A DNA stretch of 64,000 nt, from assembly GCF_013122565.1 (NCBI RefSeq), contig NZ_CP053258.1; one strand, given 5' to 3'. The translations under genes were made by a program, and so were the position numbers. Below, piece after piece: positions 1 through 64,000 of the stretch. This stretch comes from Escherichia coli (lineage in GTDB: Bacteria; Pseudomonadota; Gammaproteobacteria; Enterobacterales; Enterobacteriaceae). The first letter of the stretch is position 1; the number at the start of each line of letters is the position of its first letter. The notes under the pieces are model-generated. The model saw nothing but the letters and a program-made list of their open reading frames with translations. It was not told the origin of the DNA and did not search any database.

Positions 1-177
1 TTGCGTGTTATTGGTCACGCTGAATCCACCCAGACTTCCTAACGTACCACCAGCACCTTCTGTTGGACGTACGGTTGCAGACCCTGCACGCATAAAAAAT
101 TCGCCTGCTTCATGCGCATAGGCACTGCCAGAGAGAAGAGTTGTTACTGCCAAAGCCGCCACTGTTAACTTTTTCAT
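1..177 (-). CDS. ompW: Outer membrane protein W, N-terminal portion (gene runs off the window start)
   Basis: Reverse-strand ATG at 175-177; translation begins MKKLTVAALAV, a signal peptide matching OmpW; synteny next to yciC. Confidence 0.85.
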   Translation of the reverse strand, partial: MKKLTVAALAVTTLLSGSAYAHEAGEFFMRAGSATVRPTEGAGGTLGSLGGFSVTNNTQ

Positions 178-533
178 ATCCGCTCCGTCGTTATGGTTAT
201 AAAAACGTGACGAATATACCTACATTGGAGTAACAAATGATCCTACATAGATCACATTACATATGATAATTCACCCTTTATTGATCTGGATTAATTTAGA
301 AGTTGTATTGAAAATCCTGGTTAATGTGATTTAAATCAATTTTTAAATATTTTCGCTACGCAAATATTAACTCGCTCGCCACTTGCCGCGGTTCGCCCAC
401 GCCTGAAGGCCAGCAATTACCTCCGCTTTACAAAGATATGCTTTTCCATACAAGACCTGATGCTGCCACCCGAGGCTTAACCAGGGTACAATTGCCCGCT
501 AATTAACACCTGCATAAAACTCAAGGAGAGTGC

Positions 534-1277
534 ATGTCTATCACGGCGCAGTCCGTATACCGTGACACCGGAAATTTCTTCCGTAATCAATTTATGACCA
601 TTCTGTTGGTATCGTTGCTATGTGCGTTTATCACAGTGGTGTTAGGGCATGTTTTCTCACCCAGTGATGCACAGCTTGCGCAGCTCAATGACGGCGTGCC
701 CGTTAGCGGCAGTAGTGGGTTGTTCGACCTGGTTCAGAATATGTCACCGGAACAGCAACAAATTTTGCTGCAGGCTTCAGCGGCGTCCACTTTTTCAGGA
801 TTAATCGGTAACGCCATTCTCGCCGGAGGCGTAATATTAATTATCCAGCTGGTGTCTGCGGGTCAGAGAGTCAGTGCGCTGCGAGCTATTGGTGCCAGTG
901 CGCCGATATTGCCAAAGTTATTTATTCTGATTTTTCTGACTACCCTTTTAGTACAGATTGGCATCATGCTGGTGGTCGTTCCGGGAATTATCATGGCCAT
1001 TTTACTGGCTCTGGCACCGGTGATGTTGGTACAGGACAAAATGGGCATTTTTGCCTCGATGCGTAGCAGTATGCGACTGACATGGGCGAATATGCGTCTG
1101 GTGGCGCCCGCAGTACTGAGCTGGTTGCTGGCAAAAACACTGTTGCTGCTTTTTGCCTCTTCTTTTGCCGCATTAACCCCGGAAATTGGTGCCGTACTGG
1201 CGAACACCTTGAGCAACCTGATCTCAGCCGTATTGCTCATCTATCTGTTCCGTCTGTATATGTTGATTCGCCAATAA
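534..1277 (+). CDS. yciC: UPF0259 inner membrane protein YciC
   Basis: 247-aa ORF from track, multi-TM hydrophobic protein, recognised sequence and synteny. Confidence 0.93.
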
Positions 1278-1306
1278 CCTTAAGCATTTGATTACGGAAT
1301 CGTAAA

Positions 1307-1846
1307 ATGAAGCAGTTTCTTGATTTTTTACCGCTGGTTGTCTTTTTCGCGTTTTACAAAATTTATGACATCTATGCGGCTACTGCGGCGCTGATCGTCG
1401 CCACGGCGATTGTGCTTATCTATAGCTGGGTTCGCTTTCGTAAGGTTGAGAAGATGGCCCTGATCACTTTTGTTCTGGTGGTCGTCTTCGGTGGCTTGAC
1501 GCTGTTCTTCCACAATGATGAGTTTATTAAATGGAAGGTTACAGTCATTTATGCTCTGTTTGCGGGAGCCCTGTTAGTCAGCCAATGGGTGATGAAAAAG
1601 CCGCTAATTCAGCGGATGCTGGGTAAAGAACTCACGCTGCCGCAACCGGTATGGTCGAAGCTAAATCTGGCCTGGGCTGTTTTCTTTATCCTTTGCGGTC
1701 TGGCAAACATCTACATCGCATTCTGGCTGCCGCAAAATATTTGGGTCAACTTTAAAGTCTTTGGCCTGACCGCCCTTACCTTAATCTTCACATTGTTAAG
1801 CGGTATCTATATCTACCGCCACATGCCGCAGGAAGATAAATCCTAA
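1307..1846 (+). CDS. yciB: Inner membrane protein YciB (intracellular septation protein A family)
   Basis: 179-aa [24 protein letters not shown], recognised YciB; synteny. Confidence 0.94.
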
Positions 1847-1950
1847 CCAGACTGCCAGTCCTTCGGGGCTGGCGCTGTATCTCCTCTGTTCTCCTCAGGA
1901 AAATCATAGTAGCATCGCGCCTGTGATTTTCCTTTTAAGTCGGTTTTACC

Positions 1951-2349
1951 ATGTCTACAACACATAACGTCCCTCAGGGCGATCTTGTTTTACGTACTTT
2001 AGCCATGCCCGCCGATACCAATGCCAATGGTGACATCTTTGGTGGTTGGTTAATGTCACAAATGGATATTGGCGGCGCTATTCTGGCGAAAGAAATTGCC
2101 CACGGTCGCGTAGTGACTGTGCGGGTTGAAGGAATGACTTTCTTACGGCCGGTTGCGGTCGGCGATGTGGTGTGCTGCTATGCACGCTGTGTCCAGAAAG
2201 GGACGACATCGGTCAGCATTAATATTGAAGTGTGGGTGAAAAAAGTAGCGTCTGAACCAATCGGGCAACGCTATAAAGCGACAGAAGCATTATTTAAGTA
2301 TGTCGCGGTTGATCCTGAAGGAAAACCTCGCGCCTTACCTGTTGAGTAA
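1951..2349 (+). CDS. yciA: Acyl-CoA thioesterase YciA (hotdog fold)
   Basis: 132-aa ORF, recognised YciA sequence; synteny. Confidence 0.93.
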   Translation: MSTTHNVPQGDLVLRTLAMPADTNANGDIFGGWLMSQMDIGGAILAKEIAHGRVVTVRVEGMTFLRPVAVGDVVCCYARCVQKGTTSVSINIEVWVKKVASEPIGQRYKATEALFKYVAVDPEGKPRALPVE

Positions 2350-2354
2350 TAATC

Positions 2355-2378
2355 AAAAGCCTCCGGTCGGAGGCTTTT
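2355..2378. terminator. Bidirectional Rho-independent terminator between convergent yciA and tonB
   Basis: Perfect hairpin aaaagcctccg-gtc-ggaggctttt with A-run on one side and T-run on the other, lying between the two stop codons. Confidence 0.8.
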
Positions 2379-2388
2379 GACTTTCTGC

Positions 2389-3108
2389 TTACTGAATTTC
2401 GGTGGTGCCGTTAATTTTAAACAGGATATTCACCACAATCCCACTGCCTGGCTTACCCGGCTCATAACGCCATCTGCGCATCGCATTTTTCACCTCACGC
2501 TCAAACATGTTCGCAGGCTTGGCTGAGAGGATTTGCACGTTATCCACGCGACCATCCGGCGTGACATCAAATTTAACTTTAACCTGCCCTTCAATGCGCA
2601 ATGCCTGTGCTCGTGCCGGATACTGCGGCTGATTACGGCTTAATGCGCGTGGTCCTGAAGCCACACTGGTAACCGGCTTGCTGGTTGCAGCCGTTGCCGT
2701 ACTTGATGTAGGGCGCGCGGGTGCCGTATTTTCAAACGGTGATGCCGGACGCGACTCTACGGGTTTGACATCGCGTTTTGGCTGCTCCTGTACCTTTTTC
2801 ACCGGCTTCGGTTTTGGCTTAGGTTTCGGCTTCGGCTTTTCAATGACCACCGGTGCTTCTTTTGGCGGTTCAGGAATCGGCTCAGGTTCCGGTTCTGGCT
2901 CTACCACCGGCTCCGGTGGCGGCTGAACGGCTTGTGGCGGTTCGAGATCAGCAGGCGCAACCATCGTAACAGAAATCGGCTGCGCAGGCGCAGGTAGTTC
3001 AATAACCTGATGTACCGAGGTATAGAGCAGACCCGCCACAACAGCACCATGAATGCAGACCGAAAGTAACGTCGGCCAGGGGAAGCGGCGAGGTAAATCA
3101 AGGGTCAT
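2389..3108 (-). CDS. tonB: TonB energy transducer (239 aa; internal start used, track ORF extends to 3159)
   Basis: [18 protein letters not shown]-terminus, (EP)n and (KP)n proline-rich repeats, C-terminal TonB domain. Confidence 0.95.
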
Positions 3109-3331
3109 TGAAGTCATAATCATTTCAGCAGAAAAACCAGGCCTCGATTTTAAATGCAAATAGCAATCATATTCAATAAGGCAAGACGATCAGGATCAGT
3201 GAAAATGTCATTTTTGGCGTAATTGACCTTACTTTATGCATGGTCTTAACAAAGACATCATCTTTCCGTTGCAGATCTTCGCCCTTTCAAATAACGTACT
3301 TTACAACTTTCCCGAACAAGGAGTTGTGCCC

Positions 3332-3628
3332 GTGTTGTATGTTATTTACGCTCAAGACAAAGCTGATAGCCTCGAAAAACGCCTTTCCGTTCGTCCGGCA
3401 CATTTAGCACGTTTACAGTTACTGCATGATGAAGGTCGTTTGTTGACAGCTGGTCCAATGCCAGCGGTAGACAGTAACGATCCAGGGGCTGCGGGATTTA
3501 CTGGCTCAACCGTTATTGCTGAATTTGAATCGCTGGAAGCAGCTCAGGCCTGGGCCGATGCTGACCCGTACGTAGCGGCAGGTGTCTATGAACACGTTTC
3601 AGTGAAACCATTTAAGAAAGTGTTCTGA
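3332..3628 (+). CDS. yciI: YciI-family protein (98 aa, GTG start preceded by AAGGAG)
   Basis: [18 protein letters not shown] sequence recognised as YciI; SD aaggag 9 nt upstream of GTG at 3332. Confidence 0.9.
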
Positions 3629-3650
3629 GTAGAGATCCAATATTTAAGGG

Positions 3651-3678
3651 CACGGTTTTTGCAACCGTGTTCTTGTTT
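3651..3678 (+). terminator. Rho-independent terminator after yciI
   Basis: Hairpin cacggtt-tttgc-aaccgtg followed by ttcttgttt. Confidence 0.7.
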
Positions 3679-3927
3679 GGCCTTTCCTTATAGCCGGTCA
3701 GTGCATTCACCACCACAAGCAGATAATAACTTTATCTGTATTTCTTTATATGATGTGAGCATATTCAGGAAAAATGACCTTTCCTGAGGTACAGTTGCTC
3801 GCTCAAAACCTTTGATTACTGCGGATAAAGTCATCTACTATTGTTTAACACATTCACGCGCTGCATGTATGTTCGGAAAATGTGCACGCTAAGATAATTA
3901 AACAAAATTGTGGTTACAGAGGTATCA

Positions 3928-5181
3928 GTGAGTCACTGGGCTACATTCAAACAAACAGCAACAAATTTATGGGTGACCCTACGGCACGACATGCTCGCGC
4001 TGGCCGTCTTTTTAAATGGATTGCTTATTTTTAAAACAATCTATGGTATGTCGGTCAATTTGCTTGATATTTTCCATATTAAAGCATTTTCAGAGCTGGA
4101 TCTCTCCTTGCTGGCAAACGCCCCACTATTTATGCTCGGCGTATTTCTTGTCCTGAACTCCATTGGCTTACTGTTCCGGGCAAAGCTCGCATGGGCAATC
4201 AGTATCATTTTGTTGTTGATAGCGCTAATTTACACCCTGCATTTTTATCCGTGGCTGAAATTCAGTATTGGATTTTGCATTTTTACGCTGGTGTTTTTGC
4301 TGATACTGCGCAAAGACTTCTCCCACAGTAGCGCCGCAGCCGGGACAATTTTCGCATTTATTAGTTTCACGACGTTACTGTTTTACTCCACCTACGGTGC
4401 GCTTTATTTAAGCGAAGGTTTTAATCCGCGAATAGAAAGTTTGATGACCGCGTTCTATTTTTCAATAGAAACCATGTCAACCGTCGGCTATGGCGATATT
4501 GTCCCTGTTTCTGAGTCAGCACGATTGTTCACTATTTCGGTCATTATTTCCGGCATTACCGTTTTTGCCACCTCTATGACCTCAATTTTTGGTCCGCTTA
4601 TCCGCGGGGGATTCAACAAACTTGTAAAAGGAAACAATCATACAATGCATCGTAAAGATCATTTTATTGTTTGCGGGCATTCGATTCTCGCCATCAATAC
4701 GATTCTGCAACTGAATCAACGCGGACAAAACGTAACGGTTATCAGCAACTTGCCTGAAGATGATATCAAGCAACTTGAGCAACGCTTAGGCGATAACGCT
4801 GATGTTATCCCCGGTGACAGTAATGACAGTTCAGTATTAAAGAAAGCGGGAATCGATCGTTGCCGGGCCATTCTGGCGCTGAGTGATAACGATGCAGATA
4901 ACGCGTTTGTTGTACTCTCGGCAAAAGATATGAGCAGTGATGTTAAAACAGTTCTCGCCGTCAGTGATAGCAAAAACCTGAATAAGATTAAGATGGTACA
5001 TCCGGATATCATTCTCTCACCGCAACTGTTTGGCAGCGAAATTCTGGCGCGAGTTTTAAATGGTGAAGAGATTAATAATGATATGCTCGTTTCAATGTTG
5101 TTGAACTCCGGTCATGGCATTTTCAGCGATAACGATGAACAAGAAACGAAAGCTGACAGTAAAGAATCGGCGCAAAAATAG
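3928..5181 (+). CDS. kch: Kch potassium channel homologue (417 aa, GTG start; track ORF begins at 3910)
   Basis: TM core with pore signature TVGYGD and C-terminal RCK/TrkA-like domain; sequence recognised as Kch. Confidence 0.93.
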   Translation: MSHWATFKQTATNLWVTLRHDMLALAVFLNGLLIFKTIYGMSVNLLDIFHIKAFSELDLSLLANAPLFMLGVFLVLNSIGLLFRAKLAWAISIILLLIALIYTLHFYPWLKFSIGFCIFTLVFLLILRKDFSHSSAAAGTIFAFISFTTLLFYSTYGALYLSEGFNPRIESLMTAFYFSIETMSTVGYGDIVPVSESARLFTISVIISGITVFATSMTSIFGPLIRGGFNKLVKGNNHTMHRKDHFIVCGHSILAINTILQLNQRGQNVTVISNLPEDDIKQLEQRLGDNADVIPGDSNDSSVLKKAGIDRCRAILALSDNDADNAFVVLSAKDMSSDVKTVLAVSDSKNLNKIKMVHPDIILSPQLFGSEILARVLNGEEINNDMLVSMLLNSGHGIFSDNDEQETKADSKESAQK

Positions 5182-5235
5182 AGTTTAAAGACGGAAGAGT
5201 AAACTTATTGGGCACCGCAATGGTGCCCAGTACAT

Positions 5236-5409
5236 TTAGATATTGTAGATCGCAAACAATAACGAGTTACGCTGTTTGTTTAGAATGCACTTCCTGATGC
5301 TGTGGATACGCATATTTCGGCGCGATTGCCCCTCAAGCCAACGCGATTTACGTCGGCTAGCCTGACGCTGCATGCGCCAGCGCCCCACTTCCGTTCTACT
5401 CCGCTTCAT
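5236..5409 (-). CDS. yciY: Small basic protein (57 aa), YciY-like
   Basis: ATG at 5409; MKRSRTEVGRWRMQRQASRRK arginine-rich product; I recall a small annotated gene at this position between cls and kch in K-12 but cannot verify. Confidence 0.4.
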   Translation of the reverse strand: MKRSRTEVGRWRMQRQASRRKSRWLEGQSRRNMRIHSIRKCILNKQRNSLLFAIYNI

Positions 5410-5551
5410 GTTAACTACTCTATGCAATAACAGAATGGTCATTATACCCCCGCCCCCGACGCTGACCAGTGCTTTTCCCGCGTTTTTATTTGCCAGATGA
5501 ATCCATATGCGTAAACTCATAACAATGCGCTTTCAAAAGGATTTCTAATCT

Positions 5552-7376
<1,825 letters not shown>

Positions 7377-7405
7377 CGCTTGCAATCGGATGTGACGCAG
7401 CTGCG

Positions 7406-8275
7406 TCACATCCGCTCTTCATTTTCCACATCTACCTTTTCCCTCCCCAGTTCATTGCCACAAATACGACAATACTTCGCATCCTGTGCATGATTTTGGG
7501 TATTGCATTTAGGACAACAGAGAAGTTTTTTAGTCTGTTCAAGTTCGCTGGTGAGTTGCGCAGTAATAATCCCCGTCGGAATTGCAATGACTGAGTAGCC
7601 AATTAAGATTAATACTGAGGCCACCATCCTTCCTGCCTCTGTATGCGGCGTAATATCCCCATATCCAACGGTAGTCACAGTCACTATCGCCCAGTAAACC
7701 GCTGTACCCAACGAGTTAAATCCGTTTGATGCGCCTTCTATAGCGTACATTAACGCCCCAGCGACGATCATCACAATTGCAATAAATGCATAAAAAAGAA
7801 TCAACTGATGTCGGGCATTTTTTATCGCCCGCCATAAACTGTTTAAGGCAGGCATAAAGCGAAGCAGGCGCAAAATTCGCAACGCGCGAATAGCTCTCAT
7901 CGCTCGCCAGGCAAATAAATAAGTAAAACCAATTTCAGGCCATAGCCACATAACATACAGCGGCAAAATGGTGGTCAGATCGATAATTCCCCAAAAGCTA
8001 AAAACATAACTTACCGGATTCGGCCAGCTTAATATCCGCAGGAAATACTCGATGGTGAAAATTAAGGTAAAGAAGAGTTCCACCCAGACAAAGATATGCC
8101 ATTCGTCGTAGGTTAACTGAAATTGCGATCCAATACCGGATTCTATGAAAACAACGCCAACACTTAACAATGCGAGAAAACCAAACAGCGCCTCGCATCG
8201 TCTACCGGTTTTTGTATGCCGATCAAAAAGAAAATGATAAAACCGCTGACGATAGCCTGAAAGTTGTCCTGTCAC
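7406..8275 (-). CDS. Kv-type voltage-gated potassium channel (6 TM, charged S4, TVGYGD pore) with C-terminal zinc-ribbon tail
   Basis: 289-aa ORF; S4 motif RAMRAIRALRILRLLR with R every third residue; selectivity filter TVGYGD; C-terminal CPKC-x12-CRIC; GGGAGG SD 5 nt upstream of GTG start. Confidence 0.8.
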   Translation of the reverse strand: MTGQLSGYRQRFYHFLFDRHTKTGRRCEALFGFLALLSVGVVFIESGIGSQFQLTYDEWHIFVWVELFFTLIFTIEYFLRILSWPNPVSYVFSFWGIIDLTTILPLYVMWLWPEIGFTYLFAWRAMRAIRALRILRLLRFMPALNSLWRAIKNARHQLILFYAFIAIVMIVAGALMYAIEGASNGFNSLGTAVYWAIVTVTTVGYGDITPHTEAGRMVASVLILIGYSVIAIPTGIITAQLTSELEQTKKLLCCPKCNTQNHAQDAKYCRICGNELGREKVDVENEERM

Positions 8276-8290
8276 CTGCGCCTCCCATGA

Positions 8291-8317
8291 AAAAGGGCCG
8301 GCAATTGACCAGCCCTT
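8291..8317 (-). terminator. Rho-independent terminator of the opp operon
   Basis: On minus strand GGGCUGG-ucaauug-CCGGCCC stem-loop followed by UUUUU, beginning 8 nt after the oppF stop. Confidence 0.7.
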
Positions 8318-8324
8318 AACCGCT

Positions 8325-9329
8325 TTATAACGGATCGACTTTCAGGCAAGAAACGGCGTGTCTGAAACTCCCCTCCAGCACAGGACGTGTTTTGGCACAC
8401 TCCGGACCGGCAATCGGGCAACGGGTACGGAAAACACAACCGGAAGGCGGGTTGATCGGCGACGGTAATTCCCCTTCCAGTAACTGGATGGTTTTGTTCT
8501 TCTCCAGATCCGGATCAGGTATGGGGACTGCCGACATCAATGCCCGGGTGTAAGGATGTAGTGGATTGTGGTAGACCTCATCATAGGTCCCCAGTTCTAC
8601 CGCATGGCCGAGATACATCACTAACACACGATCGGAAATGTGTTTTACCACGGCCAGGTCGTGAGCGATAAAAATTAATGACAATCCCATCTCACGTTGC
8701 AACTGCTGGAGCAGGTTGACCACCTGCGCCTGAATTGACACGTCCAGCGCCGACACCGGCTCATCACAGATAATCAGCTTCGGTTCAAGAATAAGAGCAC
8801 GAGCAATCCCGATACGCTGGCACTGCCCACCGGAAAATTCATGCGGATAGCGGTTAATCAGGTTAGGCAATAACCCGACTTTCAGCATCATCGCCTTCAC
8901 GCGCTCGCGAACTTCCTGGCGTGACATTTTCGGATGATAGGTACGCAGCGGTTCAGCGATAATCTCACCGATGGTCATACGCGGGTTTAGTGATGCTAAC
9001 GGATCCTGGAAAATCATCTGAATATCACTGCGAACGGCACGCCATTCATCGGGCTTCATGCCCAGCAACTCTTTACCTAACCAAGCAACATGACCGTCGG
9101 TCGCCTTGACCAAACCGATGATGGCGCGAGCAAAGGTGGACTTACCGCATCCCGATTCCCCTACCACACCTAATGTTTCCCCTTCATACAGGCGAAGAGT
9201 GACACCATCGACGGCTTTGAGCGTTTTCGGCGGTTGCCAGAACCACTGCTTGCCATCTTTGATTTCAAAGTGCACTTTTAGATCGGCGATTTCGAGGAGG
9301 ACTTTTCTTCCTTCGGTTACAGCATTCAT
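8325..9329 (-). CDS. oppF: Oligopeptide ABC transporter ATP-binding protein OppF
   Basis: 334-aa ORF with Walker A GESGCGKST and ABC signature LSGGQCQR. Confidence 0.96.
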   Translation of the reverse strand: MNAVTEGRKVLLEIADLKVHFEIKDGKQWFWQPPKTLKAVDGVTLRLYEGETLGVVGESGCGKSTFARAIIGLVKATDGHVAWLGKELLGMKPDEWRAVRSDIQMIFQDPLASLNPRMTIGEIIAEPLRTYHPKMSRQEVRERVKAMMLKVGLLPNLINRYPHEFSGGQCQRIGIARALILEPKLIICDEPVSALDVSIQAQVVNLLQQLQREMGLSLIFIAHDLAVVKHISDRVLVMYLGHAVELGTYDEVYHNPLHPYTRALMSAVPIPDPDLEKNKTIQLLEGELPSPINPPSGCVFRTRCPIAGPECAKTRPVLEGSFRHAVSCLKVDPL

Positions 9330-10339
9330 AACAGTTCCTCCACCGGTTTAAAGCAAGCACGCAGACGGCCAGGCGTAAACTCTTCCAGTGGCGGTGCGCT
9401 ACTACAAATTTCCATCGCATGTGGACAACGTGGCTGGAACGGGCAACCTTTCGGTAATCGCAGCAAGTTTGGTGGATTACCCGGGATGGTCAACATTGTT
9501 TCACCTTCCGCATCGAGACGCGGCACCGCGTTGAGCAAACCGATAGAATAAGGATGAACGGGTTGATAAAAGACATCGCGCGCGTTGCCATATTCCATCG
9601 TGCGCCCGGCATACATTACCAGCACTTTGTCGCAGATCCCCGCCACCACGCCAAGATCGTGGGTGATCATTATGATGGCGGTATTAAATTCCCGCTTCAG
9701 TTCATTCAATAGCGTCATGATCTGCGCCTGTACGGTGACGTCCAGCGCAGTAGTGGGTTCATCCGCAATCAGCAGCTTAGGTCGACATAGCAATGCCATC
9801 GCAATCATGACTCGCTGACGCATGCCGCCAGAAAATTCGTGCGGGTACATTTTCATGCGTTTACGCGCTTCCGGCATTTTTACCGCATCGAGCATCCGCA
9901 CCGACTCTTCAAACGCCTCAGCTTTGCTCATGTTCTTATGCAGCATCAGCACTTCCATTAACTGCTCACCGACACGCATATAGGGATTCAACGAAGTCAT
10001 TGGGTCCTGAAAAATCATTGAGATTTGTTCAGCGCGCAGTTTATTGAGTTCATGCTCTGGCAAATTGAGGATTTCACGCCCATTGAAGGTTGCCGAACCG
10101 CCAATACGTCCGTTGGCAGCCAACAGGCCCATCAACGCAAATGCAGTTTGCGATTTACCCGAACCAGACTCACCTACAATGCCCAACGTTTCTCCGGCTC
10201 GTAGGGAAAAATTCAAATCATTGACCGCCGTGACGTCGCCGTCCGGGGTACTAAAGGTGACACGCAAATCTTTCACGTTCAGCAGTGCGTCAGCCTGTTG
10301 TTGTGCGAGCGGCACAGTTGCAGTTTCAATTACGCTCAT
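9326..10339 (-). CDS. oppD: Oligopeptide ABC transporter ATP-binding protein OppD
   Basis: 337-aa ORF with Walker A GESGSGKSQ and ABC signature FSGGMRQR; 4-bp overlap with oppF. Confidence 0.96.
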   Translation of the reverse strand: MSVIETATVPLAQQQADALLNVKDLRVTFSTPDGDVTAVNDLNFSLRAGETLGIVGESGSGKSQTAFALMGLLAANGRIGGSATFNGREILNLPEHELNKLRAEQISMIFQDPMTSLNPYMRVGEQLMEVLMLHKNMSKAEAFEESVRMLDAVKMPEARKRMKMYPHEFSGGMRQRVMIAMALLCRPKLLIADEPTTALDVTVQAQIMTLLNELKREFNTAIIMITHDLGVVAGICDKVLVMYAGRTMEYGNARDVFYQPVHPYSIGLLNAVPRLDAEGETMLTIPGNPPNLLRLPKGCPFQPRCPHAMEICSSAPPLEEFTPGRLRACFKPVEELL

Positions 10340-10350
10340 GGCTGCACTCC

Positions 10351-11259
10351 TTAACGATCTTTCGGGTCGAGGGCATCACGCAAGCCATCGCCGATAAAGT
10401 TGAAACAAAACAGCGTCACCACGAGGAATCCCGCTGGGAACAACAGTAACCATGGAGAGACTTCCATCGAGTTCGCGCCATCACTCAGCAATGCACCCCA
10501 GCTGCTTAACGGCTCTTGCGTACCCAACCCCAGAAAGCTAAGGAAAGATTCAAAGAGGATCATGCTGGGCACCAGAAGTGATGCGTAGACCACCACCACA
10601 CCGAGTACATTCGGCACAATGTGGCGAATAACAATGCCCGACGTCGATACACCGCCAACTTGTGCCGCCTCAATAAACTCTTTGCGCTTCAGACTCAGGG
10701 TTTGCCCACGCACAATACGAGCCATATCCAGCCAGGAAACCATGCCTATCGCCACGAAAATCAGCAGGATGTTTTGACCGAAAAAGGTCACCAGCAAAAT
10801 GACGAAGAACATGAATGGGAAGGAGTTGAGGATTTCCAGCAGACGCATCATTACCGAATCCACTTTACCGCCCAGATAACCGGAAAGCGAACCATAAAGT
10901 GTCCCGACGACCACTGCCACCAGTGCCGCAGCAACACCAACCATGAGTGAGATACGCCCGCCAATCGCAACGCGCACAAGCAGGTCGCGACCGGATGAGT
11001 CAGTACCAAAGTAGTGACCGGACTCCATATCCGGGGCGCTGGACATCATCGCCCAGTCAGTATCATCATAGGCAAACTGCGAAAGCATCGGTGCCAGGAT
11101 TACAAATAACGCGATCAGCACCAGCACTATCAGACTGGCAACGGCCGCACGGTTATGCATAAAACGTCGACGTGCGTCCTGCCACAAGCTGCGCCCTTCG
11201 ACCTCCAGCTTTTCACTGAAATTTTCCAGCGTCTCGCTGTTTTTCTTACTTAACATCAT
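10351..11259 (-). CDS. oppC: Oligopeptide ABC transporter permease OppC
   Basis: 302-aa multi-TM permease; operon context. Confidence 0.95.
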   Translation of the reverse strand: MMLSKKNSETLENFSEKLEVEGRSLWQDARRRFMHNRAAVASLIVLVLIALFVILAPMLSQFAYDDTDWAMMSSAPDMESGHYFGTDSSGRDLLVRVAIGGRISLMVGVAAALVAVVVGTLYGSLSGYLGGKVDSVMMRLLEILNSFPFMFFVILLVTFFGQNILLIFVAIGMVSWLDMARIVRGQTLSLKRKEFIEAAQVGGVSTSGIVIRHIVPNVLGVVVVYASLLVPSMILFESFLSFLGLGTQEPLSSWGALLSDGANSMEVSPWLLLFPAGFLVVTLFCFNFIGDGLRDALDPKDR

Positions 11260-11273
11260 CGCGAGCTCCAGTA

Positions 11274-12194
11274 TCAGTAACGGATTTTCGGGTCGATAAC
11301 CGCATATAGCACATCGACAATGGCATTAAACAAAATGGTTAACGCGCCAACCAGAATGGTCAGACTTAACACTAAGGAATAGTCACGGTTCAATGCGCCA
11401 TTAACGAACAATTGTCCAATCCCCGGCAAACCATAAATGGTTTCGATGACCATAGAACCGGTAATAATGCCGACAAATGCGGGGCCCATATAGGAGAGCA
11501 CGGGTAACAGAGCAGGTTTTAAAGCGTGGCGTAAAATGATCCGCCGCATAGGTAACCCTTTCGCCCGGGCAGTGCGAATAAAGTTGGAGTGCAATACTTC
11601 AATCATAGAGCCACGGGTAATACGCGCAATACTGGCGATATAGGCGAGTGACAACGCCACCATTGGCAGTATCATGAATTTAAGCGCACCACCATTCCAG
11701 CCACCGCCCGGCAGCCAATGCAAAATGATCGCAAATATCATGACTAATAATGGCGCAACCACAAAACTGGGGATAACAACCCCGGTCATTGCCAGCCCCA
11801 TCACGGTATAGTCCCATTTGGTGTTTTGTTTTAATGCGGCAATAACGCCAGCACTAACACCCAGTATTACCGCAAGGAAAAATGCTGCGGCTCCCAGTTT
11901 GGCAGAAACGGGAAAACTGGATGCAACCAGGTCATTGACCGAATAATCTTTATATTTAAACGATGGACCGAAATCGCCATGCGCCAGTTGTTTCAGGTAG
12001 CTGAAATACTGTGTCATGATCGGATCATTAAGATGATATTTCGCTTCGATATTGGCCATTACTTCCGGTGGTAAAGTACGTTCGCCGGTAAAAGGGCTTC
12101 CCGGCGCGAGGCGCATCATAAAGAACGAAATAGTAATAAGAATAAATAGCGTCGGAATCGCTTCCAGACAGCGACGTAGAATAAATTTTAACAT
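11274..12194 (-). CDS. oppB: Oligopeptide ABC transporter permease OppB
   Basis: 306-aa multi-TM permease; operon context. Confidence 0.95.
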   Translation of the reverse strand: MLKFILRRCLEAIPTLFILITISFFMMRLAPGSPFTGERTLPPEVMANIEAKYHLNDPIMTQYFSYLKQLAHGDFGPSFKYKDYSVNDLVASSFPVSAKLGAAAFFLAVILGVSAGVIAALKQNTKWDYTVMGLAMTGVVIPSFVVAPLLVMIFAIILHWLPGGGWNGGALKFMILPMVALSLAYIASIARITRGSMIEVLHSNFIRTARAKGLPMRRIILRHALKPALLPVLSYMGPAFVGIITGSMVIETIYGLPGIGQLFVNGALNRDYSLVLSLTILVGALTILFNAIVDVLYAVIDPKIRY

Positions 12195-12279
12195 TGCCCT
12201 ACCTTCTGGCCTGTGCCTTCTGTAATGCGATAAAAATCAGACACCGTGGAGCAGGACACTCCTGCCCCACGTATTGCCA

Positions 12280-13911
12280 TTAGTGCTTCACAATGTACAT
12301 ATTCCGGGTGTAGGTATTATCCAGCGGATCTTTGCCGGTATAGCCACCAACCCACGGTTTCACCAGACGCGCATTCACGTAGTAATAAACAGGAACAATG
12401 GCCGAATCCTTATCCAGCTGTTGTTCTGCTTTAGTGTACAGAGCTGTGCGCTGCGCCTCGTCAGTCACTTTCAGCGTTTCCGCCATAATGCTGTCAAAGG
12501 CCGGGCTCTTATAATGCGCGGTATTCATCGAGCTGTTCGACAGCATGGTGTTCAGGAAGGAAGTTGGTTCGTTATAGTCTGCACACCAGCCTGCACGGGC
12601 CACATCAAAAGTGCCCTGATGACGGGTGTCGAGGAACGTTTTCCACTCCTGGTTAACCAGTTTGACGTTTACACCAATGTTTTTCTTCCACAATGAAGAG
12701 GCAGCAATCGCCAGCTTTTTATGCAGATCGGAGGTGTTATACAACAGGTTGATGGTCAACGGTTTGTCTGCGGTATAACCCGCTTCAGCCAGCAGTTTTT
12801 TTGCTTCTTCGTTACGTTTTTCCTGGCTCCAGCCAAACCATTCCGGCTGAGTCAATTTTGCGCCATCAGTATACGGTGGAGTGTAACCATAGGCGGGCAT
12901 GTCGCCCTGTGCTTTCACTTTATTAACAATGATATCGCGGTCCATACCCAGTTTCAGTGCGGTACGCACACGCACATCGTTGAATGGCGGTTTCTGGTTG
13001 TTAATTTCGTAATAGTAAGTGCACAGGTATGGATCAACGTGAACTTCGTCCGGGATCTCTTTTTTCAGCTTCTGGAACAATTCGATCGGCATATTGTTAT
13101 ACGTCATGTCGATTTCACCACTACGGTAGCGGTTGACATCAGTAACTTCAGAAGCAATAGGCAAATAGGTTACCTGGTTAATAACGGTTTTCGCGTTGTT
13201 CCAGTAGGTCGGGCTGCGTTCAAGAACGATTCGTTCGTTTACGACCCAATCTTTTAAGGTATAGGCACCGTTGGTGACGATATTACCAGGCTGGGTCCAT
13301 TTTTCGCCGAATTTCTCGATAGCGGCTTTTGGCACCGGTGAAGTTGATGGGTGAACAAGTAATTTATAGAAGTACGGAACGGGTTCACTTAAGGTGACTT
13401 CTAATGTGTGATCATCAATAGCTTTCACGCCGAGATCGGTAATCGGTTTTTTCCCTTCAAGAATTTCATCAATACCGGCGATATGCCCATATTGCAGATA
13501 ACTGGCATACGGAGAAGCGGTGTTTGGATCAACAGAACGTTGCCAGCTATACACAAAGTCTTGTGCTGTGACTGGCGTGCCATCAGACCATTTCGCATCT
13601 TTACGCAAATGGAAGGTCCAGACTTTCGCGTCTTTATTATCCCAGGATTCAGCGACGCCAGGTGCCGGATGACCGTCAAGGTCGCTGACCAGTAAGCCTT
13701 CAAACAGGTCCCGGCTGATATTAGACTCCGGCACACCTTCAATTTTGTGCGGATCTAATGACTGAACTTCTGAACCATTGTTACGTACCAGCGTTTGTTT
13801 TTCCGCCAGTGTGACGCCTGCGGGTACATCAGCTGCCAGCGCGACATTCCCTGCCATTAGCGCAGCCAGAACGCCAGCTGCTACTAAACTTCTCTTGGTG
13901 ATGTTGGTCAT
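12280..13911 (-). CDS. oppA: Periplasmic oligopeptide-binding protein OppA (543-aa precursor)
   Basis: MTNITKRSLVAAGVLAALMAGNVALA signal peptide then family 5 solute-binding domain; track ORF extends 15 codons upstream. Confidence 0.95.
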   Translation of the reverse strand: MTNITKRSLVAAGVLAALMAGNVALAADVPAGVTLAEKQTLVRNNGSEVQSLDPHKIEGVPESNISRDLFEGLLVSDLDGHPAPGVAESWDNKDAKVWTFHLRKDAKWSDGTPVTAQDFVYSWQRSVDPNTASPYASYLQYGHIAGIDEILEGKKPITDLGVKAIDDHTLEVTLSEPVPYFYKLLVHPSTSPVPKAAIEKFGEKWTQPGNIVTNGAYTLKDWVVNERIVLERSPTYWNNAKTVINQVTYLPIASEVTDVNRYRSGEIDMTYNNMPIELFQKLKKEIPDEVHVDPYLCTYYYEINNQKPPFNDVRVRTALKLGMDRDIIVNKVKAQGDMPAYGYTPPYTDGAKLTQPEWFGWSQEKRNEEAKKLLAEAGYTADKPLTINLLYNTSDLHKKLAIAASSLWKKNIGVNVKLVNQEWKTFLDTRHQGTFDVARAGWCADYNEPTSFLNTMLSNSSMNTAHYKSPAFDSIMAETLKVTDEAQRTALYTKAEQQLDKDSAIVPVYYYVNARLVKPWVGGYTGKDPLDNTYTRNMYIVKH

Positions 13912-14647
13912 TGTTTTTTGGACTCCCTCATTATAATTACTGGTAGTAACCAGCATGTGTAATCCCGGATTGGGACCCTGTACAGGCTCGGAGACTTTCT
14001 GCTGTCAGGTTACTTTATCGTTACGGATTGCTATCACCGACTTTATTTATTCTGGTGATTCAGACGATCACCTTATGTCGATTCGTACTGTGTCTCCCCT
14101 GTCGAGACACATTATTCTTTCGCGACGCTCTTTAATTGTTAATTATTCTCATTACCAATAAAAATCGTCTGGCGGTTGCCCGGAAAGTACCAAATGCGCT
14201 TCTTGCTCGCCAATACATTTTGCAAAATTGTTAAGCAATTCTCTTTTATTGACCGCAGCAGAATCTATAGCTTGCATCCATGTCTTAACAAACATCTTTC
14301 AATTCAATCAAATAGAGATTGGTTAAGCATGTCTATCTTTTCTGATTACAGTTCCCGTAGTGAAATGCACAATAATTTAACAATTGATTATTATTTAGCA
14401 CTTTCCTCTGCCAAAGGCAGTGGAATTACTAATATCATTTCAATTATTCTTCAGCAAGCCCAGGATTATGATGTGGTGAAAATAACATGATGGTGAGGAG
14501 AAGCAGTTAAGGAAATCCTTATAACTAACTGTAATTTGAGAAGAATATTTTTACCTATTCCTTTTGCTTTTGATAACTGCGTAGGAACAAAGTAAAAATA
14601 ATGACGAAGTAAACGGAGCATGGCGGCTCCGTTTCATTTGAAAGGAA

Positions 14648-15295
14648 TTAATTAAGCAGGCCGGGGAAAATCCCCTTAATACCAGTAACGATAAATTCAA
14701 TCCCCAATGCCATCAGCAATAGCCCCATAATACGCGTAATCACGTTGATGCCGGTCTGGCGTAAAACCCGTACCAGCCACGGTGCCATGCGGAACAATCC
14801 CCAGCAACATAAAGCGAACAACGCAATAGCCACAAAGAAACCAAACAGATAGCTAATGCTGTGATAACGCGTACCCCAGACGATGGTAGAACTGATCGCC
14901 CCTGGCCCCGCCATCAACGGCAACGCCAATGGCACCACACCAATGCTTTCACGTACCGCGGTTTCTGATTTTTCTTGCTTGTTCTGTTTATCCTCACCAA
15001 GCTTGCCGCTGATCATCGACATCGCTATTGTCACCACCAGGATGCCACCGGCGATACGGAATGAATCAATTGATATACCAAAAAGTTGTAGAATCGTGTC
15101 GCCGAGAAAAAGCGAGATCCACAAGATAATGGCCACAGACAGGTTGGCTGTAAGGTTAGTTTTGTTTCGCGCTGCCGCTGTCTGATAACTGGTCATGCTG
15201 ATAAAGACGGGAATAATCCCTACCGGGTTGACCAGCGCAAATAACCCGATGAAAAATTTGAAGTAAACGGGAAAATCAAAAAGGGTCTGAATCAC
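14648..15295 (-). CDS. ychE: MarC-family (UPF0056) inner membrane protein YchE
   Basis: 215-aa multi-TM ORF, recognised; synteny. Confidence 0.9.
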   Translation of the reverse strand: MIQTLFDFPVYFKFFIGLFALVNPVGIIPVFISMTSYQTAAARNKTNLTANLSVAIILWISLFLGDTILQLFGISIDSFRIAGGILVVTIAMSMISGKLGEDKQNKQEKSETAVRESIGVVPLALPLMAGPGAISSTIVWGTRYHSISYLFGFFVAIALFALCCWGLFRMAPWLVRVLRQTGINVITRIMGLLLMALGIEFIVTGIKGIFPGLLN

Positions 15296-15772
15296 GGTTA
15301 GCTCCGAAGCAAAAGCCGGATAATGTTAGCCATAAATAAGGTTGAAAAGACGCGCTGACAATACGCCTTTTGACGGCATTTTTCACCTCCTAACTACTTA
15401 AAATTGCTATCATTCGTTATTGTTATCTGGTTGTGCAAAACATGCTAATGTAGCCACCAAATCATACTACAATTTATTAACTGTTAGCTATAATGGCGAA
15501 AAGCGATGCTGAAAGGTGTCAGCTTTGCAAAAATTTGATTTGGATCACGTAATAAGTACCCAGAAGTGAGTAATCTTGCTTACGCCACCAGGAAGTGACG
15601 CATTAGAGATAAATAGCTCTAATGTTTAAACTCTTTTAGTAAATCACAGCGAGTGTGAGCGCGAGTAAGCTTTTGATTTTCATTGGTTAAGCAAATCATC
15701 ACCGCACTGACTATACTCTCGTATTCGAGCAGATGATTTACTAAAAAAGTTTAACATTATCAGGAGAGCATT

Positions 15773-18448
15773 ATGGCTGTTACTAATGTCGCTGAACTTA
15801 ACGCACTCGTAGAGCGTGTAAAAAAAGCCCAGCGTGAATATGCCAGTTTCACTCAAGAGCAAGTAGACAAAATCTTCCGCGCCGCCGCTCTGGCTGCTGC
15901 AGATGCTCGAATCCCACTCGCGAAAATGGCCGTTGCCGAATCCGGCATGGGTATCGTCGAAGATAAAGTGATCAAAAACCACTTTGCTTCTGAATATATC
16001 TACAACGCCTATAAAGATGAAAAAACCTGTGGTGTTCTGTCTGAAGACGACACTTTTGGTACCATCACTATCGCTGAACCAATCGGTATTATTTGCGGTA
16101 TCGTTCCGACCACTAACCCGACTTCAACTGCTATCTTCAAATCGCTGATCAGCCTGAAGACCCGTAACGCCATTATCTTCTCCCCGCACCCGCGTGCAAA
16201 AGATGCAACCAACAAAGCGGCTGATATCGTTCTGCAGGCTGCTATCGCTGCCGGTGCTCCGAAAGATCTGATCGGCTGGATCGATCAACCTTCTGTTGAA
16301 CTGTCTAACGCACTGATGCACCACCCAGACATCAACCTGATCCTCGCGACTGGTGGTCCGGGCATGGTTAAAGCCGCATACAGCTCCGGTAAACCAGCTA
16401 TCGGCGTAGGCGCGGGTAACACTCCGGTTGTTATCGATGAAACTGCTGATATCAAACGTGCAGTTGCATCTGTACTGATGTCCAAAACCTTCGACAACGG
16501 CGTAATCTGTGCTTCTGAACAGTCTGTTGTTGTTGTTGACTCTGTTTATGACGCAGTACGTGAACGTTTTGCAACCCACGGCGGCTATCTGTTGCAGGGT
16601 AAAGAGCTGAAAGCTGTTCAGGATGTTATCCTGAAAAACGGTGCGCTGAACGCGGCTATCGTTGGTCAGCCAGCCTATAAAATTGCTGAACTGGCAGGCT
16701 TCTCTGTACCAGAAAACACCAAGATTCTGATCGGTGAAGTGACCGTTGTTGATGAAAGCGAACCGTTCGCACATGAAAAACTGTCCCCGACTCTGGCAAT
16801 GTACCGTGCTAAAGATTTCGAAGACGCGGTAGAAAAAGCAGAGAAACTGGTTGCTATGGGTGGTATCGGTCATACCTCTTGCCTGTACACTGACCAGGAT
16901 AACCAACCGGCTCGCGTTTCTTACTTCGGTCAGAAAATGAAAACGGCTCGTATCCTGATTAACACCCCGGCTTCTCAGGGTGGTATCGGTGACCTGTATA
17001 ACTTCAAACTCGCACCTTCCCTGACTCTGGGTTGTGGTTCTTGGGGTGGTAACTCCATCTCTGAAAACGTTGGTCCGAAACACCTGATCAACAAGAAAAC
17101 CGTTGCTAAGCGAGCTGAAAACATGTTGTGGCACAAACTTCCGAAATCTATCTACTTCCGCCGTGGCTCCCTGCCAATCGCGCTGGATGAAGTGATTACT
17201 GATGGCCACAAACGTGCGCTCATCGTGACTGACCGCTTCCTGTTCAACAATGGTTATGCTGATCAGATCACTTCCGTACTGAAAGCAGCAGGCGTTGAAA
17301 CTGAAGTCTTCTTCGAAGTAGAAGCGGACCCGACCCTGAGCATCGTTCGTAAAGGTGCAGAACTGGCAAACTCCTTCAAACCAGACGTGATTATCGCGCT
17401 GGGTGGTGGTTCCCCGATGGACGCCGCGAAGATCATGTGGGTTATGTACGAACATCCGGAAACTCACTTCGAAGAGCTGGCGCTGCGCTTTATGGATATC
17501 CGTAAACGTATCTACAAGTTCCCGAAAATGGGCGTGAAAGCGAAAATGATCGCTGTCACCACCACTTCTGGTACAGGTTCTGAAGTCACTCCGTTTGCGG
17601 TTGTAACTGACGACGCTACTGGTCAGAAATATCCGCTGGCAGACTATGCGCTGACTCCGGATATGGCGATTGTCGACGCCAACCTGGTTATGGACATGCC
17701 GAAGTCCCTGTGTGCTTTCGGTGGTCTGGACGCAGTAACTCACGCCATGGAAGCTTATGTTTCTGTACTGGCATCTGAGTTCTCTGATGGTCAGGCTCTG
17801 CAGGCACTGAAACTGCTGAAAGAATATCTGCCAGCGTCCTACCACGAAGGGTCTAAAAATCCGGTAGCGCGTGAACGTGTTCACAGTGCAGCGACTATCG
17901 CGGGTATCGCGTTTGCGAACGCCTTCCTGGGTGTATGTCACTCAATGGCGCACAAACTGGGTTCCCAGTTCCATATTCCGCACGGTCTGGCAAACGCCCT
18001 GCTGATTTGTAACGTTATTCGCTACAACGCGAACGACAACCCGACCAAGCAGACTGCATTCAGCCAGTATGACCGTCCGCAGGCTCGCCGTCGTTATGCT
18101 GAAATTGCTGACCACCTGGGTCTGAGCGCACCGGGCGACCGTACTGCTGCTAAGATCGAGAAACTGCTGGCATGGCTGGAAACGCTGAAAGCTGAACTGG
18201 GTATTCCGAAATCTATCCGTGAAGCTGGCGTTCAGGAAGCAGACTTCCTGGCGAATGTGGATAAACTGTCTGAAGATGCATTCGATGACCAGTGCACTGG
18301 CGCTAACCCGCGTTACCCGCTGATCTCCGAGCTGAAACAGATTCTGCTGGATACCTACTACGGTCGTGATTATGTAGAAGGCGAAACTGCAGCGAAGAAA
18401 GAAGCTGCTCCGGCTAAAGCTGAGAAAAAAGCGAAAAAATCCGCTTAA
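15773..18448 (+). CDS. adhE: Bifunctional acetaldehyde-CoA / alcohol dehydrogenase AdhE
   Basis: 891-aa [29 protein letters not shown]; N-terminal ALDH and C-terminal Fe-ADH domains. Confidence 0.98.
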
Positions 18449-18543
18449 TCAGTAACGCTGTCTGGCAACATAAACGGCCACTTCTGGGCAATGCCGATCA
18501 GTTAAGGATTAGTTGACCGATCCTTAAACTGCGGCACTATAAC

Positions 18544-18570
18544 GGCTTCCACAACAGGGAGCCGTTTTCT
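18544..18570 (+). terminator. Rho-independent terminator downstream of adhE
   Basis: Hairpin ggcttcc-acaaca-gggagcc followed by gttttctt. Confidence 0.65.
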
Positions 18571-18571
18571 T

Positions 18572-19468
18572 ATGCCACTTCTCAATGATCTGCTCGATTT
18601 CAGTGACCATCCGCTTATGCCTCCGCCCTCTGCACAACTGTTTGCAGAACACCTTCCCACCGAGTGGATACAACACTGCCTGACGCTTTCTGCTCATGCG
18701 ACCGTTCGCCGCCGTCGTTTACCGGGGGACATGGTTATCTGGATGGTGGTGCAATGAGCCAATTACCGATGTTGTTCGCCGTCTGAACCTGAGCGCGGAT
18801 GGCGAAGCGGGGATGAACCTGCTGGTCCGCAGCGCTGTCACCCAGGCGCGTCAGCGCGTGGGGGCCGCCCCGGTGGAATGGCTCTTCCGCCAGACCGCAC
18901 AGACAGGGGCGCGGAACGTTACCTGAAGGATGACTGGCACGGCCTGCAACTTTTTGCCATTGATGGCGCACAGTTCAGGACACCTGATGAACCCGAGCTG
19001 CGTGAATATTATGGGTCTGCCAACACATCCACTAAGCGGCAGAGCGCCTACCCGGTTATGCGTCTGGTGGCCTTAATGAACCTGGGAAGTCACATTCTGC
19101 TGAATGCCGTGACCGCACCTTACCGGCAGAGCGAAACTGTGCTGGCCCACTCCATGCTCGCCACCATCCCGGATAACTCTATTACGTTGTTTGATAAGCT
19201 TTTTTACAGCGAAGACCTGCTGCTGACGCTGAACCAGAAGGGTTGTAACCGCCACTGGCTACTGCCTGCGTGGAAGAATATCGCATCAGAAATGATAGTG
19301 CTGGGAAACACGGCGTCACCAGGGACCATCCCGAAACGACTGGAGCATCTTCGGGGTGCTCTGGAAGTGGTGTTCATAACAAAACGCCCCCGACCATCAA
19401 GGCCGAGGGCGGTTAAGATATCAAAAACCCGTTATCCTGTGAAACATAGTGCCGCTCCTCTTAAGTGA
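18572..19468 (+). pseudogene. insZ: Degenerate IS4-family transposase remnant (insZ-like), split over three reading frames
   Basis: Three consecutive plus-strand ORFs (61, 76 and 196 aa) in different frames whose products read as transposase fragments; position between adhE and tdk matches the K-12 insZ pseudogene as I recall it. Confidence 0.65.
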
Positions 19469-19747
19469 ACGGCATTGCCCTTCTGGGACCGTTTTTTGTT
19501 TACCCAAAGCAACTTTTCCATAAACCGACAGCATTAGCCTTCATCATATTTGCGACGATGTATAACGCCTACACACAGCGATATTGTACTTTACAGGTCA
19601 CAAGTCAATGTCGGTGTATAAGCGCTCTGGGAGGCGTATAGCGGCGTTAAAAAACTGCCGAGAAGGGTGTATAGCCCGGAAGAAGTGCGTAAAACGAACT
19701 GACAGGATAAAAGCGCCCTGCTCACCCTGTCAGTAAAAAAATTCTTA

Positions 19748-20365
19748 TTAATCGTGGCGATGCCTTTCCTGAATAGCCGTTAATGAGCCGACTTCTAACG
19801 CCTCTTTATAGTGTTTACGGCATACAGAAACGTAGCGTTCATTACCACCAATAACCACCTGCTCACCTTCGTTATAAGGTCTGCCTGCTTGATCAAGACG
19901 CAGCACCATGCTTGCTTTACGGCCACAAAAACAGATGGTTTTTAATTCAACCAGTTTGTCGGACCATGCCAGTAAGTATTGGCTGCCAATAAATAATTCA
20001 CCTCGAAAATCGGTACGTAAACCATAACAAAGTACGGGTATATCGAGTTGATCGACAACCTCCGATAATTCATATACTTGTTGTCTGGTTAAAAACTGGC
20101 ATTCATCAACCAGTACGCAATGAATTGCCTGCTGTTCATGTTCCGCACGAATCTCATCAAATAATGATGAATTTTGGTTAAATAATTTTGCAGGCGATGA
20201 CAAACCTATACGCGAGCTGACTTTCCCGGCACCAAAGCGATCATCAATTTCTGCCGTATATACGACAGTGCTCATGCCGCGTTCCTGGTAATTGTATGAA
20301 GATTGCAACAATGCTGTAGACTTACCCGCATTCATTGCGGAATAGTAGAAATATAGCTGTGCCAT
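19748..20365 (-). CDS. tdk: Thymidine kinase
   Basis: 205-aa [20 protein letters not shown] with P-loop and C-terminal zinc-binding cysteines. Confidence 0.96.
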
Positions 20366-20968
20366 CAGCCACAGGCCCTCAATGATATGAAATAAAGTTG
20401 GCTGGAGTTTATCATAATTCGTCAGTTTTTCAGCTCAACAGTATGCACAGAAGTGGTATATGCGTTCTCCCTTACGAAGCCTTGCATAATCCTTCTGAGC
20501 TATCATTACAACTGCCTCGCTTGTTATAAGCGGGTAAATGACTGCTGGTAACTATTCACAATCTTTAACCTGTTGCGCAAGTAATAGCCCTCTGTTGATC
20601 TCCAGGAGATAGTGCAATACTAAGTCCCTGCTCTTATTGCGACTGTTCTACTTTTCATCATTCGCTTAATAGGGAATTCTCGTAAACACGACTAATACAG
20701 AAGACTGAAAGGTCGTCAGTCTACGATAATCTCCCCATAAAATGTGACATGAATCAGGAAGTTTTAACCTCACGAGCTGCGAAATCATCGGTGCAAATAG
20801 GGCTATATGCCGCGTCTTTTCTGGCTAATTTTATGAAAAGATATTTATTGGCGGCACAAAATAAAGAACAATTTTGAATTCCTTACATTCCTGGCTATTG
20901 CACAACTGAATTTAAGGCTCTATTATTACCTCAACAAACCACCCCAATATAAGTTTGAGATTACTACA

Positions 20969-21382
20969 ATGAGCGAAGCACTTAAAATTCTGAACAACAT
21001 CCGTACTCTTCGTGCGCAGGCAAGAGAATGTACACTTGAAACGCTGGAAGAAATGCTGGAAAAATTAGAAGTTGTTGTTAACGAACGTCGCGAAGAAGAA
21101 AGCGCGGCTGCTGCTGAAGTTGAAGAGCGCACTCGTAAACTGCAGCAATATCGCGAAATGCTGATCGCTGACGGTATTGACCCGAACGAACTGCTGAATA
21201 GCCTTGCTGCCGTTAAATCTGGCACCAAAGCTAAACGTGCTCAGCGTCCGGCAAAATATAGCTACGTTGACGAAAACGGCGAAACTAAAACCTGGACTGG
21301 CCAGGGCCGTACTCCAGCTGTAATCAAAAAAGCAATGGATGAGCAAGGTAAATCCCTCGACGATTTCCTGATCAAGCAATAA
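20969..21382 (+). CDS. hns: Nucleoid-associated protein H-NS
   Basis: 137-aa [44 protein letters not shown], unmistakable H-NS. Confidence 0.98.
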
Positions 21383-21406
21383 TCTTTTGTAGATTGCACT
21401 TGCTTA

Positions 21407-21432
21407 AAATCCCGCCATCGGCGGGATTTTTT
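21407..21432 (+). terminator. Rho-independent terminator of hns
   Basis: Hairpin aaaatcccgcc-atcg-gcgggatttttt 25 nt after the stop codon. Confidence 0.85.
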
Positions 21433-21469
21433 ATTGTCCGGTTTAAGACAATTTAATAAGAATAAGCTA

Positions 21470-21500
21470 TAAAAAAACGGCGTCGATTGCTCAACGCCGT
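21470..21500 (-). terminator. Rho-independent terminator of galU
   Basis: Minus-strand hairpin ACGGCGU-ugagcaaucg-ACGCCGU followed by U7. Confidence 0.8.
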
Positions 21501-21525
21501 TTCGTGGATAACACCGATATGGATG

Positions 21526-22434
21526 TTACTTCTTAATGCCCATCTCTTCTTCAAGCCAGGCTTTAAATTCCGTGCCAAGGGTGTTATGACGAATACCGTA
21601 TTCAACGAAGGCCTGCATGTAACCTAATTTATTACCGCAGTCATGGCTCTTCCCTTTCATATGATAGGCTTCAACCGTTTCTTTTTCGATCAGCATATCA
21701 ATTGCGTCGGTGAGCTGAATTTCATCACCAGCTCCCGGAGGTGTTTTTGCCAGCAACGGCCAAATATCCGCGCTAAGTACGTAACGACCCACGATAGCGA
21801 GATTAGACGGCGCAACATCCGCTTTTGGTTTTTCAACCACGCCAACCATAGGTACGCTTTCACCCGGCGCTAATTCAACGCCTTTGCAATCCACAACGCC
21901 ATATGCGGTCACATCAGCAACCGGTTCAACCATGATCTGGCTATGACCCGTTTCATCAAAGCGGCGGATCATCTCTGCCAGGTTATCCTGTGACAAATCG
22001 GATTCATATTCATCCAGAATAACGTCAGGCAAAATAACAGCCACAGGTTCATCACCCACTACCGGGTGAGCACACAATACCGCGTGTCCCAGGCCTTTCG
22101 CCAGCCCCTGACGAACTTGCATAATAGTCACGTGCGGCGGACAAATAGACTGCACTTCATCAAGCAGTTGACGTTTTACACGTTTTTCCAGCATTGCTTC
22201 CAGTTCAAAACTGGTATCAAAGTGGTTTTCAATCGAGTTTTTAGATGAGTGCGTAACCAGCACAATTTCAGTAATGCCAGCCGCAATACATTCATTCACG
22301 ACGTATTGAATTAATGGCTTATCGACAAGTGGCAGCATCTCTTTCGGGATGGCTTTCGTCGCCGGCAACATCCTGGTTCCTAATCCCGCAACGGGGATAA
22401 CGGCTTTTTTGACTTTCGTATTAATGGCAGCCAT
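21526..22434 (-). CDS. galU: UTP--glucose-1-phosphate uridylyltransferase GalU
   Basis: 302-aa [38 protein letters not shown] recognised. Confidence 0.97.
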
Positions 22435-22635
22435 TTAAATTCTCCTGGACTGTTCGTGTTTTGAACGTGTTCATATTTCTGTATCGCATCCCAGTATATC
22501 AGCACCCCGAAGGGGCTAAGTTCTGAAAAGGATGCGAGTTAGCATAATTAAGACAATTACTTATACGAATGGCGACGATAGTACCACCAGCCGACATTAG
22601 CAGGTAATGCAAATTTAGCCCGCGTTATCGTTTGC

Positions 22636-23649
22636 TCATTCTGCAGACAACATCAAGCGCAGCCGACCACCGGTTCCCCATATTTGGCATTGCCAGGCAT
22701 CGCATCGCTGGCTAAATTGATTCAAATAAGCGTTACCTAAAGTGCCTAACGGAACACCATTACTGATTTGCACCTGGTGTTCGCCGGTATTTAACGTCGC
22801 ATTCAGACCCGCAGAAACCAGAATGAGATTTTTCAGTTCGCGATGATAATAGCCAACTAATAGCGGAAACTGCCCCGGCAGATTGGCCTGACGGAGTAAA
22901 TGGTTTACCTGCTTCAATAACGCGCCCAACTCTGGCAACCGTTGATTTTGGTGTGCAAGCTGTTCCTGTAATAATCCGTTAAACAATGCGCGTAATAACA
23001 AGGCAGCAAGTACGCCATTATGTCCAGCTCGGGTGACATCAAGGCAATAAAATGCCAGATCGTTTTCCGAAAGTGCGGCAATATCAAGCACCAGGCCGGG
23101 TTTGTCCGCGGCAACCAATTGACGATAATTAACCCGGCAATGGGAAATCACCTGCTGAACCGGCGGTTGTAGTTCCTGTAATAATTTCGCCGCTGCGGCA
23201 GGGTTATCAACCATTGCATCCCAGTCGCGAAAAAGTCTTTCCTCTTCCTCAACGCGGGAATTAAACATACTGGGATAGAGACAGGCAAAAACCATCTCGC
23301 GCAAGCGATTCAGATCTTTAACTGGTTTCAGCAAAACATCTTCAACGCCCAGACGTAACGCTTTGGCAATATCTGCCATATTTTCGGTGGCAGATATCAC
23401 CAGAACCGGTGTCTGGTCACCTCTGTTGCGTATATGTTCCAGCAGTTTAAGCCCGTTCATTCGTGGCATCGCGATATCACATATCATCAGGTCTGGAGTG
23501 AAACCTCCCAGCAACTCAAGGGCATCCACCCCATCAGCCGCCAGTACCGTTGTCGCTCCCAATGAGGAAAACCACGAATCCAGAAGCGAGCGAAATACCT
23601 GCTCATCTTCAACAATGAGAATCTGTTTTCCGACCAATGGCTGCGTCAT
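22636..23649 (-). CDS. rssB: RpoS-proteolysis adaptor response regulator RssB
   Basis: 337-aa ORF with N-terminal receiver domain (ILIVEDEQVFRSLL, conserved Asp) and PP2C-like C-terminus. Confidence 0.95.
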   Translation of the reverse strand: MTQPLVGKQILIVEDEQVFRSLLDSWFSSLGATTVLAADGVDALELLGGFTPDLMICDIAMPRMNGLKLLEHIRNRGDQTPVLVISATENMADIAKALRLGVEDVLLKPVKDLNRLREMVFACLYPSMFNSRVEEEERLFRDWDAMVDNPAAAAKLLQELQPPVQQVISHCRVNYRQLVAADKPGLVLDIAALSENDLAFYCLDVTRAGHNGVLAALLLRALFNGLLQEQLAHQNQRLPELGALLKQVNHLLRQANLPGQFPLLVGYYHRELKNLILVSAGLNATLNTGEHQVQISNGVPLGTLGNAYLNQFSQRCDAWQCQIWGTGGRLRLMLSAE

Positions 23650-23740
23650 GTTCTCTCCCCTGACTGGCTTTACTCAATAGTGGCATGCTATTGCCACCTG
23701 CGCCTGTCAGAATTAACTTAAGTGTAGATAAAAATTCTGG

Positions 23741-24646
23741 TCAAATGTTGGTGCGTACCAACGGCAAAAGTTCGTCTATTTTCTTTTCCACTGCCAGCTG
23801 CCCGGCCGCAATGGCAGCGTGCGCGCGATGGAAATCAAGCGTAGATATTTGCGGGCAAACAGGTTGAATCAGAATATCGGGCGGATCACCTGCCATGCGG
23901 TTCCTTTTAAGGCGGTTCTCCAGCACCTGGATAGAAGTGGTCATAATCTCTGTTGCCGTTGGCGCTGTCACCGCCCGACGTGTTGTTATGCTGCCTAACC
24001 TTTCTTTCAGACGCGCATGCCACGGCAAAGATTCACCATTCTCGCTATTTTCTTCACTGACATTAAAGGAGAGCAAATCTTGTTGCATCAAATGAGCATC
24101 GTGCTGCAGGTCGACCGCTATCACAATATCAGCCCCCAATGCACGCGTGAGGGAAATAGGAATTGGGTTAACTACTGCTCCATCAACCAGCCAGTAGCCG
24201 TTATGTGCAACAGGTGCCATGAGTCCTGGAATACTGCATGATGCGCGAATAGCAAGATGGAGATCGCCTTCAGTAAACCATAATTCACGTCCCGTACTTA
24301 AATTGGTGGCAACAGCCGCAAAGCGACGGGAACAATTTTCGATCTCTGTTTCCGGCATTATTTCGCGGTATTGATTGAAGACACGCTCGCCGCGCAGTAA
24401 CCCACCGCGCTGCCAGGAGAGATCCATCAGGCGTAAAACATCCCAATAACTGAAAGAGGTCACCCAATCTTCCAGCGCAGATAATCGATCGCATGCATAG
24501 GCAGCGCCCACCAGCGAACCAATTGAACATCCTGCAACGATATCAATTTCAATACCCACTTTTTTTAGCGCATTAATAACGCCAATATGCGACCAACCTC
24601 TTGCCGCGCCAGATCCCAGCGCCAGCCCTATTTTTATCTTTCTCAT
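23741..24646 (-). CDS. rssA: Patatin-like phospholipase RssA (301 aa; track ORF extends to 24685)
   Basis: GxGxxRG oxyanion motif GSGAARGWSHIG and GxSxG lipase motif GCSIGS. Confidence 0.92.
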   Translation of the reverse strand: MRKIKIGLALGSGAARGWSHIGVINALKKVGIEIDIVAGCSIGSLVGAAYACDRLSALEDWVTSFSYWDVLRLMDLSWQRGGLLRGERVFNQYREIMPETEIENCSRRFAAVATNLSTGRELWFTEGDLHLAIRASCSIPGLMAPVAHNGYWLVDGAVVNPIPISLTRALGADIVIAVDLQHDAHLMQQDLLSFNVSEENSENGESLPWHARLKERLGSITTRRAVTAPTATEIMTTSIQVLENRLKRNRMAGDPPDILIQPVCPQISTLDFHRAHAAIAAGQLAVEKKIDELLPLVRTNI

Positions 24647-24758
24647 TATTCCCGCAAGATTCCCCTGGAATGCAATCGTAGCCACATCGCTACTGCTCGG
24701 TTAACATAGTGCTACTCAGGCGGTTAATACGCCGTTATTGTTTCCAGGGAGATTATTT

Positions 24759-25217
24759 GTGTCTCAGCTTTGTCCCTGTGGTAGTGCTGTCGAGTATAGC
24801 CTATGTTGCCACCCTTATGTGTCTGGTGAAAAGGTTGCACCTGATCCAGAACATCTCATGCGTTCGCGTTACTGCGCTTTTGTGATGCAAGACGCAGATT
24901 ATTTAATAAAGACCTGGCATCCATCTTGTGGAGCAGCGGCGTTACGTGCCGAATTGATTGCCGGATTTGCGCATACTGAATGGTTGGGATTGACCGTATT
25001 TGAACATTGTTGGCAGGACGCCGACAATATCGGATTTGTCAGTTTTGTTGCTCGATTTACCGAAGGTGGCAAAACAGGTGCAATAATTGAACGTTCGCGA
25101 TTTTTGAAAGAAAACGGTCAATGGTACTATATTGACGGTACACGTCCGCAGTTTGGCCGCAACGATCCCTGCCCTTGTGGTTCAGGTAAAAAATTTAAAA
25201 AGTGCTGCGGCCAATAA
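24759..25217 (+). CDS. ychJ: UPF0225 protein YchJ (SEC-C metal-binding motifs, 152 aa, GTG start)
   Basis: CPCGS motifs at both ends (N-terminal [14 protein letters not shown]-terminal [13 protein letters not shown]). Confidence 0.9.
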
Positions 25218-25266
25218 TGGTTGACGGTACGGTTTAGCAAACACTCTCAACAAGGTTTTTCCAGCA

Positions 25267-26109
25267 ATGCATTCACTCCAACGTAAAGTTCTGCGTACTA
25301 TTTGTCCGGACCAAAAAGGTCTGATCGCACGTATTACCAATATTTGCTACAAGCACGAGTTAAATATCGTACAGAACAATGAATTTGTTGATCACCGTAC
25401 CGGGCGCTTTTTTATGCGCACGGAACTGGAAGGGATTTTTAATGATTCCACCCTGCTGGCGGATCTCGATAGCGCATTGCCAGAAGGCTCCGTGCGTGAG
25501 CTGAATCCTGCCGGTCGTCGCCGGATAGTGATTCTGGTCACTAAAGAAGCGCATTGCCTTGGCGATTTGTTGATGAAAGCCAATTATGGCGGCCTGGATG
25601 TCGAAATCGCGGCAGTGATTGGTAACCACGATACTTTACGTTCTCTGGTTGAGCGTTTTGATATACCGTTTGAGCTGGTAAGCCATGAAGGGTTAAGCCG
25701 CAACGAGCACGATCAAAAGATGGCGGATGCCATTGATGCTTATCAACCTGACTACGTGGTGCTGGCGAAGTATATGCGGGTATTAACACCGGAATTTGTG
25801 TCACGCTTCCCGAATAAAATCATCAATATTCACCATTCCTTCCTGCCAGCGTTTATCGGCGCACGTCCTTATCACCAGGCCTATGAACGTGGCGTGAAGA
25901 TTATTGGCGCAACCGCTCACTATGTGAATGACAATCTGGACGAAGGCCCAATCATCATGCAGGACGTTATTCATGTCGATCATACCTACACAGCTGAAGA
26001 TATGATGCGCGCAGGTCGTGACGTCGAGAAAAACGTCTTAAGTCGTGCGCTTTACAAAGTACTGGCGCAGCGCGTCTTTGTTTACGGTAATCGCACGATT
26101 ATTCTTTAA
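25267..26109 (+). CDS. purU: Formyltetrahydrofolate deformylase PurU
   Basis: 280-aa ORF with N-terminal ACT domain and formyltransferase core. Confidence 0.95.
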   Translation: MHSLQRKVLRTICPDQKGLIARITNICYKHELNIVQNNEFVDHRTGRFFMRTELEGIFNDSTLLADLDSALPEGSVRELNPAGRRRIVILVTKEAHCLGDLLMKANYGGLDVEIAAVIGNHDTLRSLVERFDIPFELVSHEGLSRNEHDQKMADAIDAYQPDYVVLAKYMRVLTPEFVSRFPNKIINIHHSFLPAFIGARPYHQAYERGVKIIGATAHYVNDNLDEGPIIMQDVIHVDHTYTAEDMMRAGRDVEKNVLSRALYKVLAQRVFVYGNRTIIL

Positions 26110-26190
26110 TCACCAGCAAAAATAACTGGTTACCTTTAATCCGTTACGGCTGAAAATTACGCAACCAGTTCATTTTTCTCAACGTAACAC

Positions 26191-26218
26191 TTTACAGCGG
26201 CGCGTCATTTGATATGAT
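26191..26218 (+). promoter_or_regulatory. tyrT-type tRNA promoter (-35 TTTACA, 16-bp spacer, -10 TATGAT, GC-rich discriminator)
   Basis: tttacagcggcgcgtcatttgatatgat followed by gcgccccgcttcccg; about 45 nt upstream of the mature tRNA 5' end. Confidence 0.85.
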
Positions 26219-26268
26219 GCGCCCCGCTTCCCGATAAGGGAGCAGGCCAGTAAAAAGCATTACCCCGT

Positions 26269-26353
<85 letters not shown>

Positions 26354-26530
26354 TCACTTTCAAAAGTTCCTGAACTCTCAAGCGAATCCGCAATTAAATA
26401 TTCTGCCCAAGCGGTGAAGGATGAGAAGATTCGACCAAGGTTCGACTCGAGCGTCAGCGAGAGAGCGTTGCCGCAGGCAACGACCCGAAGGGCGAAGCGC
26501 GCAGCGCTAGTAATCCTTCCCCCACCACCA
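26354..26530 (+). repeat. rtT-type repeat unit downstream of tRNA-Tyr, ending in a copy of the tRNA 3' end
   Basis: Unit ends with aatccttcccccaccacca, identical to the last 19 nt of the tRNA; the following ~50 bp re-start the unit in degenerate form. Confidence 0.75.
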
Positions 26531-26668
26531 TTACTTCCTGAAATACTCAAACCCTGTTACTCCGAGCTAATTCTGCCCGATGGCACCGCGTTTACCGGAC
26601 CTAAAATATCCTCCCCTGAAGTTCGGATAAGCGAAGCGCATCCGACAACTCACCCCGCACCGTGCCCA

Positions 26669-26694
26669 TAAAAAAACCCCGCCGAAGCAGGGTC
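26669..26694 (-). terminator. Rho-independent terminator of the narGHJI operon
   Basis: Minus-strand hairpin CCCUGC-uucg-GCGGGG followed by U7, 20 nt after the narI stop. Confidence 0.7.
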
Positions 26695-26713
26695 TATGTG
26701 AACTAAAATTCGC

Positions 26714-27391
26714 TTAGTGACGGGCGCGCACCAGCTGATACTTACGTGTCAGATACTCCACCGGGACGCTCCAGATGTGCACCAGACGCGAGAACGGGAA
26801 CAGCAGGAATAACGTCATCCCCAGCACCAGGTGCAGACGGAAGATAAACGCCACGCCATCAAGATGTTGAGAAGCACCACCGTGGAAGGTCACTACCGAC
26901 TGCGCCCAGCCAACCAGTTTCATCATCTCGCTACCGTCCATATGTTGGGCGGAGAACGGAATGGTCAACAGGCCCAGCGCGCACTGGATAACGAGCAGCG
27001 ACAGGATCAGGATATCCGCTCCGGTAGTGGTTGCACGCACGCGTGGGCTGAACAGACGACGCTTCAGCAACAGCACGCCGCCAATCAGACACAGCACACC
27101 GCTGGCACCACCAGCAAACATCGCCATTTTCTGTTTCACTTCAATCGGCAGCCAGGCTTCATACATCCAGTGCGGCGTCAGCATACCGAAGAAGTGACCA
27201 ACAAAAATCCCCAGAATCCCGATATGGAACAGGTTCGACGCCAGGTTCATCCCTTTGCGATCCAGCATCTGGCTGGACGCCGCGCGCCAGGTGTACTGCC
27301 CGTAGTCATAACGCAGCCAGCTACCAATCAGGAAGACCGCTCCGGCTATGTACGGGTAGATATCAAAGAAGAACATATTCAGGAATTGCAT
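26714..27391 (-). CDS. narI: Respiratory nitrate reductase gamma subunit (cytochrome b) NarI
   Basis: 225-aa multi-TM ORF, recognised; operon context. Confidence 0.96.
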
Positions 27392-28101
27392 TAGTGCTGT
27401 CCTCCGGTGGTGATATTCAGATATTGCGGCGCGACGGCACCGGCAAAGCGACGCTGATGAGCAGTGATTGCTGAATCACCGCAGCCTTTGTCAGCAAAGA
27501 ATTTAACCTGCTCTTCTTCCCAGACGGCATCCAGCGCCTGCGGCGTATCGTCGCGTGCTTCGTCGGCAATTTTTTCCGCCACTTTGTCGCTGTCGATAGC
27601 GGTATTCGCCAGTTTCAGCAGCAGATCAAACAGCACGGCATAACGGCTTTCACGCTGTTGCAGACGCGCACTCAGCAATGCCAGAATCGGCGCAATATCT
27701 TTCAAACCCTCCACGGCTTCGCTTTGCGGCAGCTGCGCCAGGTACTCCAGATACAGCGGCAGATGGTCCGGCAATTCGCGGCTGTTTAACTGCAAGCCGT
27801 GCTGCTCATACTGCGCCAGCAGGTCCACCATCGCCTGACCGCGGTCGCGGGATTCGCCGTGCACATGTTCAAACAGCAACAACGACGTGGCGCGGCCACG
27901 GTCGAACAGTTCGCTGTACTGCGCCTGGGCATCGAGCGGATCCATCGTCGTTAAATCGCGCAGGAAAATGCCCAGCGCATGGGCATCCTCTTTTGGCAGA
28001 TTTTTCGACGCGGCAATCGCCTCAAACATCTCTTGTTGATGCTGCCATAAGGCAGCATCCGGATATTCAAGGAGACGCGATACAATCACGAGTTCGATCA
28101 T
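27391..28101 (-). CDS. narJ: Nitrate reductase molybdenum cofactor assembly chaperone NarJ
   Basis: 236-aa [23 protein letters not shown]; operon context. Confidence 0.95.
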
Positions 28102-29636
28102 GGATGCGGCTCCGTTTTGCTGGTCACATCGATGGCATCGATACGACGGCTGTTGAACAGATTGAATTTGGTATCTGAACCGTGGCAGCCATCACCAAAG
28201 GTAAAGCCGCAGCCATTTTTCTCCGGGAAGGCTTCCCGTGCCAGTTCACGATGACTACTCGGCACCACAAAGCGATCTTCGTAGTTAGCAATCGCCAGAT
28301 AACGGTACATCTCCTGTGCCTGGGCTTCGGTCAGACCGACCTCTTCCAGCGCACGGGTATCAACTTTACCGTCAACGGTTTCAGCACGTTTGTAATGACG
28401 CATCGCCAGCATACGTTTCAGCGCGCGCAGTACCGGTTTGGTATCACCGGCGGTCAGCAGATTCGCCAGATACTGTACCGGAATACGCAGGCTTTCGACG
28501 TCTGGCAGAATGCCGTTGCTGCCCAGCTCACCCGCATCTGCTGCAGACTGAATCGGAGACAGAGGCGGCACGTACCAGACCATCGGCAGTGTGCGATATT
28601 CTGGATGCAGCGGCAGCGCCAGTTTCCATTCCATTGCCATTTTATAAACCGGCGACTGCTGTGCGGCTTCAATAACGCTCAGCGGAATACCGTCTTTAAT
28701 CGCCTGCTCGATGACTTTCGGATCGTTCGGATCGAGGAACACGTCCAGCTGACGCTGGTAAAGATCTTTCTCGTTCTCGGTGCTGGCTGCACGTTCAATC
28801 GCGTCGGCATCGTATAACAGCACGCCGAGATAACGGATACGACCGACACAGGTTTCTGAGCACACGGTCGGCTGACCCGCTTCAATACGCGGATAGCAGA
28901 AGATGCACTTCTCAGACTTACCGCTCTTCCAGTTGAAGTAGATTTTTTTGTACGGGCATCCAGTGATGCACATACGCCAGCCACGGCATTTATCCTGGTC
29001 GATCAGGACGATGCCATCTTCTTCACGCTTGTAAATCGCACCGCTCGGGCAGGTCGCCACACATGCCGGGTTCAGGCAGTGTTCGCACAGGCGCGGCAAA
29101 TACATCATGAAGGTGTTTTCGAACTGGCTATACATCGCCTTCTGGATGTTGTCGAAGTTCTTGTCTTTCGCCAGTTTGTCAAACTCACCGCCCAGGTCAT
29201 CTTCCCAGTTCGGCCCTTTTTCGATTTTTGCCATCCGTTCGCCGGTAATCAGCGAACGCGGACGGGCAATCGGCTGCGCTTTGCTGCCTTCCGGCGCGGT
29301 ATGCAGGTTCTGATAATCAAAATCGAACGGCTCGTAATAATCGTCGATCCCCGGCAGATGCGGGTTAGCAAAGATTTTACCCAGCAGCATGGCTCGGTTA
29401 CCCATGCGCGGTTGCAGTTTGCCATTGATTTTACGGATCCAGCCGCCTTTGTATTTTTCCTGGTTTTCCCAGTCAGTCGGGAAGCCCTGGCCCGGCTTGG
29501 TTTCCACGTTGTTGAACCACGCGTATTCCACGCCTTCACGGCTGGTCCAGACGTTTTTACAGGTAACTGAACAGGTGTGGCAGCCGATGCACTTATCGAG
29601 ATTCAGCACCATGCCGACTTGTGAACGAATTTTCAT
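28098..29636 (-). CDS. narH: Respiratory nitrate reductase beta subunit (Fe-S) NarH
   Basis: 512-aa ORF with multiple CxxCxxCxxxC ferredoxin-type clusters. Confidence 0.97.
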   Translation of the reverse strand: MKIRSQVGMVLNLDKCIGCHTCSVTCKNVWTSREGVEYAWFNNVETKPGQGFPTDWENQEKYKGGWIRKINGKLQPRMGNRAMLLGKIFANPHLPGIDDYYEPFDFDYQNLHTAPEGSKAQPIARPRSLITGERMAKIEKGPNWEDDLGGEFDKLAKDKNFDNIQKAMYSQFENTFMMYLPRLCEHCLNPACVATCPSGAIYKREEDGIVLIDQDKCRGWRMCITGCPYKKIYFNWKSGKSEKCIFCYPRIEAGQPTVCSETCVGRIRYLGVLLYDADAIERAASTENEKDLYQRQLDVFLDPNDPKVIEQAIKDGIPLSVIEAAQQSPVYKMAMEWKLALPLHPEYRTLPMVWYVPPLSPIQSAADAGELGSNGILPDVESLRIPVQYLANLLTAGDTKPVLRALKRMLAMRHYKRAETVDGKVDTRALEEVGLTEAQAQEMYRYLAIANYEDRFVVPSSHRELAREAFPEKNGCGFTFGDGCHGSDTKFNLFNSRRIDAIDVTSKTEPHP

Positions 29637-32600
29637 TTTACGCTCTCCTGTACCTGGTCATTGCCTTCGCCATCTAACCAGTCAATGTTCTTCATCTTAC
29701 GCACTACAACAAACTCATCGCGGTTAGAACCTACGGTGCCGTAGTAGTTAAAGCCGTATGCCAGATGGGCATAGCCGCCGATCATATGCGTCGGTTTCGG
29801 CGTGATACGGGTGACCGAGTTATGGATACCACCACGCTGTTGGGTAATTTCCGAACCAGGCAGGTTAACGATACGTTCCTGCGCGTGGTACATCATGGTC
29901 ATCCCTGCCGGAACACGCTGGCTGACAACCGCACGGGCAGTCAGAGCACCGTTGCTGTTGAATACTTCAATCCAGTCGTTATCGGCGATACCCAGATCTT
30001 TGGCATCGGCTTCACTCAACCAGACCACCGGACCACCGCGACCTAAAGTTAGCATCAGCAGGTTGTCGCTGTAGGTGGAGTGGATACCCCACTTCTGGTG
30101 CGGCGTCAGGAAGTTGAGCGCTTTTTCCGGGTTGCCGTTGGATTTCTGGCCCATCACTTCTTTCACCGAACGGGTGTCGATCGGCGGACGATAAACCAGC
30201 AAGCTTTCACCGAAATCACGCATCCACTGGTGATCCTGATACAGTTGCTGACGGCCCGAGAGCGTACGCCACGGGATCAGCTCGTGAACGTTGGTGTAAC
30301 CGGCGTTGTAAGAAACGTGTTCATCTTCAAGGCCAGACCAGGTCGGGCTGGAGATAATTTTGCGCGGCTGTGCCTGAATATCGCGGAAGCGAATCTTCTC
30401 GTCTTCTTTATTCAGCGCCAGATGCGTATGGTCACGACCGGTAAACTCGCTCAGGGCAGCCCAGGCTTTCACGGCTACCTGACCGTTGGTTTCCGGTGCC
30501 AGCGTCAGGATCATGTCTGCCGCATCAATTGCGGTGTTCAGCATGGGCTGGCCTTTTGCCGGACCTTCCGCTTTGGTGTAGTTGAGCTTACGCAGCAGAT
30601 CCATCTCGCTCTGGGTGTTCCAGGCAATCCCTTTACCGCCATTACCTATTTTCTCCATCAGCGGGCCGATAGAGGTAAAGCGTTCGTAAGTCGCCGGATA
30701 ATCGCGCTCTACGACCATAATGTGTGGCGCGGTTTTACCTGGGATCAGGTCGCACTCGCCTTTTTTCCAGTCTTTCACATCCAGCGGCTGCGCCAGTTCA
30801 GCGGCAGAGTCGTGCTGGATAGGCAGCGTGACGATGTCGGTTTCTTTACCCAGATGACCGACGCACACTTCGGAGAATTTCCTGGCAATGGCTTTGTAGA
30901 TTTCCCAGTCGCTTTTCGCTTCCCAGGCCGGATCGACCGCCGCAGACAGCGGGTGAATAAACGGATGCATATCCGAAGTATTCATGTCGTCTTTTTCGTA
31001 CCAGGTCGCCGTCGGCAAAATGATGTCGGAATAGAGACAGGTGCTCGACAGACGGAAGTCCAGCGTCACCACCAGATCCAGCTTGCCTTCCAAACCATTG
31101 TCCTGCCAGTCCACTTCTTCCGGCTTCACGCCGCCCTGCTGCCCCAGATCTTTACCCTGGATACCGTGCTCCGTCCCCAGCAGGTACTTGAGCATAAACT
31201 CATGACCTTTACCGGAAGAACCGAGCAGGTTAGAACGCCAGATGAACAGGTTGCGCGGGTGGTTTTTACCGTTTTCTGGTTGTTCTGCCGCAAAACGGAT
31301 GGAACCCTCTTTCAGGGATTTCACCGTATAGTCCACCGGATTCATCCCGGCTTTTTCCGCTTCTCCAGCGATAGTCAGCGGGTTAGTGCCTAACTGCGGT
31401 GCAGACGGCAGCCAGCCCATGCGTTCTGCACGGACGTTAAAGTCGATCAGGTGTCCGGTATAACGGGATTTATCCGCCATCGGCGACAGCAACTCTTCCG
31501 CAGTCACGGTTTCATAACGCCACTGGCTGGAGTGGTTATAGAAATAAGAAGTGCTGTTCATGTGACGCGCCGGACGCTGCCAGTCAAGGGCAAACGCCAG
31601 CGGCTGCCAGCCGGTTTGCGGACGCAGTTTTTCCTGACCTACATAGTGCGCCCAGCCGCCCCCGCTCTGACCGACACAGCCGCAGAAAATCAGCATGTTG
31701 ATCAGACCACGATAGTTCATATCGAGGTGATACCAGTGGTTCAGCCCCGCACCGACGATAATCATCGAACGACCGTGCGTTTTATCAGCGTTATCGGCAA
31801 ATTCACGGGCGATGCGAATAATCTGGCTGCGAGAAACGCCGGTAATCTGCTCGGCCCAGGCCGGGGTATAAGCTTTCACATCGTCATAGCTGGTTGCACA
31901 GTTAACGTCGTTCAGGCCACGTTCCAGACCATAGTTTGCCAGCGTCAGATCATAAACGGTGGTCACCAGGGCGGTGCTGCCATCAGCCAGTTGCAGGCGT
32001 TTAACCGGCAGTTTGTGTAGCAGAATGTTTTCCAGTTCCACTTTGTTGAAGTGTTCCGTGCCGTCGCCACCAAAGTACGGGAAGCCCACCTCAGCGATCT
32101 CATCCTGGCTACCCAGCAGGCTCAGTTGCAGCTCGGTTTCTTCGCCAGTTTTGCCGTCGCGCTGCTCAAGATTCCATTTGCCCTTCTCGCCCCAGCGGAA
32201 GCCAATAGAACCGTTCGGCGCAACCATTTCGCCATTGGTATTAAAGGCGACAGTTTTCCATTCCGGATTGTTTTCCTGGCCCAGCGCATCAACCAGATCA
32301 GCTGCGCGCAGCATACGACCTGCAGCGTAGTAACCGTCGCGTTCTTCCAGCATCACCAGCATCGGCATGTCGGTATAGCGACGCACATAGTCGGTGAAAT
32401 ACTGGCTTGGGTTGTCGAGGTGGAATTCACGCAGCATTACGTGGCCCATCGCCAGCGCCATTGCCGCATCGGTGCCTTGTTTTGGGGCCAGCCATAGATC
32501 GCACAGTTTGGCGATTTCAGCGTAGTCTGGTGTGACGGCAACAGTCTTGGTGCCTTTGTAACGCACTTCAGTAAAGAAGTGAGCATCCGGGGTTCGCGTC

Positions 32601-33376
32601 TGCGGCACGTTTGAACCCCAGGCGATGATGTAGCTGGAGTTGTACCAGTCAGCAGATTCCGGTACGTCAGTTTGCTCGCCCCAGGTTTGCGGAGACGCAG
32701 GAGGCAGGTCGCAGTACCAGTCGTAGAAGCTTAAGCAAGTACCGCCAATCAGCGAGAGATAGCGCGCACCCGACGCGTAAGAAACCATCGACATTGCCGG
32801 AATTGGCGAGAAACCAGCGACACGGTCCGGGCCGTAGTTTTTGATGGTGTAAACGTTAGATGCGGCGATCAGTTCGTTCACTTCCTGCCAGGAAGAACGA
32901 ACAAAACCACCGCGTCCACGCGCCTGCTTAAAGCTTTTCGCTTTATCGGCGTCTTCAATGATAGAAGCCCATGCCTCAACCGGATCGCTATGCAGCGCCT
33001 TCGCTTCACGCCACATTTTCATCAGGCGTTTGCGCATCATCGGGTATTTCAGGCGGTTGGCACTGTAAAGATACCAGGAGTAGCTGGCACCGCGCGGGCA
33101 GCCGCGAGGTTCATGGTTTGGCAGATCCGGACGGGTACGCGGATAGTCAGTCTGCTGGGTTTCCCAGGTGACCAGACCGTTTTTGACGTAGATTTTCCAG
33201 CTGCAGGAGCCGGTGCAGTTTACCCCGTGGGTAGAGCGGACGATTTTGTCATGCTGCCAACGCTGGCGATATCCATCCTCCCAGTCACGGTTGGTATTGA
33301 GAAGCTGGCCATGCCCATCGGCAAAGGTTTCACCCTTCTGTTTGAAGTAGCGAAACCGGTCCAGGAATTTACTCAT
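29633..33376 (-). CDS. narG: Respiratory nitrate reductase alpha subunit NarG
   Basis: 1247-aa ORF MSKFLDRFRYFKQKGETFADGHGQ, molybdopterin oxidoreductase. Confidence 0.98.
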   Translation of the reverse strand: MSKFLDRFRYFKQKGETFADGHGQLLNTNRDWEDGYRQRWQHDKIVRSTHGVNCTGSCSWKIYVKNGLVTWETQQTDYPRTRPDLPNHEPRGCPRGASYSWYLYSANRLKYPMMRKRLMKMWREAKALHSDPVEAWASIIEDADKAKSFKQARGRGGFVRSSWQEVNELIAASNVYTIKNYGPDRVAGFSPIPAMSMVSYASGARYLSLIGGTCLSFYDWYCDLPPASPQTWGEQTDVPESADWYNSSYIIAWGSNVPQTRTPDAHFFTEVRYKGTKTVAVTPDYAEIAKLCDLWLAPKQGTDAAMALAMGHVMLREFHLDNPSQYFTDYVRRYTDMPMLVMLEERDGYYAAGRMLRAADLVDALGQENNPEWKTVAFNTNGEMVAPNGSIGFRWGEKGKWNLEQRDGKTGEETELQLSLLGSQDEIAEVGFPYFGGDGTEHFNKVELENILLHKLPVKRLQLADGSTALVTTVYDLTLANYGLERGLNDVNCATSYDDVKAYTPAWAEQITGVSRSQIIRIAREFADNADKTHGRSMIIVGAGLNHWYHLDMNYRGLINMLIFCGCVGQSGGGWAHYVGQEKLRPQTGWQPLAFALDWQRPARHMNSTSYFYNHSSQWRYETVTAEELLSPMADKSRYTGHLIDFNVRAERMGWLPSAPQLGTNPLTIAGEAEKAGMNPVDYTVKSLKEGSIRFAAEQPENGKNHPRNLFIWRSNLLGSSGKGHEFMLKYLLGTEHGIQGKDLGQQGGVKPEEVDWQDNGLEGKLDLVVTLDFRLSSTCLYSDIILPTATWYEKDDMNTSDMHPFIHPLSAAVDPAWEAKSDWEIYKAIARKFSEVCVGHLGKETDIVTLPIQHDSAAELAQPLDVKDWKKGECDLIPGKTAPHIMVVERDYPATYERFTSIGPLMEKIGNGGKGIAWNTQSEMDLLRKLNYTKAEGPAKGQPMLNTAIDAADMILTLAPETNGQVAVKAWAALSEFTGRDHTHLALNKEDEKIRFRDIQAQPRKIISSPTWSGLEDEHVSYNAGYTNVHELIPWRTLSGRQQLYQDHQWMRDFGESLLVYRPPIDTRSVKEVMGQKSNGNPEKALNFLTPHQKWGIHSTYSDNLLMLTLGRGGPVVWLSEADAKDLGIADNDWIEVFNSNGALTARAVVSQRVPAGMTMMYHAQERIVNLPGSEITQQRGGIHNSVTRITPKPTHMIGGYAHLAYGFNYYGTVGSNRDEFVVVRKMKNIDWLDGEGNDQVQESVK

Positions 33377-33467
33377 CGGTTTTCTCCTGTGGGAGCCTGT
33401 CGGCCCTCTGATAAATCGACATTGCTAATGTTTAAGGGCAAGGTAACGCTCTGAAACAGCGTGGGAA

Positions 33468-33481
33468 TTGATAACGATCAA
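33468..33481. promoter_or_regulatory. FNR box (TTGAT-N4-ATCAA) in the narG promoter
   Basis: Perfect ttgataacgatcaa about 90 bp upstream of the narG start codon. Confidence 0.8.
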
Positions 33482-33891
33482 GAGTGATGGGGATGAAAAA
33501 TAAAGTAAATTCCTAAGATACCCCTTTAGGATAATTAACAGCCACAACATAACAGACTGTAAATTAAGACATTTTATACCTGTAGTTATTTAAACTATTG
33601 AGATTTTTATGCAGATGGGTATTAAGGAGTATTCCCCATGGGTAACATATTAATGGCTCTTAATGAAATCCGGCGAAATAAACCATATAACATTAGTATG
33701 TTGTAACTAAATAACGCATAAAAAAAGCGCGACATCATGCCGCGCAAAGGATAATCAAATATTTTACTCTATATAATTCGGTTTACAGGAAGGCGGCAAG
33801 TGAATGAATCCCAGGAGCTTACTAAAGTAAGTGACTGGGGTGAATGAACGCAGCCGCAGCACATGTAACCCGAAGTATGACGAGTAACGGT

Positions 33892-35283
33892 TTATTTTTT
33901 AGAATGCCGACCATATACCGCCCAGGTAATCACTACGCAGGCGATATAGAAAATCAAAAATACCTTCATTGCGCCGACTGGCGAACCCGTTAATGCCAGC
34001 GAGCTACCAAACGCTTTCGGGATAAAGAAGCCACCAATCGCGCCAATCGCAGAGATGAAACCCAGCGCCGCCGCCGTGTCGGTTGCCGCTTCACGCATCG
34101 CACGTTCGTCAGAACCCCCTTCTGCTTTCACGCGATCCATTGTCAGTTTACGGAAGATCACTGAAATCATCTGGAAAGTGGAACCACTACCCAGCCCAGC
34201 TGTCAGGAACAGCGCCAGGAAGACCGCGAAGAACGCCATGAAGCTTCCGCCCTGCCCGTCAGTCGGTAAGGTCAGGAACAGCAGGCCGCTGAAAATCGCC
34301 ATCAGAATAAAGTTCACCAGCGTGACACGAGTTCCGCCCAGACGGTCAGATAATGCACCACCTGCAGAACGCGCCAGCGCACCAATAAACGGCCCGAAGA
34401 AAGCGTATTGCAGAATCTGAACATCCGGGAACTGCGTTTTTGACAGCATCGCAAAGCCCGCGGAGAAGCCGATAAAGGAGCCGAAGGTTGCCAGATACAG
34501 CAGGCTCATAATCCACAGATGACCCCGTTTGAGTACCGGCAACTGCTCCTTGATGGAGGCTTTCGAGGTAGCAAGATCGTTCATGCCAAACCACGCCGCA
34601 ATGGTGAAGATGGCAAGGAACGGCACCCATATCCAGGACGCATTCGCCAGATACAGCTCAGTCCCATCCGGCTGTTTGACGCCCTGGCTACCAAATACTG
34701 CGAAAATCGACAGTGATACCACCAGCGGAGCAACCAACTGCATGACGCTGACGCCCATATTTCCCAGACCACCATTCAGACCCAGCGCGCCACCCTGCTT
34801 CTGTTTCGGAAAGAAGAAGCTGATGTTTGCCATACTGGATGCGAAGTTCGCGCCAGCAAAGCCGCACAGCAGAGAGATGATGATGAAGACGCTATAAGGC
34901 GTGGAGGTATCCTGCACGGCAAAACCCAGCCAGACGCAAGGAATAATCAGAATACCGGTGCTGAACGCCGTCCAGCGACGACCACCGAAGATAGGAACCA
35001 TAAAAGAGTATGGAACACGTAATAACGCGCCAGAAACCGAAGGCAGCGCAGTCAACATAAATAGCTGATCGGTCGTAAAATTAAAACCGACTTTCGGTAA
35101 GTTCACCGCAACAGCGCTGAACAACATCCATACGCAAAACGCCAGCAGCAGACAGGGAACGGAAATCCACAGGTTGCGGCTGGCAATACGTTGACCGCGT
35201 TGTTGCCAGAACGCAGGATCTTCCGGTCGCCAATCTGTAATGACAGCTCCAGTAGCCCTTTCGGGGGCGGATGAGTGACTCAT
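33892..35283 (-). CDS. narK: Nitrate/nitrite antiporter NarK (MFS, 463 aa)
   Basis: MSHSSAPERATGAVITDWRPEDPAFWQ, 12-TM MFS; track ORF starts 2 codons upstream. Confidence 0.96.
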   Translation of the reverse strand: MSHSSAPERATGAVITDWRPEDPAFWQQRGQRIASRNLWISVPCLLLAFCVWMLFSAVAVNLPKVGFNFTTDQLFMLTALPSVSGALLRVPYSFMVPIFGGRRWTAFSTGILIIPCVWLGFAVQDTSTPYSVFIIISLLCGFAGANFASSMANISFFFPKQKQGGALGLNGGLGNMGVSVMQLVAPLVVSLSIFAVFGSQGVKQPDGTELYLANASWIWVPFLAIFTIAAWFGMNDLATSKASIKEQLPVLKRGHLWIMSLLYLATFGSFIGFSAGFAMLSKTQFPDVQILQYAFFGPFIGALARSAGGALSDRLGGTRVTLVNFILMAIFSGLLFLTLPTDGQGGSFMAFFAVFLALFLTAGLGSGSTFQMISVIFRKLTMDRVKAEGGSDERAMREAATDTAAALGFISAIGAIGGFFIPKAFGSSLALTGSPVGAMKVFLIFYIACVVITWAVYGRHSKK

Positions 35284-35342
35284 AGACACCTCTGATACTC
35301 GTTTCGATGTCTGCCACCTTAGTGTCTGTAGCTAAAGGCAAT

Positions 35343-35356
35343 TTGATGTAAATCAA
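35343..35356. promoter_or_regulatory. FNR box 1 of narK promoter (TTGAT-GTAA-ATCAA)
   Basis: Perfect inverted repeat tttgatgtaaatcaaa ~65 bp upstream of the narK start. Confidence 0.8.
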
Positions 35357-35380
35357 ACGATAAGATAACTTTATCTATCA

Positions 35381-35394
35381 TTGATATTTATCAT
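35381..35394. promoter_or_regulatory. FNR box 2 of narK promoter (TTGAT-ATTT-ATCAT)
   Basis: Near-consensus site centred 38 bp upstream of box 1, the spacing expected for tandem -41.5/-79.5 FNR sites. Confidence 0.7.
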
Positions 35395-35621
35395 TACCCA
35401 TAGTGAGTACAGTGATTTCATAAAAATTATGAGATTTTTCACGGTGCTGTAAAATCCCTACCCTTACCGATGTAAAGCGACTAACCACACGGCAAATAAG
35501 GAGTAACTCTTTCCGGGTATGGGTATACTTCAGCCAATAGCCGAGAATACTGCCATTCCAGAATGCATCGTCACATTCATTAAGGTTATTGCTCATTTAA
35601 AGCCTGAAGGAAGAGGTTTAC

Positions 35622-37418
35622 ATGCTTAAACGTTGTCTCTCTCCGCTCACCCTGGTTAATCAGGTTGCGCTTATTGTGTTGCTTTCTACTGCTATTGGAC
35701 TGGCAGGGATGGCGGTTTCTGGCTGGCTGGTGCAAGGCGTTCAGGGCAGCGCCCATGCGATCAACAAAGCGGGATCGCTGCGCATGCAAAGTTACCGTCT
35801 GTTGGCGGCAGTGCCATTAAGCGAGAAAGACAAACCCTTAATTAAAGAGATGGAACAAACGGCATTTAGCGCCGAGTTGACTCGAGCAGCAGAACGAGAC
35901 GGACAACTGGCGCAATTACAGGGTTTACAAGATTACTGGCGTAATGAACTGATCCCTGCGCTGATACGTGCACAAAACCGCGAAACGGTGTCAGCGGATG
36001 TCAGCCAGTTTGTTGCCGGGCTTGATCAGCTGGTATCTGGTTTTGACCGCACCACGGAAATGCGCATTGAGACAGTGGTACTAGTCCATCGGGTAATGGC
36101 GGTATTTATGGCACTTTTACTGGTGTTCACTATTATTTGGTTGCGGGCGCGACTGCTACAACCGTGGCGGCAACTGCTGGCAATGGCGAGTGCCGTCAGC
36201 CATCGCGATTTTACCCAACGCGCGAACATCAGCGGGCGCAACGAAATGGCGATGCTTGGAACTGCATTGAACAATATGTCTGCAGAACTGGCCGAAAGTT
36301 ATGCCGTACTTGAGCAGCGGGTTCAGGAGAAAACCGCCGGGCTGGAGCATAAAAATCAGATCCTCTCTTTTTTATGGCAGGCCAACCGCCGATTGCATTC
36401 CCGCGCCCCGCTGTGTGAACGCCTGTCACCTGTACTCAACGGCTTACAGAATTTAACCCTGCTACGTGATATCGAACTGCGGGTGTATGACACTGATGAT
36501 GAAGAGAATCATCAGGAGTTTACCTGCCAGCCAGATATGACTTGTGATGATAAAGGCTGCCAGCTCTGCCCGCGCGGCGTATTACCCGTTGGTGATCGCG
36601 GCACGACCCTGAAGTGGCGGCTGGCTGACTCTCATACGCAGTACGGTATTTTGCTGGCGACCCTGCCGCAGGGGCGTCATCTTAGCCATGATCAACAACA
36701 ACTGGTGGATACCCTGGTTGAACAACTCACCGCCACGCTGGCGCTGGATCGCCATCAGGAACGTCAGCAACAGTTGATCGTGATGGAAGAGCGTGCCACC
36801 ATTGCGCGCGAACTGCATGATTCTATTGCCCAATCTCTCTCTTGCATGAAGATGCAGGTGAGTTGTTTACAGATGCAGGGCGATGCGCTGCCAGAAAGCA
36901 GCCGCGAACTGTTAAGTCAGATCCGTAACGAACTGAATGCATCCTGGGCGCAGTTGCGTGAATTGCTCACCACATTCCGCTTGCAGCTCACCGAGCCTGG
37001 ATTACGTCCGGCGCTGGAGGCGAGTTGCGAAGAGTACAGCGCCAAATTTGGCTTCCCGGTGAAGCTGGATTATCAATTGCCGCCTCGCCTGGTGCCTTCG
37101 CATCAGGCAATCCACTTGTTGCAAATTGCCCGTGAGGCATTAAGTAACGCCCTCAAACATTCGCAAGCGAGTGAAGTCGTGGTGACGGTGGCGCAAAACG
37201 ATAATCAGGTCAAACTGACCGTCCAGGATAACGGCTGCGGCGTGCCTGAAAATGCCATCCGCAGCAATCACTACGGCATGATAATAATGCGCGACCGTGC
37301 GCAAAGTTTACGAGGCGATTGCCGCGTCCGCCGTCGTGAATCAGGTGGCACCGAAGTGGTGGTCACCTTTATTCCCGAAAAAACTTTCACAGACGTCCAA
37401 GGAGATACCCATGAGTAA
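35622..37418 (+). CDS. narX: Nitrate/nitrite sensor histidine kinase NarX
   Basis: 598-aa ORF with two TM helices flanking a periplasmic domain, HAMP, and HisKA_3/HATPase ([11 protein letters not shown]). Confidence 0.97.
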
Positions 37419-38061
37419 TCAGGAACCGGCTACTATCCTGCTGATTGACGATCACCCGATGCTGCGAACTGGCGTAAAACAGCTTATCAGTATGGCACCA
37501 GATATCACCGTGGTTGGCGAAGCGAGTAATGGCGAACAGGGTATTGAACTGGCGGAATCTCTTGATCCCGATCTGATCCTGTTAGATCTCAATATGCCCG
37601 GCATGAACGGTCTGGAAACGCTGGATAAACTGCGCGAAAAGTCCCTCTCAGGGCGCATTGTGGTATTCAGCGTCTCTAACCATGAAGAAGATGTGGTCAC
37701 CGCACTGAAACGCGGCGCGGATGGTTATCTGTTAAAAGATATGGAACCGGAAGATCTGCTGAAAGCATTGCATCAGGCAGCTGCTGGCGAAATGGTATTA
37801 AGCGAAGCATTAACGCCTGTTCTGGCCGCCAGCTTGCGCGCTAACCGTGCCACTACTGAGCGCGATGTTAACCAGTTAACCCCACGCGAGCGCGATATTC
37901 TCAAGCTGATTGCCCAGGGTTTGCCGAACAAGATGATTGCCCGCCGCCTGGATATCACCGAAAGCACAGTAAAAGTGCACGTCAAGCACATGCTGAAGAA
38001 AATGAAGCTCAAGTCTCGCGTGGAAGCAGCGGTATGGGTGCATCAGGAGCGCATTTTCTGA
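37411..38061 (+). CDS. narL: Nitrate/nitrite response regulator NarL (216 aa)
   Basis: [24 protein letters not shown] receiver domain plus LuxR-type HTH; start overlaps narX end by 8 bp. Confidence 0.97.
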
Positions 38062-39456
38062 TTACGGTTCCCAGCGCAGTTCGTCGTTTGACAATGCATC
38101 GAACGGTTCGACAAGCGTTAGCGTGATCTCATTGGAGGAGACACGCTGCCCCTGGTTATCTTCCACCACCACCGACAATCGCCAGTGATTGCTCGCCCCT
38201 TCCCCGTTCTGCCAGTCAGGCATGATCAGCGTCCAGCCCTCCGCGCTGTTGGCTTGTGCGCCCGGCGTCAAACTTAATATCTGCGTATCGCCCTGCCAAA
38301 TCAGTTGCCGAATACCGTAACGACTGCGGATTTGTAATTTCAGCGGCACTGTTTCGCCAGGTTTTAGATCCCACGGCGGTGTCGCCAGAAACACCGTTAA
38401 CGTTTTTCGCTGTCGGTACTCAAGAGTCGGTAGATTATTTCGCTGCGGATTATCATAGCGACTACCACGTAACGACTGACTTTCGGCAACCTCGCCCGCA
38501 GAAAGTTGTTTTTTGAGCGGTACACCAAAGCGGTAATTAAGATTCAGTCCGAGGTTATTTTGATTTTCGCCACTTTCACCCTGTTTATGCTGGGCCGTCA
38601 CAGTGACTAATGGCACAGGGGTGTAATTTAATCCCAGACTCAACGCGACGGGATTGTGATAACCCGTACCAGAGTTAAACAAATCAACACGCTCACCAAA
38701 ATACTGTTCTACCCTGACACTGGTATTGAGGTGTTGATAGAACGGCATGCGCATCCGGGCTGTCAGGTCATACCCGCGCGCCATCCGTTGTTCCTGCGTG
38801 GCTGTCTGTTCATGCCATGCAGCAAACGGCTGATAAAAGTTTGCCGATAGTCGCAAATATTCGCCCCACGCTTCGGCACCAAAGCCCGCTCGCTGAAGAT
38901 TTTCGTCCAGCAAGTTGTCATAAAAAGTGTTATAACCCACCAGCCAGTTGCCGCGCGCCCAGCGTTGCCCAACGCCCACATTGCTCACCAACCCATCATC
39001 CTGCTGAGTAAGACCAAGCTGGCTCCAGGTGAGATAACGATCATTATCTTGTAACGGCACAAACCAGCTTCCACGACTGCCGGTGAAATGTCCTTCGTTA
39101 TCCACTTTGACGTCAACACTGGCATTTCCCCACGGTGATAGCCAGGACTCTACGTGCTGATTAACCTGTTGACTAAGCGCGTCGCGGACTTTTCCCAATG
39201 CGAAAGCTTTTGCCTGCTCGCCAGTATCCAGCCCGTTATCATTCATACTGGTTTCGCCGAAATCTTTCACAATTTCAGCAAAGTGTTTTTCCCCATCATG
39301 ATTTTCGGGAGCCATGCCTAAATCCGGCAGACCATCATTGTTATTATCAAAGGGATTTGCCGCTTTTTGCTCGAAGGTAGATTGTGCGTTAGCTGTACCG
39401 CCTGCTACAAGCAAGAGTAAATAAAACGGGATAATGCGAGGAACGAAACGGCTCAA
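38062..39456 (-). CDS. ychO: Invasin/intimin-family outer membrane protein YchO
   Basis: 464-aa ORF with signal peptide and intimin/invasin-like beta-barrel region; synteny. Confidence 0.85.
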   Translation of the reverse strand: MSRFVPRIIPFYLLLLVAGGTANAQSTFEQKAANPFDNNNDGLPDLGMAPENHDGEKHFAEIVKDFGETSMNDNGLDTGEQAKAFALGKVRDALSQQVNQHVESWLSPWGNASVDVKVDNEGHFTGSRGSWFVPLQDNDRYLTWSQLGLTQQDDGLVSNVGVGQRWARGNWLVGYNTFYDNLLDENLQRAGFGAEAWGEYLRLSANFYQPFAAWHEQTATQEQRMARGYDLTARMRMPFYQHLNTSVRVEQYFGERVDLFNSGTGYHNPVALSLGLNYTPVPLVTVTAQHKQGESGENQNNLGLNLNYRFGVPLKKQLSAGEVAESQSLRGSRYDNPQRNNLPTLEYRQRKTLTVFLATPPWDLKPGETVPLKLQIRSRYGIRQLIWQGDTQILSLTPGAQANSAEGWTLIMPDWQNGEGASNHWRLSVVVEDNQGQRVSSNEITLTLVEPFDALSNDELRWEP

Positions 39457-39478
39457 AACGTCGGTAACTTCCGGTAAT

Positions 39479-39518
<40 letters not shown>

Positions 39519-39519
39519 A

Positions 39520-39623
<104 letters not shown>

Positions 39624-39640
39624 GAATACAGGAGTAAATA

Positions 39641-39994
39641 ATGCAAAAAATCGTGATCGTTGCCAATGGCGCACCTTACGGGAGCGAATCCTTGTTTAAC
39701 AGCTTGCGGCTGGCCATTGCGTTACGAGAGCAGGAGAGCAATCTGGATCTGCGTCTGTTCCTCATGTCTGATGCGGTCACAGCCGGGTTGCGCGGGCAAA
39801 AACCAGGGGAAGGCTACAACATTCAGCAAATGCTGGAGATCCTTACCGCTCAGAATGTACCGGTGAAATTGTGCAAAACCTGTACCGACGGGCGCGGGAT
39901 TAGCACACTTCCTCTTATTGATGGGGTGGAAATCGGTACTCTTGTGGAACTGGCGCAATGGACGCTGTCAGCCGATAAAGTGCTCACATTTTAA
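39641..39994 (+). CDS. ychN: DsrE/DsrF-like protein YchN
   Basis: 117-aa ORF MQKIVIVANGAPYGSESLFNSLRLAIAL recognised. Confidence 0.9.
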   Translation: MQKIVIVANGAPYGSESLFNSLRLAIALREQESNLDLRLFLMSDAVTAGLRGQKPGEGYNIQQMLEILTAQNVPVKLCKTCTDGRGISTLPLIDGVEIGTLVELAQWTLSADKVLTF

Positions 39995-40037
39995 TGTTTG
40001 AGGGGGCGTCTGACGCCCCACTATGAGGGAAGTTTAC

Positions 40038-40733
40038 TCAGGCGAATCCCGGCCGTAACACACCATCCGGATAATTCTCCGCCAGCAGTTTTTTTACCGA
40101 TACCAGCAAATCATTCAGCCCATCGTCCTGCATTCCCAGTTTGATAAGCTCCTGTTCCAGTGAAAACAGGTATTGTGCGTTGGTTCCCAGCGGACCGCTC
40201 GCCGCCGCAATCAACGGCGCGATGACCTGAGCGCGAGTGTCAGATTCATATTCTGGATGTCGCGGGTCCATAATAAACACAATGGCGTTTACTGTGCGTC
40301 CATCATCAAGATCAAGCTGACACCAGGTTGGCAGATAACAGCCGGTAATCATCTCGCGCTTCCACAACAGGGTTAGTTCCTGCTCCAGCGTCTCTTCTGG
40401 CAGTCGATAGGCGACGCCTGTGGTGCGTCCGCCCTCTTTCAGTGCAAGCATCCGTCCCGGCTGGTGCGCAGTCCCGCGCCCGGCGGTCAGGCGCAGGCAA
40501 AACGCGCGATGCCATCCAACCAGTGTACCGGTGCACGACTCGGTAAACTCCAGTGCCGGATTCCACATCAACGATCCATAACCGAAGATCCACACCGGTC
40601 CCTCATCAGGTCGACAAGCCAGCGTCGCCGCCAGCGAAGCCGCCCGTTGTTCTGCTGACCATAAGAGTGATTCTTCAATGGCACCAAATGCCGTTTTACA
40701 ATCGGCATTCATCAAGAAATCACGCGTTATCAC
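40038..40733 (-). CDS. chaC: Glutathione-specific gamma-glutamylcyclotransferase ChaC (231 aa, GTG start)
   Basis: YGSLMWNP motif and recognised ChaC sequence. Confidence 0.9.
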   Translation of the reverse strand: MITRDFLMNADCKTAFGAIEESLLWSAEQRAASLAATLACRPDEGPVWIFGYGSLMWNPALEFTESCTGTLVGWHRAFCLRLTAGRGTAHQPGRMLALKEGGRTTGVAYRLPEETLEQELTLLWKREMITGCYLPTWCQLDLDDGRTVNAIVFIMDPRHPEYESDTRAQVIAPLIAAASGPLGTNAQYLFSLEQELIKLGMQDDGLNDLLVSVKKLLAENYPDGVLRPGFA

Positions 40734-40890
40734 CTTACACCTCCGCCACTGCATGCTTCCCTGCGACAACTTTTTGGTGTCTTCCGGACATTTTTACTGC
40801 TCATTTTGAAACCACTAACGCGACAATATGCAATCCGCGGACCACTTGCAAGGCAACACCGCACAAATAGCTTTAACTAAGCTACCGGTT

Positions 40891-41121
40891 TTACGATTTT
40901 TTATGCCATTTATCATCATCCCCTTTGGCATATTCATGCTTCACAGCAGCCCAGGCCACTTTATGCGCGGTTTCTTCGCGACTGGCGTCATCACGCCGAT
41001 CTTCTTTATCTTTATATTGATCCCATGCGCTGTTGAACGCTTCTTTATAGATATCCTGGGCATGAGACGGTAGAACGTGCTTTACGCTTTCCGGCAGGTC
41101 GCTTTTCGTTTTATACGGCAT
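40891..41121 (-). CDS. chaB: Cation transport regulator ChaB
   Basis: 76-aa ORF MPYKTKSDLPESVKHVLPSHAQDIYKEAFNSAWDQYKDK recognised. Confidence 0.93.
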   Translation of the reverse strand: MPYKTKSDLPESVKHVLPSHAQDIYKEAFNSAWDQYKDKEDRRDDASREETAHKVAWAAVKHEYAKGDDDKWHKKS

Positions 41122-41390
41122 CGTTGACTCCTTTTACAAAGTTGAACACTAAGTGTGGTCAACAATATCTACTCTTGCCAAAACATAAGAATTTTCATGT
41201 CAGACTGTTCTTAAGAAACGCTAAAACAAACATTGTCTAAACGTATTACTTATTTTTATGCCCAAATGAGTAAAAAATCGACAGCGCGGTAAAAATTCGT
41301 AAAATGTTACCGATATCCAGACACTTTCTGTTATTTTTCCTACCTATTTTTTACATTTTCGATAAATTCATCTGCAAAGGGATAACCATA

Positions 41391-42491
41391 ATGTCAAATG
41401 CTCAAGAGGCGGTAAAAACCCGCCACAAGGAGACTTCGCTTATTTTCCCGGTTCTGGCGCTGGTAGTGCTGTTCCTGTGGGGAAGCAGCCAGACACTACC
41501 AGTGGTCATTGCCATCAATCTTCTTGCGCTTATTGGTATTTTAAGTAGCGCCTTTAGTGTTGTCCGTCATGCGGACGTATTAGCCCATCGCCTGGGAGAA
41601 CCTTACGGTTCGCTTATTCTTAGCCTTTCAGTGGTTATTCTTGAAGTCAGTTTGATTTCAGCTTTAATGGCAACCGGCGACGCCGCGCCAACGCTAATGC
41701 GTGATACGCTCTATTCGATCATTATGATTGTTACCGGTGGGCTGGTCGGCTTTTCATTATTGTTGGGCGGTCGTAAGTTTGCCACCCAATATATGAATCT
41801 GTTTGGTATCAAGCAGTATTTAATTGCGCTGTTCCCCTTGGCGATAATCGTACTGGTATTTCCAATGGCTCTGCCTGCGGCGAATTTTTCAACCGGTCAG
41901 GCGTTACTGGTAGCATTAATTTCTGCGGCAATGTATGGCGTATTTTTGCTGATCCAGACCAAAACGCATCAAAGTTTGTTTGTCTACGAGCACGAAGATG
42001 ACAGTGATGACGACGACCCGCATCACGGTAAACCGTCTGCCCATAGCAGCCTGTGGCATGCTATCTGGTTGATTGTCCATCTGATTGCTGTTATTGCAGT
42101 CACCAAAATGAACGCCAGCCCGCTGGAGACTTTGCTCGACAGCATGAATGCCCCTGTCGCCTTTACTGGCTTCCTGGTGGCACTGTTGATTCTGTCGCCG
42201 GAAGGTTTAGGTGCGTTAAAAGCAGTGTTGAACAACCAGGTTCAGCGCGCGATGAATCTGTTCTTTGGTTCAGTGTTAGCAACCATTTCGCTTACCGTAC
42301 CTGTCGTGACGCTAATTGCCTTTATGACGGGTAACGAATTGCAGTTTGCACTTGGTGCGCCAGAAATGGTGGTGATGGTGGCCTCTTTAGTGCTGTGCCA
42401 TATCTCCTTCTCCACCGGACGTACTAACGTGCTCAATGGCGCAGCGCATCTGGCACTGTTTGCCGCCTATTTGATGACGATATTTGCCTGA
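41391..42491 (+). CDS. chaA: Ca2+/H+ (Na+/H+) antiporter ChaA (366 aa)
   Basis: MSNAQEAVKTRHKETSLIFPVLALVVLF; multi-TM with acidic HEDDSDDDDPHH loop; ATG at 41391. Confidence 0.95.
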   Translation: MSNAQEAVKTRHKETSLIFPVLALVVLFLWGSSQTLPVVIAINLLALIGILSSAFSVVRHADVLAHRLGEPYGSLILSLSVVILEVSLISALMATGDAAPTLMRDTLYSIIMIVTGGLVGFSLLLGGRKFATQYMNLFGIKQYLIALFPLAIIVLVFPMALPAANFSTGQALLVALISAAMYGVFLLIQTKTHQSLFVYEHEDDSDDDDPHHGKPSAHSSLWHAIWLIVHLIAVIAVTKMNASPLETLLDSMNAPVAFTGFLVALLILSPEGLGALKAVLNNQVQRAMNLFFGSVLATISLTVPVVTLIAFMTGNELQFALGAPEMVVMVASLVLCHISFSTGRTNVLNGAAHLALFAAYLMTIFA

Positions 42492-42780
42492 CAGTTATAT
42501 CTCCTCCGATGACGAAAATCGGGGGAGATAATGTAAATTCCTGCTTATTTTATTTCTTCATACTACCTGGACAGGTCGTTAATCAGAATTGCGAGCCTGT
42601 ACCACAACCTGCACGAAAACACTGCAACAGCTGTTGAAAAACCGGAATGTACTCTTTATTGCAAACATTTCAGGAATGAAGTGAAGATGAATTGAGACGT
42701 AGTATCCACACCAAGCCGGCGTTATCCGGTGAGGCGCAATGTTGCGGGGGCTTTATCCCTGGTGGCATTGGTTGCTGGAA

Positions 42781-42848
42781 AGAGAAAACCCCCGCACGTT
42801 GAGAGGTACAACCTGACAACAGAACGGGGGCTAATCTTGAACCAGAAC
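42781..42848 (-). ncRNA. rdl: Candidate Rdl-type antisense RNA (antitoxin of Ldr), ~66 nt; ends approximate
   Basis: Minus strand has -35 TTGTAA / 17 bp / -10 TATTCT, then a ~66-nt unit ending in CCCCCG...CGGGGG hairpin plus UUUUCUCUUU, placed antisense in the ldr leader. Confidence 0.45.
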
Positions 42849-42895
42849 AATTCAAGAATAGCCGCAAAATGTTGTCATTACAACAAGGCGGCTAT

Positions 42896-43003
42896 ATGAC
42901 GCTCGCGCAGTTTGCCATGATTTTCTGGCACGACCTGGCAGCACCGATCCTGGCGGGAATTATTACCGCAGCGATTGTCGGCTGGTGGCGTAACCGGAAG
43001 TAA
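42896..43003 (+). CDS. ldr: Ldr-family type I toxin peptide (35 aa)
   Basis: ATG at 42896; translation MTLAQFAMIFWHDLAAPILAGIITAAIVGWWRNRK, a single TM helix with basic tail; below the ORF-track length cutoff. Confidence 0.85.
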   Translation: MTLAQFAMIFWHDLAAPILAGIITAAIVGWWRNRK

Positions 43004-43151
43004 GGTGAAAACGGGCGTCAGGCTGCCGTGATGGCAATATGCGCCCGAAACCGGCCGCAGGGGTAACAGCCTGCGGCCTTTTTTGTATCCGGCACCCATG
43101 AAAAAAGTCTTAACGCAGAACGCTAATACTTTATTTTTCAAGCAAAAAAAA

Positions 43152-44015
<864 letters not shown>

Positions 44016-44041
44016 TTAATCTTGAGTAAAATGTCGATTAA

Positions 44042-44851
44042 TTAATGCAGCACAATATGTTTATGCGCGATGTTATTTATTTGCGCACGGATCATTTCGC
44101 TGATCGGGTCTTCCGGACACTGTTCAACGAAATAACTTAAATCGTTCAACGCAACGTGTTCGCAATCCAGTTGCGCATAAATCAACCCGCGATCGCGAAT
44201 TTCATAGGGATCTTCAGGGTTGAATTGTAATAAAGCTTCGCTGGTGCGTAACGCCAGCTCCATCTGATTTTCTTCCATCAACGAGGCTTTGAGTGTATCC
44301 AGCAATTTGCGGATTACCTCAATGTTATCAGCTTCATCAAGGTCTTCATAAAACAGTTCCGCTGACGGGCTGATATTTCCCTTTAACCATACGTCCAGCA
44401 TATGTTCGCTTAACGATTCACCGTTAAAAGGATTAATCAGCCAAATTTCGCCATCCGGACATTCAATGCGCAATATCAGCTGCGTAGGAAAAATCACCGG
44501 CAGCAGCGGCAAATCAAGACGATTCGCGACCCATAATAAAACGGCACCTAATGATACCGCACTGCCCTGTCGATTCTTTAACACCTGGTCCAGCCATAAC
44601 GCATCGGAAAGACGATAAACGCCGCGTGAGGCTTTAAATCCCCAGTCGCCGTAAAATAGCGCGATCAGTTTTTCCAGCTGCTCTTCTAAAGGCAGAAGCT
44701 GGCTGATTTCTTCCTTCGCCAGACTAACGAGACGCTCCAGTTCGTCGTAAACATCTTGCGAGGGAAAATCGCGGCGGATTGCTTCGCAAGCCAGGATCAT
44801 GCCTTCGCACAATGGCGCTTTATTAAATTCGAAATCAGCTAACGATCTCAT
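44042..44851 (-). CDS. ychA: Transglutaminase-like/TPR protein YchA (SirB1)
   Basis: 269-aa ORF recognised; synteny in prfA-prmC-ychQ-ychA-kdsA cluster. Confidence 0.88.
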   Translation of the reverse strand: MRSLADFEFNKAPLCEGMILACEAIRRDFPSQDVYDELERLVSLAKEEISQLLPLEEQLEKLIALFYGDWGFKASRGVYRLSDALWLDQVLKNRQGSAVSLGAVLLWVANRLDLPLLPVIFPTQLILRIECPDGEIWLINPFNGESLSEHMLDVWLKGNISPSAELFYEDLDEADNIEVIRKLLDTLKASLMEENQMELALRTSEALLQFNPEDPYEIRDRGLIYAQLDCEHVALNDLSYFVEQCPEDPISEMIRAQINNIAHKHIVLH

Positions 44852-44854
44852 GAC

Positions 44855-45247
44855 TTACCCCAGTAACGGTACTTTTGTGGTGGCGAGTTTAATGATGATG
44901 TACAGCACCACCAACGCCAGCGGGAAGGCAATAATGCGCGCCTGCTGACTGTGCATACGACGATAATCGAGTGCAATAAAACCCAAAACGATATAAATGA
45001 TAACTCCAAACAGCTTTTCAGTCAGCCACTGTGCCTGCCCGGAAAATGGCAGGATGTGCGCTTTAGCCATCAACGCAATGCCGCTTAACAATAACAGCGT
45101 ATCGACAACCGGCGGCACAATGCGCGTCCAGCGAGCAAATGCCTGTGGATGCTTCTGATAACGTAGCCAGAAACGTAAGGTTAATAGCCCAACAGAAAGC
45201 GCGATACTAATAAGATGAACACTAAGCAGTGTAGAAAAACTTGTCAT
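44855..45247 (-). CDS. ychQ: Inner membrane protein YchQ (SirB2)
   Basis: 130-aa four-TM ORF; synteny. Confidence 0.88.
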   Translation of the reverse strand: MTSFSTLLSVHLISIALSVGLLTLRFWLRYQKHPQAFARWTRIVPPVVDTLLLLSGIALMAKAHILPFSGQAQWLTEKLFGVIIYIVLGFIALDYRRMHSQQARIIAFPLALVVLYIIIKLATTKVPLLG

Positions 45248-46077
45248 TGATAATAGCGGCCGAGCGTTACGCGCTCGTTATCACCATAGTCACGGCAGGT
45301 TTCGACGTCATGATACCCCGCGAGGATAAATGCTTGTCGCACCGCTTCGCCCTGCTGCCAGCCATGTTCCAGAAGCAGAAAGCCGCCGGATACCAGCGCG
45401 TTACGCGACTGTTCGATGATATGCACGATGTCTGCCATTCCACTGTCTGCCGCAACCAGCGCAGTGAGCGGCTCAAAGCGGACATCGCCTTGTTGAAGAT
45501 GAGGATCCTGCTCGTCAATATACGGCGGGTTACTGACAATCATCGCAAACTGCTGCCCGGCTAGCGCGCTAAACCAGTCGCTTTGCAGAATGTGGATATT
45601 TTTGATCGCCAGATGCTGGGCATTACGTTGTGCCAGGGCGACAGCATCGGGCATACGATCTACAGCGGTAATTTCGCAGTCCGGGCGCTCGCTAGCCAGC
45701 GCAAGCGCAATCGCCCCGGTACCCGTCCCGAGATCGAGAATACGGCAAGGTTGTTCAGGCAACCGCGCCAGTGCCTGCTCCACCAGACACTCCGTATCCG
45801 GGCGCGGAATTAAGGTCGCTGGCGAAACAAATAACGGCAACGACCAAAACTCTCGCACCCCGGTTAAATGAGCAATGGGTTCACCATCGCGACGACGTGT
45901 CAGTAGCGCATCAAGTTGCTGACATTGTTCGTCAGTCAGCTGCGTTTCACCAAAGGCGAGAATAAAAGTACGTCCTCTGCCGGTAACATGCTCCAGCAGG
46001 ATTTCAGCATCACGCCGCGGGCTTTCGCTCGCCTGAAGTTGGCTTATTGCTTCACGTAACCAGTGTTGATATTCCAT
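45244..46077 (-). CDS. prmC: Release factor glutamine N5-methyltransferase PrmC (HemK)
   Basis: 277-aa ORF with SAM-binding LDLGTGTGAIALA and catalytic NPPY motif. Confidence 0.96.
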   Translation of the reverse strand: MEYQHWLREAISQLQASESPRRDAEILLEHVTGRGRTFILAFGETQLTDEQCQQLDALLTRRRDGEPIAHLTGVREFWSLPLFVSPATLIPRPDTECLVEQALARLPEQPCRILDLGTGTGAIALALASERPDCEITAVDRMPDAVALAQRNAQHLAIKNIHILQSDWFSALAGQQFAMIVSNPPYIDEQDPHLQQGDVRFEPLTALVAADSGMADIVHIIEQSRNALVSGGFLLLEHGWQQGEAVRQAFILAGYHDVETCRDYGDNERVTLGRYYQ

Positions 46078-47159
46078 TATTCCTGCTCGGACAACGCCGC
46101 CAGTTGGTCGGCCTGATGTTCCTGGATAATCGGTTCAATCAGCATATCCAGCTTACCTTCCATCACTTCATCCAGACGGTAGAGCGTAAGGTTGATGCGG
46201 TGATCGGTAACGCGCCCCTGCGGGAAGTTGTAAGTCCGGTTACGGTCGCTGCGATCGCCACTCCCCAGCAGGTTACGACGGGTAGACGCTTCGGCCTGTT
46301 GGCGTTTTGCCATTTCAGCAGCGTGGATGCGAGCACCGAGTACAGAAAGTGCTTTAGCTTTGTTTTTATGTTGTGAACGTTCGTCCTGACATTCAACAAC
46401 AATCCCGGTCGGCAAGTGAGTAATACGAATTGCCGAATCGGTGGTGTTAACGTGCTGACCACCCGCCCCTGACGAGCGGAAAGTATCAATGCGTAAATCT
46501 GCTGGGTTGATGTCCGGCAGTTCTGCGTCAGGCAGTTCTGGCATTACCGCAACGGTACAAGCAGAAGTATGAATACGACCCTGCGATTCCGTAGCAGGAA
46601 CACGCTGCACGCGATGACCGCCAGATTCAAATTTCAGACGACCATACACACCATCACCGCTAATTTTGGCGATGATCTCTTTATAACCACCATGTTCACC
46701 CTCGCTGGCGCTCATGATTTCTACACGCCAGCGGCGGGCTTCGGCGTAACGGCTGTACATACGGAACAGATCGCCAGCGAACAGCGCTGCTTCGTCGCCG
46801 CCGGTTCCGGCACGGACTTCGAGGAAGGCGTTACGTTCGTCATCAGGATCTTTTGGTAGTAATAGAACCTGTAATTGCTGTTCCAGTTGCTCGCTTTTTT
46901 CTTTAGCTTCGCGCAGTTCATCCTGCGCCATCTCACGCATTTCAGGATCGTCGAGCATCATCTGTGCGGTTTCGATATCTTCCTGAACCTGTTGCCAGTC
47001 GGTAAAACAGCGCGAAACATCACTTAACTGCGCATATTCGCGTGATAATGCGCGAAAACGTTCCTGGTCGGCGATAGTTTGCGCGTCACCCAGCAACGCC
47101 TGAACTTCTTCATGGCGTTCATGCAGGGCTTCCAGTTTGGCAACGATAGAAGGCTTCAT
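46077..47159 (-). CDS. prfA: Peptide chain release factor 1
   Basis: 360-aa ORF with GGQ motif ([11 protein letters not shown]) and PxT-type codon-recognition region. Confidence 0.98.
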
Positions 47160-47200
47160 AGGCGTAAATGCACCCTGTAAAAAAAGAAAATGATGTACTG

Positions 47201-48457
47201 CTACTCCAGCCCGAGGCTGTCGCGCAGAATATTCAGGCGTTCGTTATCCCCGTCACGGGCGGCCTGTTGAAGTGATTTCGTTGGCGCATGGATCAAGCGG
47301 TTAGTCAGTTTCCATGCCAGATCCTGCATAATGGCTTGTGCGTCGCCGCCCTGCTCAAGGGCCGCTAACGCTTTGGCGGTTAACTCATCGCGAACTTGCT
47401 CTGCCTGGCTGCGATACTCGCGAATGGTTTCGCTGGCGCTTTGTGCACGCAGCCACGCCATAAATTCGCTGGTTTCCTGAGCGACAATAGTTTCCGCCTC
47501 AACTGCTGCGGCTTTACGCTGGGCAAGGTTATGCGAAATGATGCTTTGCAGATCGTCCACGCTATAAAGATAAGCATTCGCCAGTTTGCCAACTTCCGGC
47601 TCAACATCGCGCGGAACGGCAATATCCACCAACAGCATTGGTTGGTTGCGACGGCTTTTTAATGCGCGCTCCACCATGCCTTTCCCGATAATCGGTAACG
47701 GGCTGGCGGTGGAACTGATGATGATATCGGCTTCGCGCAGACGTTCGTCGATATCACTCAGGGCAATCACTTCCGCGCCGACTTCATCTGCCAGAATTTG
47801 GGCACGTTCGCGAGTGCGGTTGGCGATAATCATCTTCTGTACTTTGTGTTCGCGCAGATGACGCGCTACCAGCTCGATGGTTTCGCCCGCGCCTACCAGC
47901 AACACTGTGACCGTAGAGAGCGATTCAAAGATCTGCCGCGCCAGCGTACAAGCCGCAAAAGCGACAGACACAGCGCTGGCACCGATATCTGTTTCAGTGC
48001 GAACGCGTTTCGCTACAGAGAAAGATTTCTGGAACATGCGTTCCAGTTCGCTGGCCTTCATATGACCTTTTTGCGAATCGGCAAACGCTTTTTTAACCTG
48101 ACCGAGGATCTGCGGCTCCCCAAGAACCAGTGAATCCAGGCCGCTGGCAACACGCATTAAATGGCTAACCGCGTCGTTATCCTGATGCCAGTAAAGGCTT
48201 TTACGCAGATCTTCTTCATTAAGATTGTGATAATCGCAAAGCCAGCGGATTAACGCCTCTTGCAGGTTGTCCTGCTCTTCAACGCTAAGATAAAGTTCCG
48301 TGCGATTGCACGTCGACAGCACCACGCCGCCCTGCACCATCGGCTGCGCAAGCAGGCTGTCAAGCGCCTGATCGAGCTTATCCGGCGAAAACGATACACG
48401 TTCTCGCAGCGATACAGGTGCCGTTTTATGGTTGATACCGAGTGCTAAAAGGGTCAT
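47201..48457 (-). CDS. hemA: Glutamyl-tRNA reductase HemA (418 aa; track ORF extends to 48655)
   Basis: [21 protein letters not shown] with catalytic Cys in [10 protein letters not shown]. Confidence 0.96.
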
Positions 48458-48601
48458 GTCTGCGGGAAATAATACCAACGTTGATAGGGTTAGTCTGCTT
48501 GCATCATACAGGATGCGTAAGATCAATAAAAGAGAGCGCCCCCTTTTGGAGTAATTGCCGAAAGCCGTTAGATTCTGGCAATTAAGACAACTTGAACATA
48601 G

Positions 48602-49293
<692 letters not shown>

Positions 49294-49294
<1 letters not shown>

Positions 49295-50145
49295 TGCGGA
49301 CACAGTGGCCCTCTCCGGCAAAACTTAATCTGTTTTTATACATTACCGGTCAGCGTGCGGATGGTTACCACACGCTGCAAACGCTGTTTCAGTTTCTTGA
49401 TTACGGCGACACCATCAGCATTGAGCTTCGTGACGATGGGGATATTCGTCTGTTAACGCCCGTTGAAGGCGTGGAACATGAAGATAACCTGATCGTTCGC
49501 GCAGCGCGGTTGTTGATGAAAACTGCGGCAGACAGCGGGCGTCTTCCGACGGGAAGCGGTGCGGATATCAGCATTGACAAGCGTTTGCCGATGGGCGGCG
49601 GTCTCGGCGGTGGTTCATCCAATGCCGCGACGGTCCTGGTGGCATTAAATCATCTCTGGCAATGCGGGCTAAGCATGGATGAGCTGGCGGAAATGGGGCT
49701 GACGCTGGGCGCAGATGTTCCTGTCTTTGTTCGGGGGCATGCCGCGTTTGCCGAAGGCGTTGGTGAAATACTCACGCCGGTGGATCCGCCAGAGAAGTGG
49801 TATCTGGTGGCACACCCTGGTGTAAGTATTCCGACTCCGGTGATTTTTAAAGATCCTGAACTCCCGCGCAATACGCCAAAAAGGTCAATAGAAACGTTGC
49901 TAAAATGTGAATTCAGCAATGATTGCGAGGTTATCGCAAGAAAACGTTTTCGCGAGGTTGATGCGGTGCTTTCCTGGCTGTTAGAATACGCCCCGTCGCG
50001 CCTGACTGGGACAGGGGCCTGTGTCTTTGCTGAATTTGATACAGAGTCTGAAGCCCGCCAGGTGCTAGAGCAAGCCCCGGAATGGCTCAATGGCTTTGTG
50101 GCGAAAGGCGTTAATCTTTCCCCATTGCACAGAGCCATGCTTTAA
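49294..50145 (+). CDS. ispE: 4-diphosphocytidyl-2-C-methyl-D-erythritol kinase IspE
   Basis: 283-aa GHMP kinase with [14 protein letters not shown] motif; start overlaps lolB stop. Confidence 0.96.
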
Positions 50146-50169
50146 GCCGGGCAAGCTGAGTTTCGGTGA

Positions 50170-51243
<1,074 letters not shown>

Positions 51244-51261
51244 TCGAACCCGGCTCAAAGA

Positions 51262-51282
51262 CCCGCTGCGGCGGGTTTTTTT
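51262..51282 (+). terminator. Rho-independent terminator of prs
   Basis: Hairpin cccgc-tgcg-gcggg followed by T7, 19 nt after stop. Confidence 0.85.
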
Positions 51283-51367
51283 GTCTGTAATATCCATTTG
51301 TATGACCTATGCCTCCTTCACCTGCCATTTAGTTGACAGATGATGCGCTCACGGATGAAACATTATT

Positions 51368-53047
51368 GTGAACAAAATATTTTCCTCACATGTGATGCCT
51401 TTCCGCGCTCTGATCGACGCTTGCTGGAAAGAAAAATATACTGCCGCACGGTTTACCCGTGACCTCATTGCCGGGATAACCGTCGGGATTATTGCTATCC
51501 CGCTGGCGATGGCGTTGGCTATTGGTAGTGGTGTGGCACCCCAGTACGGTTTATATACCGCAGCTGTTGCGGGGATTGTCATTGCTCTGACGGGGGGGTC
51601 ACGCTTTAGCGTTTCCGGTCCGACTGCGGCATTTGTGGTAATTCTCTATCCCGTTTCGCAACAGTTTGGACTGGCAGGACTGCTGGTTGCGACCTTGCTG
51701 TCGGGGATCTTTTTGATTCTGATGGGTCTGGCACGCTTTGGTCGCCTGATTGAGTATATTCCGGTTTCCGTTACCTTAGGTTTCACCTCGGGTATCGGGA
51801 TCACCATCGGTACCATGCAGATTAAAGATTTTCTCGGTCTGCAAATGGCCCATGTCCCGGAACATTATCTACAAAAAGTCGGCGCATTATTTATGGCGCT
51901 GCCGACCATTAATTTGGGTGATGCTGCCATTGGCATTGTGACGCTTGGCATTCTGGTTTTCTGGCCGCGTCTGGGCATTCGTTTACCCGGCCACCTTCCG
52001 GCCTTGCTGGCTGGTTGCGCGGTGATGGGGATTGTTAATCTGCTCGGCGGACATGTTGCTACCATCGGTTCGCAATTCCACTACGTGCTGGCCGATGGTT
52101 CTCAGGGTAACGGTATTCCGCAACTGCTGCCGCAACTGGTGCTGCCGTGGGATCTGCCTGATTCAGAATTCACGCTAACCTGGGATTCTATTCGCACACT
52201 GCTGCCTGCGGCATTCTCAATGGCAATGCTCGGCGCAATCGAATCTCTGCTCTGCGCCGTGGTGCTGGATGGTATGACCGGGACGAAACACAAGGCGAAT
52301 AGCGAACTGGTTGGACAGGGACTGGGGAATATCATCGCTCCGTTCTTTGGTGGTATTACCGCTACAGCTGCCATCGCGCGTTCTGCCGCTAACGTCCGTG
52401 CCGGGGCAACGTCCCCTATCTCGGCGGTGATCCACTCTATTCTGGTTATTCTTGCCCTGCTGGTACTGGCACCGCTGCTCTCCTGGCTGCCGCTTTCCGC
52501 TATGGCAGCCCTGCTGTTGATGGTGGCGTGGAACATGAGTGAAGCGCATAAAGTGGTCGACTTGCTGCGTCATGCGCCGAAAGATGACATCATTGTCATG
52601 CTGTTGTGCATGTCGCTGACCGTGCTGTTTGATATGGTTATTGCCATCAGCGTGGGGATCGTGCTGGCATCGCTGCTGTTTATGCGTCGTATCGCACGTA
52701 TGACTCGCCTGGCACCGGTAGTCGTAGATGTTCCAGACGATGTTCTGGTACTGCGCGTTATTGGCCCGCTGTTTTTTGCTGCTGCTGAAGGCTTATTCAC
52801 AGACCTGGAGTCACGTCTTGAAGGCAAACGGATTGTGATTCTGAAGTGGGATGCCGTTCCGGTACTTGATGCTGGTGGTCTTGATGCGTTCCAGCGTTTT
52901 GTGAAGCGTCTGCCCGAAGGATGTGAACTGCGCGTGTGCAACGTGGAATTCCAGCCACTGCGCACTATGGCTCGCGCAGGCATTCAACCGATCCCGGGAC
53001 GCCTGGCGTTCTTCCCGAATCGTCGCGCGGCGATGGCGGATTTATAA
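51368..53047 (+). CDS. dauA: SulP-family C4-dicarboxylate transporter DauA (YchM) with C-terminal STAS domain
   Basis: 559-aa [36 protein letters not shown] recognised. Confidence 0.95.
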
Positions 53048-53101
53048 GTACGAGATTGACCAGTCAGCGCAAACTGACTGGTCAGCAAACTGCAGTATTT
53101 G

Positions 53102-53380
53102 TTAGCTATGACGGCGATTATCGCTACGGCGGCAACGTTTGTCATAGTGGCGAACCCACCAGTAACGGTCGCACACCTGTTCATGCCCGCCAACACGGGC
53201 ACCCGCCAGCCAGAGAATGGCACCGACGAAAATACTTAGCACTGCACCATGTGCGAAATACTGGGGCATATTAAACTGTGGTAACTGGTTGAGGATTGAA
53301 TACCCCACGCCGACCACCATTACCACCAGACCCAACCCCATGAGCACGTTACCGAGTAACGAAGCGTTTTTGCGTTTCAT
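53102..53380 (-). CDS. ychH: Small inner membrane protein YchH
   Basis: 92-aa ORF MKRKNASLLGNVLMGLGLVVMVVGVGYSIL recognised. Confidence 0.9.
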   Translation of the reverse strand: MKRKNASLLGNVLMGLGLVVMVVGVGYSILNQLPQFNMPQYFAHGAVLSIFVGAILWLAGARVGGHEQVCDRYWWVRHYDKRCRRSDNRRHS

Positions 53381-53658
53381 ATGTCACCTCCGGAACTTTC
53401 TGGGTTGTAACAGGGAATACCCCTCTTCCTTATGTGTAAAGTATAGACAACACCCTGTGGGTTATGTGCGGGCGTGATCACAATTACAACCCTTATTTCA
53501 ACAAAACTTTACAAATAAACGTCTGAACACCTTGACTTTCTAATAGTCCACTCAGGCAATTATTACGTTATCTGCATTTGATACGCAGTTTTTTGTCAAG
53601 CGGGGCCGCAACCAGTAAACTACGCGCCAGTTATGTACACACTCAGGACAAAAAAAAC

Positions 53659-54243
53659 GTGACGATTAAATTGATTGTCGGCCTGGCGAACCCCGGTGCT
53701 GAATACGCCGCAACGCGACATAATGCTGGTGCCTGGTTCGTTGACTTACTGGCAGAGCGTTTGCGCGCTCCGCTGCGCGAAGAGGCTAAATTCTTTGGTT
53801 ATACTTCGCGAGTCACCCTTGGAGGTGAAGATGTCCGCCTGTTAGTCCCGACTACATTTATGAATCTCAGCGGCAAAGCCGTTGCGGCGATGGCCAGTTT
53901 TTTCCGCATTAATCCGGACGAAATTCTGGTGGCCCACGACGAACTGGATCTGCCTCCTGGCGTCGCCAAATTTAAGTTGGGCGGTGGCCATGGTGGTCAC
54001 AATGGACTGAAAGACATCATCAGTAAATTGGGTAATAACCCTAACTTTCACCGTTTACGCATCGGAATTGGTCATCCAGGCGATAAAAATAAAGTTGTCG
54101 GTTTTGTGTTAGGCAAACCGCCTGTTAGTGAACAGAAGTTAATTGATGAAGCCATCGACGAAGCGGCACGTTGTACTGAAATATGGTTTACAGATGGCTT
54201 GACCAAAGCAACGAACCGATTGCACGCCTTTAAAGCGCAATAA
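53659..54243 (+). CDS. pth: Peptidyl-tRNA hydrolase (194 aa, GTG start)
   Basis: [33 protein letters not shown] recognised. Confidence 0.96.
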
Positions 54244-54359
54244 GTCGTTGTCTGCGGCATTTTTGCCGAGTGCCGTGTATAATAGGCAAAGTTATTTCCA
54301 TTTCTGCAATCTGTTAGCAATAACAGGTTGATTATTAAGATATTAAGGTGATTTAAATC

Positions 54360-55451
54360 ATGGGATTCAAATGCGGTATCGTCGGTTTGCCCAACGTCGG
54401 GAAATCTACCCTGTTCAACGCGCTGACCAAAGCCGGTATTGAAGCGGCCAACTTTCCATTCTGCACCATTGAGCCAAACACAGGCGTCGTACCAATGCCT
54501 GATCCTCGCCTGGATCAACTGGCTGAAATCGTAAAACCGCAACGTACGCTTCCCACGACCATGGAATTTGTCGATATCGCCGGTCTGGTAAAAGGCGCAT
54601 CGAAAGGCGAAGGTCTGGGTAACCAGTTCCTGACTAACATCCGTGAAACCGAAGCGATCGGTCACGTTGTTCGCTGCTTTGAAAATGACAACATCATTCA
54701 CGTTTCCGGCAAAGTTAACCCAGCGGACGATATTGAAGTTATCAACACCGAACTGGCGCTGGCAGACCTCGACACCTGCGAACGTGCGATTCATCGCGTA
54801 CAGAAGAAAGCCAAAGGTGGCGATAAAGACGCGAAAGCTGAGCTGGCGGTACTGGAAAAATGCCTGCCGCAGCTGGAAAACGCAGGTATGCTGCGCGCGC
54901 TGGATTTAAGCGCTGAAGAGAAAGCGGCTATTCGTTACCTGAGCTTCCTGACGCTGAAACCAACAATGTACATCGCCAACGTTAACGAAGACGGTTTTGA
55001 AAACAACCCGTATCTTGACCAGGTGCGTGAAATCGCGGCGAAAGAAGGTTCTGTTGTGGTTCCGGTTTGTGCTGCTGTTGAAGCAGACATTGCCGAACTG
55101 GACGACGAAGAACGTGACGAGTTTATGCAGGAGCTTGGGCTGGAAGAGCCGGGCCTGAACCGTGTGATCCGTGCCGGTTATAAGCTGCTGAACCTGCAAA
55201 CTTACTTCACCGCTGGAGTGAAAGAAGTGCGTGCATGGACAATTCCGGTTGGTGCAACCGCGCCGCAGGCAGCGGGCAAAATCCATACTGATTTTGAAAA
55301 AGGCTTTATCCGTGCACAAACCATCTCGTTTGAAGATTTCATCACTTACAAAGGTGAACAAGGCGCGAAAGAAGCAGGCAAAATGCGTGCAGAAGGTAAA
55401 GATTACATCGTTAAAGATGGCGATGTGATGAACTTCCTTTTCAACGTCTAA
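54360..55451 (+). CDS. ychF: Ribosome-binding ATPase YchF (Obg-family)
   Basis: 363-aa [26 protein letters not shown] with P-loop and C-terminal TGS domain. Confidence 0.97.
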
Positions 55452-55507
55452 TTAATTTGTTGTCTCATGAGGTTTCGCTAAATCTCATGAAGAGCGCAAA
55501 AGTATAT

Positions 55508-55536
55508 AAAATCCACGCAATTGCGTGGATTTTTCA
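55508..55536 (+). terminator. Rho-independent terminator of pth-ychF
   Basis: Perfect palindrome atccacgcaattgcgtggat followed by ttttt. Confidence 0.85.
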
Positions 55537-56295
55537 TTTCACCGAGTCCTAACCATTCTTGTAACATCCTACACTTTTGTGCTTATTGCCTACAGTGACC
55601 ACGAGAATAATTAAAGACATAAGTGTTCAGATGACGGATATCTCATTAGCAGTGGATATAACGTAAGTTTGTGTTCCACTACACATCAGCCCTCTTCACA
55701 GCTGATCAATATTGATCACGCTCCAATATGCTGGCGAGAAAAGGACTTACCTGAAGGGTAATATCCCGCAGATAAAGTCCCCGAATAACGAGATTACGTG
55801 CGATCCTGGCAAGATGAAAATGATAACCAATAGCACGATAATAACGATATGCCAGAAAATCCATTGATCAAAAATGAATATCGATGTTTTTTGCTTTTTC
55901 TTATTAGTAATGCAAAAATGGCGCATATTGTTTTTGTTATGCAGATACATCAAGCGAAAATCCCATAACTAATTAGGATTATTACCAAAAAATATTCACC
56001 AAATTATTTAACCGCTGTTTGTTGTAATGTTTTTGTCATATTCATAGTAACGAATTGGAATAAGTAACGACAACTTAGGGAATAACTCGATCTAAACTCA
56101 CCTTTGTAAGGGGGATGTTAAATATATATTAATTCCTGTGTTCCTGATTTTGCCCGGTAATAGAGAATTATTCTCAGAGAAGCTCATCATGATTGCACCA
56201 TACAAATATCATGATGATAAGAGGATATTATTCATTGACTTAAACAAAATGACAAAATCCATAGACCCATAGCCTGGGTACTATATAGGAGTGGT

Positions 56296-59181
56296 ATGGG
56301 CATCAAACAACACAATGGGAATACCAAAGCCGATCGTCTCGCTGAATTAAAAATCCGTTCGCCCTCAATTCAACTGATAAAATTTGGCGCTATTGGTTTG
56401 AATGCAATTATCTTTTCCCCCCTGCTGATAGCTGCTGATACAGGAAGTCAATATGGCACCAATATTACTATTAATGATGGTGACAGAATTACAGGAGATA
56501 CCGCCGATCCATCAGGAAACCTCTATGGTGTAATGACCCCAGCAGGAAACACGCCTGGCAATATCAACCTGGGTAATGATGTCACCGTCAATGTCAACGA
56601 CGCCTCTGGATATGCAAAAGGAATCATTATTCAGGGCAAAAACAGCTCCCTGACAGCTAACCGACTCACAGTAGATGTTGTTGGTCAAACCTCTGCCATC
56701 GGCATTAATTTAATTGGTGACTATACCCATGCTGACTTAGGCACAGGCAGCACCATTAAGAGTAACGATGACGGCATCATTATTGGGCATAGCTCAACAC
56801 TAACAGCCACTCAATTCACCATTGAAAACTCGAACGGTATAGGCCTAACCATCAATGACTATGGCACCAGTGTCGATCTTGGAAGCGGAAGTAAAATCAA
56901 GACCGATGGAAGTACAGGTGTTTATATCGGTGGTCTCAACGGCAATAACGCCAATGGTGCTGCGCGTTTTACGGCGACAGACCTGACAATCGATGTTCAG
57001 GGCTACAGCGCCATGGGGATAAACGTACAGAAAAACTCTGTTGTCGATCTCGGAACAAACAGTTCCATTAAAACCAGTGGCGATAATGCACACGGCCTCT
57101 GGAGCTTTGGCCAGGTTAGCGCGAATGCACTCACTGTTGATGTAACTGGAGCCGCGGCCAATGGCATCGAAGTTCGTGGTGGTACAACCACTATCGGTGC
57201 AGATAGCCATATTTCTTCCGCGCAGGGCGGTGGTCTCGTAGCCAGTGGTTCAGACGCGACAATCAATTTTTCTGGCACGGCAGCGCAACGAAACAGCATC
57301 TTTTCCGGCGGTTCTTATGGTGCATCAGCCCAGACGGCAACGGCTGTTATCAACATGCAAAATACCGATATTACGGTTGATCGTAATGGCAGTCTGGCGC
57401 TGGGGTTGTGGGCGCTCAGCGGCGGTAGAATAACCGGAGACAGTTTGGCTATCACCGGCGCGGCAGGAGCCAGGGGGATTTATGCCATGACCAACAGCCA
57501 GATCGATCTCACGAGCGATCTGGTCATTGATATGAGTACACCCGACCAGATGGCCATCGCAACGCAACATGACGATGGTTATGCCGCCAGCCGCATCAAC
57601 GCCTCGGGTCGTATGCTTATCAACGGTAGCGTTCTCTCCAAAGGTGGGCTAATCAATCTGGATATGCACCCTGGGTCGGTTTGGACAGGTTCCTCCCTCA
57701 GCGATAATGTCAATGGCGGGAAACTGGACGTTGCAATGAATAACAGCGTCTGGAACGTAACAAGTAATTCTAATCTCGACACGCTGGCGCTGAGCCATTC
57801 AACTGTCGATTTTGCCAGCCACGGGTCAACTGCCGGCACATTTACCACATTAAACGTAGAGAACCTGAGCGGTAACAGTACCTTTATTATGCGTGCTGAT
57901 GTTGTTGGCGAGGGTAATGGCGTTAATAATAAAGGGGATTTATTGAATATCAGCGGGAGTAGTGCTGGTAATCACGTATTGGCTATCCGCAACCAGGGCA
58001 GCGAGGCCACTACGGGAAATGAAGTTCTGACAGTGGTAAAAACCACTGACGGTGCGGCCTCGTTCAGCGCGTCTTCTCAGGTTGAGTTGGGAGGATATCT
58101 GTACGATGTGCGTAAAAATGGCACTAACTGGGAGCTTTACGCTTCCGGGACAATTCCGGAGCCGACTCCAAATCCTGAACCAACGCCGGCTCCCGCTCAG
58201 CCTCCCATAGTCAACCCCGATCCTACGCCTGAACCCGATCCTACGCCTACCCCCACTCCCACACCTAAACCCACCACGACCGCAGATGCTGGCGGCAATT
58301 ATCTCAATGTCGGTTATTTATTGAACTATGTTGAAAACCGTACGCTGATGCAACGGATGGGTGACCTGCGAAATCAGAGTAAAGACGGTAATATCTGGCT
58401 GCGCAGTTATGGGGGAAGCCTGGACTCCTTCGCCAGTGGCAAACTTAGCGGCTTTGACATGGGTTACAGCGGTATCCAGTTTGGTGGGGATAAACGTCTC
58501 TCTGATGTAATGCCGTTGTATGTCGGTCTGTATATTGGCTCAACACATGCATCGCCGGACTATAGCGGAGGCGACGGTACCGCACGTTCAGACTACATGG
58601 GAATGTACGCCAGTTACATGGCACACAACGGTTTTTACAGCGATCTCGTTGTAAAAGCATCGCGCCAGAAAAATAGCTTCCACGTACTGGACAGTCAGAA
58701 CAACGGCGTTAACGCCAACGGCACTGCGAATGGATTGAGCATCTCCCTGGAAGCCGGGCAGAGGTTCAACCTGACCCCTACTGGTTATGGGTTCTATATA
58801 GAGCCGCAAACCCAGCTCACATACAGCCACCAGAATGAGATGGCTATGAAGGCGAGTAATGGTCTCAATATACATCTGAATCACTACGAATCGCTGCTGG
58901 GGCGTGCCAGTATGATACTGGGATATGACATCACCGCAGGCAACAGCCAGCTGAATATGTATGTGAAGACTGGCGCTATCCGCGAGTTTTCAGGGGATAC
59001 AGAATATCTGTTGAACAACTCCCGGGAGAAGTACAGTTTCAAAGGTAATGGCTGGAATAACGGCGTGGGAGTCAGTGCACAGTATAACAAACAGCACACA
59101 TTCTACCTCGAAGCGGATTACACGCAGGGTAACCTCTTTGATCAGAAGCAAGTCAACGGAGGATATCGCTTCAGCTTTTAA
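56296..59181 (+). CDS. ycgV: Type Va autotransporter adhesin (YcgV-like): passenger beta-helix, Pro/Thr linker, C-terminal beta-barrel
   Basis: 961-aa ORF with repetitive G/T/N/S-rich passenger, PEPTPNPEPTP...TPTPTPTPKP linker, and barrel ending in aromatic-terminal GGYRFSF. Confidence 0.9.
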   Translation: MGIKQHNGNTKADRLAELKIRSPSIQLIKFGAIGLNAIIFSPLLIAADTGSQYGTNITINDGDRITGDTADPSGNLYGVMTPAGNTPGNINLGNDVTVNVNDASGYAKGIIIQGKNSSLTANRLTVDVVGQTSAIGINLIGDYTHADLGTGSTIKSNDDGIIIGHSSTLTATQFTIENSNGIGLTINDYGTSVDLGSGSKIKTDGSTGVYIGGLNGNNANGAARFTATDLTIDVQGYSAMGINVQKNSVVDLGTNSSIKTSGDNAHGLWSFGQVSANALTVDVTGAAANGIEVRGGTTTIGADSHISSAQGGGLVASGSDATINFSGTAAQRNSIFSGGSYGASAQTATAVINMQNTDITVDRNGSLALGLWALSGGRITGDSLAITGAAGARGIYAMTNSQIDLTSDLVIDMSTPDQMAIATQHDDGYAASRINASGRMLINGSVLSKGGLINLDMHPGSVWTGSSLSDNVNGGKLDVAMNNSVWNVTSNSNLDTLALSHSTVDFASHGSTAGTFTTLNVENLSGNSTFIMRADVVGEGNGVNNKGDLLNISGSSAGNHVLAIRNQGSEATTGNEVLTVVKTTDGAASFSASSQVELGGYLYDVRKNGTNWELYASGTIPEPTPNPEPTPAPAQPPIVNPDPTPEPDPTPTPTPTPKPTTTADAGGNYLNVGYLLNYVENRTLMQRMGDLRNQSKDGNIWLRSYGGSLDSFASGKLSGFDMGYSGIQFGGDKRLSDVMPLYVGLYIGSTHASPDYSGGDGTARSDYMGMYASYMAHNGFYSDLVVKASRQKNSFHVLDSQNNGVNANGTANGLSISLEAGQRFNLTPTGYGFYIEPQTQLTYSHQNEMAMKASNGLNIHLNHYESLLGRASMILGYDITAGNSQLNMYVKTGAIREFSGDTEYLLNNSREKYSFKGNGWNNGVGVSAQYNKQHTFYLEADYTQGNLFDQKQVNGGYRFSF

Positions 59182-59394
59182 GTACGGGGTAGACAAGCCC
59201 TTAAACGATGCTGAAAAATGTTAGCGTGCGCCGGAATGAAATATAGATCATCCTGGTGTAATTAAGATCATGCGGAGGTGCGTCAACGCCTCCGCGCCTT
59301 TCACCAAAAAGTCATTGATGGAGGGGCAGGGTGATTACTCAGTCTCATTGGAATAATCTTTGTAAATTAACAAACTTGATCGTAAGGATATCAG

Positions 59395-59688
59395 ATGGCT
59401 ATTACCTATATCGTTGTTTTAACCTATGTAAAACCACTCAGCGAAGTCGATGAGCAAATTCCGGCTCATATCGAATGGTTAAAAAAAGGTTATTCAGATG
59501 GTGTTTTTCTCGCATCTGGAAGAAGAGTACCCCGCAATGGGGGCATCATTCTAGCTCAATGCAATGATATTCATGCTTTAGAACAACGCCTGAGTCAGGA
59601 TCCATTCCGAAAGAGTGGGATCGCGGAGTCAGTAATTATTCCGTTTGAAGCCAGTATGAAATCAGAAGCATTACAGGATATTTTTTAG
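59395..59688 (+). CDS. YciI-family (Dabb-like) small protein, 97 aa
   Basis: ATG at 59395 preceded by aaggatatcag; product ITYIVVLTYVKPLSEVDEQIPAHIEWLKKGY...DPFRKSGIAESVIIPFEA parallels yciI motifs (PAHxxxL, DPY/F, VxPF). Confidence 0.7.
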   Translation: MAITYIVVLTYVKPLSEVDEQIPAHIEWLKKGYSDGVFLASGRRVPRNGGIILAQCNDIHALEQRLSQDPFRKSGIAESVIIPFEASMKSEALQDIF

Positions 59689-59949
59689 TTATCACATGGA
59701 TGAGGTGAACCATCGATTTGGTTCAACTCACCGAAATAATTACACCTATTACGTGGTGGGTAAATGCGAACGTTATCGTGCCACAGAACCGGCCTGTATA
59801 ACTATTTTCAGATAAGCTCCTGCCGATAATTCTGCGGATCATGATATTCTTGACTATCTATCGTCAGTTATCACCCGTGATTTACTGCTTAGATACCGGT
59901 GAGGACTAAAAAACTATTATGTGGCGCACATAATGATTTTTTCTATCTT

Positions 59950-61869
59950 TCATACCCGGCGCTTAAACTGCCCTGCATCAATGCCATGTTGCTTCATTTT
60001 CCGCCACAGCGTAGTGCGGCCGATTCCAAGTAAAGCCGACATTTCCTGAATGCGACCGCCTGTGACCTGGGCTGCGTTAATAATTGCCTCTTTTTCAACT
60101 TCCGCAAATGACAGACTGGTGGAAAGGCGTGTGGCGCTGACATCATCTGTCGCCTGCTCGGTAAACAGATGTTCCGGCAAATCACTGACGCGAATGCGCC
60201 CATTATCACTACTCAGAGCAAGATTCTCGATGACGCTGTAAAGTTCAAAATCGTTGCCTGGCCATGCACAAGAAACCAGGCGAGCGAGGGCATCGTCATC
60301 AATTTTCAGCCGCGTAGAGAAGCGTTTTTCAAGACTGAGTAATTTGTTATTCACCAACGCCGGAATGCTGCCACGCCGCATACGCAGAGGCGGGATGGTA
60401 ATTTCAAATGCATGCAACGCGTAATACAGCTGGCGACTAAAACGATTTTGTTCCACCAGCATTGCGAGGTCCGCGGTCGTTGTGGCAATCACTTTGACAT
60501 CAATTGGTATTAAACGCCGCGCATCCAGTCGCGTGATAACACCCTGCTTGATAACCTGAAGCAAAGCAGACTGTAACTCCACCGCCAGATATTCAATCTT
60601 TTCAAGAAACAGCGTGCCGCCGTGCGCCAGTTCCAGCCGACTCAGACGGCCATTTTCATTGTCCGTGCGATCGCCACCAATAAATTCTTCCACCAGCGCC
60701 GCATCACCATATAACTCACAATTGACGGCGATATAAGGACCTGCAGCACGCTCGCTTTCATTATGAATTGCCTGACTTAGCAGTGCCTTTCCCACGCCCT
60801 CTTCTCCACAAAGCAGGACAGGAAAGCTACTGCGCGCCGCCTGGCGACCAAAATGAATCAAGCGGCGGGTTTGCGGATCGTCCTGTGGCATATGAGCGAA
60901 GGTATGGCTGACTTTTCCTAATTGACTGGTCATTAACTGCCGCATCTGTTCCACAGGATGGAGCAACAAAATAAAGCTGGTTCCCTGCGTTTCTATTATC
61001 GGTTTAAGGGTTATCACCGCATCAATAAACTGGTGCTGGCTTTCAAAGGTTGCTTCTACGTGTTTGAGCGGATGTGCCTGTTTTATTGCTTGTTGCAATA
61101 CGGCGGGTAACGTTAAGAGTTCAGTGATTGCCCTTCCCTGACTTGCCGTCGCGTCAAGGCGCAAGACCCGCGCCGCCTGGGCATTGATAAATTGCAAATT
61201 ACCCTGCTCGTCCCAGCTAATCACGCCATCATCCATACTTTCTAACAGGGCATTAAGTTGATTTAAATGACGGTTAGTTTCAGCGAGCAAACTGTCCGTC
61301 AGCAGTAAATTTCCGACCTCGCGGGCGATTGCCAACGTCAACGGCAAATCAGCTGCGGTAGTTTGCTCAACCGGACACGCCAGCGCTATTGTTCCCGTCA
61401 ATCGGCCCTTGCTGTCAAACAACGGCGTTGCACAAAAGGCCCAGTTCCAGAGTGCCTGTTTGAAATGTTGATCGGCCATCGTTTTCACGGCCTGACCAGA
61501 GATAGCCGCTAACGATAGCGCACAAGTACCAATAATTCCCTCGGCGCAATACGTGCCGTCATTGAATCCCAGTGCACTTAGCTGCTGCAAGGTTTGCGGA
61601 TCGCCATTACGGCTGAGAATGCAGGCGGTTTCATCGAGAATAAACAGCGCACACTCTCGCGGTGCCATATATTCCCAGGCATCTTCCAGCGCAGCCTGCC
61701 CGAGCGTCAGCATCGCTTTCTTACGCCGATAAATAGAAGCAAATGTCACGCCCTGGGCCTGATGTGGTACGTTCCATGTCTCCCGTTTCATCAGTTTATT
61801 GCATCGCTCCCAGGAGGTTGCAATTAAGGGTGATATGCCCCGACCATCGTTGTTAAAAGCGCCACTCAT
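59950..61869 (-). CDS. dhaR: Dihydroxyacetone kinase operon activator DhaR (639 aa; alternative ATG 3 codons upstream at 61878)
   Basis: GAF/PAS N-terminus, AAA+ central domain (GEEGVGK), C-terminal HTH; recognised sequence. Confidence 0.93.
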   Translation of the reverse strand: MSGAFNNDGRGISPLIATSWERCNKLMKRETWNVPHQAQGVTFASIYRRKKAMLTLGQAALEDAWEYMAPRECALFILDETACILSRNGDPQTLQQLSALGFNDGTYCAEGIIGTCALSLAAISGQAVKTMADQHFKQALWNWAFCATPLFDSKGRLTGTIALACPVEQTTAADLPLTLAIAREVGNLLLTDSLLAETNRHLNQLNALLESMDDGVISWDEQGNLQFINAQAARVLRLDATASQGRAITELLTLPAVLQQAIKQAHPLKHVEATFESQHQFIDAVITLKPIIETQGTSFILLLHPVEQMRQLMTSQLGKVSHTFAHMPQDDPQTRRLIHFGRQAARSSFPVLLCGEEGVGKALLSQAIHNESERAAGPYIAVNCELYGDAALVEEFIGGDRTDNENGRLSRLELAHGGTLFLEKIEYLAVELQSALLQVIKQGVITRLDARRLIPIDVKVIATTTADLAMLVEQNRFSRQLYYALHAFEITIPPLRMRRGSIPALVNNKLLSLEKRFSTRLKIDDDALARLVSCAWPGNDFELYSVIENLALSSDNGRIRVSDLPEHLFTEQATDDVSATRLSTSLSFAEVEKEAIINAAQVTGGRIQEMSALLGIGRTTLWRKMKQHGIDAGQFKRRV

Positions 61870-62096
61870 ATCCCGCATCCCTTATGACAAAAGGTGTTCC
61901 GGCTCGCAATTTTAAGTATTAATACACGTATAAGTTTCAATATGGAACATTCATTAAAGCATATGTTTCACTATGAAACATAATTTGGGCTAATTTTCTT
62001 TTCCCTTGCCTGATGCACAATGGATTCATCGGCAGTCAGTGGTCGCCGTGTCGTTGAACATCATCCATGCCCTACCGTAATTGCTGGAGCAAAATA

Positions 62097-63167
62097 ATGA
62101 AAAAATTGATCAATGATGTGCAAGACGTACTGGACGAACAACTGGCAGGACTGGCGAAAGCGCATCCATCGCTGACACTGCATCAGGATCCGGTGTATGT
62201 CACCCGAGCTGATGCCCCCGTGGCAGGAAAAGTCGCCCTGCTGTCGGGCGGCGGCAGCGGACACGAGCCGATGCACTGTGGTTATATTGGTCAGGGGATG
62301 CTTTCGGGGGCCTGTCCGGGCGAAATTTTCACCTCACCGACGCCCGATAAAATCTTTGAATGCGCCATGCAAATTGATGGCGGCGAAGGTGTACTGTTGA
62401 TTATCAAAAATTACACCGGAGATATTCTTAACTTCGAAACAGCAACCGAGTTACTGCACGATAGCGGCGTAAAAGTGACCACTGTGGTCATTGATGACGA
62501 CGTTGCAGTAAAAGACAGTCTTTATACCGCCGGGCGACGCGGCGTTGCCAACACCGTATTAATTGAAAAACTCGTAGGCGCAGCGGCGGAACGTGGCGAC
62601 TCACTGGACGCCTGTGCGGAACTGGGGCGTAAGTTGAATAATCAAGGCCACTCAATAGGTATCGCTCTCGGTGCCTGTACCGTTCCTGCCGCGGGCAAAC
62701 CTTCTTTTACCCTTGCGGATAATGAGATGGAGTTTGGCGTCGGCATTCATGGTGAGCCGGGTATTGACCGCCGTCCCTTCTCTTCCCTTGATCAAACCGT
62801 CGATGAAATGTTCGACACCCTGCTGGAAAATGGCTCATACCATCGCACTTTGCGTTTCTGGGATTATCAACAAGGCAGCTGGCAGGAAGAACCACAAACC
62901 AAACAACCGCTCCAGTCTGGCGATCGGGTGATTGCGCTGGTTAACAATCTTGGCGCAACTCCGCTTTCTGAGCTGTACGGCGTCTATAACCGCCTGACCA
63001 CACGTTGCCAGCAAGCAGGATTGACTATCGAACGTAATTTAATTGGCGCGTACTGCACCTCACTGGATATGACCGGTTTCTCAATCACCTTACTGAAAGT
63101 TGATGACGAAACGCTGGCACTCTGGGACGCCCCGGTCCACACCCCGGCCCTTAACTGGGGTAAATAA
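62097..63167 (+). CDS. dhaK: PTS-dependent dihydroxyacetone kinase, DHA-binding subunit DhaK (356 aa)
   Basis: MKKLINDVQDVLDEQLAGLAKAHPSLTL recognised; ATG at 62097. Confidence 0.95.
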   Translation: MKKLINDVQDVLDEQLAGLAKAHPSLTLHQDPVYVTRADAPVAGKVALLSGGGSGHEPMHCGYIGQGMLSGACPGEIFTSPTPDKIFECAMQIDGGEGVLLIIKNYTGDILNFETATELLHDSGVKVTTVVIDDDVAVKDSLYTAGRRGVANTVLIEKLVGAAAERGDSLDACAELGRKLNNQGHSIGIALGACTVPAAGKPSFTLADNEMEFGVGIHGEPGIDRRPFSSLDQTVDEMFDTLLENGSYHRTLRFWDYQQGSWQEEPQTKQPLQSGDRVIALVNNLGATPLSELYGVYNRLTTRCQQAGLTIERNLIGAYCTSLDMTGFSITLLKVDDETLALWDAPVHTPALNWGK

Positions 63168-63177
63168 GGAGAAAGCA

Positions 63178-63810
63178 ATGTCACTGAGCAGAACTCAAAT
63201 TGTTAACTGGCTCACTCGTTGTGGCGATATTTTCAGCACCGAGAGCGAGTATCTTACCGGACTGGATCGCGAGATTGGCGACGCTGACCACGGGCTAAAT
63301 ATGAACCGAGGCTTTAGCAAAGTGGTGGAAAAACTCCCTGCTATCGCAGATAAAGATATCGGTTTCATTCTCAAGAATACTGGTATGACGCTGCTTTCCA
63401 GCGTCGGTGGTGCCAGTGGTCCGCTGTTCGGTACCTTCTTTATCCGCGCCTCACAGGCGACCCAGGCACGGCAAGGCCTGACGCTGGAAGAGCTTTATCA
63501 GATGTTCCGCGATGGTGCGGACGGCGTAATTAGTCGCGGGAAAGCCGAACCTGGCGATAAAACCATGTGTGATGTGTGGGTGCCGGTGGTGGAATCGTTA
63601 CGTCAGTCCAGCGAGCAAAATCTCTCTGTTCCGGCGGCGCTCGAAGCTGCCAGTAGCATCGCCGAATCCGCTGCACAAAGTACGATTACGATGCAAGCCC
63701 GCAAAGGCCGCGCCAGTTATCTCGGTGAACGCAGTATTGGTCACCAGGATCCCGGCGCGACCTCGGTGATGTTTATGATGCAAATGTTGGCGTTAGCCGC
63801 AAAAGAGTAA
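63178..63810 (+). CDS. dhaL: PTS-dependent dihydroxyacetone kinase, ADP-binding subunit DhaL (210 aa)
   Basis: MSLSRTQIVNWLTRCGDIFSTESEYLTGLDREIGDADHG recognised; ATG at 63178. Confidence 0.95.
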   Translation: MSLSRTQIVNWLTRCGDIFSTESEYLTGLDREIGDADHGLNMNRGFSKVVEKLPAIADKDIGFILKNTGMTLLSSVGGASGPLFGTFFIRASQATQARQGLTLEELYQMFRDGADGVISRGKAEPGDKTMCDVWVPVVESLRQSSEQNLSVPAALEAASSIAESAAQSTITMQARKGRASYLGERSIGHQDPGATSVMFMMQMLALAAKE

Positions 63811-63820
63811 GGAATTGGTG

Positions 63821-64000
63821 ATGGTAAACCTGGTCATAGTTTCACATAGCAGCCGACTGGGAGAAGGTGTCGGTGAATTAGCCCGTCAGATGTTAATGAG
63901 TGATAGTTGTAAAATCGCCATTGCTGCGGGAATTGACGATCCACAAAATCCCATTGGTACCGATGCCGTCAAAGTGATGGAGGCCATAGAATCTGTTGCC
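63821..64000 (+). CDS. dhaM: PTS phosphotransferase subunit DhaM, N-terminal portion (runs off window end)
   Basis: ATG at 63821; MVNLVIVSHSSRLGEGVGELARQM EIIA-Man-like start; operon context. Confidence 0.88.
   Translation, partial: MVNLVIVSHSSRLGEGVGELARQMLMSDSCKIAIAAGIDDPQNPIGTDAVKVMEAIESVA

Follow-up and report, generated by a model that had tools for sequence, protein, structure and literature searches.

The arginine-rich 57-codon reading frame between kch and cls in Escherichia coli: annotation, translation, conservation, and possible partners of YciY

The short arginine-rich reading frame between kch and cls in Escherichia coli is very probably (we put the probability at about 0.9) yciY, a real, translated, and conserved gene that had already been annotated. 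We analyzed it within a 64,000-nucleotide stretch of contig NZ_CP053258.1 (assembly GCF_013122565.1), hereafter called the window, to whose positions all coordinates refer unless K-12 is named. In strain 7/2, yciI and kch are followed by yciY (on the opposite strand), cls, and yciU. yciY is already known in the sense that it carries an annotation, NCBIfam and Pfam each define a family for it, and its translation has been shown by experiment; the partner of its product is a matter of more tentative readings, of which binding to a structured RNA ranks first.

Identity and family of the reading frame

The initial annotation, which was made from the sequence alone, described a highly basic 57-aa ORF on the minus strand between kch and cls. 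Translating positions 5236 to 5409 on the minus strand recovers the same peptide, MKRSRTEVGRWRMQRQASRRKSRWLEGQSRRNMRIHSIRKCILNKQRNSLLFAIYNI, encoded by 57 codons followed by TAA (ATG at 5409-5407, TAA at 5238-5236), in a 370-bp spacer flanked by kch (plus strand, ending at 5181) and cls (plus strand, 5552-7012). With 13 Arg, 4 Lys, 2 Glu, and no Asp, the peptide is indeed highly basic: over its 57 residues, it has a net charge of +15, a pI of approximately 12, a GRAVY of -1.14, and a mass of 7.1 kDa. Rare Arg codons (AGA, AGG, CGA, and CGG) can be read directly from the sequence. The length of the ORF is by itself within chance expectation, as each start in a random sequence has a probability of approximately (61/64)^57 = 0.065 of opening a run of 57 codons, and the opposite strand of the kch-cls spacer also holds two 42-codon ORFs. 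Given this unremarkable length, the question of yciY is decided by comparative and experimental evidence, and we assign the coding sequence (5236-5409, minus strand) on the basis of its translation, RefSeq annotation, the match to NF033701, intact loci in other genomes, dN/dS, and the TetRP start site.

The peptide also displays a possible internal repeat of approximately 12 to 13 residues, xRW[RL][ME]x..Q.SRR[KN], at residues 9 to 21 and 22 to 32 (window positions ~5314-5385). If real, this repeat, which is too short for statistics, would suggest that an RW...SRR motif was duplicated in tandem.

The statement in the initial annotation that a small gene named yciY occupies this position in K-12 proved accurate. 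RefSeq lists "yciY: YciY family protein" in all sampled E. coli records, and the kch-cls spacer is present at an identity of at least 95% in 5422 of 5426 complete E. coli genomes. Relative to K-12 yciY (b4595), the window gene has the same length, the same position between kch and cls, and an identical nucleotide and protein sequence, as judged against the ORF listed in the TetRP table (PMC4909307). The window protein matches NCBIfam NF033701 ("YciY family protein") at 109.8 bits (E value of 5e-32; the curated cutoff is 30 bits), with residues 1 to 55 aligned to a 56-position profile, and its relatives in databases carry the precomputed Pfam label PF26518 ("YciY"). The window ORF does not differ from the gene that defines this family: the family core, M[KR][RH]S[RK]xEV[GAS]RWRMxRQ...RWLExQSR, is present in its stand-alone frame of ~57 aa, and the divergent members of the family retain this core.

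A protein search recovered 128 YciY relatives, in the genera Citrobacter, Salmonella, Kluyvera, Enterobacter, Yokenella, Trabulsiella, Cronobacter, Atlantibacter, Leclercia, Cedecea, Buttiauxella, Klebsiella, Raoultella, and Rouxiella. When 1.84 billion representative proteins were searched with a profile, 39 matched, and since all of these are no longer than 95 aa, except for a spurious 819-aa repeat protein, the family appears to be small and never fused to a further domain; by the same searches, it appears to be confined to the Enterobacterales.

Records bearing YciY but labeled Chryseobacterium sp. and Listeria monocytogenes were also encountered (locus L074, CACSKA010000003.1; protein P0043). 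The L074 locus has a clsA/yciU context of the Enterobacteriaceae type, and these labels therefore probably reflect contamination or mislabeling in public assemblies.

Beyond its own family, YciY has no apparent match. Against a copy of Pfam-A from which PF26518 is absent, the window protein had no match at an E value of ≤1, and four of its relatives, searched at E values of ≤10, produced nothing significant (all E values of ≥0.16). PHROGs likewise gave nothing significant, and a sequence profile search of the PDB returned as its best match the N-terminal helix of mitochondrial uS14 (E value of 0.23, not significant), which we judged to be compositional. Homology to known ribosomal protein families was thus not found in the PDB profile and Pfam searches. 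Comparing the single-helix model (see below) with the PDB by Foldseek produced no matches, which is unsurprising for an isolated helix.

Translation and coding conservation

YciY has been shown to be translated from its annotated ATG. Nakahigashi et al. (2016) reported a tetracycline-arrested initiation peak at K-12 coordinate 1306812 for the 57-aa ORF, with a TetRP signal (192.4) comparable to those of yneM/mgtS (209.5) and yncL (159.1), and their chromosomal yciY-Venus fusion, which served as a positive control, was fluorescent in both LB and minimal medium (PMC4909307). In Supplementary Table 1 of the PIRT-Seq study, yciY falls in the "TIS-riboret" class, which denotes detection by in-frame reporter-transposon fusions and in the Ribo-RET dataset, not in the proteomics set (PMC12350097). 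Its lack of detection by proteomics would be expected, as trypsin would cut a peptide that is 30% Lys/Arg into very small pieces. Ribosome profiling, one of the two checks proposed in the initial annotation, is therefore positive by both TetRP and Ribo-RET, to which the Venus and transposon reporter fusions can be added (PMC4909307, PMC12350097). Two other sources, the supplements of a Salmonella small-protein census and the main text of a paper on stress-induced small proteins, do not mention yciY.

To characterize conservation of the frame, we scanned one genome per species, which returned 309 stretches encoding a YciY relative, and analyzed the best 80 of these, representing ~20 named genera; substitution statistics are based on the 78 distinct nucleotide sequences among the 80. 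An ATG start followed by an uninterrupted 57 or 59 codons is present in all 80 loci. Among the 78 sequences, the mean entropies of the first, second, and third codon positions are 0.33, 0.20, and 1.07, respectively, and 51 of 55 third positions are variable. The second check proposed in the initial annotation, codon-level conservation across the Enterobacteriaceae, was likewise borne out, with a pooled Nei-Gojobori dN/dS of 0.076 (dS of 1.34, dN of 0.10). This value is within approximately threefold of that of clsA in the same 78 genomes (0.024), and constraint is stronger in codons 1 to 41 (0.051) than in the C-terminal third (0.118). The yciY frame is also the only one open throughout all 78 sequences: both alternative frames on the same strand contain stops in 78/78, and each frame on the opposite strand contains stops in 53 to 77 of the 78. 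These substitution patterns argue for strong purifying selection on the amino acid sequence of YciY, rather than on a DNA or RNA element.

An antisense ORF was considered and rejected. Frame 2 of the opposite strand has a dN/dS of 0.23, a value that is expected where the third codon positions of an antisense frame coincide with those of yciY, but it is interrupted by stops in 72 of the 78 sequences.

We give scarcely any credence to the view that the ORF is incidental, i.e., that the region is conserved as noncoding DNA or RNA, such as a cls regulatory region or a small RNA, and that the peptide is functionless. Its position in an intergenic spacer beside the cls promoter would suit this explanation, as would a frame length that is not improbable by itself, but the codon-periodic variation, the freely varying third positions, and the low dN/dS run contrary to the pattern that conservation at the DNA or RNA level would produce. 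Moreover, Rfam has no match in the kch-cls spacer (two weak matches elsewhere are at chance level), and translation has been shown by four methods. The suggestion in the initial annotation that the composition could equally be that of a chance ORF is accordingly rejected, as both the codon-level conservation and the published evidence of translation exceed what chance would provide.

Third-position variability is unusually low in codons 1 to 5 of yciY (window positions 5395-5409, minus strand), and the third base of the rare AGA at codon 5 is invariant across genera, whereas the majority of the remaining Arg codons are free to vary there. Such a pattern may stem from selection on how translation is initiated or from an effect of the rare codon.

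Start site, promoters, and gene neighborhood

Upstream of the yciY start codon, a weak Shine-Dalgarno-like AGAGT can be read from the sequence (5417-5421, minus strand), 8 nt 5' of the ATG; its AGAG is kept in most genera, and the TetRP table gives a Shine-Dalgarno free energy of -3.0 kcal/mol for yciY (PMC4909307). Farther upstream is a sigma-70-type promoter (5441-5468, minus strand) with a -35 element of TGGTCA (5468-5463), a 16-nt spacer, and a -10 element of TATAAT (5446-5441), matching 10 of 12 consensus positions in a consensus scan. The TATAAT is invariant in the alignment of the best 80 of 309 loci and lies 29 to 31 nt 5' of the yciY ATG in 75 of 85 loci. From this arrangement, we infer that transcription starts near positions 5434 to 5436 and produces a leader of approximately 27 nt. 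A structured 5' leader was considered and rejected, its predicted fold being no better than that of shuffled sequence (z of -0.85). Back to back with this promoter is a promoter-like site for cls (5490-5517, plus strand; -35 TTGCCA, -10 TAAACT), which matches 9 of 12 consensus positions and whose corresponding blocks are kept in the same 80-locus alignment. The remaining conserved blocks of the spacer correspond to this promoter-like site and to the ribosome-binding site and start codon of cls.

On the other side of yciY, where it converges with kch, a GC-rich hairpin, GGGCACC/GGTGCCC (5210-5228), lies between the two stops, with a folding energy of -17.7 kcal/mol on the minus strand (z of -4.4) and -19.9 kcal/mol on the plus strand (z of -4.9). 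It looks like a terminator shared by kch and yciY; a terminator scan did not call it, and it has no clear U tract.

Many automatic gene callers predict a longer, 94-residue product that begins at an upstream ATG (window position 5520), and in the window the frame is indeed open up to this point, with forms of 93 to 96 aa called in Klebsiella, Trabulsiella, and others. That this longer form is the real product is nevertheless very unlikely. The extension is poorly conserved, with conservation starting abruptly at Met38, which is the annotated Met; in 65 of 85 loci, the extension is interrupted by an in-frame stop; it contains the conserved TATAAT promoter; and the TetRP start is the annotated ATG. 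The 93- to 96-aa calls among the sequences that we collected (P0001, P0046, P0075, P0090, and P0107) extend across window positions 5410 to 5520 (minus strand), a segment that overlaps both the promoter of yciY and the promoter region of cls and that shows no conservation at the protein level. These calls are a recurrent start-site misannotation in public data.

The pairing of yciY with clsA is constant in the loci examined. In all of the best 80 of 309 loci, as in the window, yciY is divergent from clsA at a distance of ~140 bp, and three distant members of the family are also divergent from a 486-aa cardiolipin synthase of the PLD type, with an unknown 244-aa protein, yciI, or a chemoreceptor as the other neighbor. 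Among the 80 loci, the gene on the other side of yciY is kch only in Escherichia and is yciI or inserted genes elsewhere.

Considered on its own, kch (3910-5181, plus strand) is situated between yciI and yciY in the Escherichia loci only; in other genera examined, yciI is usually directly convergent with yciY or different genes are inserted. kch looks like a lineage-specific insertion at the yciI-yciY junction.

Another channel-like gene is present on the far side of cls. Between yciU and oppF lies a 289-aa ORF (7406-8275, minus strand; named "ion transporter" in RefSeq) that resembles an ion channel and ends in a C-terminal zinc-ribbon motif. Of 5426 complete E. coli genomes, just 3 contain a full-length match to it, and these come from two pigeon isolates and one frog isolate. 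The adjoining end of oppF (from position 8325) is approximately 89% identical to that of most E. coli, unlike the kch-yciY-cls spacer, which is 100% identical to that of ordinary strains. This suggests either a recombination mosaic or an ancestral gene that mainstream E. coli has lost. Where the window has this ORF, Citrobacter loci have a Kch-like match. A subthreshold match to Rfam RF00485, "Potassium channel RNA editing signal" (7555-7669, minus strand; 23.4 bits versus a gathering threshold of 51, E value of 0.36), falls inside the ion-transporter ORF and probably represents a resemblance among channel-gene coding sequences, or chance, and not an editing element.

Predicted helix and possible partners of YciY

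AlphaFold2, supplied with a 31-sequence alignment, predicts that YciY forms a single uninterrupted helix spanning residues 5 to 56 (mean pLDDT of 90). We looked in this helix for the segregated hydrophobic face that characterizes membrane-binding amphipathic helices and found none: the hydrophobic moment of residues 5 to 56 is 0.218, compared with 0.168 ± 0.085 for shuffled sequences (z of 0.59), Arg occurs at nearly all angles of the helical wheel, and mean hydrophobicity over residues 1 to 40 ranges from -0.6 to -1.1. A hydrophobic transmembrane segment, which is a trait of type I toxins and small membrane proteins, is also absent, as indicated by the negative GRAVY; hydrophobic residues run together for at most 9 positions, in SLLFAIYNI at the C terminus. 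The invariant positions (S4, E7, V8, R10, W11, R12, M13, R15, and Q16 in the first part and R23, W24, L25, E26, Q28, S29, R30, I35, and R39 in the second) are spread over all faces of the wheel, and exchange of Arg for Lys is rare among relatives, the Arg-to-Lys ratio in the window protein being 13:4. YciY as modeled is thus a highly cationic, non-amphipathic helix.

The gene has its own promoter and is transcribed divergently from clsA. In the mechanism that we propose for its product, a helix with a charge of +15 would be unstable alone and would probably dock onto a polyanionic partner, and conservation all around the helix would imply that this partner envelops YciY. It is possible, and we suggest it tentatively, that the partner is a structured RNA, either rRNA in the ribosome or an mRNA, by analogy with arginine-rich-motif (ARM) peptides and the extensions of ribosomal proteins. 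RNA is ranked first on account of the missing hydrophobic face, the preference for Arg over Lys, and the all-around conservation.

The likeness to ARM peptides such as lambda N and HIV Rev is meant as a functional analogy only. YciY and these peptides both are short, helical, Arg-dominated segments with Trp and Gln, both would be unstructured or unstable without a polyanion, and both strongly prefer Arg over Lys. ARM peptides, however, have no sequence homology to YciY (in PHROGs, Pfam, or PDB), and YciY stands alone as a 57-aa protein whose C-terminal tail is hydrophobic, for which RNA binding would be an analogy drawn from composition and helix prediction. YciY is similarly comparable in size, charge, and helical character to bL34, bL36, Sra, and the N-terminal helix of uS14, with the marginal uS14 profile match noted above, but its codon usage is of a rare-codon, low-expression type and its range is limited to the Enterobacterales. 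Some points count against an RNA-type reading: core ribosomal proteins do not show rare Arg codon usage like that of yciY, a role connected with lipids would explain the constant pairing with clsA no less well, and YciY appears to match nothing beyond its own family.

The main rival holds that the Arg/Trp helix binds membrane rich in cardiolipin or phosphatidylglycerol, or ClsA itself, and thereby adjusts cardiolipin synthesis or senses how much cardiolipin is present. Anionic lipids are known targets of RW-type cationic peptides, the yciY and cls promoters are back to back, and yciY stays paired with clsA (in the best 80 of 309 loci and the three distant members) while its other neighbor varies. 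We regard this rival as doubtful, as the helix has no hydrophobic face by either moment or mean hydrophobicity, and invariant polar residues on every side suggest a specific enveloping partner and not a lipid surface. The adjacency can also be plain vertical inheritance, with yciU-cls-yciY-yciI forming a syntenic block, and the two promoters fill the 140-bp spacer, which leaves little room for insertions. AzuC, which is amphipathic and acts at the membrane surface, offers a partial parallel as a small, basic, helical protein encoded beside a membrane-enzyme gene, but YciY has no amphipathic hydrophobic face and is far more highly charged. Still narrower, and in our view rather unlikely, is the proposal that YciY serves the cardiolipin pathway as a dedicated partner, binding cardiolipin or ClsA and regulating the synthesis or localization of cardiolipin; in the literature on clsA and a small protein, we found no functional link between the two.

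As a discovery, yciY matters little, given that the gene is annotated, its families are defined, and its translation has been shown. If it were indeed a cardiolipin-pathway partner, YciY would constitute a previously unrecognized small-protein regulator of membrane lipid composition. In any case, its strong constraint, extreme composition, and lack of separation from clsA in the loci examined make it a cheap and well-defined target for functional work.

Follow-up and report, generated by a model that had tools for sequence, protein, structure and literature searches.

The 64,000-nucleotide stretch of Escherichia coli DNA analysed here (hereafter the window) carries, between oppF and yciU, an open reading frame that is, as judged from its sequence and predicted fold, an intact homologue of the Kv-type (Shaker-like, six-transmembrane) K+ channels of the VIC superfamily. 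The gene is likely to be ancestral to the Enterobacteriaceae, to have been lost once by deletion, and to have been kept undeleted in the window strain and a few others. The features of the locus, in window coordinates, are as follows.

7406–8275, minus strand: channel ORF, 289 aa, with a GTG start at 8275–8273 and a TGA stop at 7408–7406
7859–7906, minus strand: S4 voltage-sensor helix, R124–R139 (translation and Kv4.2 alignment; invariant in 23 orthologues apart from one R/K position, see below)
7655–7672, minus strand: K+ selectivity filter T202-V-G-Y-G-D207 (translation; conservation across orthologues)
7457–7516, minus strand: C-terminal Cys4 zinc ribbon (Pfam Zn_Ribbon_1, cysteine conservation, family motif, pLDDT ~88)
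8281–8286, minus strand: Shine-Dalgarno sequence GGGAGG, 5 nt ahead of the GTG start (sequence)
8290–8318, minus strand: oppF intrinsic terminator, a GC-rich hairpin with a U-run, directly upstream of the channel start (folding and conservation)
7387–7414, plus strand: perfect 14+14 nt palindrome, which acts as the cls-yciU terminator
7383–7405, no strand: intergenic part of the ~0.9 kb block, after the yciU stop (comparison with E. coli genomes)
7426, minus strand: single base differing from the PT62 allele (TAA to GAA), extending the tail by ENEERM
8325–9329, minus strand: oppF, final gene of oppABCDF, located upstream of the channel in the same orientation
7047–7376, plus strand: yciU (DUF440), the convergent downstream neighbour
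3928–5181: kch

A Kv-type channel homologue between oppF and yciU

The segment 7377–8324 is the exact spacer between the yciU and oppF stop codons. A preliminary description of this DNA, made from the letters only, had read the 289-residue minus-strand ORF within it as a complete voltage-gated channel, and this reading was borne out, since the profile search and the topology check yielded both an ion-channel domain and transmembrane helices. Indeed, Pfam matched the protein to Ion_trans (PF00520; 1.2e-31, residues 30–247) and Ion_trans_2 (4.9e-18), and an AF2 monomer model (mean pLDDT 88.7) contained six transmembrane helices plus a pore helix, spanning residues 22–51, 56–83, 94–111, 113–134, 155–180, 189–200 (the pore helix) and 213–251, along with an S4–S5 linker helix at 137–153. 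Foldseek matched the model to the PDB structures of Kv4, Kv1, Kv2, Kv3, Shaker and KCNQ with a probability of 1.0, the TM scores against Kv structures being ~0.5–0.64 when normalised to the query and up to 0.73 when normalised to the target. By sequence, the nearest solved relatives were Kv4.2, Kv1.2-2.1, Kv2.1, Kv1.3 and Shaker (E ~1e-20 to 1e-23).

The S4 helix, R124–R139 of the translation (RAMRAIRALRILRLLR), contains six arginines at every third position (R124, R127, R130, R133, R136 and R139), which the preliminary description had correctly picked out together with the TVGYGD filter. Five of these arginines are invariant across the 23 orthologues and one is either R or K. The ladder is in register with the S4 of Kv4.2 in our alignment and, by the textbook Kv4.2-to-Shaker numbering, presumably corresponds to Shaker R1–R6 (R362...R377). 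The residues of the charge-transfer centre (E66, F73, E76, R80 and D99) also match their Kv4.2 equivalents; among 64 sequences with a mean column identity of 34%, F73 and D99 were invariant and E66 and E76 were conserved in at least 90%. TVGYGD was invariant in the 23 orthologues, and in the set of 64 the same was true of T202, V203, G204, G206 and D207, with Y205 conserved in at least 90%.

Shaker-type Kv channels (Kv1.2, Kv2.1, Kv4.2 and Shaker) are the closest matches in both sequence and structure, sharing the six transmembrane helices, S4 R1–R6 in the same register, the charge-transfer Phe with the acidic residues of S2 and S3, the TVGYGD filter and the helical S4–S5 linker. However, identity to them is only ~25%, and the channel has no N-terminal T1 tetramerisation domain, carries P-T-G in S6 where the Shaker type has P-V-P, and has a C-terminal Cys4 zinc ribbon where the eukaryotic channels have long tails. 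Kv7/KCNQ channels also match in sequence and fold; the P-x-G of the channel's S6 resembles the KCNQ 'PAG', and at least one source (apparently a subsystem-style annotation) labels an orthologue 'KQT family'. Yet the Kv7/KCNQ match is weaker than those to Kv1–Kv4 at both levels, and the channel is much shorter and lacks the calmodulin-binding C-terminal helices.

Among prokaryotic proteins, KvAP (Aeropyrum pernix), KvLm (Listeria; PMC2151562) and MVP (Methanocaldococcus) are likewise compact six-transmembrane voltage-gated K+ channels without T1. KvAP fell outside the 60 best PDB sequence matches of the channel. To our knowledge, none of the three carries a C-terminal zinc ribbon. As for Kch, which shares a K+ pore with a TVGYGD-type filter and the same chromosomal neighbourhood, the preliminary description had called the two proteins structurally different, and they are only distantly related: their alignment covers 77 pore residues only (42% identity), and Kch has a TrkA_N/RCK domain and no zinc ribbon. 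The channel scored 51.4 bits against the Kch equivalog (NCBIfam NF007828), whose cut-off is 425, and gave no TrkA_N match. An anti-phage defence gene was also considered and rejected, with zero PADLOC matches.

The zinc-ribbon tail and the predicted gating

The ribbon-like tail proposed in the preliminary description stood, although its spacing had been miscounted: the motif is C254-x2-C257-x11-C269-x2-C272-G273, with the two knuckles spelled C254-P-K-C257 and C269-R-I-C272 (thus CPKC-x11-CRIC, not x12), and it begins ~3 residues past the end of the long S6 helix. The Pfam Zn_Ribbon_1 match (E=0.0014) is weak alone, being that of a single sequence; all four cysteines are invariant in the 23 orthologues and in the 64 more diverse sequences, and the block was modelled with a pLDDT of ~88, a value that carries no information on metal. 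The tail shares with PF13240 Zn_Ribbon_1 and DZR-type short ribbons the two CxxC knuckles 11 residues apart and the A-x-[YF]-C-x2-C-G ending, but differs in being attached to the C-terminal end of the S6 helix of a channel. When compared with the PDB by itself, it matched only ribosomal zinc ribbons, and these at chance level (E ≥ 0.07). By its conservation pattern, the tail is a genuine Cys4 zinc ribbon, for which zinc binding is predicted.

Of the 150 top-ranking representatives of 50%-identity clusters, 100 have a CxxC-x(6-25)-CxxC motif ~45 residues past the filter, and among such representatives the Kv plus Cys4 architecture reaches Bacteroidota, Planctomycetota and archaea. From Enterobacteriaceae to archaea, the four cysteines, G273 and H262 are kept and their spacing from S6 is fixed, while ~20% of the close relatives with a canonical filter have no ribbon. 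Judged by such motif matches, the architecture is abundant in sequence databases, not rare. The preliminary description could not place the protein in a named, characterised family; the channel does belong to a Kv subfamily without any characterised member that we could find, but the protein itself is already in RefSeq (WP_171459460.1, 'ion transporter', identical) and its architecture is widespread. No partner gene was shared by distant family members in the neighbourhoods compared, and the channel is a stand-alone unit in that these members have no neighbouring gene in common.

Our literature search, which extended to papers outside subscription-only journals, returned nothing relevant on Kv plus zinc-ribbon channels or on a polymorphism at this locus, and no functional study of any family member. 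Given this, we infer K+ selectivity, voltage dependence and zinc binding from homology; tetramer formation, the polarity of voltage gating and expression by read-through are likewise predictions only. In the proposed mechanism, S5, the TVGYGD loop and S6 of four subunits would together make up a K+-selective pore, and each subunit would contribute an S1–S4 voltage sensor, the six S4 arginines of which would cross the charge-transfer centre (F73, E76 and D99, with E66 on the outer side). The movement of S4 would pull the helical S4–S5 linker and open the S6 gate (the G226 hinge and P233-T-G235, the segment likened above to the Kv7 'PAG' motif), such that depolarisation would cause K+ efflux, by which the membrane potential would be restored. 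S6, a long helix, is predicted to run ~15 residues into the cytoplasm and to terminate in the Cys4 ribbon, which most likely serves as a small structural zinc knuckle with a part in assembly, stability or regulation directly below the gate.

The same fold might, however, be gated differently, either by hyperpolarisation as in MVP or primarily by way of the ribbon, through redox state, zinc or an interacting protein, voltage having no more than a modulatory role. MVP from Methanocaldococcus has a similar S4, yet opens on hyperpolarisation, so that gating polarity is not readable from sequence, and the highest-scoring NCBIfam match of the channel is precisely the MVP-type hyperpolarisation-activated equivalog (NF040645). 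Moreover, the deep conservation of the four cysteines, G273 and H262 at a fixed distance from S6 points to a selected function beside the gate. We nevertheless regard such alternative gating as unlikely, because the match to MVP lies far under its cut-off (60.5 bits versus 300), the full Shaker-type charge set and the helical S4–S5 linker favour canonical gating, distant members have no conserved partner gene, and a fifth or so of the close relatives with a canonical filter do without the ribbon. A more specific idea, which we consider improbable, is that the invariant ribbon, at a fixed distance of ~15 residues under the S6 bundle crossing, is a gating module and not decoration; the ribbon conservation in question spans Enterobacteriaceae, Planctomycetota, Bacteroidota and methanogenic archaea. 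If this were true, zinc release or thiol oxidation would tie the redox or metal state of the cell to a Shaker-type voltage-gated pore, which would be an undescribed mode of Kv channel regulation, open to study in genetically tractable enterics with K-12 as a clean null host.

Distribution and ancestry of the gene

Genome comparison found the segment in 3 of the 5,426 complete E. coli genomes and not in the other 5,423, nor in K-12. The preliminary description had put oppF and yciU only tens of bp apart in K-12, which was correct given that the spacer measures 52 bp in a K-12 derivative. In the genomes without the gene ~896 bp are absent, and every clean two-piece match among the matches listed spans 1,905 bp. 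The missing block of ~0.9 kb corresponds to ~7383–8286 of the window; K-12 has a few unrelated bases in its place and keeps the oppF hairpin beside the deletion junction. Apparently, a single ~0.9 kb deletion removed the gene on the branch that gave rise to nearly all E. coli. We ruled out that the window strain is a divergent or cryptic-clade Escherichia, as the window is ~98.7% identical to K-12 over 45 kb and, at 40–44 kb, its identity to ordinary E. coli reaches 98.9%.

Outside E. coli, the slot between oppF and yciU held an orthologue in 80 of the 80 Enterobacteriaceae species-representative genomes examined. E. albertii, Kluyvera and Raoultella carry the channel at the identical position, and E. 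fergusonii as well as the cryptic Escherichia clades also contain relatives. Amino-acid identity drops with species distance (80%, then 71%, then 67%). Compared with a divergent Escherichia lineage (L010), nucleotide identity is ~91% for the channel and ~92% for the flanks, and the dS of the channel (0.35) matches that of the flanks (0.29–0.51). With respect to E. albertii, the channel dS of 1.7 exceeds the 0.76–1.04 of the flanks, a difference that may stem from recombination of the flanks or from weakly biased codon usage; channel dS is not a perfect clock.

The preliminary description had taken the segment for accessory DNA, and the compositional observations behind this view were accurate: the GC content of the channel gene is 43.9% compared to 51–52% in oppF, oppD and cls, and rare codons (AGA/AGG/ATA/GGA/CTA/CGA) are two to three times more frequent (6.9 per 100 versus 0.9–3.8 in the neighbours). 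Together with the rarity of the gene in E. coli, these values would fit a recent horizontal acquisition, in which a foreign 0.95 kb cassette was put between oppF and yciU in a few strains. The conserved position in every species examined and the co-divergence with the flanking core genes effectively refute this account, which we deem highly improbable. The low GC content is shared by the E. albertii orthologue (45%), no integrase, IS element or tRNA is annotated in the neighbourhood, no direct repeats were found to bracket the segment borders, and the conserved upstream hairpin is still present in K-12, as a deletion predicts. The shared slot, the relatives in sister Escherichia, the matching dS and the shared low GC indicate that the absence in E. 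coli is derived and, with the lack of mobility genes and repeats, that the rare E. coli state is retention and the common one deletion. Low GC and rarity in E. coli do not imply horizontal acquisition; here it is the model organism that departs from its family, by the deletion of a gene kept in all the rest.

A subtler scenario is that E. coli lost the gene fully and that a few lineages regained it, along with its flank, by homologous recombination from a close Escherichia. In line with this, the window and PT62 share a block of ~9 kb (roughly 5–14 kb) that is 99.7–100% identical compared to ~99% elsewhere, and divergence from K-12 peaks beside the gene (92.9% identity at 8250–8500 and 96% at 8750–9000, against an average of ~98.7%). 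The flanks are nonetheless still ~98% identical to K-12, which is inside the species range, and no sampled donor fits, given that outside E. coli the closest alleles (those of L010/P0001 and of the cryptic clades) reach only 93–94% identity in protein and ~91% in DNA. Furthermore, the hairpin and the spacer account for most of the local peak of divergence, with compensatory changes in the two arms, and a deep-coalescing retained haplotype predicts the identical pattern. We therefore judge re-acquisition to be rather improbable and favour retention of the ancestral gene.

Expression layout and the state of the gene in E. coli

The channel ORF starts ~15 nt past the oppF intrinsic terminator. 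The order of hairpin with T-run, GAGG and GTG is conserved in ~70 of the 77 intergenic spacers extracted from 80 loci, and most of these spacers have GAGG at the equivalent position. The hairpin was identified by folding and conservation: a terminator scan did not call it, and its stability was not greater than that of shuffled sequence (z = -0.9). Neither a sigma-70 promoter on the coding strand upstream of the channel nor an Rfam structured RNA in the spacer was found, and we rejected the idea of the spacer as a structured RNA, the hairpin being an ordinary terminator. With the ORF behind the oppF terminator and without a recognisable promoter of its own, transcription would depend on read-through from opp, and, considering also the GTG start and the rare codons, expression is probably very low by design. 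At the other end, the palindrome at 7387–7414 reaches into the ORF and covers its stop together with its final codons.

Over the entire segment 7377–8324, the base at 7426 is the sole difference between the window and the common 283-residue E. coli allele represented by PT62, an allele that occurs on 114 contigs; the window allele has lost the ancestral stop codon, and some E. coli alleles carry C257Y, a change in a zinc ligand. Taken together with the near-complete loss of the gene, these alleles suggest that it is dispensable, at least in E. coli. They might also be expected of a decaying relic, an uninterrupted reading frame that in E. coli has ceased to function or to be expressed and is heading to loss. 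More than 99.9% of the complete E. coli genomes have already lost the gene, and the GTG start, the abundance of rare codons and the lack of a dedicated promoter would also fit this view. The window ORF is, however, full-length with every functional residue intact, and its low dN/dS relative to L010 (0.085 for the whole gene, 0.03 for the pore) shows purifying selection. Nor does the weak-expression layout point to decay, since it is ancestral and conserved among species that have all retained the gene, and we find the relic explanation quite improbable.

Enterobacteria beyond E. coli carry a compact channel with a complete Shaker voltage-sensor charge set plus a zinc ribbon, and canonical Kv gating could conveniently be studied in such a bacterial protein. 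In E. coli, Kch has been the focus of studies on membrane-potential dynamics, a field of bacterial research to which the channel described here is relevant as well. K-12, which naturally lacks the gene, offers a ready null background. In other respects this is an ordinary, already annotated chromosomal gene with an informative presence/absence polymorphism. The preliminary description had also pointed to the proximity of kch (~2.2 kb), the end of which is indeed 2,224 bp distant from the channel gene. At this locus kch is restricted to Escherichia and the Kv gene is family-wide; it is kch, and not the Kv channel, that is the Escherichia-specific addition.

The channel gene and its protein

The spacer between yciU and oppF holds one long minus-strand ORF, whose GTG start lies 5 nt behind a GGGAGG:

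3928–5181, plus strand: kch, ending 2.2 kb from the channel gene
7047–7376, plus strand: yciU, whose stop bounds the spacer
7377–8324: spacer from the yciU stop to the oppF stop
7387–7414: perfect 14+14 palindrome, the cls-yciU terminator, overlapping the 3' end of the channel gene
7406–8275, minus strand: channel ORF, GTG start, 289 aa
8325–9329, minus strand: oppF, whose stop bounds the spacer
R124–R139 of the translation: S4 arginine motif, RAMRAIRALRILRLLR
Residues 202–207: TVGYGD filter
Residues 254–272: tail cysteines, C254-P-K-C257, x11, C269-R-I-C272

Translation confirmed the 289-aa minus-strand ORF, the S4 arginines and the TVGYGD filter of the preliminary description, and both CxxC pairs of the tail were present, although separated by 11 residues and not by the 12 described. 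GC content and codon usage were also as claimed: the gene has a GC content of 43.9% (GC3 43%) compared to 51–52% in oppF, oppD and cls, and 6.9 per 100 codons are AGA, AGG, ATA, GGA, CTA or CGA, compared to 0.9–3.8 in the neighbors. As the distance to kch, described as about 2.2 kb, was likewise correct, we regard the original observation as confirmed.

The proposed Kv-type channel was supported by profile, sequence and structure comparisons alike. Pfam Ion_trans matched residues 30–247 (E=1.2e-31) and Ion_trans_2 was also detected (4.9e-18), while the closest solved relatives by sequence were Kv4.2, the Kv1.2-2.1 chimera, Kv2.1, Kv1.3 and Shaker (E ~1e-20 to 1e-23); KCNQ ranked after them. 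AlphaFold2, using a 64-sequence alignment, yielded a confident model (mean pLDDT 88.7, pTM 0.71) comprising an N-terminal amphipathic helix, S1–S4, a 17-residue S4-S5 linker helix (residues 137–153), S5, a pore helix and a long S6 reaching residue 251, with the ribbon next (pLDDT ~88). In a Foldseek search of the PDB, the matches to Kv4.2, Kv1.2, Kv2.1, Kv3.1, Shaker and KCNQ all had a probability of 1.0, with TM-scores of ~0.5–0.64 (query-normalized) and at most 0.73 (target-normalized).

In the HMMER alignment to Kv4.2, which itself lacks R1, the six S4 arginines fall into the Shaker R1–R6 register under the standard mapping to Shaker numbering. E66, F73, E76 and R80 in S2 and D99 in S3 correspond to the Phe and acidic residues that make up the charge-transfer center, and P233-T-G235 in S6 lines up with the Kv 'PVP' and is similar to the KCNQ 'PAG'. 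The charge-center residues, the filter, G226 and P233-T-G235 are invariant or nearly so among 23 enterobacterial orthologues and are largely kept across the 64 sequences, whose mean column identity is only 34%. Characterized prokaryotic Kv channels such as KvLm of Listeria differ, KvLm having only three of the eight sensor charges (PMC2151562), and the neighboring Kch is alignable over 77 pore residues only. Scores of 51 bits for the Kch equivalog (cut-off 425) and 60.5 bits for that of MVP, a Methanocaldococcus K+ channel (cut-off 300), place the protein outside both. The gene is a previously annotated, family-wide enterobacterial member of an uncharacterized Kv subfamily.

By homology, the channel would be tetrameric, K+-selective, voltage-gated and located in the inner membrane. 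Its S4 arginines would pass through the F73/E76/D99 center, the linker helix would couple S4 movement to the S6 gate, and depolarization would open the pore, with K+ efflux repolarizing the cell. In the model, the length of this linker suggests that the voltage sensors are domain-swapped as in Kv1–Kv7. Gating polarity is not readable from the sequence, since MVP, with a similar S4, opens on hyperpolarization.

The zinc-ribbon tail

Zn_Ribbon_1 matched the tail weakly (residues 254–276, E=0.0014), and the tail alone had no significant solved relative. None of C254, C257, C269 and C272 varies in either the 23-orthologue or the 64-sequence alignment; G273 is invariant in the former and at least 90% conserved in the latter. 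Among the 23 orthologues A266 is also invariant and H262 reaches at least 90%, and in both alignments the positions between these conserved residues vary freely. Searched exhaustively, 1.84 billion cluster representatives yielded 25,341 relatives at E<1e-3. Among the best 150 of these, the filter takes the form T[VIL]G[YF]GD in 126, and 100 of the 126 have CxxC-x(6-25)-CxxC ~45 residues further on, usually as C-x2-C-x4-H-x3-A-x-[YF]-C-x2-C; the ribbon is missing in some 20% of close relatives whose filter is canonical. Siccibacter, Sinomicrobium (Bacteroidota), Planctomycetaceae/Pirellulaceae and the archaeon Methanolobus are among the named members. The combination is therefore widespread across phyla and no oddity of the oppF-yciU locus, and the zinc ribbon that had been proposed appears, from these alignments, to be a real, conserved feature of the Kv channel. 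No paper on a Kv channel with a zinc ribbon turned up in the literature searched.

Given its fixed distance below the gate, the simplest role for the ribbon would be to aid assembly or stability as a structural zinc knuckle. Control of the channel by zinc, redox state or a partner protein would be possible but is unsupported; distant family members have no neighbor gene in common and about one in five close relatives lacks the ribbon. On a 3.8-Mb metagenomic contig (L093), a Kv plus zinc-ribbon gene (3001–3864) is followed by an AhpC/Redoxin-family gene, a single case that is no evidence of a redox link; a second Ion_trans gene (4790–5593) lies 1 kb away.

Ancestry of the locus

The short oppF-yciU gap given for K-12 in the preliminary description, and with it the absence of the gene there, was correct: the spacer is 52 bp in a K-12 derivative. 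Among 5,426 complete genomes of E. coli, just three have the segment (99.9% identity), namely the pigeon isolates PT62 and LP5-1 and the frog isolate ET201. Its flanks match 5,422 genomes at ~97–98%, and all clean two-piece matches listed for non-carriers span the same 1,905 bp instead of 2,801 bp. The window comes from an ordinary E. coli strain: its identity to K-12 is ~98.7% across 45 kb, and at 40–44 kb the best matches are up to 98.9% identical.

The horizontal acquisition inferred in the preliminary description did not hold. The order oppD-oppF-channel-yciU-cls is found in E. albertii, Kluyvera and Raoultella and in all 80 best Enterobacteriaceae loci of a scan with one genome per species (the few incomplete ones being contig ends), among them Klebsiella, Enterobacter, Citrobacter, Lelliottia, Yokenella and Salmonella enterica subsp. 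arizonae and diarizonae. The closest protein clusters come from other E. coli, cryptic Escherichia clades, E. fergusonii and E. albertii, and divergence appears to track the species tree, with amino-acid identities of 80% (E. albertii), 71% (Kluyvera) and 67% (Raoultella), as the flanks go from ~98% down to ~93%. Compared to a divergent Escherichia species representative labeled E. coli (L010), DNA identity is ~91% for the channel gene and ~92% for the flanks, and dS is 0.35 versus 0.29–0.51 for oppD, oppF, yciU and cls; dN/dS is 0.085 overall (pore 0.03, sensor 0.12, tail 0.17). Low GC is likewise seen in E. albertii (45%) and in Kluyvera and Raoultella (3.5–7 points under oppF). It therefore belongs to the gene itself, membrane-protein rich and codon-bias poor as it is, and does not mark foreign origin. 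Mobility genes and bracketing repeats were absent from the locus. Together, the shared slot, the co-divergence, the low GC of orthologues and the lack of mobility signs all but rule out acquisition: the gene is accessory in E. coli, yet ancestral.

The most economical explanation is that a single ~0.9 kb deletion (window ~7383–8286) arose early in the history of E. coli and that the undeleted allele persists as a rare survivor; K-12 retains the hairpin of the oppF-channel spacer, which is conserved ahead of the channel start in every other genus, though it has lost the gene that follows. Alternatively, homologous recombination with a very close relative could have brought the allele back, as the near-identity of the window and PT62 over a 9-kb block around the gene and the peak of window-K-12 divergence beside it might indicate; we consider this improbable, since the best sampled donor is only 93–94% identical in the channel protein. 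Under the preferred deletion, the model organism itself lost this enterobacterial gene.

Only the two Escherichia loci (E. albertii and L010) have kch inserted here, between yciI and yciY/cls, and yciI directly follows cls in 40 further loci from Enterobacteriaceae; the GC content of kch is likewise low (42.8%). It is thus kch, and not the Kv gene, that is the lineage-specific addition here: Escherichia gained kch, then E. coli lost the Kv gene.

Expression layout and strain variation

The 80 loci yielded 77 intergenic spacers, about 70 of which share the order oppF stop, hairpin with T-run, GAGG and start codon. The hairpin is GC-rich (9–10 bp), and the gene starts ~15–20 nt past it, in most loci with GTG. 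The window has the same layout, its hairpin with flanking pairs reaching -20 kcal/mol. This terminator-GAGG-GTG arrangement (window 8276–8324) is kept across genera, and compensatory changes occur in the hairpin arms (GGGCTGAC, GGGCTGGC, GGCCGGC). No sigma-70-like promoter was found on the coding strand upstream of the gene, which, together with the conserved layout, the GTG start and the rare codons, suggests that terminator read-through from oppABCDF would be the sole source of its message. If true, this would suit a channel needed in few copies per cell.

The window protein is identical to the RefSeq entry WP_171459460.1. The common E. coli allele (P0272, 283 aa, 114 contigs) equals WP_047667023.1 of PT62 and differs by one base across 7377–8324, at 7426, where TAA has become GAA (minus-strand codon 7424–7426), adding the six residues ENEERM. 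Since the earlier stop is also used in L010, the six added residues are derived; the new stop codon falls within the palindrome of the yciU terminator. In a few alleles from E. coli (P0278, P0281, P0283), C257Y replaces one of the four otherwise invariant, predicted zinc-ligand cysteines, which hints at relaxed constraint in this species and may represent the beginning of the gene's decay there. Window 5000–14000 is 99.7–100% identical to PT62 over ~9 kb from cls to oppA, compared to ~99% elsewhere, and the presence allele is carried on this shared haplotype block.

Elsewhere, window 26269–26530 contains one tRNA-Tyr gene and one RtT repeat, compared to two tRNA-Tyr genes (tyrT/tyrV in K-12) and two to four RtT units in K-12 and PT62, reflecting either tandem-repeat collapse or an assembly artefact. 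Rfam detected one rdlD antitoxin RNA (42783–42848, minus strand), thus one Ldr/Rdl unit, in a region where two Ldr toxin genes are annotated in PT62 and three in K-12. Alignments to PT62 and K-12 break at 18523–19460, ~26.3–26.6 kb and 33.8 kb; at such breaks PT62 has an IS4-family pseudogene of different length and an IS621 copy, and K-12 has IS5 and IS2 near oppA, so insertion-sequence content differs between the strains.

Follow-up and report, generated by a model that had tools for sequence, protein, structure and literature searches.

The perfect 28-bp palindrome located between the convergent yciU and channel genes of Escherichia coli is most likely a feature of an ordinary kind, namely a 3'-end hairpin shared by two convergent genes and endowed with a REP-like sequence. 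It probably operates as an RNA structure at the common 3' ends of the yciU and channel transcripts, where it would terminate transcription, stabilize the mRNA or do both. Judging from its immediate sequence context, the hairpin (7387-7414) would constitute at best a marginal intrinsic terminator, and this in a single direction, that of yciU. All coordinates refer to the window, the whole stretch of 64,000 nucleotides that was analyzed.

Anatomy of the palindrome and its surroundings

The gene order around the palindrome is kch, yciY, cls, yciU (plus strand), channel gene (minus strand) and oppFDCBA (minus strand). The yciU CDS (7047-7376, plus strand) encodes a DUF440/HI1450-family protein and ends with a TGA codon at 7374-7376; it was delineated from the list of open reading frames and from the PGAP annotation of PT62, a strain 99.8% identical to the window. 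The potassium-channel-like ORF (7406-8275, minus strand), hereafter the channel ORF, defined from the same list and by domain search, starts with GTG and encodes a protein of 289 aa carrying Ion_trans and Ion_trans_2 domains. A Cys-rich motif at the C-terminus of this protein gave a weak, sub-threshold zinc-ribbon match. Within the same gene, an Rfam K_chan_RES match of 23 bits, to be compared with a gathering score of 51, was treated as noise.

The two ORFs converge on a gap of 29 bp. As reported in the preliminary description of this DNA, the palindrome starts 11 bp past the yciU stop codon, in this gap, and overlaps the channel TGA (7406-7408), a codon contained in the 5' arm of the minus-strand hairpin. 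The 10-nt spacer separating the yciU stop codon from the hairpin was read as CGCTTGCAAT (7377-7386, plus strand); its minus-strand version, AUUGCAAGCG, forms the U-poor tail found past the hairpin in the channel transcript. The terminator scan revealed a moderately U-rich tail, CTCTTCATTTTCC (7415-7427, plus strand), past the hairpin in the yciU transcript. A second hairpin, the oppF-proximal terminator AAAAA-GGGCCGG...CCAGCCC-TT, lies between oppF and the channel gene (about 8290-8319, not assigned to one strand). Comparison with the K-12 gap identified it as the ortholog of the sole hairpin remaining between oppF and yciU in that strain, which reads GGGCTGACA...TGTCAGCCC and possesses A and T tracts.

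Direct reading of the sequence confirmed that CGGATGTGACGCAGCTGCGTCACATCCG / cggatgtgacgcagctgcgtcacatccg forms a perfect 28-bp palindrome at exactly 7387-7414, with the 12-bp arms around agct described previously. This 28-mer is wholly self-complementary and can be viewed as two 14-nt arms with a spacer of 0 or, equivalently, as a 12-bp stem (8 GC pairs) closed by a 4-nt AGCU loop; folding and repeat scans indicate an RNA hairpin on either strand. The core of the stem, CGGAT-nn-GACGC/GCGTC-nn-ATCCG, is REP-like. The palindrome is the longest perfect inverted repeat of the window, in which a single copy was found when up to 3 mismatches were allowed, and the exact 28-mer was absent from the metagenome contigs searched. 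The fold energy, which the preliminary description had proposed as a check, amounts to -21.9 kcal/mol for the 28-mer (z = -6.8), none of 200 shuffled sequences being as stable. When the flanks were included, the hairpin remained stable on both strands, with z values of -4.7 (plus) and -4.6 (minus) that no shuffle equaled.

The earlier remark that palindromes of this length are rare by chance proved correct. Five loci of the window contain perfect inverted repeats with arms of at least 11 nt and a spacer of up to 8 nt, whereas each dinucleotide shuffle yielded 0.2 on average, or 0.03 for arms of at least 12 nt; a chance origin of the palindrome was rejected on this basis. Further long perfect hairpins of the window, at 2353-2380, 21406-21430 and 55508-55533, sit at gene 3' ends, the first two being located between the convergent genes yciA|tonB and hns|galU, respectively.

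The overlap of the palindrome with the channel stop codon, also noted beforehand, is real in the window and is specific to its allele, not general to the locus. It results from a SNP at 7426 that converts TAA into GAA (7424-7426, minus strand), abolishes the usual channel stop and adds the residues ENEERM; all other alleles read TAA. Allele comparison located this TAA at 7424-7426 in PT62, LP5-1 and ET201, both annotated CDSs stopping there, and the same GTGTAA is carried at the channel stop position by the divergent Escherichia loci that we designate as cryptic-clade-like. The TAA alleles encode a channel protein of 283 aa, six codons shorter and ending in ...VDV, and leave the palindrome wholly intergenic, 9 nt beyond the channel stop. 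In the window allele, 9 nt of the palindrome are coding, solely through this SNP. The 289-aa allele is no sequencing error, since it recurs in three assemblies, of which one matches the whole locus with 100% identity.

The channel locus and its hairpin in related genomes

The channel segment, about 900 bp in length, was found in only three of 5426 complete E. coli genomes, those of PT62, LP5-1 and ET201, with 99.9% identity. In K-12 and typical E. coli, yciU is followed by 52 bp and then by oppF, the channel gene and the palindrome being jointly missing; nothing in K-12 corresponds to the palindrome at 7387-7414. Relative to these genomes, the additional DNA has its left boundary about 10 bp from the palindrome. 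Both the rarity of the segment and the closeness of this boundary would fit a junction scar or a target-site structure, generated by insertion of the channel segment into the oppF-yciU gap, and the preliminary description had indeed envisaged an inserted segment with the palindrome as its scar, to be verified by alignment with the K-12 gap. Such an origin appears extremely improbable when the locus is considered across the Enterobacteriaceae. The order oppF-channel-yciU is encountered, in the same orientation, in eight species of several genera (loci L005-L012), with carriers in E. albertii, Kluyvera, Enterobacter, Superficieibacter, Citrobacter and another enterobacterium; it also occurs in the cryptic-clade-like loci (P0001 and P0002 protein groups, L085-L093), and at least six other genera are represented besides E. 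albertii and these Escherichia.

The extent of divergence points in the same direction. Between the cryptic-clade-like loci and the window, identity amounts to 91% for the channel gene and to 90-94% for cls-yciU and oppF on either side; the gene has diverged about as much as its flanks, as vertical descent predicts. The flanks of the window are those of an ordinary E. coli and share 98-99% identity with strain 1EC213 along 28 kb. Neither mobile-element genes nor terminal repeats were seen at the channel segment, and the hairpin family is found in E. albertii as well. The insertion scar was rejected on account of synteny and of the matched divergence of gene and flanks. These sequence comparisons indicate that the channel gene is ancestral between oppF and yciU, and that most E. 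coli are devoid of it, most simply by loss; the alignment with K-12 would then reflect the joint disappearance of gene and palindrome and not the creation of the latter by an insertion. A remnant of the left arm of the palindrome was sought at the deletion junction of typical E. coli. The sequence CGCTTTCGGCGTGA of 1EC213 could be aligned with CGCTTGCAATCGGATGTGA, the K-12 sequence being CGCTTTTAGCGTGA, and the same bases fit the right-hand junction about equally; this ambiguous trace was set aside.

The preliminary description had also called for the palindrome to be sought in other strains endowed with the channel gene; members of its family do occur in the other Escherichia that have this gene. 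More generally, the channel|yciU gap measures 30-55 bp and contains a stable hairpin in every lineage examined, with differing sequences; folding of the 11 relatives tested gave z values between -2.9 and -5.1 in all cases. In six of the eight loci L005-L012 (L006 and L008-L012), those of Kluyvera, E. cloacae, two Citrobacter, Superficieibacter and RIT691, the gap is occupied by bidirectional terminators of the A-tract/stem/T-tract type, whose stems are unrelated. In Enterobacter sp. Ag1, it contains a GC-rich hairpin devoid of A/T tracts. The Escherichia gaps share a CGGAT...ATCCG hairpin family that is perfect in the window and in PT62. Its other members comprise a bulged hairpin in the cryptic-clade-like loci (CGGATGAGACGC AGTT GCGTCACCATCCG), a stem with a single mismatch adjoining the loop in Escherichia sp. 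E1130, a stem with one mismatch in E. albertii (CGGATGGTGTCG ATAA CGCCACCATCCG) and the hairpin of an 84%-identical relative (GAGGATGC AGCA GCATCCTC). In the divergent Escherichia-like relative L095, with 80% protein identity, the gap extends to 183 bp and houses genuine REPs, together with another, unlike perfect palindrome adjoining yciU.

Within the family, it is the inner part of the stem that has changed. Between the stems of the window and of E. albertii, several changes are two-sided and keep the pairing, and a 1-nt difference in length is matched in both arms. RNAalifold recovered the stem from eight close Escherichia-group sequences with a negligible covariation term of -0.05, these sequences being too few and too close for a statistical claim. 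The Escherichia hairpin stands where most other genera examined have a canonical bidirectional terminator. Position and structure have been kept and sequence has not, which argues for a transcript-end hairpin rather than a protein-binding site.

This pattern bears directly on the proposal that the palindrome might be the operator of a dimeric regulator, either CRP or another palindrome-binding protein. The twofold symmetry is perfect, and the TGTGA and TCACA pentamers pointed out earlier are present, separated by 10 nt (TGTGA-N10-TCACA). The half-sites of the CRP consensus are spaced by 6 nt (TGTGA-N6-TCACA), and the spacing was rightly judged unfit for CRP from the start. The pentamers are moreover not conserved: close relatives have TGAGA...TCACC and GGTGT...CCACC, with pairing kept. 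No promoter-like site was found in the region 6900-8500, the palindrome is placed at the 3' ends of the two genes that flank it, and plain terminators of unrelated sequence occupy this gap in most of the other genera examined. An operator role is accordingly very unlikely, and this candidate was set aside for its wrong spacing, unconserved half-sites, 3'-end location and lack of a nearby promoter.

Resemblance to REP elements

The REPs of E. coli are imperfect palindromes preceded by a GTAG motif (PMC8266576) and constitute local 3'-UTR elements, about 60% of which lie between convergent genes (bioRxiv 10.64898/2026.03.23.713779). At gathering thresholds, Rfam returned no match at the palindrome site. 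With permissive settings, the palindrome was aligned to the second hairpin of naRNA4, a REP325-derived family, with 24.4 bits and an E value of 0.016-0.1, for a gathering score of 59.5; this was the only notable sub-threshold match. When a 48-nt query was compared by blastn with the 5426 E. coli genomes, only its own locus and one other were retrieved, the latter in 1016 genomes and with 31/37 identity (84%). The E value of 0.2 obtained for this match against 28 Gb falls, like the naRNA4 alignment, below conventional significance, and a palindromic query favors palindromic targets in REP matches. The second locus is a REP situated between tktB and ypfG; the 31/37 match is to the SA186 copy, and the K-12 copy is a textbook GCCGGATGCGACGCTGACGCGTCTTATCCGGCCTAC. 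The K-12 RefSeq feature table contains no repeat feature at tktB|ypfG, and the locus was called a REP from its own sequence, from the naRNA4 consensus and from the features given in PMC8266576, not from annotation.

The K-12 tktB|ypfG REP can be decomposed into GTAG GC CGGAT AA GACGC GTCA GCGTC GC ATCCG, and the minus strand of the window, in REP orientation, into GAAG AG CGGAT GT GACGC AGCT GCGTC AC ATCCG. The stem core of the palindrome equals that of this z2-type REP at 20 of 20 positions. The likeness to z2-type REPs (tktB|ypfG, REP325/naRNA4) extends to the length and to the convergent 3'-UTR setting, the palindrome being fully intergenic in the PT62-type allele, and a sharing of their roles as terminator, stabilizer or ribosome obstacle may be expected. 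The differences concern the motif, the bulge, the copy number, a location outside any BIME and the 9 coding nucleotides of the window allele. Comparison with the K-12 and SA186 REP copies places GAAG (7417-7420, minus strand), 2 nt 5' of the stem, at the position of the GTAG of genuine E. coli REPs (PMC8266576); the Escherichia relatives show GAAG or GAAA there, GTAG being found in none of them. At the positions of the conserved AA/GC mismatch bulge, the palindrome has a Watson-Crick-paired GT/AC, to which it owes its perfection. As for copy number, the palindrome occurs once in the window and only at its own locus in the 5426 genomes, the true REP at 84% being the one additional match. REP consensus patterns of the y and z types, with up to 3 mismatches, matched nowhere in the window, and a regular expression for the REP core detected only the palindrome itself in the 64 kb. 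Because it fails three defining features, GTAG, bulge and copy number, the palindrome is not classed as a REP.

The same features weigh against an active REP, that is a mobile multi-copy substrate of TnpA_REP/RAYT. GTAG is crucial for TnpA_REP, and restoration of a regular stem eliminates activity (PMC8266576). A stem core identical to that of z2-type copies and a convergent setting, as for most REPs, would suit such an element, but the palindrome carries GAAG for GTAG and paired GT/AC for AA/GC, is single-copy in the window, is confined to its own locus in E. coli genomes and is absent from metagenome contigs. We consider present-day mobility highly improbable, and the active REP was rejected on the GTAG, bulge and copy-number tests. 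The resemblance of the stem inclines us slightly towards descent from a REP. In sequence terms, the palindrome is probably a REP-like, long-immobile derivative and not an active REP; long immobility is suggested by the fact that no Escherichia relative possesses GTAG, which also weighs on the case for REP descent.

The perfection of the stem may have a separate explanation. Template switching turns imperfect repeats into perfect ones (PMC7202029; PMC5941160), and a z2-type REP unit, deprived of the two features needed by the transposase, could have had its stem perfected by template switching during replication. The relatives are imperfect, the cryptic-clade-like stem being bulged and those of E1130 and E. 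albertii containing a single mismatch, and the E. coli lineage studied here is perfect, as this mechanism yields; selection for pairing gives the same result. By analogy with such cases, the perfect stem possibly represents the template-switch correction of a quasipalindrome.

Probable function at the shared 3' ends

Several attributes of a bidirectional terminator are present at the palindrome. The GC-rich stem-loop lies just past both convergent stops and is stable on both strands, and the orthologous gap of related genomes holds a terminator in six of eight loci. On the channel strand, no U-tract is found 3' of the stem. A lenient scan of the plus strand gave a hit at 7387-7414 with the tail CTCTTCATTT, by which the yciU-side tail, CUCUUCAUUUUCC / CUCUUCAUUUU, is terminator-like. 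The sequence CTCTTCATTTT, with 5 T in 8, just passes this lenient scan, the U residues being interrupted and away from the stem. The tail at 7415-7427 is the only terminator-like one at the palindrome site; on the minus strand, the scan called no channel terminator at the palindrome, whose tail there contains no U-tract.

Comparison with the bidirectional intrinsic terminators of yciA|tonB, hns|galU and K-12 oppF|yciU leads to a similar picture. The palindrome resembles them as a single GC-rich perfect hairpin that folds on both strands in a very short convergent gap, and differs from them in having no A-tract/T-tract flanks and in its tails, which are marginal towards yciU and poor in U towards the channel gene. 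Among the proposals of the preliminary description, the shared bidirectional terminator stem is the best supported, with canonical terminators in most other genera examined and a stable hairpin in every Escherichia relative; a U-rich tail is nevertheless confined to the yciU side, where it is weak.

We therefore envisage a hairpin that acts differently on its two sides. Whichever strand is transcribed, the RNA would fold into a 12-bp GC-rich stem. On the yciU side, the stem followed by CUCUUCAUUUU may behave as a weak intrinsic terminator. The channel side has no U-tract, and the hairpin would need a different mode of action there; it could form a REP-like block to 3'-to-5' exonucleases and/or a site of pausing or of Rho-assisted termination. 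The proposal that the hairpin ends or protects both transcripts is founded on the analogy with REPs and on the canonical terminators found in synteny. REP325 is both a partly Rho-dependent terminator and an mRNA stabilizer, convergent gene pairs separated by REPs are more highly expressed, and 78 REPs lie within predicted bidirectional terminators (bioRxiv 10.64898/2026.03.23.713779).

An influence on translation may be added to these effects. REPs located at most 15 nt from a stop codon reportedly cause ribosome stalling and a decrease in translation (PMC12306157). Because the hairpin is situated within 15 nt of both stops, it may slow terminating ribosomes, and the 289-aa allele would represent an extreme case of stalling since the terminating ribosome must melt the stem. 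Such an effect could even be the main one, stalled terminating ribosomes leading to mRNA cleavage, tmRNA tagging and reduced amounts of YciU and/or channel protein. The stop spacers of 10 nt (yciU) and 9 nt (usual channel stop), the TGA placed here in the 5' arm, the high stability of the stem (-21.9 kcal/mol) and the rule of at most 15 nt summarized for REPs in PMC12306157 are all in keeping with this possibility. The rule was, however, established for genuine REPs in other contexts; other genera also position ordinary terminators very near these stops, and closeness may simply reflect the shortness of the gap. We regard a predominantly translational role as unlikely; it is in any case compatible with the 3'-end role and probably additive to it.

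The hairpin might conversely be a neutral relic, either a decayed REP or a palindrome perfected by mutation, retained with no selected function while the transcripts end elsewhere or by means of Rho. It is REP-like with both the GTAG motif and the bulge gone, most E. coli are entirely devoid of it, and the bias of template switching can create and keep perfect repeats in the absence of selection (PMC5941160). A stable hairpin is nevertheless present in the gap of every lineage examined despite complete sequence turnover. In addition, the E. coli that have no palindrome still have the oppF bidirectional terminator adjoining yciU, which suggests that a hairpin is needed at this position. Neutrality consequently receives a low probability, and a 3'-end function of the hairpin remains our preferred reading.

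A more elaborate scenario can be drawn, to which we attach little likelihood as a whole. A REP would have landed in the channel|yciU gap of Escherichia before the split of E. coli and E. albertii, lost its GTAG and its bulge, and been kept with a perfected stem as the only 3'-end element of both genes, in replacement of the canonical terminator. In the strain studied here, ribosome occupancy could then decide on hairpin formation and on antisense run-on into yciU.

The palindrome itself matters little beyond annotation, and its overlap with a stop codon comes down to one SNP. The two channel alleles, of 283 and 289 aa, nonetheless constitute a natural pair in which the consequences of shifting a stop codon into a terminator stem can be assessed. 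The reading of the locus is corrected, the channel gene being no insertion but an old resident of the oppF-yciU interval, absent from most E. coli, most simply by loss. The locus also exemplifies the retention in place of a 3'-end hairpin whose sequence has shifted from that of a canonical terminator to that of a REP-like stem. If its REP origin is true, the palindrome would be a small case of a REP turned immobile and yet retained.

The channel gene and its surroundings

Two potassium-channel-like genes lie less than 3 kb apart in the window strain, namely kch (3910-5181) and the channel gene (7406-8275), whose product is a six-transmembrane Ion_trans channel bearing a Cys-rich, zinc-ribbon-like motif at its C-terminus. 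The channel gene is rare in E. coli, where 3 of 5426 complete genomes carry it and nearly all lack it, and its position between oppF and yciU is conserved across Enterobacteriaceae. The three carrier genomes originate from pigeons and a frog.

In the comparison strain 1EC213, about 13 kb of extra DNA separates tonB from yciI (window 3100-3900 versus 2300-16400 in its locus, L097). This DNA comprises a recombinase gene that is interrupted, the IS21-like element ISEc12 and remnants of phage-tail genes; it is absent from both the window and PT62, a strain carrying the channel gene. RNA matches at the Rfam gathering threshold were obtained elsewhere in the window for tRNA and RtT RNA in the tyrT region (26269-26530), where two RtT copies occur in PT62 against a single Rfam match in the window, and for the rdlD antitoxin RNA (42783-42848) of the ldr/rdl type I toxin-antitoxin system.

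Perfect hairpins elsewhere in the window

The genes yciA and tonB converge on a 39-bp gap that holds a perfect hairpin with 13-bp arms (2353-2380; TCAAAAGCCTCCG GT CGGAGGCTTTTGA). With its A/T flanks, this hairpin is a textbook bidirectional terminator and offers a useful contrast to the palindrome at 7387-7414. Perfect hairpins with A/T tracts are also found between the convergent hns and galU (21406-21430; AAAATCCCGCC ATC GGCGGGATTTTTT) and downstream of a plus-strand ORF ending at 55451 (55508-55533; AAAATCCACGCAA TTGCGTGGATTTTTC). A perfect 11-bp inverted repeat at 53057-53084 (TTGACCAGTCAGCGCAAACTGACTGGTCAG) has no obvious A/T tracts.

The two flanks of the channel gene

Between oppF and the channel gene, the hairpin at 8290-8319 (AAAAA GGGCCGG CAATTGA CCAGCCC TT) is the ortholog of the sole oppF-yciU hairpin of K-12. 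Identity to typical E. coli across window 8001-8500 is unusually low, at 93.4% over 213 aligned bases, against 98-99% elsewhere.

On the yciU side, the divergent Escherichia-like relative represented by loci L095/L096, whose channel protein is 80% identical, has a 183-bp gap containing genuine REP units, for example GCCTGATGCGCTACGCCTTATCAGCCTAC. The gap also holds a perfect 24-bp palindrome, AATGAGCAGCATATGCTGCTCATT, which differs from the one at 7387-7414 and immediately adjoins the yciU stop codon. Since the gap of this relative holds both genuine REPs and a different perfect palindrome, the region between the channel gene and yciU acquires palindromes repeatedly.

Follow-up and report, generated by a model that had tools for sequence, protein, structure and literature searches.

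The 49 nt that follow oppF in this Escherichia coli strain hold the probable intrinsic terminator of oppABCDF and, directly after it, the ribosome-binding site of an ancestral enterobacterial Kv-type channel gene. We consider it most likely that polymerases reading through this terminator make the channel mRNA, the gene thereby being an attenuated sixth member of the opp transcription unit. In the window, as we call the whole 64,000-nt stretch of E. coli DNA that was analysed, oppA–F run from 13956 down to 8325, and they and the channel gene all lie on the minus strand (Table 1). An earlier note on this DNA had put the gap between the oppF stop codon and the channel GTG at 49 bp, and the coordinates of the two codons bear this out, the spacer being exactly 49 nt long (8276–8324). 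It had further described the spacer as a hairpin and a U-run followed by GGGAGG 5 nt before the GTG. All of these elements are present, and the minus strand reads AGCGGTT-AAGGGCTGGT-CAATT-GCCGGCCCTT-TTTCAT-GGGAGG-CGCAG-GTG.

Table 1. Features of the opp–channel locus in the window, with strand and basis of each assignment
Feature	Position	Strand	Basis or remark
kch, genuine	3910-5181	+	PT62 annotation; 3 kb from channel gene
yciU, convergent with channel gene	7047..7376	+	PT62 annotation
Segment of ~0.9 kb absent from typical E. coli	7386..8287	.	Three-way alignment
Perfect 12-bp palindromic hairpin across channel stop codon (TGA 7408-7406), between convergent yciU and channel genes	7387..7414	.	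Plus-strand terminator-like call; sequence
Channel ORF, 289 codons	7406..8275	-	
Channel start codon GTG	8273-8275	-	Same start annotated in PT62
Shine–Dalgarno GGGAGG, 5 nt ahead of GTG	8281..8286	-	Sequence
U-run TTTTT, then CAT	8290..8294	-	Sequence
Probable opp intrinsic-terminator hairpin AAGGGCTGGT/CAATT/GCCGGCCCTT (GC core 8295-8315)	8293..8317	-	Folding; covariation; homologous hairpin in typical E. coli
TATAAA, -10-like: last Leu codon (tTA), TAA stop and next base	8324..8329	-	Final T missing
oppF stop codon TAA	8327-8325	-	
oppF, last gene of oppABCDF	8325..9329	-	ORF list and translation; annotated oppF in 99.8%-identical E. coli PT62 record
TTTCTT at -35 position, 18-nt spacer to stop-codon hexamer	8348..8353	-	Orthologues TTTCCT; 3/6 bases match TTGACA

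The channel ORF is a genuine gene for a Kv-type six-transmembrane K+ channel of 289 amino acids with a C-terminal zinc ribbon. The protein matched Pfam Ion_trans (PF00520) with E = 9.5e-32 (110.5 bits against a cut-off of 25) and Ion_trans_2 with E = 4.9e-18, together with a weak match to Zn_Ribbon_1, and its closest solved structures were those of the eukaryotic channels Kv4, Kv1 and Kv2 (~1e-23). A TVGYGD filter and an S4-like RAIRALRILRLLR segment can be recognised in the translation, which ends in a zinc ribbon of the form CxxC...CxxC. Both Kch and the archaeal MVP family were ruled out, since the scores for the two NCBIfam equivalogs were far under their cut-offs (51.4 bits against 425 for PRK10537 and 60.5 against 300 for NF040645 respectively). 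The GTG is found at the aligned position in essentially all of the short-spacer orthologues, and the translation has no in-frame ATG ahead of approximately codon 109. Two other start codons were tried and rejected: the ATG at 8288–8286 belongs to another frame than the GTG, and a start at the earliest in-frame TTG (approximately codon 35) would cut into transmembrane segment S1, the first one.

Several side observations were made on the gene and its neighbourhood. This strain has both K+ channel genes, typical E. coli has kch only and Salmonella enterica has the oppF-adjacent one only. The window ORF encodes 289 amino acids and the 99.8%-identical PT62 gene is annotated with 283, a difference (7406–7426) that comes from a single G/T change, GAA in the window to TAA in PT62, just past the zinc ribbon. 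The channel gene is markedly more AT-rich than oppF (G+C of 43.9% against 52.0%, and of 43.6% against 56.3% at third positions), and this gap is wider in the present strain than in other genera. The palindrome across the channel stop codon, CGGATGTGACGC/AGCT/GCGTCACATCCG, is terminator-like for yciU on the plus strand and has no U-run after it on the minus strand; a weak, sub-threshold Rfam match to naRNA4 (REP-type, E = 0.099) at 7314–7417 overlaps it.

The flanks of the locus in the window are 95–99% identical to 5420 E. coli records, and the channel gene itself was found in only three of 5426 complete E. coli genomes (PT62, LP5-1 and ET201), each time 99.8% identical to the window. PT62 and LP5-1 came from pigeon and ET201 from frog. 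In typical E. coli the oppF–yciU spacer is 48 nt long and holds a homologous hairpin, GGGCTGACAGTTGTCAGCCC, then TTTTTCA, and then a clean deletion of ~0.9 kb. When one genome per species was scanned, orthologues of the channel with 59–92% identity were detected in ~80 Enterobacteriaceae species, among them members of Klebsiella, Enterobacter, Citrobacter, Kluyvera, Raoultella and Lelliottia, as well as Salmonella arizonae and diarizonae and E. albertii; Salmonella enterica subsp. enterica also has the channel, with a 47-nt spacer, and is without kch. The position was always between oppF and the convergent yciU. Because the other genera hold the gene at this place, the channel is ancestral and was deleted in mainstream E. 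coli; the arrangement is thus not the local oddity for which the earlier note had taken it. A foreign insertion into E. coli was considered and rejected, as the same position is occupied in all of the other genera examined. The three exceptional genomes with an extra 'ion transporter' are explained by an ancestral gene that was kept or regained by recombination. As a separate observation, the last oppF codons and the hairpin of the window are nearer to those of a cryptic-clade-like lineage (L005) than to those of typical E. coli, which hints at a recombination tract.

Comparison of coding sequences gave a dN/dS of 0.085 for the channel against its nearest Escherichia homologue (92% identical) and of 0.083 against E. 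albertii, with ~0.01 for oppF as a comparison. These values indicate that the channel gene is under purifying selection, which implies that the channel must presumably be expressed. A different reading is that the gene is effectively silent in this lineage, a relic behind an efficient terminator and heading for the deletion that is fixed in typical E. coli. Its deletion in 5423 of the 5426 complete genomes is consistent with such a fate, as are the degraded stop-codon hexamer of all Escherichia lineages (see below), the low G+C content (43.9% compared with 52% for oppF) and the difference in the C-terminus between the window (289 amino acids) and PT62 (283 amino acids). However, the two dN/dS values argue against a silent gene; furthermore, the reading frame, the selectivity filter, the S4 arginine residues and all four zinc-ribbon cysteine residues are intact, and the Shine–Dalgarno sequence, rather than having decayed, is stronger here than in other genera. 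We therefore regard silence of the channel as very improbable.

The junction between oppF and the channel gene was then compared across the Enterobacteriaceae. The same layout of TAA, hairpin, T-run, GAGG and GTG, with a spacer of 40–52 nt, was present in 74 of the 79 loci compared, including those of Klebsiella, Enterobacter, Citrobacter, Salmonella, Kluyvera, Raoultella, E. albertii and others. Within these 74 loci the hairpin starts 6 nt past the oppF stop codon in 62, its stem is 8–9 bp long in 70 and its loop has 3–5 nt. The T-rich run has at least six T among its first eight bases in 65 loci and is broken after two T in 40. GAGG lies 5 nt from the GTG in 54 loci, and the longer GGGAGG is confined to the three channel-bearing Escherichia lineages. 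The remaining five species (L064, L070, L071, L077 and L078) have a spacer of 111–301 nt between oppF and the channel gene; folding of these spacers gave a hairpin before the Shine–Dalgarno sequence that was robust in L077 and L078, weak in L070 and L071, and absent from L064. Long-spacer loci contain an extra hairpin after oppF, and L064, which has no hairpin, carries a promoter-like TTATCC-15-TATACT 28 nt before the GTG. Their sequences suggest that some of the long-spacer lineages may have given the channel an independent promoter.

The hairpin of the window is made of two arms (8317–8308 and 8302–8293) that form 10 bp, eight of them in the GC core and six of them G-C pairs, around a loop of 5 nt. 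RNA folding of the window sequence returned it as both the minimum-energy and the centroid structure, and the free energy of its core is −13.6 kcal/mol. Taken as a single sequence it folds only modestly better than shuffled sequences (z = −2.1 and −1.4), yet it is far beyond chance because of its covariation across 71 orthologous sequences: the helix is 93.7% paired, compensatory changes occur at five pairs, and the covariation score and the number of double changes were reached by none of 500 shuffles. The consensus scanner, which requires at least five T in eight bases, did not call the window hairpin a terminator, the AA/UU-extended stem leaving T at four of the next eight bases. The same scanner called the orthologous hairpins of Klebsiella and Salmonella terminators; these two terminators have eight U in Klebsiella and UUCUUUUAGG in Salmonella. 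In the window the stem starts 7–9 nt past the oppF stop codon. An Rfam search of 7200–8800 at a permissive threshold returned no family for the hairpin, and its two sub-threshold matches, naRNA4 (E = 0.099) and K_chan_RES (E = 0.1), were taken as chance.

An outer helix between TCGC, after the stop codon, and GCGA, before GAGG, was also considered (alignment columns 25–32 with 70–73, approximately 8318–8324 with 8276–8280 of the window). It was rejected as too weak, with 84.8% paired compared with 81.3% in shuffles; its inner two pairs are broken in approximately one-quarter of the sequences, and some compensatory changes were seen (CG in 32 and UA in nine). Such a helix would be possible only in read-through transcripts, not in those starting at the hairpin foot.

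Is there a promoter that could serve the channel alone? According to the earlier note, no −35/−10 pair can fit into the spacer. This is right, and we judge from the letters that the channel in the window lacks a credible promoter. A consensus scan of 7000–9400 detected no minus-strand sigma-70 site, and over the 500 nt ahead of the window GTG the best score of a rough position-weight scan was 5.8 bits, the 99.9th percentile of the opp coding background, with approximately the number of hits expected by chance. Inspection of the spacer by eye gave no sigma-54 or sigma-E motif. The locus has the features of an operon member: the channel lies on the opp strand, the spacer is 49 nt long and there is no promoter-like site above chance between the two genes. 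One could still suppose an unrecognised promoter further upstream, in oppD or oppF, a promoter that is not of the sigma-70 type, or RNase processing of the opp transcript. The scans covered sigma-70 consensus models only, which leaves some place for such a promoter, and in K. pneumoniae the Hfq-bound fragments described below (1816 compared with 1472) point to abundant RNA ends or binding at the junction. However, synonymous variation is free throughout the last 110 codons of oppF outside two patches, no start site was mapped within oppB–oppF in Klebsiella, and processing would still need read-through of the terminator. This group of explanations appears very unlikely to us.

The statement that no −35/−10 pair can fit holds for the spacer only. 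Of 72 distinct orthologous sequences, 69 have a perfect TATAAT lying across the end of oppF, where the last leucine codon (TTA or CTA) and TAA are followed by T. In all 69 of the non-Escherichia short-spacer species, which are related and therefore not independent events, oppF ends in GAC CCG YTA followed by TAA and T. The final leucine codon is thus TTA or CTA in 69/69, compared with 8.5% of leucine codons elsewhere in the same genes. Among the 294 three-codon windows of oppF, GAC CCG YTA shows the strongest synonymous constraint, and codons 326–328 (GTT TCC TGY), which contain TTTCCT at an 18-nt spacer from the hexamer, rank third. The codons between these two patches vary freely, and synonymous divergence between the genera is saturated (dS > 2). 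When the orthologues were scanned, this one fixed position reached 9.9 bits, more than any of 28,005 background positions, whose maximum was 9.3 bits. A broken link to the channel goes with loss of the hexamer, which is TTTAAA in typical E. coli and missing from four of the five long-spacer loci. It is lost as well in all three channel-bearing Escherichia lineages, as TATAAA in the window and L005 and as TGTAAT in E. albertii. The conserved pattern looks like that of a promoter whose transcript would start at the hairpin foot.

These results raise the alternative of a dedicated channel promoter, with a −10 element (cGyTATAAT) over the end of oppF, a weak −35 element (TTTCCT, 18-nt spacer) inside oppF and a start at the hairpin foot, an explanation that we consider unlikely. 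On that view the hairpin would serve both as the 3′ end of the opp mRNA and as a 5′ stem–loop or attenuator of the channel mRNA. The invariant GAC CCG YTA-TAA-T, its first rank in constraint and the third rank of the −35 patch at saturated dS all favour such a promoter, as do the score above the background maximum and the loss of the hexamer where the link to the channel is broken; moreover, the three Escherichia lineages without the box are the only ones with GGGAGG. Against it, the −35 element matches the consensus at three of six bases and was not called by the scanner in the window, Klebsiella or Salmonella, its transcripts would meet the terminator approximately 30 nt after initiation, and no start has been mapped in K. 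pneumoniae or S. Typhimurium despite a perfect box in both. The window itself lacks the critical last T, and its −10 and −35 both fall short of the sigma-70 consensus; its site scored 2.7 bits, which is background level, compared with 9.9 bits in the orthologues. Since its box is TATAAA, a promoter here would be weak or dead, and the stronger Shine–Dalgarno sequence might compensate. Across the whole family the stop-codon promoter has to be taken seriously as a rival; in the window it is unlikely to be active. The box in 69 of the 72 orthologous sequences, which in the window is TATAAA, corresponds to the earlier note's other suggestion, a promoter inside the 3′ end of oppF.

Published data from orthologous loci bear on both explanations. 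In K. pneumoniae MGH 78578, dRNA-seq of cells grown in LB to OD 0.25 and 2.0 gave ~3,750 start sites (PMC10907235), none of which lies on either strand between 2399155 (yciU) and 2405051 (inside oppA) (PMC10907235 Dataset S1). There oppD occupies 2401456–2402469, which places the oppF stop codon near 2400455 and the predicted start near 2400447; the channel is KPN_RS11810. In S. Typhimurium SL1344 no start site is listed for the channel (STM1741, SL1344_1672), and the rows for the oppA start sites give the operon as 'SL1344_1677-1672', i.e. oppABCDF plus the channel, a call that is largely a DOOR prediction with dRNA-seq support (PMC3963941). The Klebsiella start-site data of Kim et al. 2012 gave no rows in this region, oppA included, and so say nothing on the channel. 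Start-site maps miss many weakly expressed genes, and an absent start site is therefore weak negative evidence. The missing starts may also be technical: ligation is poor when the 5′ end sits at the foot of a GC hairpin, and terminated products of 30 nt would be lost in size selection.

Hfq RIL-seq in K. pneumoniae assigned 1816 single fragments to 'KPN_RS11810 5UTR', compared with 1472 for the whole oppF coding sequence (PMC10907235). This region, which is that of the oppF terminator (L015; NC_009648.1 ~2400406–2400555), also gave 86 chimeric fragments with one partner (PMC10907235). The pile-up of fragments fits a terminator 3′ end that binds Hfq, and by analogy with OppZ of Vibrio the 3′ end of opp may have a role as an RNA that Hfq binds.

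Taken together, the lack of a credible promoter in the window, the lack of mapped start sites in the two other species, the listing of the channel as a sixth gene in Salmonella and the hairpin close to the stop codon make read-through from opp, the first of the two alternatives in the earlier note, the best explanation. We propose that a fraction of the RNA polymerases would pass a leaky opp terminator. The leakiness would come from a U-run of only five, two of which are able to pair with AA at the stem foot, and from the position of the stem, 7–9 nt past the oppF stop codon, where a terminating ribosome could cover the left arm while the polymerase crosses the U-run. The terminator scan, passed by the Klebsiella and Salmonella hairpins and failed by that of the window, likewise speaks for a weak terminator here. 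Such an effect is known from the terminator tR2 in vivo, which was almost fully repressed at 8–9 bp from a stop codon and reached an efficiency of ~0.9 only beyond 30 bp (PMC4824070); the effect was sequence-dependent, with an efficiency of ~0.8 at 18 bp compared with ~0.12 at 17 bp (PMC4824070). The read-through RNA would then be translated from the strong Shine–Dalgarno sequence GGGAGG, at a spacing of 5 nt, and the GTG start codon. We infer that read-through occurs to some extent and that the ribosome has a part in it, and also that the channel is coupled to peptide transport; its expected level would be low and would rise and fall with opp transcription and translation. On the other hand, the same hairpin with a TTTTTCA tail ends the operon in typical E. 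coli and so may terminate efficiently, which speaks against read-through.

The invariant TATAAT in the other genera suggests, in addition, that read-through alone was not the ancestral solution. A tentative scenario for the family, possible and no firmer than that, is that in most Enterobacteriaceae the last sense codon and the stop codon of oppF were recruited as a −10 element (cGyTATAAT) which, with the constrained −35 patch in oppF, would form a private channel promoter firing into the terminator foot. One hairpin would then be the 3′ end of the opp mRNA and a 5′ stem–loop or attenuator of the channel mRNA; in Escherichia the box would have decayed by two routes, to TATAAA and to TGTAAT, the Shine–Dalgarno sequence would have become stronger, and E. 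coli would later have deleted the gene.

A literature search found no paper that mentions the channel by locus tag. Klebsiella, Enterobacter, Citrobacter and Salmonella all have the channel as a core gene; its absence from E. coli K-12 explains why it has escaped study. Its conserved placement in ~70 species offers a testable account of how a potentially toxic ion channel might be held at a low level and linked to the uptake of peptides. The TATAAT that overlies the stop codon illustrates cleanly how regulation constrains the choice of synonymous codons and of the stop codon, and it cautions that 'no room for a promoter' should not be read from the spacer alone.

The kind of arrangement seen here is well known, with dnaG behind T1 and rpoBC behind an attenuator, whereas this instance and the degree of its conservation appear to be undescribed. 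In the rpsU-dnaG-rpoD operon of E. coli, the internal terminator T1 lies before dnaG, which is thought to be transcribed by partial read-through; dnaG is also held low by a weak ribosome-binding site, and read-through of T1 has been measured. The channel resembles dnaG as a low-copy gene directly behind an intrinsic terminator in or at the end of a strong operon. It differs from dnaG in that its Shine–Dalgarno sequence is strong (GGGAGG) with only the GTG suboptimal, and in that we infer its read-through. In rplKAJL-rpoBC, a partial terminator between rplL and rpoB sets the ratio of upstream to downstream genes. Similarly, a partial terminator behind oppF would set a gene ratio within one transcription unit. 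However, the rplL–rpoB attenuator lies in a long intercistronic region between functionally linked genes, and the channel is unrelated to peptide transport.

OppZ is an sRNA from the oppF 3′ UTR of Vibrio cholerae. As with OppZ, an opp 3′ end with a terminator hairpin binds Hfq, judging from the pile-up of RIL-seq fragments at the K. pneumoniae junction. Unlike in OppZ, the enterobacterial 3′ UTR is ~40 nt long and essentially the hairpin alone, with no evident seed or processing site and no Rfam match. With respect to the tR2 series, the distance from stop codon to hairpin, 7–9 nt here and 6 nt in 62 of the 74 orthologous loci, falls into the range in which that terminator was almost fully repressed (PMC4824070); the effect there depended on sequence, and a ribosome effect on the opp terminator is proposed by analogy. 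Finally, the channel protein is like Kch, KvAP and MVP in its six-transmembrane layout, arginine-rich S4 and TVGYGD pore; it belongs to neither Kch nor the MVP family, has no RCK domain and carries the C-terminal CxxC...CxxC zinc ribbon.

Follow-up and report, generated by a model that had tools for sequence, protein, structure and literature searches.

The AT-rich spacer between ychE and oppA of Escherichia coli, very probably the cis-regulatory region of the oppABCDF operon

Introduction

The 5′ untranslated region (UTR) of oppA is one of the better-studied bacterial leaders: it belongs to the polyamine modulon and is a target of GcvB, MicF and Hfq. In E. coli K-12 it is transcribed from two promoters, P1 (+1) and P2 (+246), and comprises ~510 nt with an RNase E site at +341 (Carrier, Lalaouna & Masse 2023, RNA Biol, PMC9988348; below, Carrier 2023). 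As related in that paper, the two K-12 starts come from primer extension and dRNA-seq, and Igarashi 1997 (JBC 272:4058) had likewise observed both. It has been shown in the same work that the +341 end depends on RNase E, and that MicF protects +372..+392 (+372..+393 in the figures) from lead acetate, more than 100 nt upstream of the AUG. A translational enhancer was defined there by the deletion oppA-delta-399, Hfq gave a footprint and a toeprint at +484..+492, and GcvB was found to bind the oppA ribosome-binding site (RBS) (PMC9988348). A polyamine element is placed ~60 nt 3′ of the MicF site in the account that this paper gives of Igarashi 1997 and Yoshida 1999.

Three further systems offer points of comparison. 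GcvB targets are described, in the work of Sharma et al. (2007, 2011) as cited in PMC9988348, as C/A-rich elements at the RBS of ABC-transporter mRNAs. In Salmonella, the oppABCDF 5′ UTR is the source of OppX, a sponge of MicF (Matera et al. 2022, Mol Cell 82:629, as summarized in PMC9988348 and PMC9825163), with forms OppX-L, OppX-M and OppX-S of 410, 190 and 109 nt according to the first of these summaries. At the level of transcription, PMC10127797 reports that Lrp represses oppA and forms two ChIP peaks at its promoter, both lost with leucine.

The present analysis concerns the corresponding DNA in a 64-kb stretch of an E. coli genome, referred to as the window. Transcription start sites, processing, the action of MicF, Hfq and GcvB, and repression by Lrp are results of K-12 experiments and are carried over to the window by homology. 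The AT-rich spacer between ychE and oppA is very probably the cis-regulatory region of the oppABCDF operon, made up of the oppA promoters and a long leader.

Limits and composition of the spacer

Around the gap, oppB, oppA and ychE lie on the minus strand and adhE on the plus strand, and the gene order ychE-oppA-oppB is preserved. YchE is 100% identical to its counterpart in E. coli VE-T9, and residues 1-200 of OppA show 99.5% identity to VE-T9 and 100% to K-12. The ychE gene ends at 14648 and oppA starts at the ATG at 13911 (MTNITKRS...), the start that PGAP also uses in VE-T9; the true gap is therefore 13912..14647, or 736 bp. A preliminary description had begun the spacer at 13957, because it took the longest oppA ORF, which opens at an in-frame ATG at 13956; among the aligned species this ATG is confined to Escherichia. 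The AT-richness that it had noted is real: 13957..14647 has a GC content of 37.8%, and the window as a whole 49.6%. Values this low occur in just 1.3% of 691-bp segments, the region has the second-lowest GC of the window, and the minimum (32%) falls around 14200-14400.

The gap consists of an oppA-proximal leader of ~510 nt and a distal portion of ~226 bp with the ychE terminator and the promoter/operator DNA of P1. The earlier proposal of a long, sRNA-targeted oppA leader thus agrees with the published ~510-nt leader and its regulation by MicF and GcvB, but it does not extend to the distal ~226 bp. Within this portion, 14 nt past the ychE stop codon, lies a terminator-like hairpin (Table 1) with a predicted energy of -13.6 kcal/mol (z = -3.7 against shuffles) and moderate conservation in other genera. 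It probably terminates ychE.

Table 1. Features of the ychE-oppA spacer, in window coordinates
Feature	Position	Strand	Basis
ychE intrinsic-terminator-like hairpin (AAACGGAGC-N6-GCUCCGUUU), then U-rich tract	14611..14634	-	fold
Conserved P1 promoter/operator block and near-invariant first ~57 nt of P1 transcript	14368..14487	-	alignment, K-12 numbering
P1, putative hexamers: -35 TTGCTG, 17 nt, -10 TATTAG	14457..14452; 14434..14429	-	hexamers read from sequence
CTAA target of IS5 (IS5U) in K-12 MG1655, +24..+27 of P1 transcript	14395..14398	-	junctions read
Conserved P2 promoter block	14184..14250	-	alignment, Carrier 2023 +246
P2, putative hexamers: -35 TTGGCG, 18 nt including TGg, -10 TACTTT	14213..14208; 14189..14184	-	hexamers read from sequence
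Conserved motif (G/A)AUGAGAAU, ~+272..+280 of leader	14142..14150	-	near-invariant in 74-sequence alignment
Hairpin A (GUGUCUC-GACAGGG-GAGACAC), conserved GACAGGGG loop	14089..14111	-	fold, covariation
RNase E processing site (K-12 +341 = 14082), within invariant AAUCGAC	14077..14084	-	Carrier 2023, primer
Hairpin B (GGUGAU...AUCACC), directly 5′ of MicF site	14054..14072	-	-7.1 kcal/mol
MicF pairing site AAUAAAUAAAGUCGGUGAUAGC, K-12 +372..+393	14030..14051	-	published protection, duplex prediction, alignment
AU-rich translational-enhancer stretch, K-12 +399..+413	14010..14024	-	primer EM5095, K-12 numbering
Hairpins C (14009..13977), D (13976..13962) and E (13953..13940)	13940..14009	-	single-sequence folds; region of reported polyamine-responsive structure
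Hfq distal-face (A-R-N)-like site UAAUUAUAA, K-12 +484..+492	13931..13939	-	published footprint
Translation initiation region: SD GAGGGAG 13929..13923, AUG 13911..13909, predicted GcvB R1 pairing 13921..13897	13897..13929	-	
98-aa ORF (104 aa if read from TTG 14176), antisense to P1 and early leader	14194..14490	+	PGAP 'hypothetical protein' WP_001211516.1; judged non-coding
68-aa ATG ORF, antisense to proximal leader	13955..14161	+	judged non-coding

Correspondence with the K-12 region and conservation across the family

The spacer occupies the same ychE-oppA locus as the K-12 oppA promoter and 5′ UTR, with 97% identity. P1, P2, the RNase E site, the MicF site, the AU-rich enhancer, the Hfq site and the Shine-Dalgarno (SD) sequence all lie at corresponding positions. 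Once the IS5 copy of K-12, which the window lacks, is removed, the two differ over 767 nt by 18 substitutions and one indel, an extra C in K-12 near 14162. The published oligonucleotides EM4528 (+341), EM5064 (P1 end), EM1320 and EM5095 align to the window with 0-2 mismatches. Among the substitutions, a G replaces the T of K-12 at 14429, and at 14030, the last (3′) base of the MicF site, a C replaces T, so that MicF nt 1 would form a G-C pair here and a G-U pair in K-12. At both positions the base in the window is the family consensus. The region is thus an orthologue of the characterized K-12 region and, as such, already known; within the species, 13850..14720 matches 5,423 of 5,426 complete E. 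coli genomes in BLAST at 90-99% identity, the top match reaching 98.4%.

For comparison beyond the species, YchE was used as bait in one genome per GTDB species, yielding 80 loci from ~25 genera of Enterobacteriaceae, 76 of which carry both ychE and oppA. MAFFT alignments included up to 77 sequences (the window and 76 species). The gap measures 664-878 bp (median 764) with 35-45% GC in all 76 species, which indicates that the family inherited a long AT-rich spacer from its common ancestor. In the 71 non-Escherichia species, most of the spacer is only 22-37% identical to the window, whereas islands within it reach 65-92%. These islands are 14487..14368, 14250..14184, the GACAGGGG loop of hairpin A, AAUCGAC, the MicF site, CCUGACAGCAG, and GUAAUUAUAAUGAG together with the SD. 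They coincide with experimentally defined functional elements.

This pattern bears on the view that the spacer has no specific function and stems from horizontal acquisition or the decay of mobile DNA, for instance as an IS scar or as junk silenced by H-NS. Low GC (32-38%), the presence of IS5 and IS1 insertions in the spacer of some E. coli strains, and the essentially unconserved sequence between the blocks could be taken in its favor. However, a spacer of similar length is found in all 76 species of ~25 genera, it contains near-invariant blocks and covarying helices, and it has no repeats or transposase remnants, the IS copies being strain-specific additions. Such an origin is therefore extremely improbable, and the conserved islands are best read as parts of an oppA regulatory region.

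Promoters P1 and P2

The P1 start was placed by means of the Carrier 2023 primers EM4528 and EM5064 and the numbering of that paper, adjusted for the one indel relative to K-12. It falls at ~14421, which gives a P1 leader of 510 nt in the window; the reverse primer of the published P1 fusion ends at 14421, and the "P2-only" construct begins at 14418. The P1 block is 65-92% identical to the window in the 71 non-Escherichia species, compared with 22-37% in its flanks. The last base of the -10 hexamer, at 14429, is G both in the window and in the family consensus and T in K-12 (TATTAT), so P1 strength could differ from that in K-12. P2 would start at ~14176 (K-12 +246), with a 5′ UTR of ~265 nt, and 88-91% of the positions in its block are conserved across genera. 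A generic scan with sigma-70 and terminator consensus patterns returned 4 promoter-like sites against 2.2 ± 1.8 expected, and the published P1 and P2 were not among them. In MG1655, the annotation places IS5U between ychE and oppA, and a 4-bp duplication can be read at its junctions.

The geometry of the two promoters is also constrained. In 70 of 70 species, exactly 58 bp separate the conserved block upstream of P2 from the -10 element. P1 and P2 lie 195-197 bp apart in 58 of 70 species, a spacing maintained over ~110 unconserved nt; in Escherichia the distance is 188 bp. In addition, a near-invariant block of ~45 nt occupies +12..+57 of the P1 transcript (14410..14368, GUGCUAAAUAAUAAnCAAUUGUUAAAUUnUUGUGCA). 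No description of this block or of the fixed P1-P2 spacing was found in the accessible oppA-leader literature. Both features might, tentatively, mark a nucleoprotein complex of fixed geometry in which, for instance, the promoters are bridged by an octamer or hexadecamer of Lrp, or the block might be a 5′-terminal RNA module, perhaps a site for Hfq of the (AAU)n type or the target of another sRNA; this proposal is speculative. With respect to the Lrp-repressed oppA promoter (Kroner 2019; Ziegler & Freddolino 2023, PMC10127797), the two conserved AT-rich blocks match the two ChIP peaks in number, and they most likely carry the Lrp operator sites.

Regulatory sites in the leader

Downstream of P2 lies the conserved (G/A)AUGAGAAU motif, which forms the 5′ arm of a hairpin in many genera, with a 3′ arm that varies by genus; Escherichia has no such pairing. 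The RNase E site was placed with the T7-oppA primer of Carrier 2023, which opens with ATCGACATAAGG and thereby sets 14082 equal to +341.

For sRNA pairing, the micF and gcvB sequences were taken from the K-12 record. When MicF nt 1-26 were matched to a 571-nt leader with RNAduplex, the top site was 14052..14029 at -22.6 kcal/mol, an energy reached by none of 100 shuffles. This best predicted duplex coincides with the published +372..+393, and the site hardly varies among the 74 aligned sequences. The adjacent AU-rich enhancer is weakly conserved in sequence and A-rich in all genera. Further downstream, the Hfq site sits in the (near-)invariant block GUAAUUAUAAUGAG, and the SD is separated from the AUG by an unusual spacer of 11 nt.

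The result for GcvB was of a different kind. Between the SD and codon 5 (CCAAAAAACAAUGACCAACAUCACC; CAACACAAUG in most other genera), GcvB R1 can pair over 25 nt almost without interruption, beginning immediately 3′ of the SD, at -23.1 kcal/mol. The best predicted GcvB site of the leader (-24.1 kcal/mol) lies away from this position and was matched or beaten by 36 of 100 shuffles. Because duplex energies are no better than those of shuffled leaders, the GcvB assignment rests on the published experiments. Folding of whole-sRNA duplexes produced over-extended pairings and was uninformative. Target prediction on the leader, which the preliminary description had proposed as a check, thus recovers the published site for MicF and does not single out the GcvB site.

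Structure of the leader RNA

Structural conservation was assessed in an alignment of 74 sequences covering -250..+20 relative to the AUG. The RNAalifold consensus contains 30 pairs in five helices. In this structure, 94.8% of the alignment cells are paired, compared with 28-50% when the partners are slid by 1-3 columns; 270 cells are changed on both sides, compared with 42-84 after sliding; and the covariation score is 0.369, compared with 0.055-0.105. Changes on both sides occur at 18 of the 30 pairs. The observed paired fraction, number of both-side changes, count of pair types and covariation score were each reached by 0 of 500 shuffles. Covariation across relatives, suggested earlier as a test of this region, therefore comes out clearly in favor of conserved RNA structure.

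Among the individual elements, hairpin A has a predicted energy of -12.2 kcal/mol (z = -4.4) and compensatory changes at all 7 pairs, with 3-28 sequences per pair changed on both sides. Hairpin B shows both-side changes at 4 of 5 pairs. Hairpins C and E covary, as does hairpin D when the alignment is examined by eye. A further helix (helix 2) can be formed between AUCGAC (14082..14077) and GUCGGU inside the MicF site; it is neither backed nor refuted by covariation, because both of its sides are invariant. Folded as a single sequence, the processed leader shows no exceptional stability (z = -1.4), so that the support for structure comes from covariation and not from energy. A scan of 13700..14900 against Rfam 15 at E <= 10 gave chance-level matches only (MicA, mir-399, C0299 and a snoRNA, with 16-20 bits against thresholds of 40-60 and E = 0.3-3.5); for the polyamine-responsive element reported in the literature, Rfam has no model.

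The conservation of these elements also raises the question of whether the region serves mainly to produce a free regulatory RNA, an OppX-like MicF sponge derived from the 5′ UTR. The leader is orthologous to that of Salmonella, for which Carrier 2023 summarizes the OppX species, and the MicF-complementary sequence is identical in the window and in the Salmonella loci L012 and L013; across the family, these loci included, the MicF site, its flanking hairpins and the RNase E site show hardly any variation. In contrast to Salmonella, K-12 yields no detectable stable fragments of the oppA 5′ UTR, and MicF acts there on oppA translation itself, which it activates (PMC9988348). The lack of an Rfam match also speaks against a free RNA, and such an RNA would complement the function of the leader and not replace it. 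A free RNA as the main product is accordingly unlikely, and a leader acting in cis remains the preferred reading.

Open reading frames in the spacer

Two plus-strand ORFs run antisense to the leader and promoters, and the possibility that the spacer encodes a small protein depends on them. The preliminary description had left both uncalled on the grounds of non-ATG starts and missing SD sequences. The first of these grounds was mistaken, since the ORF 13955..14161 starts with ATG and the ORF 14176..14490 contains one in frame at 14194. The second is borne out: GGAAAG, 6 nt upstream of ATG 14194, is the only candidate, and nothing SD-like precedes 13955.

The 98-aa ORF has the stronger claim to be coding, as it is annotated under WP_001211516.1, has an ATG start with this weak GGAAAG upstream, and belongs to E. 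coli protein clusters with hundreds of members. However, a search of 5.8 billion proteins gave homologs in Escherichia and Shigella only, apart from one record under the name Enterobacter hormaechei; many of them are truncated, and Pfam domains are absent from all. None of the 76 other species has a frame free of stops and frameshifts; in the closest of them (L003), whose spacer is 93% identical, a stop already occurs at codon 15. Substitutions are spread evenly over the codon positions (2881/3048/2927); relative to E. coli VE-T9 there are 5 differences (0/3/2 by codon position), of which 3 change an amino acid. In MG1655 the ORF is split by IS5. It is partially conserved at its ends because these are antisense to the two promoter blocks, which are conserved on the opposite strand. 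The 68-aa ORF has an intact, stop-free frame in just 6 of 76 species, with substitutions of 1799/1855/1571 by codon position.

In line with the preliminary description, neither plus-strand ORF is a gene, and a protein-coding role of the spacer is highly improbable. The 98-aa "hypothetical protein" annotated in thousands of E. coli genomes, which overlaps the oppA P1 promoter, is almost certainly spurious. With both ORFs failing the coding tests, and given the published work, the conservation and the covarying helices, the earlier suggestion of regulatory RNA structure in place of coding sequence is upheld.

On the sense strand, an upstream ORF opening at an ATG at ~+14 of the P1 transcript was also considered. 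It is present in many non-Escherichia species with a variable length of 30-57 aa, and it was rejected: the ATG is AGG in Escherichia, and the conservation is without 3-nt periodicity and ends after ~45 nt.

Proposed regulation and significance

By analogy with K-12, whose leader elements probably work in the same way in the source strain, regulation of the operon may be envisaged as follows. Transcription of ychE would end at the hairpin at 14634..14611, and oppABCDF would be driven by the sigma-70 promoters P1 (~14421) and P2 (~14176), both presumably repressed by Lrp. The long transcript would then be trimmed by RNase E at ~14082, leaving a processed leader with, in order, the MicF site, the AU-rich enhancer, three small hairpins, the Hfq (ARN) site, the distant SD and the GcvB site. 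Initiation would be repressed by Hfq bound at 13939..13931 and by GcvB over the RBS and first codons. Pairing of MicF at 14051..14030 is expected to expose the adjacent AU-rich enhancer and thereby to increase translation, and polyamines are reported to loosen the structure around the SD and AUG.

For the family as a whole, the alignment provides independent comparative support for the K-12 model, through an invariant MicF site, covarying hairpins and a fixed promoter spacing. The comparison also draws attention to two small conserved features of the region, the +12..+57 block of the P1 transcript and the P1-P2 spacing.

Conserved elements of the oppA leader

The P1 transcript of oppA carries a near-invariant block close to its 5' end, which includes (AAU)3 and the direct repeat TGTTA-N6-TGTGC. 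The former may resemble an Hfq ARN motif, and the latter a site for ArcA or Lrp. The block also holds a match, TGCACA-17-TATTAT, that looks like a promoter on the plus strand. Further along the leader lies another conserved motif, downstream of P2, which in many genera forms the 5' side of a hairpin with a variable 3' side.

Features of the ychE-oppA spacer and of other parts of the window
Feature	Position	Strand	Remark
Near-invariant block GUGCUAAAUAAUAAnCAAUUGUUAAAUUnUUGUGCA	14368..14410		shortly downstream of P1 start
Promoter-like match	14366..14394	+	inside near-invariant block
IS5 target CTAA	14395..14398		P1 transcript +24..+27
Conserved motif (G/A)AUGAGAAU	14142..14150		~95 nt downstream of P2
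In-frame AUG	13954..13956	-	45 nt upstream of oppA start
WP_001211516.1	14194..14490	+	98-aa hypothetical protein
17-aa ORF MPSKGVLSARLFNLIYG	15326..15379	-	upstream of ychE
Segment of lowest GC (34%)	55811..56501		

In 58 of 70 species (loci L003-L082), 195-197 bp separate the P1 -10 element from the block upstream of P2 (window 14255..14434); in Escherichia the distance is 188 bp. About 110 nt of this interval show no conservation, despite the near-constant distance. The remaining spacer segments differ in length by 10-40 bp among the same loci.

Insertion sequences in the spacer

The most conserved block of the spacer contains the site of the IS5 (IS5U) insertion of K-12 MG1655 (2500..3694 in L002, the locus of this strain), and this element cuts P1 off from oppA. 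An IS1A is present in the spacer of E. coli strain J2 (BLAST match H4). Among 5,424 E. coli records, 87 have no individual match place that spans 80% or more of the query, the 871 bp of window 13850..14720.

Potential start codons

In most non-Escherichia species (L008-L082), AGAUGAAUGUGCUAA occurs at about +14 of the P1 transcript (window ~14408). Its AUG opens sense ORFs of 30-57 aa that vary in length and are overlapped by a mini-ORF, AUG-UGC-UAA. These AUGs are replaced by AGG and AAG in most Escherichia sequences, including the window.

Closer to oppA, initiation at the in-frame AUG would extend OppA by 15 residues. This codon, placed at the foot of hairpin E (13953..13940), is confined to Escherichia, which carries ACACAUGCUGG, whereas other genera have AACAGGCUGG. 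A second, out-of-frame start, producing a 7-aa ORF inside oppA near its 5' end, has been described (PMC9825163, citing Ribo-RET data); it would fall within window ~13750..13911, minus strand.

Annotation of the region

Elsewhere in the window, the 17-aa ORF is the counterpart of YchT, a small protein in the K-12 annotation (b4771). The segment of lowest GC is flanked by a ychF-like GTPase gene (54360..55451) and an autotransporter-like ORF of 961 aa (56296..59181).

Antisense to oppA P1, RefSeq/PGAP calls WP_001211516.1 in many E. coli genomes, including 17 of the 20 best BLAST matches. This annotation has the look of a false-positive gene call, made systematically across the oppA P1 promoter.

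Follow-up and report, generated by a model that had tools for sequence, protein, structure and literature searches.

ISZ' in the loop of the Escherichia coli adhE terminator: an inactivated IS4-subgroup element whose own terminator probably took over

A terminator hairpin at the left end of IS200 is said to block impinging transcription. The concept is the one described below for ISZ', in which an intrinsic terminator carried by the element and placed before the transposase gene would act as a shield from host read-through, but IS200 belongs to an unrelated family with an HUH/Y1 transposase, and has neither inverted repeats (IRs) nor target duplication. IS200 is not known to replace a host terminator destroyed by its own insertion. 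Insertion sequences (ISs) that target REP sequences or other palindromes, which are IS1397, ISKpn1, IS621 and the IS4-family member ISRm22, share with ISZ' a preference for extragenic palindromic hairpins (PMC1525189). Their targets are REP repeats, while ISZ' goes to unique gene-end terminator hairpins lying between A and T runs.

De Palmenaer et al. (2008, PMC2266710) defined the IS4 subgroup by the end signature -AATR--------WTW, a target duplication of 10-13 bp, a length of 1400-1650 bp, a single transposase ORF, and a complete DDE triad accompanied by Y(2)R(3)E(6)K. IS4 itself (insG), the type element of both family and subgroup, has the domain architecture and end signature of ISZ' and a terminator hairpin abutting the transposase ATG, and in other E. 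coli it is found inserted in the same adhE terminator loop. It differs from ISZ' by an amino acid identity of only 38%, by DNA similarity confined to the ends and by a 12-bp instead of a 10-11 bp duplication. A closer relative is an intact 1430-bp element carried by IncF plasmids such as pE105-1 (transposase WP_094312392.1) and found also 3' of silE in E. coli ATCC 8739, with ~95% nucleotide identity to ISZ' over aligned bases. Its IRs and 5' UTR, terminator hairpin included, are identical to those studied here and it generates an 11-bp duplication in GC-rich hairpins. Unlike ISZ', it codes for a 445-aa transposase with Nterm_IS4, a complete DDE_Tnp_1 and YREK.

The DNA analysed here, called the window throughout, is a stretch of 64,000 nucleotides from E. 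coli (NZ_CP053258.1). In the part of interest the gene order is ychE, adhE, the ISZ' element, tdk, hns and galU, with the following features:

15773-18448, plus strand: adhE coding sequence (891-aa ORF; annotated as adhE at homologous loci), the gene whose terminator was struck
18489-19477, plus strand: ISZ'/insZ element, 989 bp, delimited by comparison with an empty-site genome and the intact relative
19698-19734, minus strand: intrinsic terminator of tdk (fold of -20.5 kcal/mol, z -4.7), outside the element and given as context
19748-20365, minus strand: tdk coding sequence (ORF and annotation at homologous loci), the convergent neighbour downstream of the element

At the same place the annotation of K-12 MG1655 has a mobile element 'ISZ' and the pseudogene insZ (b4573), whose span corresponds to the 897-bp interval (18572-19468) that an earlier sequence-only reading had singled out. 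RefSeq/PGAP describes the homologous locus as an 'IS4 family transposase' pseudogene, 'incomplete; missing C-terminus'. The window element agrees with the K-12 copy in locus, in its length of 989 bp and in three deletions of 17, 1 and 423 bp, at an identity of 99.1%; nine substitutions separate the two and at most of them the window has the nucleotide of the intact relative. The presence of a different element at the K-12 locus was looked for and excluded. The segment 18489-19477 is thus the E. coli K-12 ISZ' element with its insZ pseudogene; it is already catalogued, is not new and needs no new entry. The reading proposed for the whole locus, to which we give a probability of about 0.85, is that of a dead IS4-subgroup element lying in the loop of the adhE terminator, with its own terminator taking over.

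Ends of ISZ' and the split adhE terminator

Boundaries were set by comparison of the window with an empty-site E. coli genome, with the intact 1430-bp IncF-plasmid copy and with E. coli A13, which has a different element at the site. The features recognised in this way are:

18472-18488, plus strand: left half of the intrinsic terminator that adhE had before the insertion, AAACGGCCACTTCTGGG, whose last 10-11 bp are the left duplication copy
18489-18506, plus strand: IR-L, 18 bp, CAATGCCGATCAGTTAAG, the same sequence as in the intact 1430-bp plasmid copy
19460-19477, plus strand: IR-R, 18 bp, CTTAAGTGAACGGCATTG (reverse complement CAATGCCGTTCACTTAAG), identical to that of the intact copy and holding the transposase stop codon
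19478-19497, plus strand: right duplication copy together with the other half of the original adhE terminator and its T-run, CCCTTCTGGGACCGTTTTTT, recognised by comparison with the empty site

The sequence-only reading had seen no inverted-repeat ends. The search of the flanks finds both: the window has one IR-L and one IR-R, which match at 16 of 18 positions (CAATGCCGATCAGTTAAG against CAATGCCGTTCACTTAAG), and outside them lies a target duplication of 10 or 11 bp (left CCACTTCTGGG, right CCCTTCTGGG), a C-run making its exact length ambiguous. The two duplication copies each differ from K-12 at one position, with CCAC for CCCC on the left (18478-18488) and GGGA for GGGG on the right (19478-19488). 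The best match to the window among complete E. coli genomes reaches 98.7% for the 1.3-kb region and 99.3% for the 18 kb upstream.

The IRs of ISZ' have the signature of the IS4 subgroup and its duplication falls within the 10-13 bp of the published definition (PMC2266710). The length of 989 bp and the three ORF fragments depart from the 1400-1650 bp and single ORF of the subgroup, to which the intact relative conforms with 1430 bp and one 445-aa ORF. The comparison also shows that the K-12 'ISZ' feature, which ends at the insZ stop codon (1294426, NC_000913.3), is 9 bp short on the right, the true end of IR-R being at 1294417 (1294417-1294426 corresponds to window 19468-19477).

In empty-site E. 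coli the sequence AAACGGCCCCTTCTGGGGCCGTTTTTTT, found 23 nt past the adhE stop codon, has the terminator-like organization of a 10-pair hairpin followed by a U-run (fold of -19.5 kcal/mol, z -4.5). The two parts of this hairpin are separated in the window, where the left junction is unfolded (-4.5 kcal/mol, z +0.8) and nothing more than a weak hairpin is left at the right one (-8.8 kcal/mol, z -0.5). ISZ' occupies the loop of this hairpin, the ancestral adhE terminator, which its insertion destroyed. Among the curated K-12 3' ends considered in the next section none is listed at the equivalent of either half (PMC7815308 Supp. file 1).

The left junction of ISZ' was also encountered under another name. 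NZ_GG667584.1, a 241-bp scaffold labelled Corynebacterium striatum ATCC 6940, contains the E. coli adhE-terminator/ISZ' left junction with a K-12-type flank (AAACGGCCCCTTCTGGG followed by CAATGCCGATCAG). Contamination of the assembly with E. coli DNA is almost certain.

The element-borne terminator and the probable 3' end of adhE transcripts

Two terminator-like hairpins lie within ISZ', one at each end and both facing inward:

18541-18571, plus strand: element-borne intrinsic terminator, with the stem AACGGCTTCC/GGGAGCCGTT at 18541-18566 and a TTCTT tail running straight into the transposase ATG
19385-19411, minus strand: inward-facing terminator-like hairpin inside the coding sequence, found by consensus scan only, with 11 pairs, 9 of them GC, followed by TTTTGTT

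The first hairpin has the stem and U-tract of an intrinsic terminator: 6 of the 10 pairs of its stem are GC, and TTCTTATG comes after it. Compared with the U7 of the ancestral terminator, its UUCUU tail is the weaker U-tract. A Shine-Dalgarno-like GGGAG is found in the 3' arm. The 5' UTR of the element folds with -33.5 kcal/mol (z -6.0). The intact plasmid copy matches hairpin and tail at every base, which identifies them as the element's own and corrects the earlier view that the transposase ATG abuts the terminator of adhE.

IS4 proper and many relatives have a hairpin of different sequence, also followed by a T-run, at the same place before the ATG. In an alignment of 19 distinct sequences of the IS4 clade 97.4% of the cells are paired and 5 of the 12 pairs are compensatory; none of 500 shuffles did as well and slid partners gave at most 61% pairing. 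The covariation test was made for the IS4 clade alone and against a stated structure, the ISZ clade being too invariant for such a test. RNAalifold predicted no structure for a mixed alignment of ISZ-type and IS4-type 5' UTRs because the hairpins of the two clades are offset by two columns. A match of the segment 18539-18575 (plus strand) to the Rfam family ctRNA_p42d is sub-threshold (33.4 bits, E 4e-5, where the gathering score is 50); membership was rejected on this score and the match read as generic resemblance between sequences with a hairpin and a U-run.

Curated 3' ends of MG1655 RNAs obtained by Term-seq in three growth conditions (Adams et al. 2021, PMC7815308 Supp. file 1) bear on the use of this hairpin. 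An end at 1295321-1295330 had been forecast beforehand. A strong end is listed inside that range, at 1295324(-), in all three conditions with scores of ~51,000-100,000 and the context ...AACGGCTTCCACAACAGGGAGCCGTTTTCT (PMC7815308). It corresponds to window position 18570, within the U-tract and ~122 nt past the adhE stop codon. The 3' end belonging to the tdk terminator is listed at 1294198(+) in the same file. We infer that K-12-type strains end the adhE mRNA at the terminator of the element, a statement that extends to the origin of the RNA at adhE, to termination as the event that generates the end, and to its validity in the strain of the window; the latter is not the Term-seq strain (its best match to any complete E. 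coli is 99.3%), but the hairpin sequence itself is identical. Models of the adhE 3' end or 3' UTR in K-12-like strains describe insertion-sequence DNA; about 40% of E. coli strains would use the ancestral hairpin instead, and about 21% have IS4 at this place.

The same 3' end might instead belong to a short transcript begun inside the element, or be a processing product, and not reflect termination of adhE mRNA. This is the alternative that survives best, although it is unlikely. The end is classed by the authors as 'orphan' (PMC7815308) and a -35-like TTGACC box is present at 18513-18518. However, the promoter scan called no plus-strand promoter-like site between adhE and the hairpin, the best -10-like hexamer lies at a 19-nt spacer from the box and the site itself is a canonical hairpin followed by a U-tract. 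Moreover, no other 3' end is listed for K-12 between the stop codon of the highly expressed adhE and tdk (PMC7815308). Termination of adhE transcripts at the element's hairpin thus remains the preferred explanation.

The corresponding hairpin of the IS4 resident in K-12 has no 3' end listed in the Term-seq data, an uninformative absence, as that copy may receive no transcription. IS4 proper has a promoter-like TTGACC-16-AAGAAT that overlaps the start of the 5' arm of its hairpin. Its own transcripts could therefore start within the hairpin and avoid termination, to which those coming from outside would be subject.

The second hairpin (19385-19411) is kept in the intact copy (2848-2874 of its locus) and the right end of IS4 proper has an analogous opposite-strand hairpin with a T-run (positions 3489-3514 of the E. 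coli A13 locus). It might block transcription arriving from the tdk side; the 5' hairpin and the right-end hairpin together would then insulate the element from transcription on both sides.

Alleles at adhE-tdk and target preference

The site between adhE and tdk was surveyed in 5426 complete E. coli genomes and three alleles were found:

Empty site with intact ancestral terminator: 2161 of 5426 genomes (~40%)
ISZ' remnant, near-full-length match: ~1883 of 5426 genomes
IS4 proper, identified by its right junction: ~1131 of 5426 genomes (~21%)

IS4 at the adhE hairpin is flanked by a 12-bp duplication of its own, CCCCTTCTGGGG. This duplication, the 38% amino acid identity and the lack of DNA similarity beyond the ends show that IS4 and ISZ' inserted independently into one hairpin. 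The suggestion of a former integration hotspot between adhE and tdk is borne out by these data, and the site behaves as a hotspot. It provides a natural three-allele series (empty, ISZ', IS4) for how terminator-targeting ISs limit damage.

In E. coli A13 the two copies of the IS4 duplication differ, the left being CCCCAGAAGGGG (2081-2092) and the right CCCCTTCTGGGG (3519-3530), with the 4-nt hairpin loop inverted. In strains JA0257 and AVS0790 the copies on the two sides are direct, and the difference in A13 seems to be due to a small inversion that took place secondarily between the CCCC and GGGG arms. O157:H7 strains are another case. They have a second, differently truncated remnant of the ISZ-type element elsewhere in the genome (positions 303-1430, without the left end; near nanM in TW14359, 1414-2118), and at their adhE-tdk site the ancestral terminator is intact.

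Independent ISZ-type insertions lie 3' of silE and of etsC, in both cases at a hairpin followed by a T-run, and IncF plasmids have one in a hairpin; the duplication measures 11 bp at three other ISZ-type sites. A broader view of target choice was obtained by scanning species-representative genomes for the IR-L motif, which yielded 114 unique left flanks. In these flanks A makes up 74-80% at positions -19 to -17; next come a GC-rich stretch and an AT-rich loop, and G occupies -4 to -1. An A-run of at least 4 is present at 67% of the 114 sites against 7% of controls and a stem of at least 4 pairs ending at the junction at 46% against 6%, figures that refer to left flanks only and to sites that are not phylogenetically independent, many copies coming from a few IS-rich genomes (Kosakonia oryziphila, Budvicia and one soil MAG). 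The survey agrees with the target consensus AAA-N20-TTT reportedly established for IS4, whose spacing is fitted exactly by the site of the IS4 resident in K-12. It agrees as well with the 'spectacular' specificity for target arms noted for the IS4 subgroup (PMC2266710). A search of the literature on IS4 target specificity, terminator targeting and the pheST attenuator insertion returned nothing usable.

A further question is whether ISZ' might still be mobilisable as a MITE-like element, moved in trans by the transposase of its 95%-identical intact relatives on IncF plasmids and chromosomes. The identity of both IR-L and IR-R to those of the intact copy speaks for this, as does the presence of a full-length relative in 162 genomes. 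ISZ' indeed combines intact IRs and a duplication with the lack of a functional transposase, as expected of a MITE-like element, but the multiple dispersed copies that are equally expected are not seen: among the matches listed, the deleted form (989-993 bp) is at adhE-tdk only, the median number of places per genome is one and the lesions are always the same. IS transposases, in addition, usually act preferentially in cis. Mobilisation in trans is improbable, slightly more so than a short transcript or processing product at the hairpin, and nothing points to past movement of the deleted form.

Transposase lesions, history of the element and possible terminator swapping

Three plus-strand ORFs (18572-18757, 18696-18926 and 18878-19468) tile the insZ interval, as the sequence-only reading had it. 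All three match IS4-family transposases, which rules out an absence of transposase similarity. ORF1 corresponds to positions 4-43 of Pfam Nterm_IS4 (E 4e-11), ORF2 to positions 48-95 of the same domain (E 2e-11) and ORF3 to positions 2-116 of the 200 of DDE_Tnp_1, i.e. its first half (E 2e-8). ORF3 also matches NCBIfam transpos_IS4_1 (E 2e-22); being truncated, the protein does not reach the full-length cut-off of this model. The similarity is far beyond chance and these matches give the Nterm_IS4 and DDE_Tnp_1 homology of the IS4 subgroup; together with the RefSeq and K-12 annotation they bear out the proposal of a frameshifted IS4-family transposase remnant. Aligned with the intact copy, the coding sequence resolves into three fragments:

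18572-18750, plus strand: insZ fragment 1, codons 1-59, first half of Nterm_IS4, ending at a 17-bp deletion (18750/18751)
18751-18905, plus strand: insZ fragment 2, second half of Nterm_IS4, in the ORF2 frame, ending at a 1-bp deletion after 18905
18906-19468, plus strand: insZ fragment 3, with D135 (AIDG), D214 (LFDK) and the native C-terminus

The global alignment shows exactly three deletions, of 17, 1 and 423 bp. The first two add up to 18 bp and ORF1 and ORF3 are therefore in one frame (their starts, 18572 and 18878, both leave a remainder of 2 when divided by 3), so that the ORFs lie in two frames and not in three, as had been described. The 423-bp deletion is in frame, lies at 19278/19279 where short TATCGC repeats border it, and takes out amino acids 242-383, including Y311-R314-E318-K325, that is YREK with the catalytic glutamate E318. 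The window copy keeps D135 and D214 of the DDE triad and has lost E318 and YREK, all of which are present in the intact relative. It is hence a dead derivative of an IS4-subgroup member and not an active member. The native TGA stop is preserved at 19466-19468, inside IR-R, and the loss is internal; the C-terminus is retained and 'missing C-terminus' in the PGAP annotation is inaccurate. The record should be corrected to an element that is complete-ended and internally deleted, not C-terminally truncated.

The frame repaired for the deletions has no stop codon and 283 of the 295 aligned amino acids are identical to the intact protein. A dN/dS of 0.11 (dS 0.18) relative to the intact copy indicates that most of the 5% divergence arose between functional lineages and not through decay. 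The window, K-12 and strain A34 have all three deletions in common, at ~99% identity within the element, showing that inactivation is older than their divergence. The earlier characterization of the insertion as old and decayed is thus right as to age, which fits also its presence in ~1883 genomes, and overstated as to decay.

A more extreme form of that description, a heavily decayed fragment that lacks ends and has neither structure nor role beside an intact adhE terminator, is very unlikely. The frameshifts and the partial loss of the DDE domain on which it draws are real, and the PGAP wording, 'incomplete; missing C-terminus', goes in the same direction. It is refuted, however, by the two IRs with their duplication and by the fold comparison showing the true adhE terminator to be split by the insertion; the retained C-terminus and native stop place the missing piece inside the gene. 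Less likely still is expression of ORF3 (196 aa, with two D residues and the C-terminus) as a functional truncated protein, for instance a transposition inhibitor like that of Tn5: its long open frame and native C-terminus and an insZ signal that increased with PhoB activity in one array study (PMC3465305) might suggest this, but the first 9 codons are outside the native frame, a terminator lies upstream, the carrier-to-carrier dN/dS of 0.55, based on 9 substitutions only, shows no constraint, and such a protein is unlikely because strain A34 has a further 1-bp deletion (equivalent to 19342) that breaks ORF3.

The history that goes with the reading of ISZ' as a dead element in the adhE terminator is as follows. 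ISZ' transposed, co-directionally with adhE, into the loop of the rho-independent terminator hairpin of this gene, duplicating 10-11 bp; transposases of the subgroup favour targets composed of an A-run, a GC hairpin and a T-run. The insertion destroyed the ancestral terminator and brought another one, located between IR-L and the transposase ATG and conserved in structure within the subgroup. This terminator most likely evolved against outside read-through into the transposase gene. The three deletions killed the element, those of 17 and 1 bp by frameshift and that of 423 bp by in-frame loss of the catalytic glutamate and YREK, and all three occurred before the carrier lineages separated. The element's hairpin would now end adhE transcripts ~122 nt past the stop codon.

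The terminator swap at adhE is well supported structurally and by one published K-12 data set. Its extension to a general 'terminator swapping' by IS4-subgroup elements is tentative, and the odds are somewhat against it. Such elements would home to gene-end terminators and carry inward-facing ones, the first abutting the ATG and showing covariation, the second a candidate near IR-R, and in this way would replace the destroyed host terminator and insulate the transposase gene. If this is true, dead ISZ' and solo left ends may persist partly as the working terminator of a host gene. The frequency of ISZ' is explained equally well by simple inheritance as by terminator-based retention.

Solo ISZ-type left ends, extending from IR-L through the terminator hairpin (87-108 bp), are found just 3' of a DMT transporter gene, eno and etsC (loci L134, 1501-1640; L136, 1500-1640; and L135, 1501-1608). 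The T-run is the exact end of the remnant in L134 and L136, where the ATG is now GTG and a shared sequence GTGCAnAG...CCCCCAGCTAGGCT follows. In L134 an IS50-like end, CTGTCTCTTATACACAA, follows as well, which suggests that another element inserted right at the terminator.
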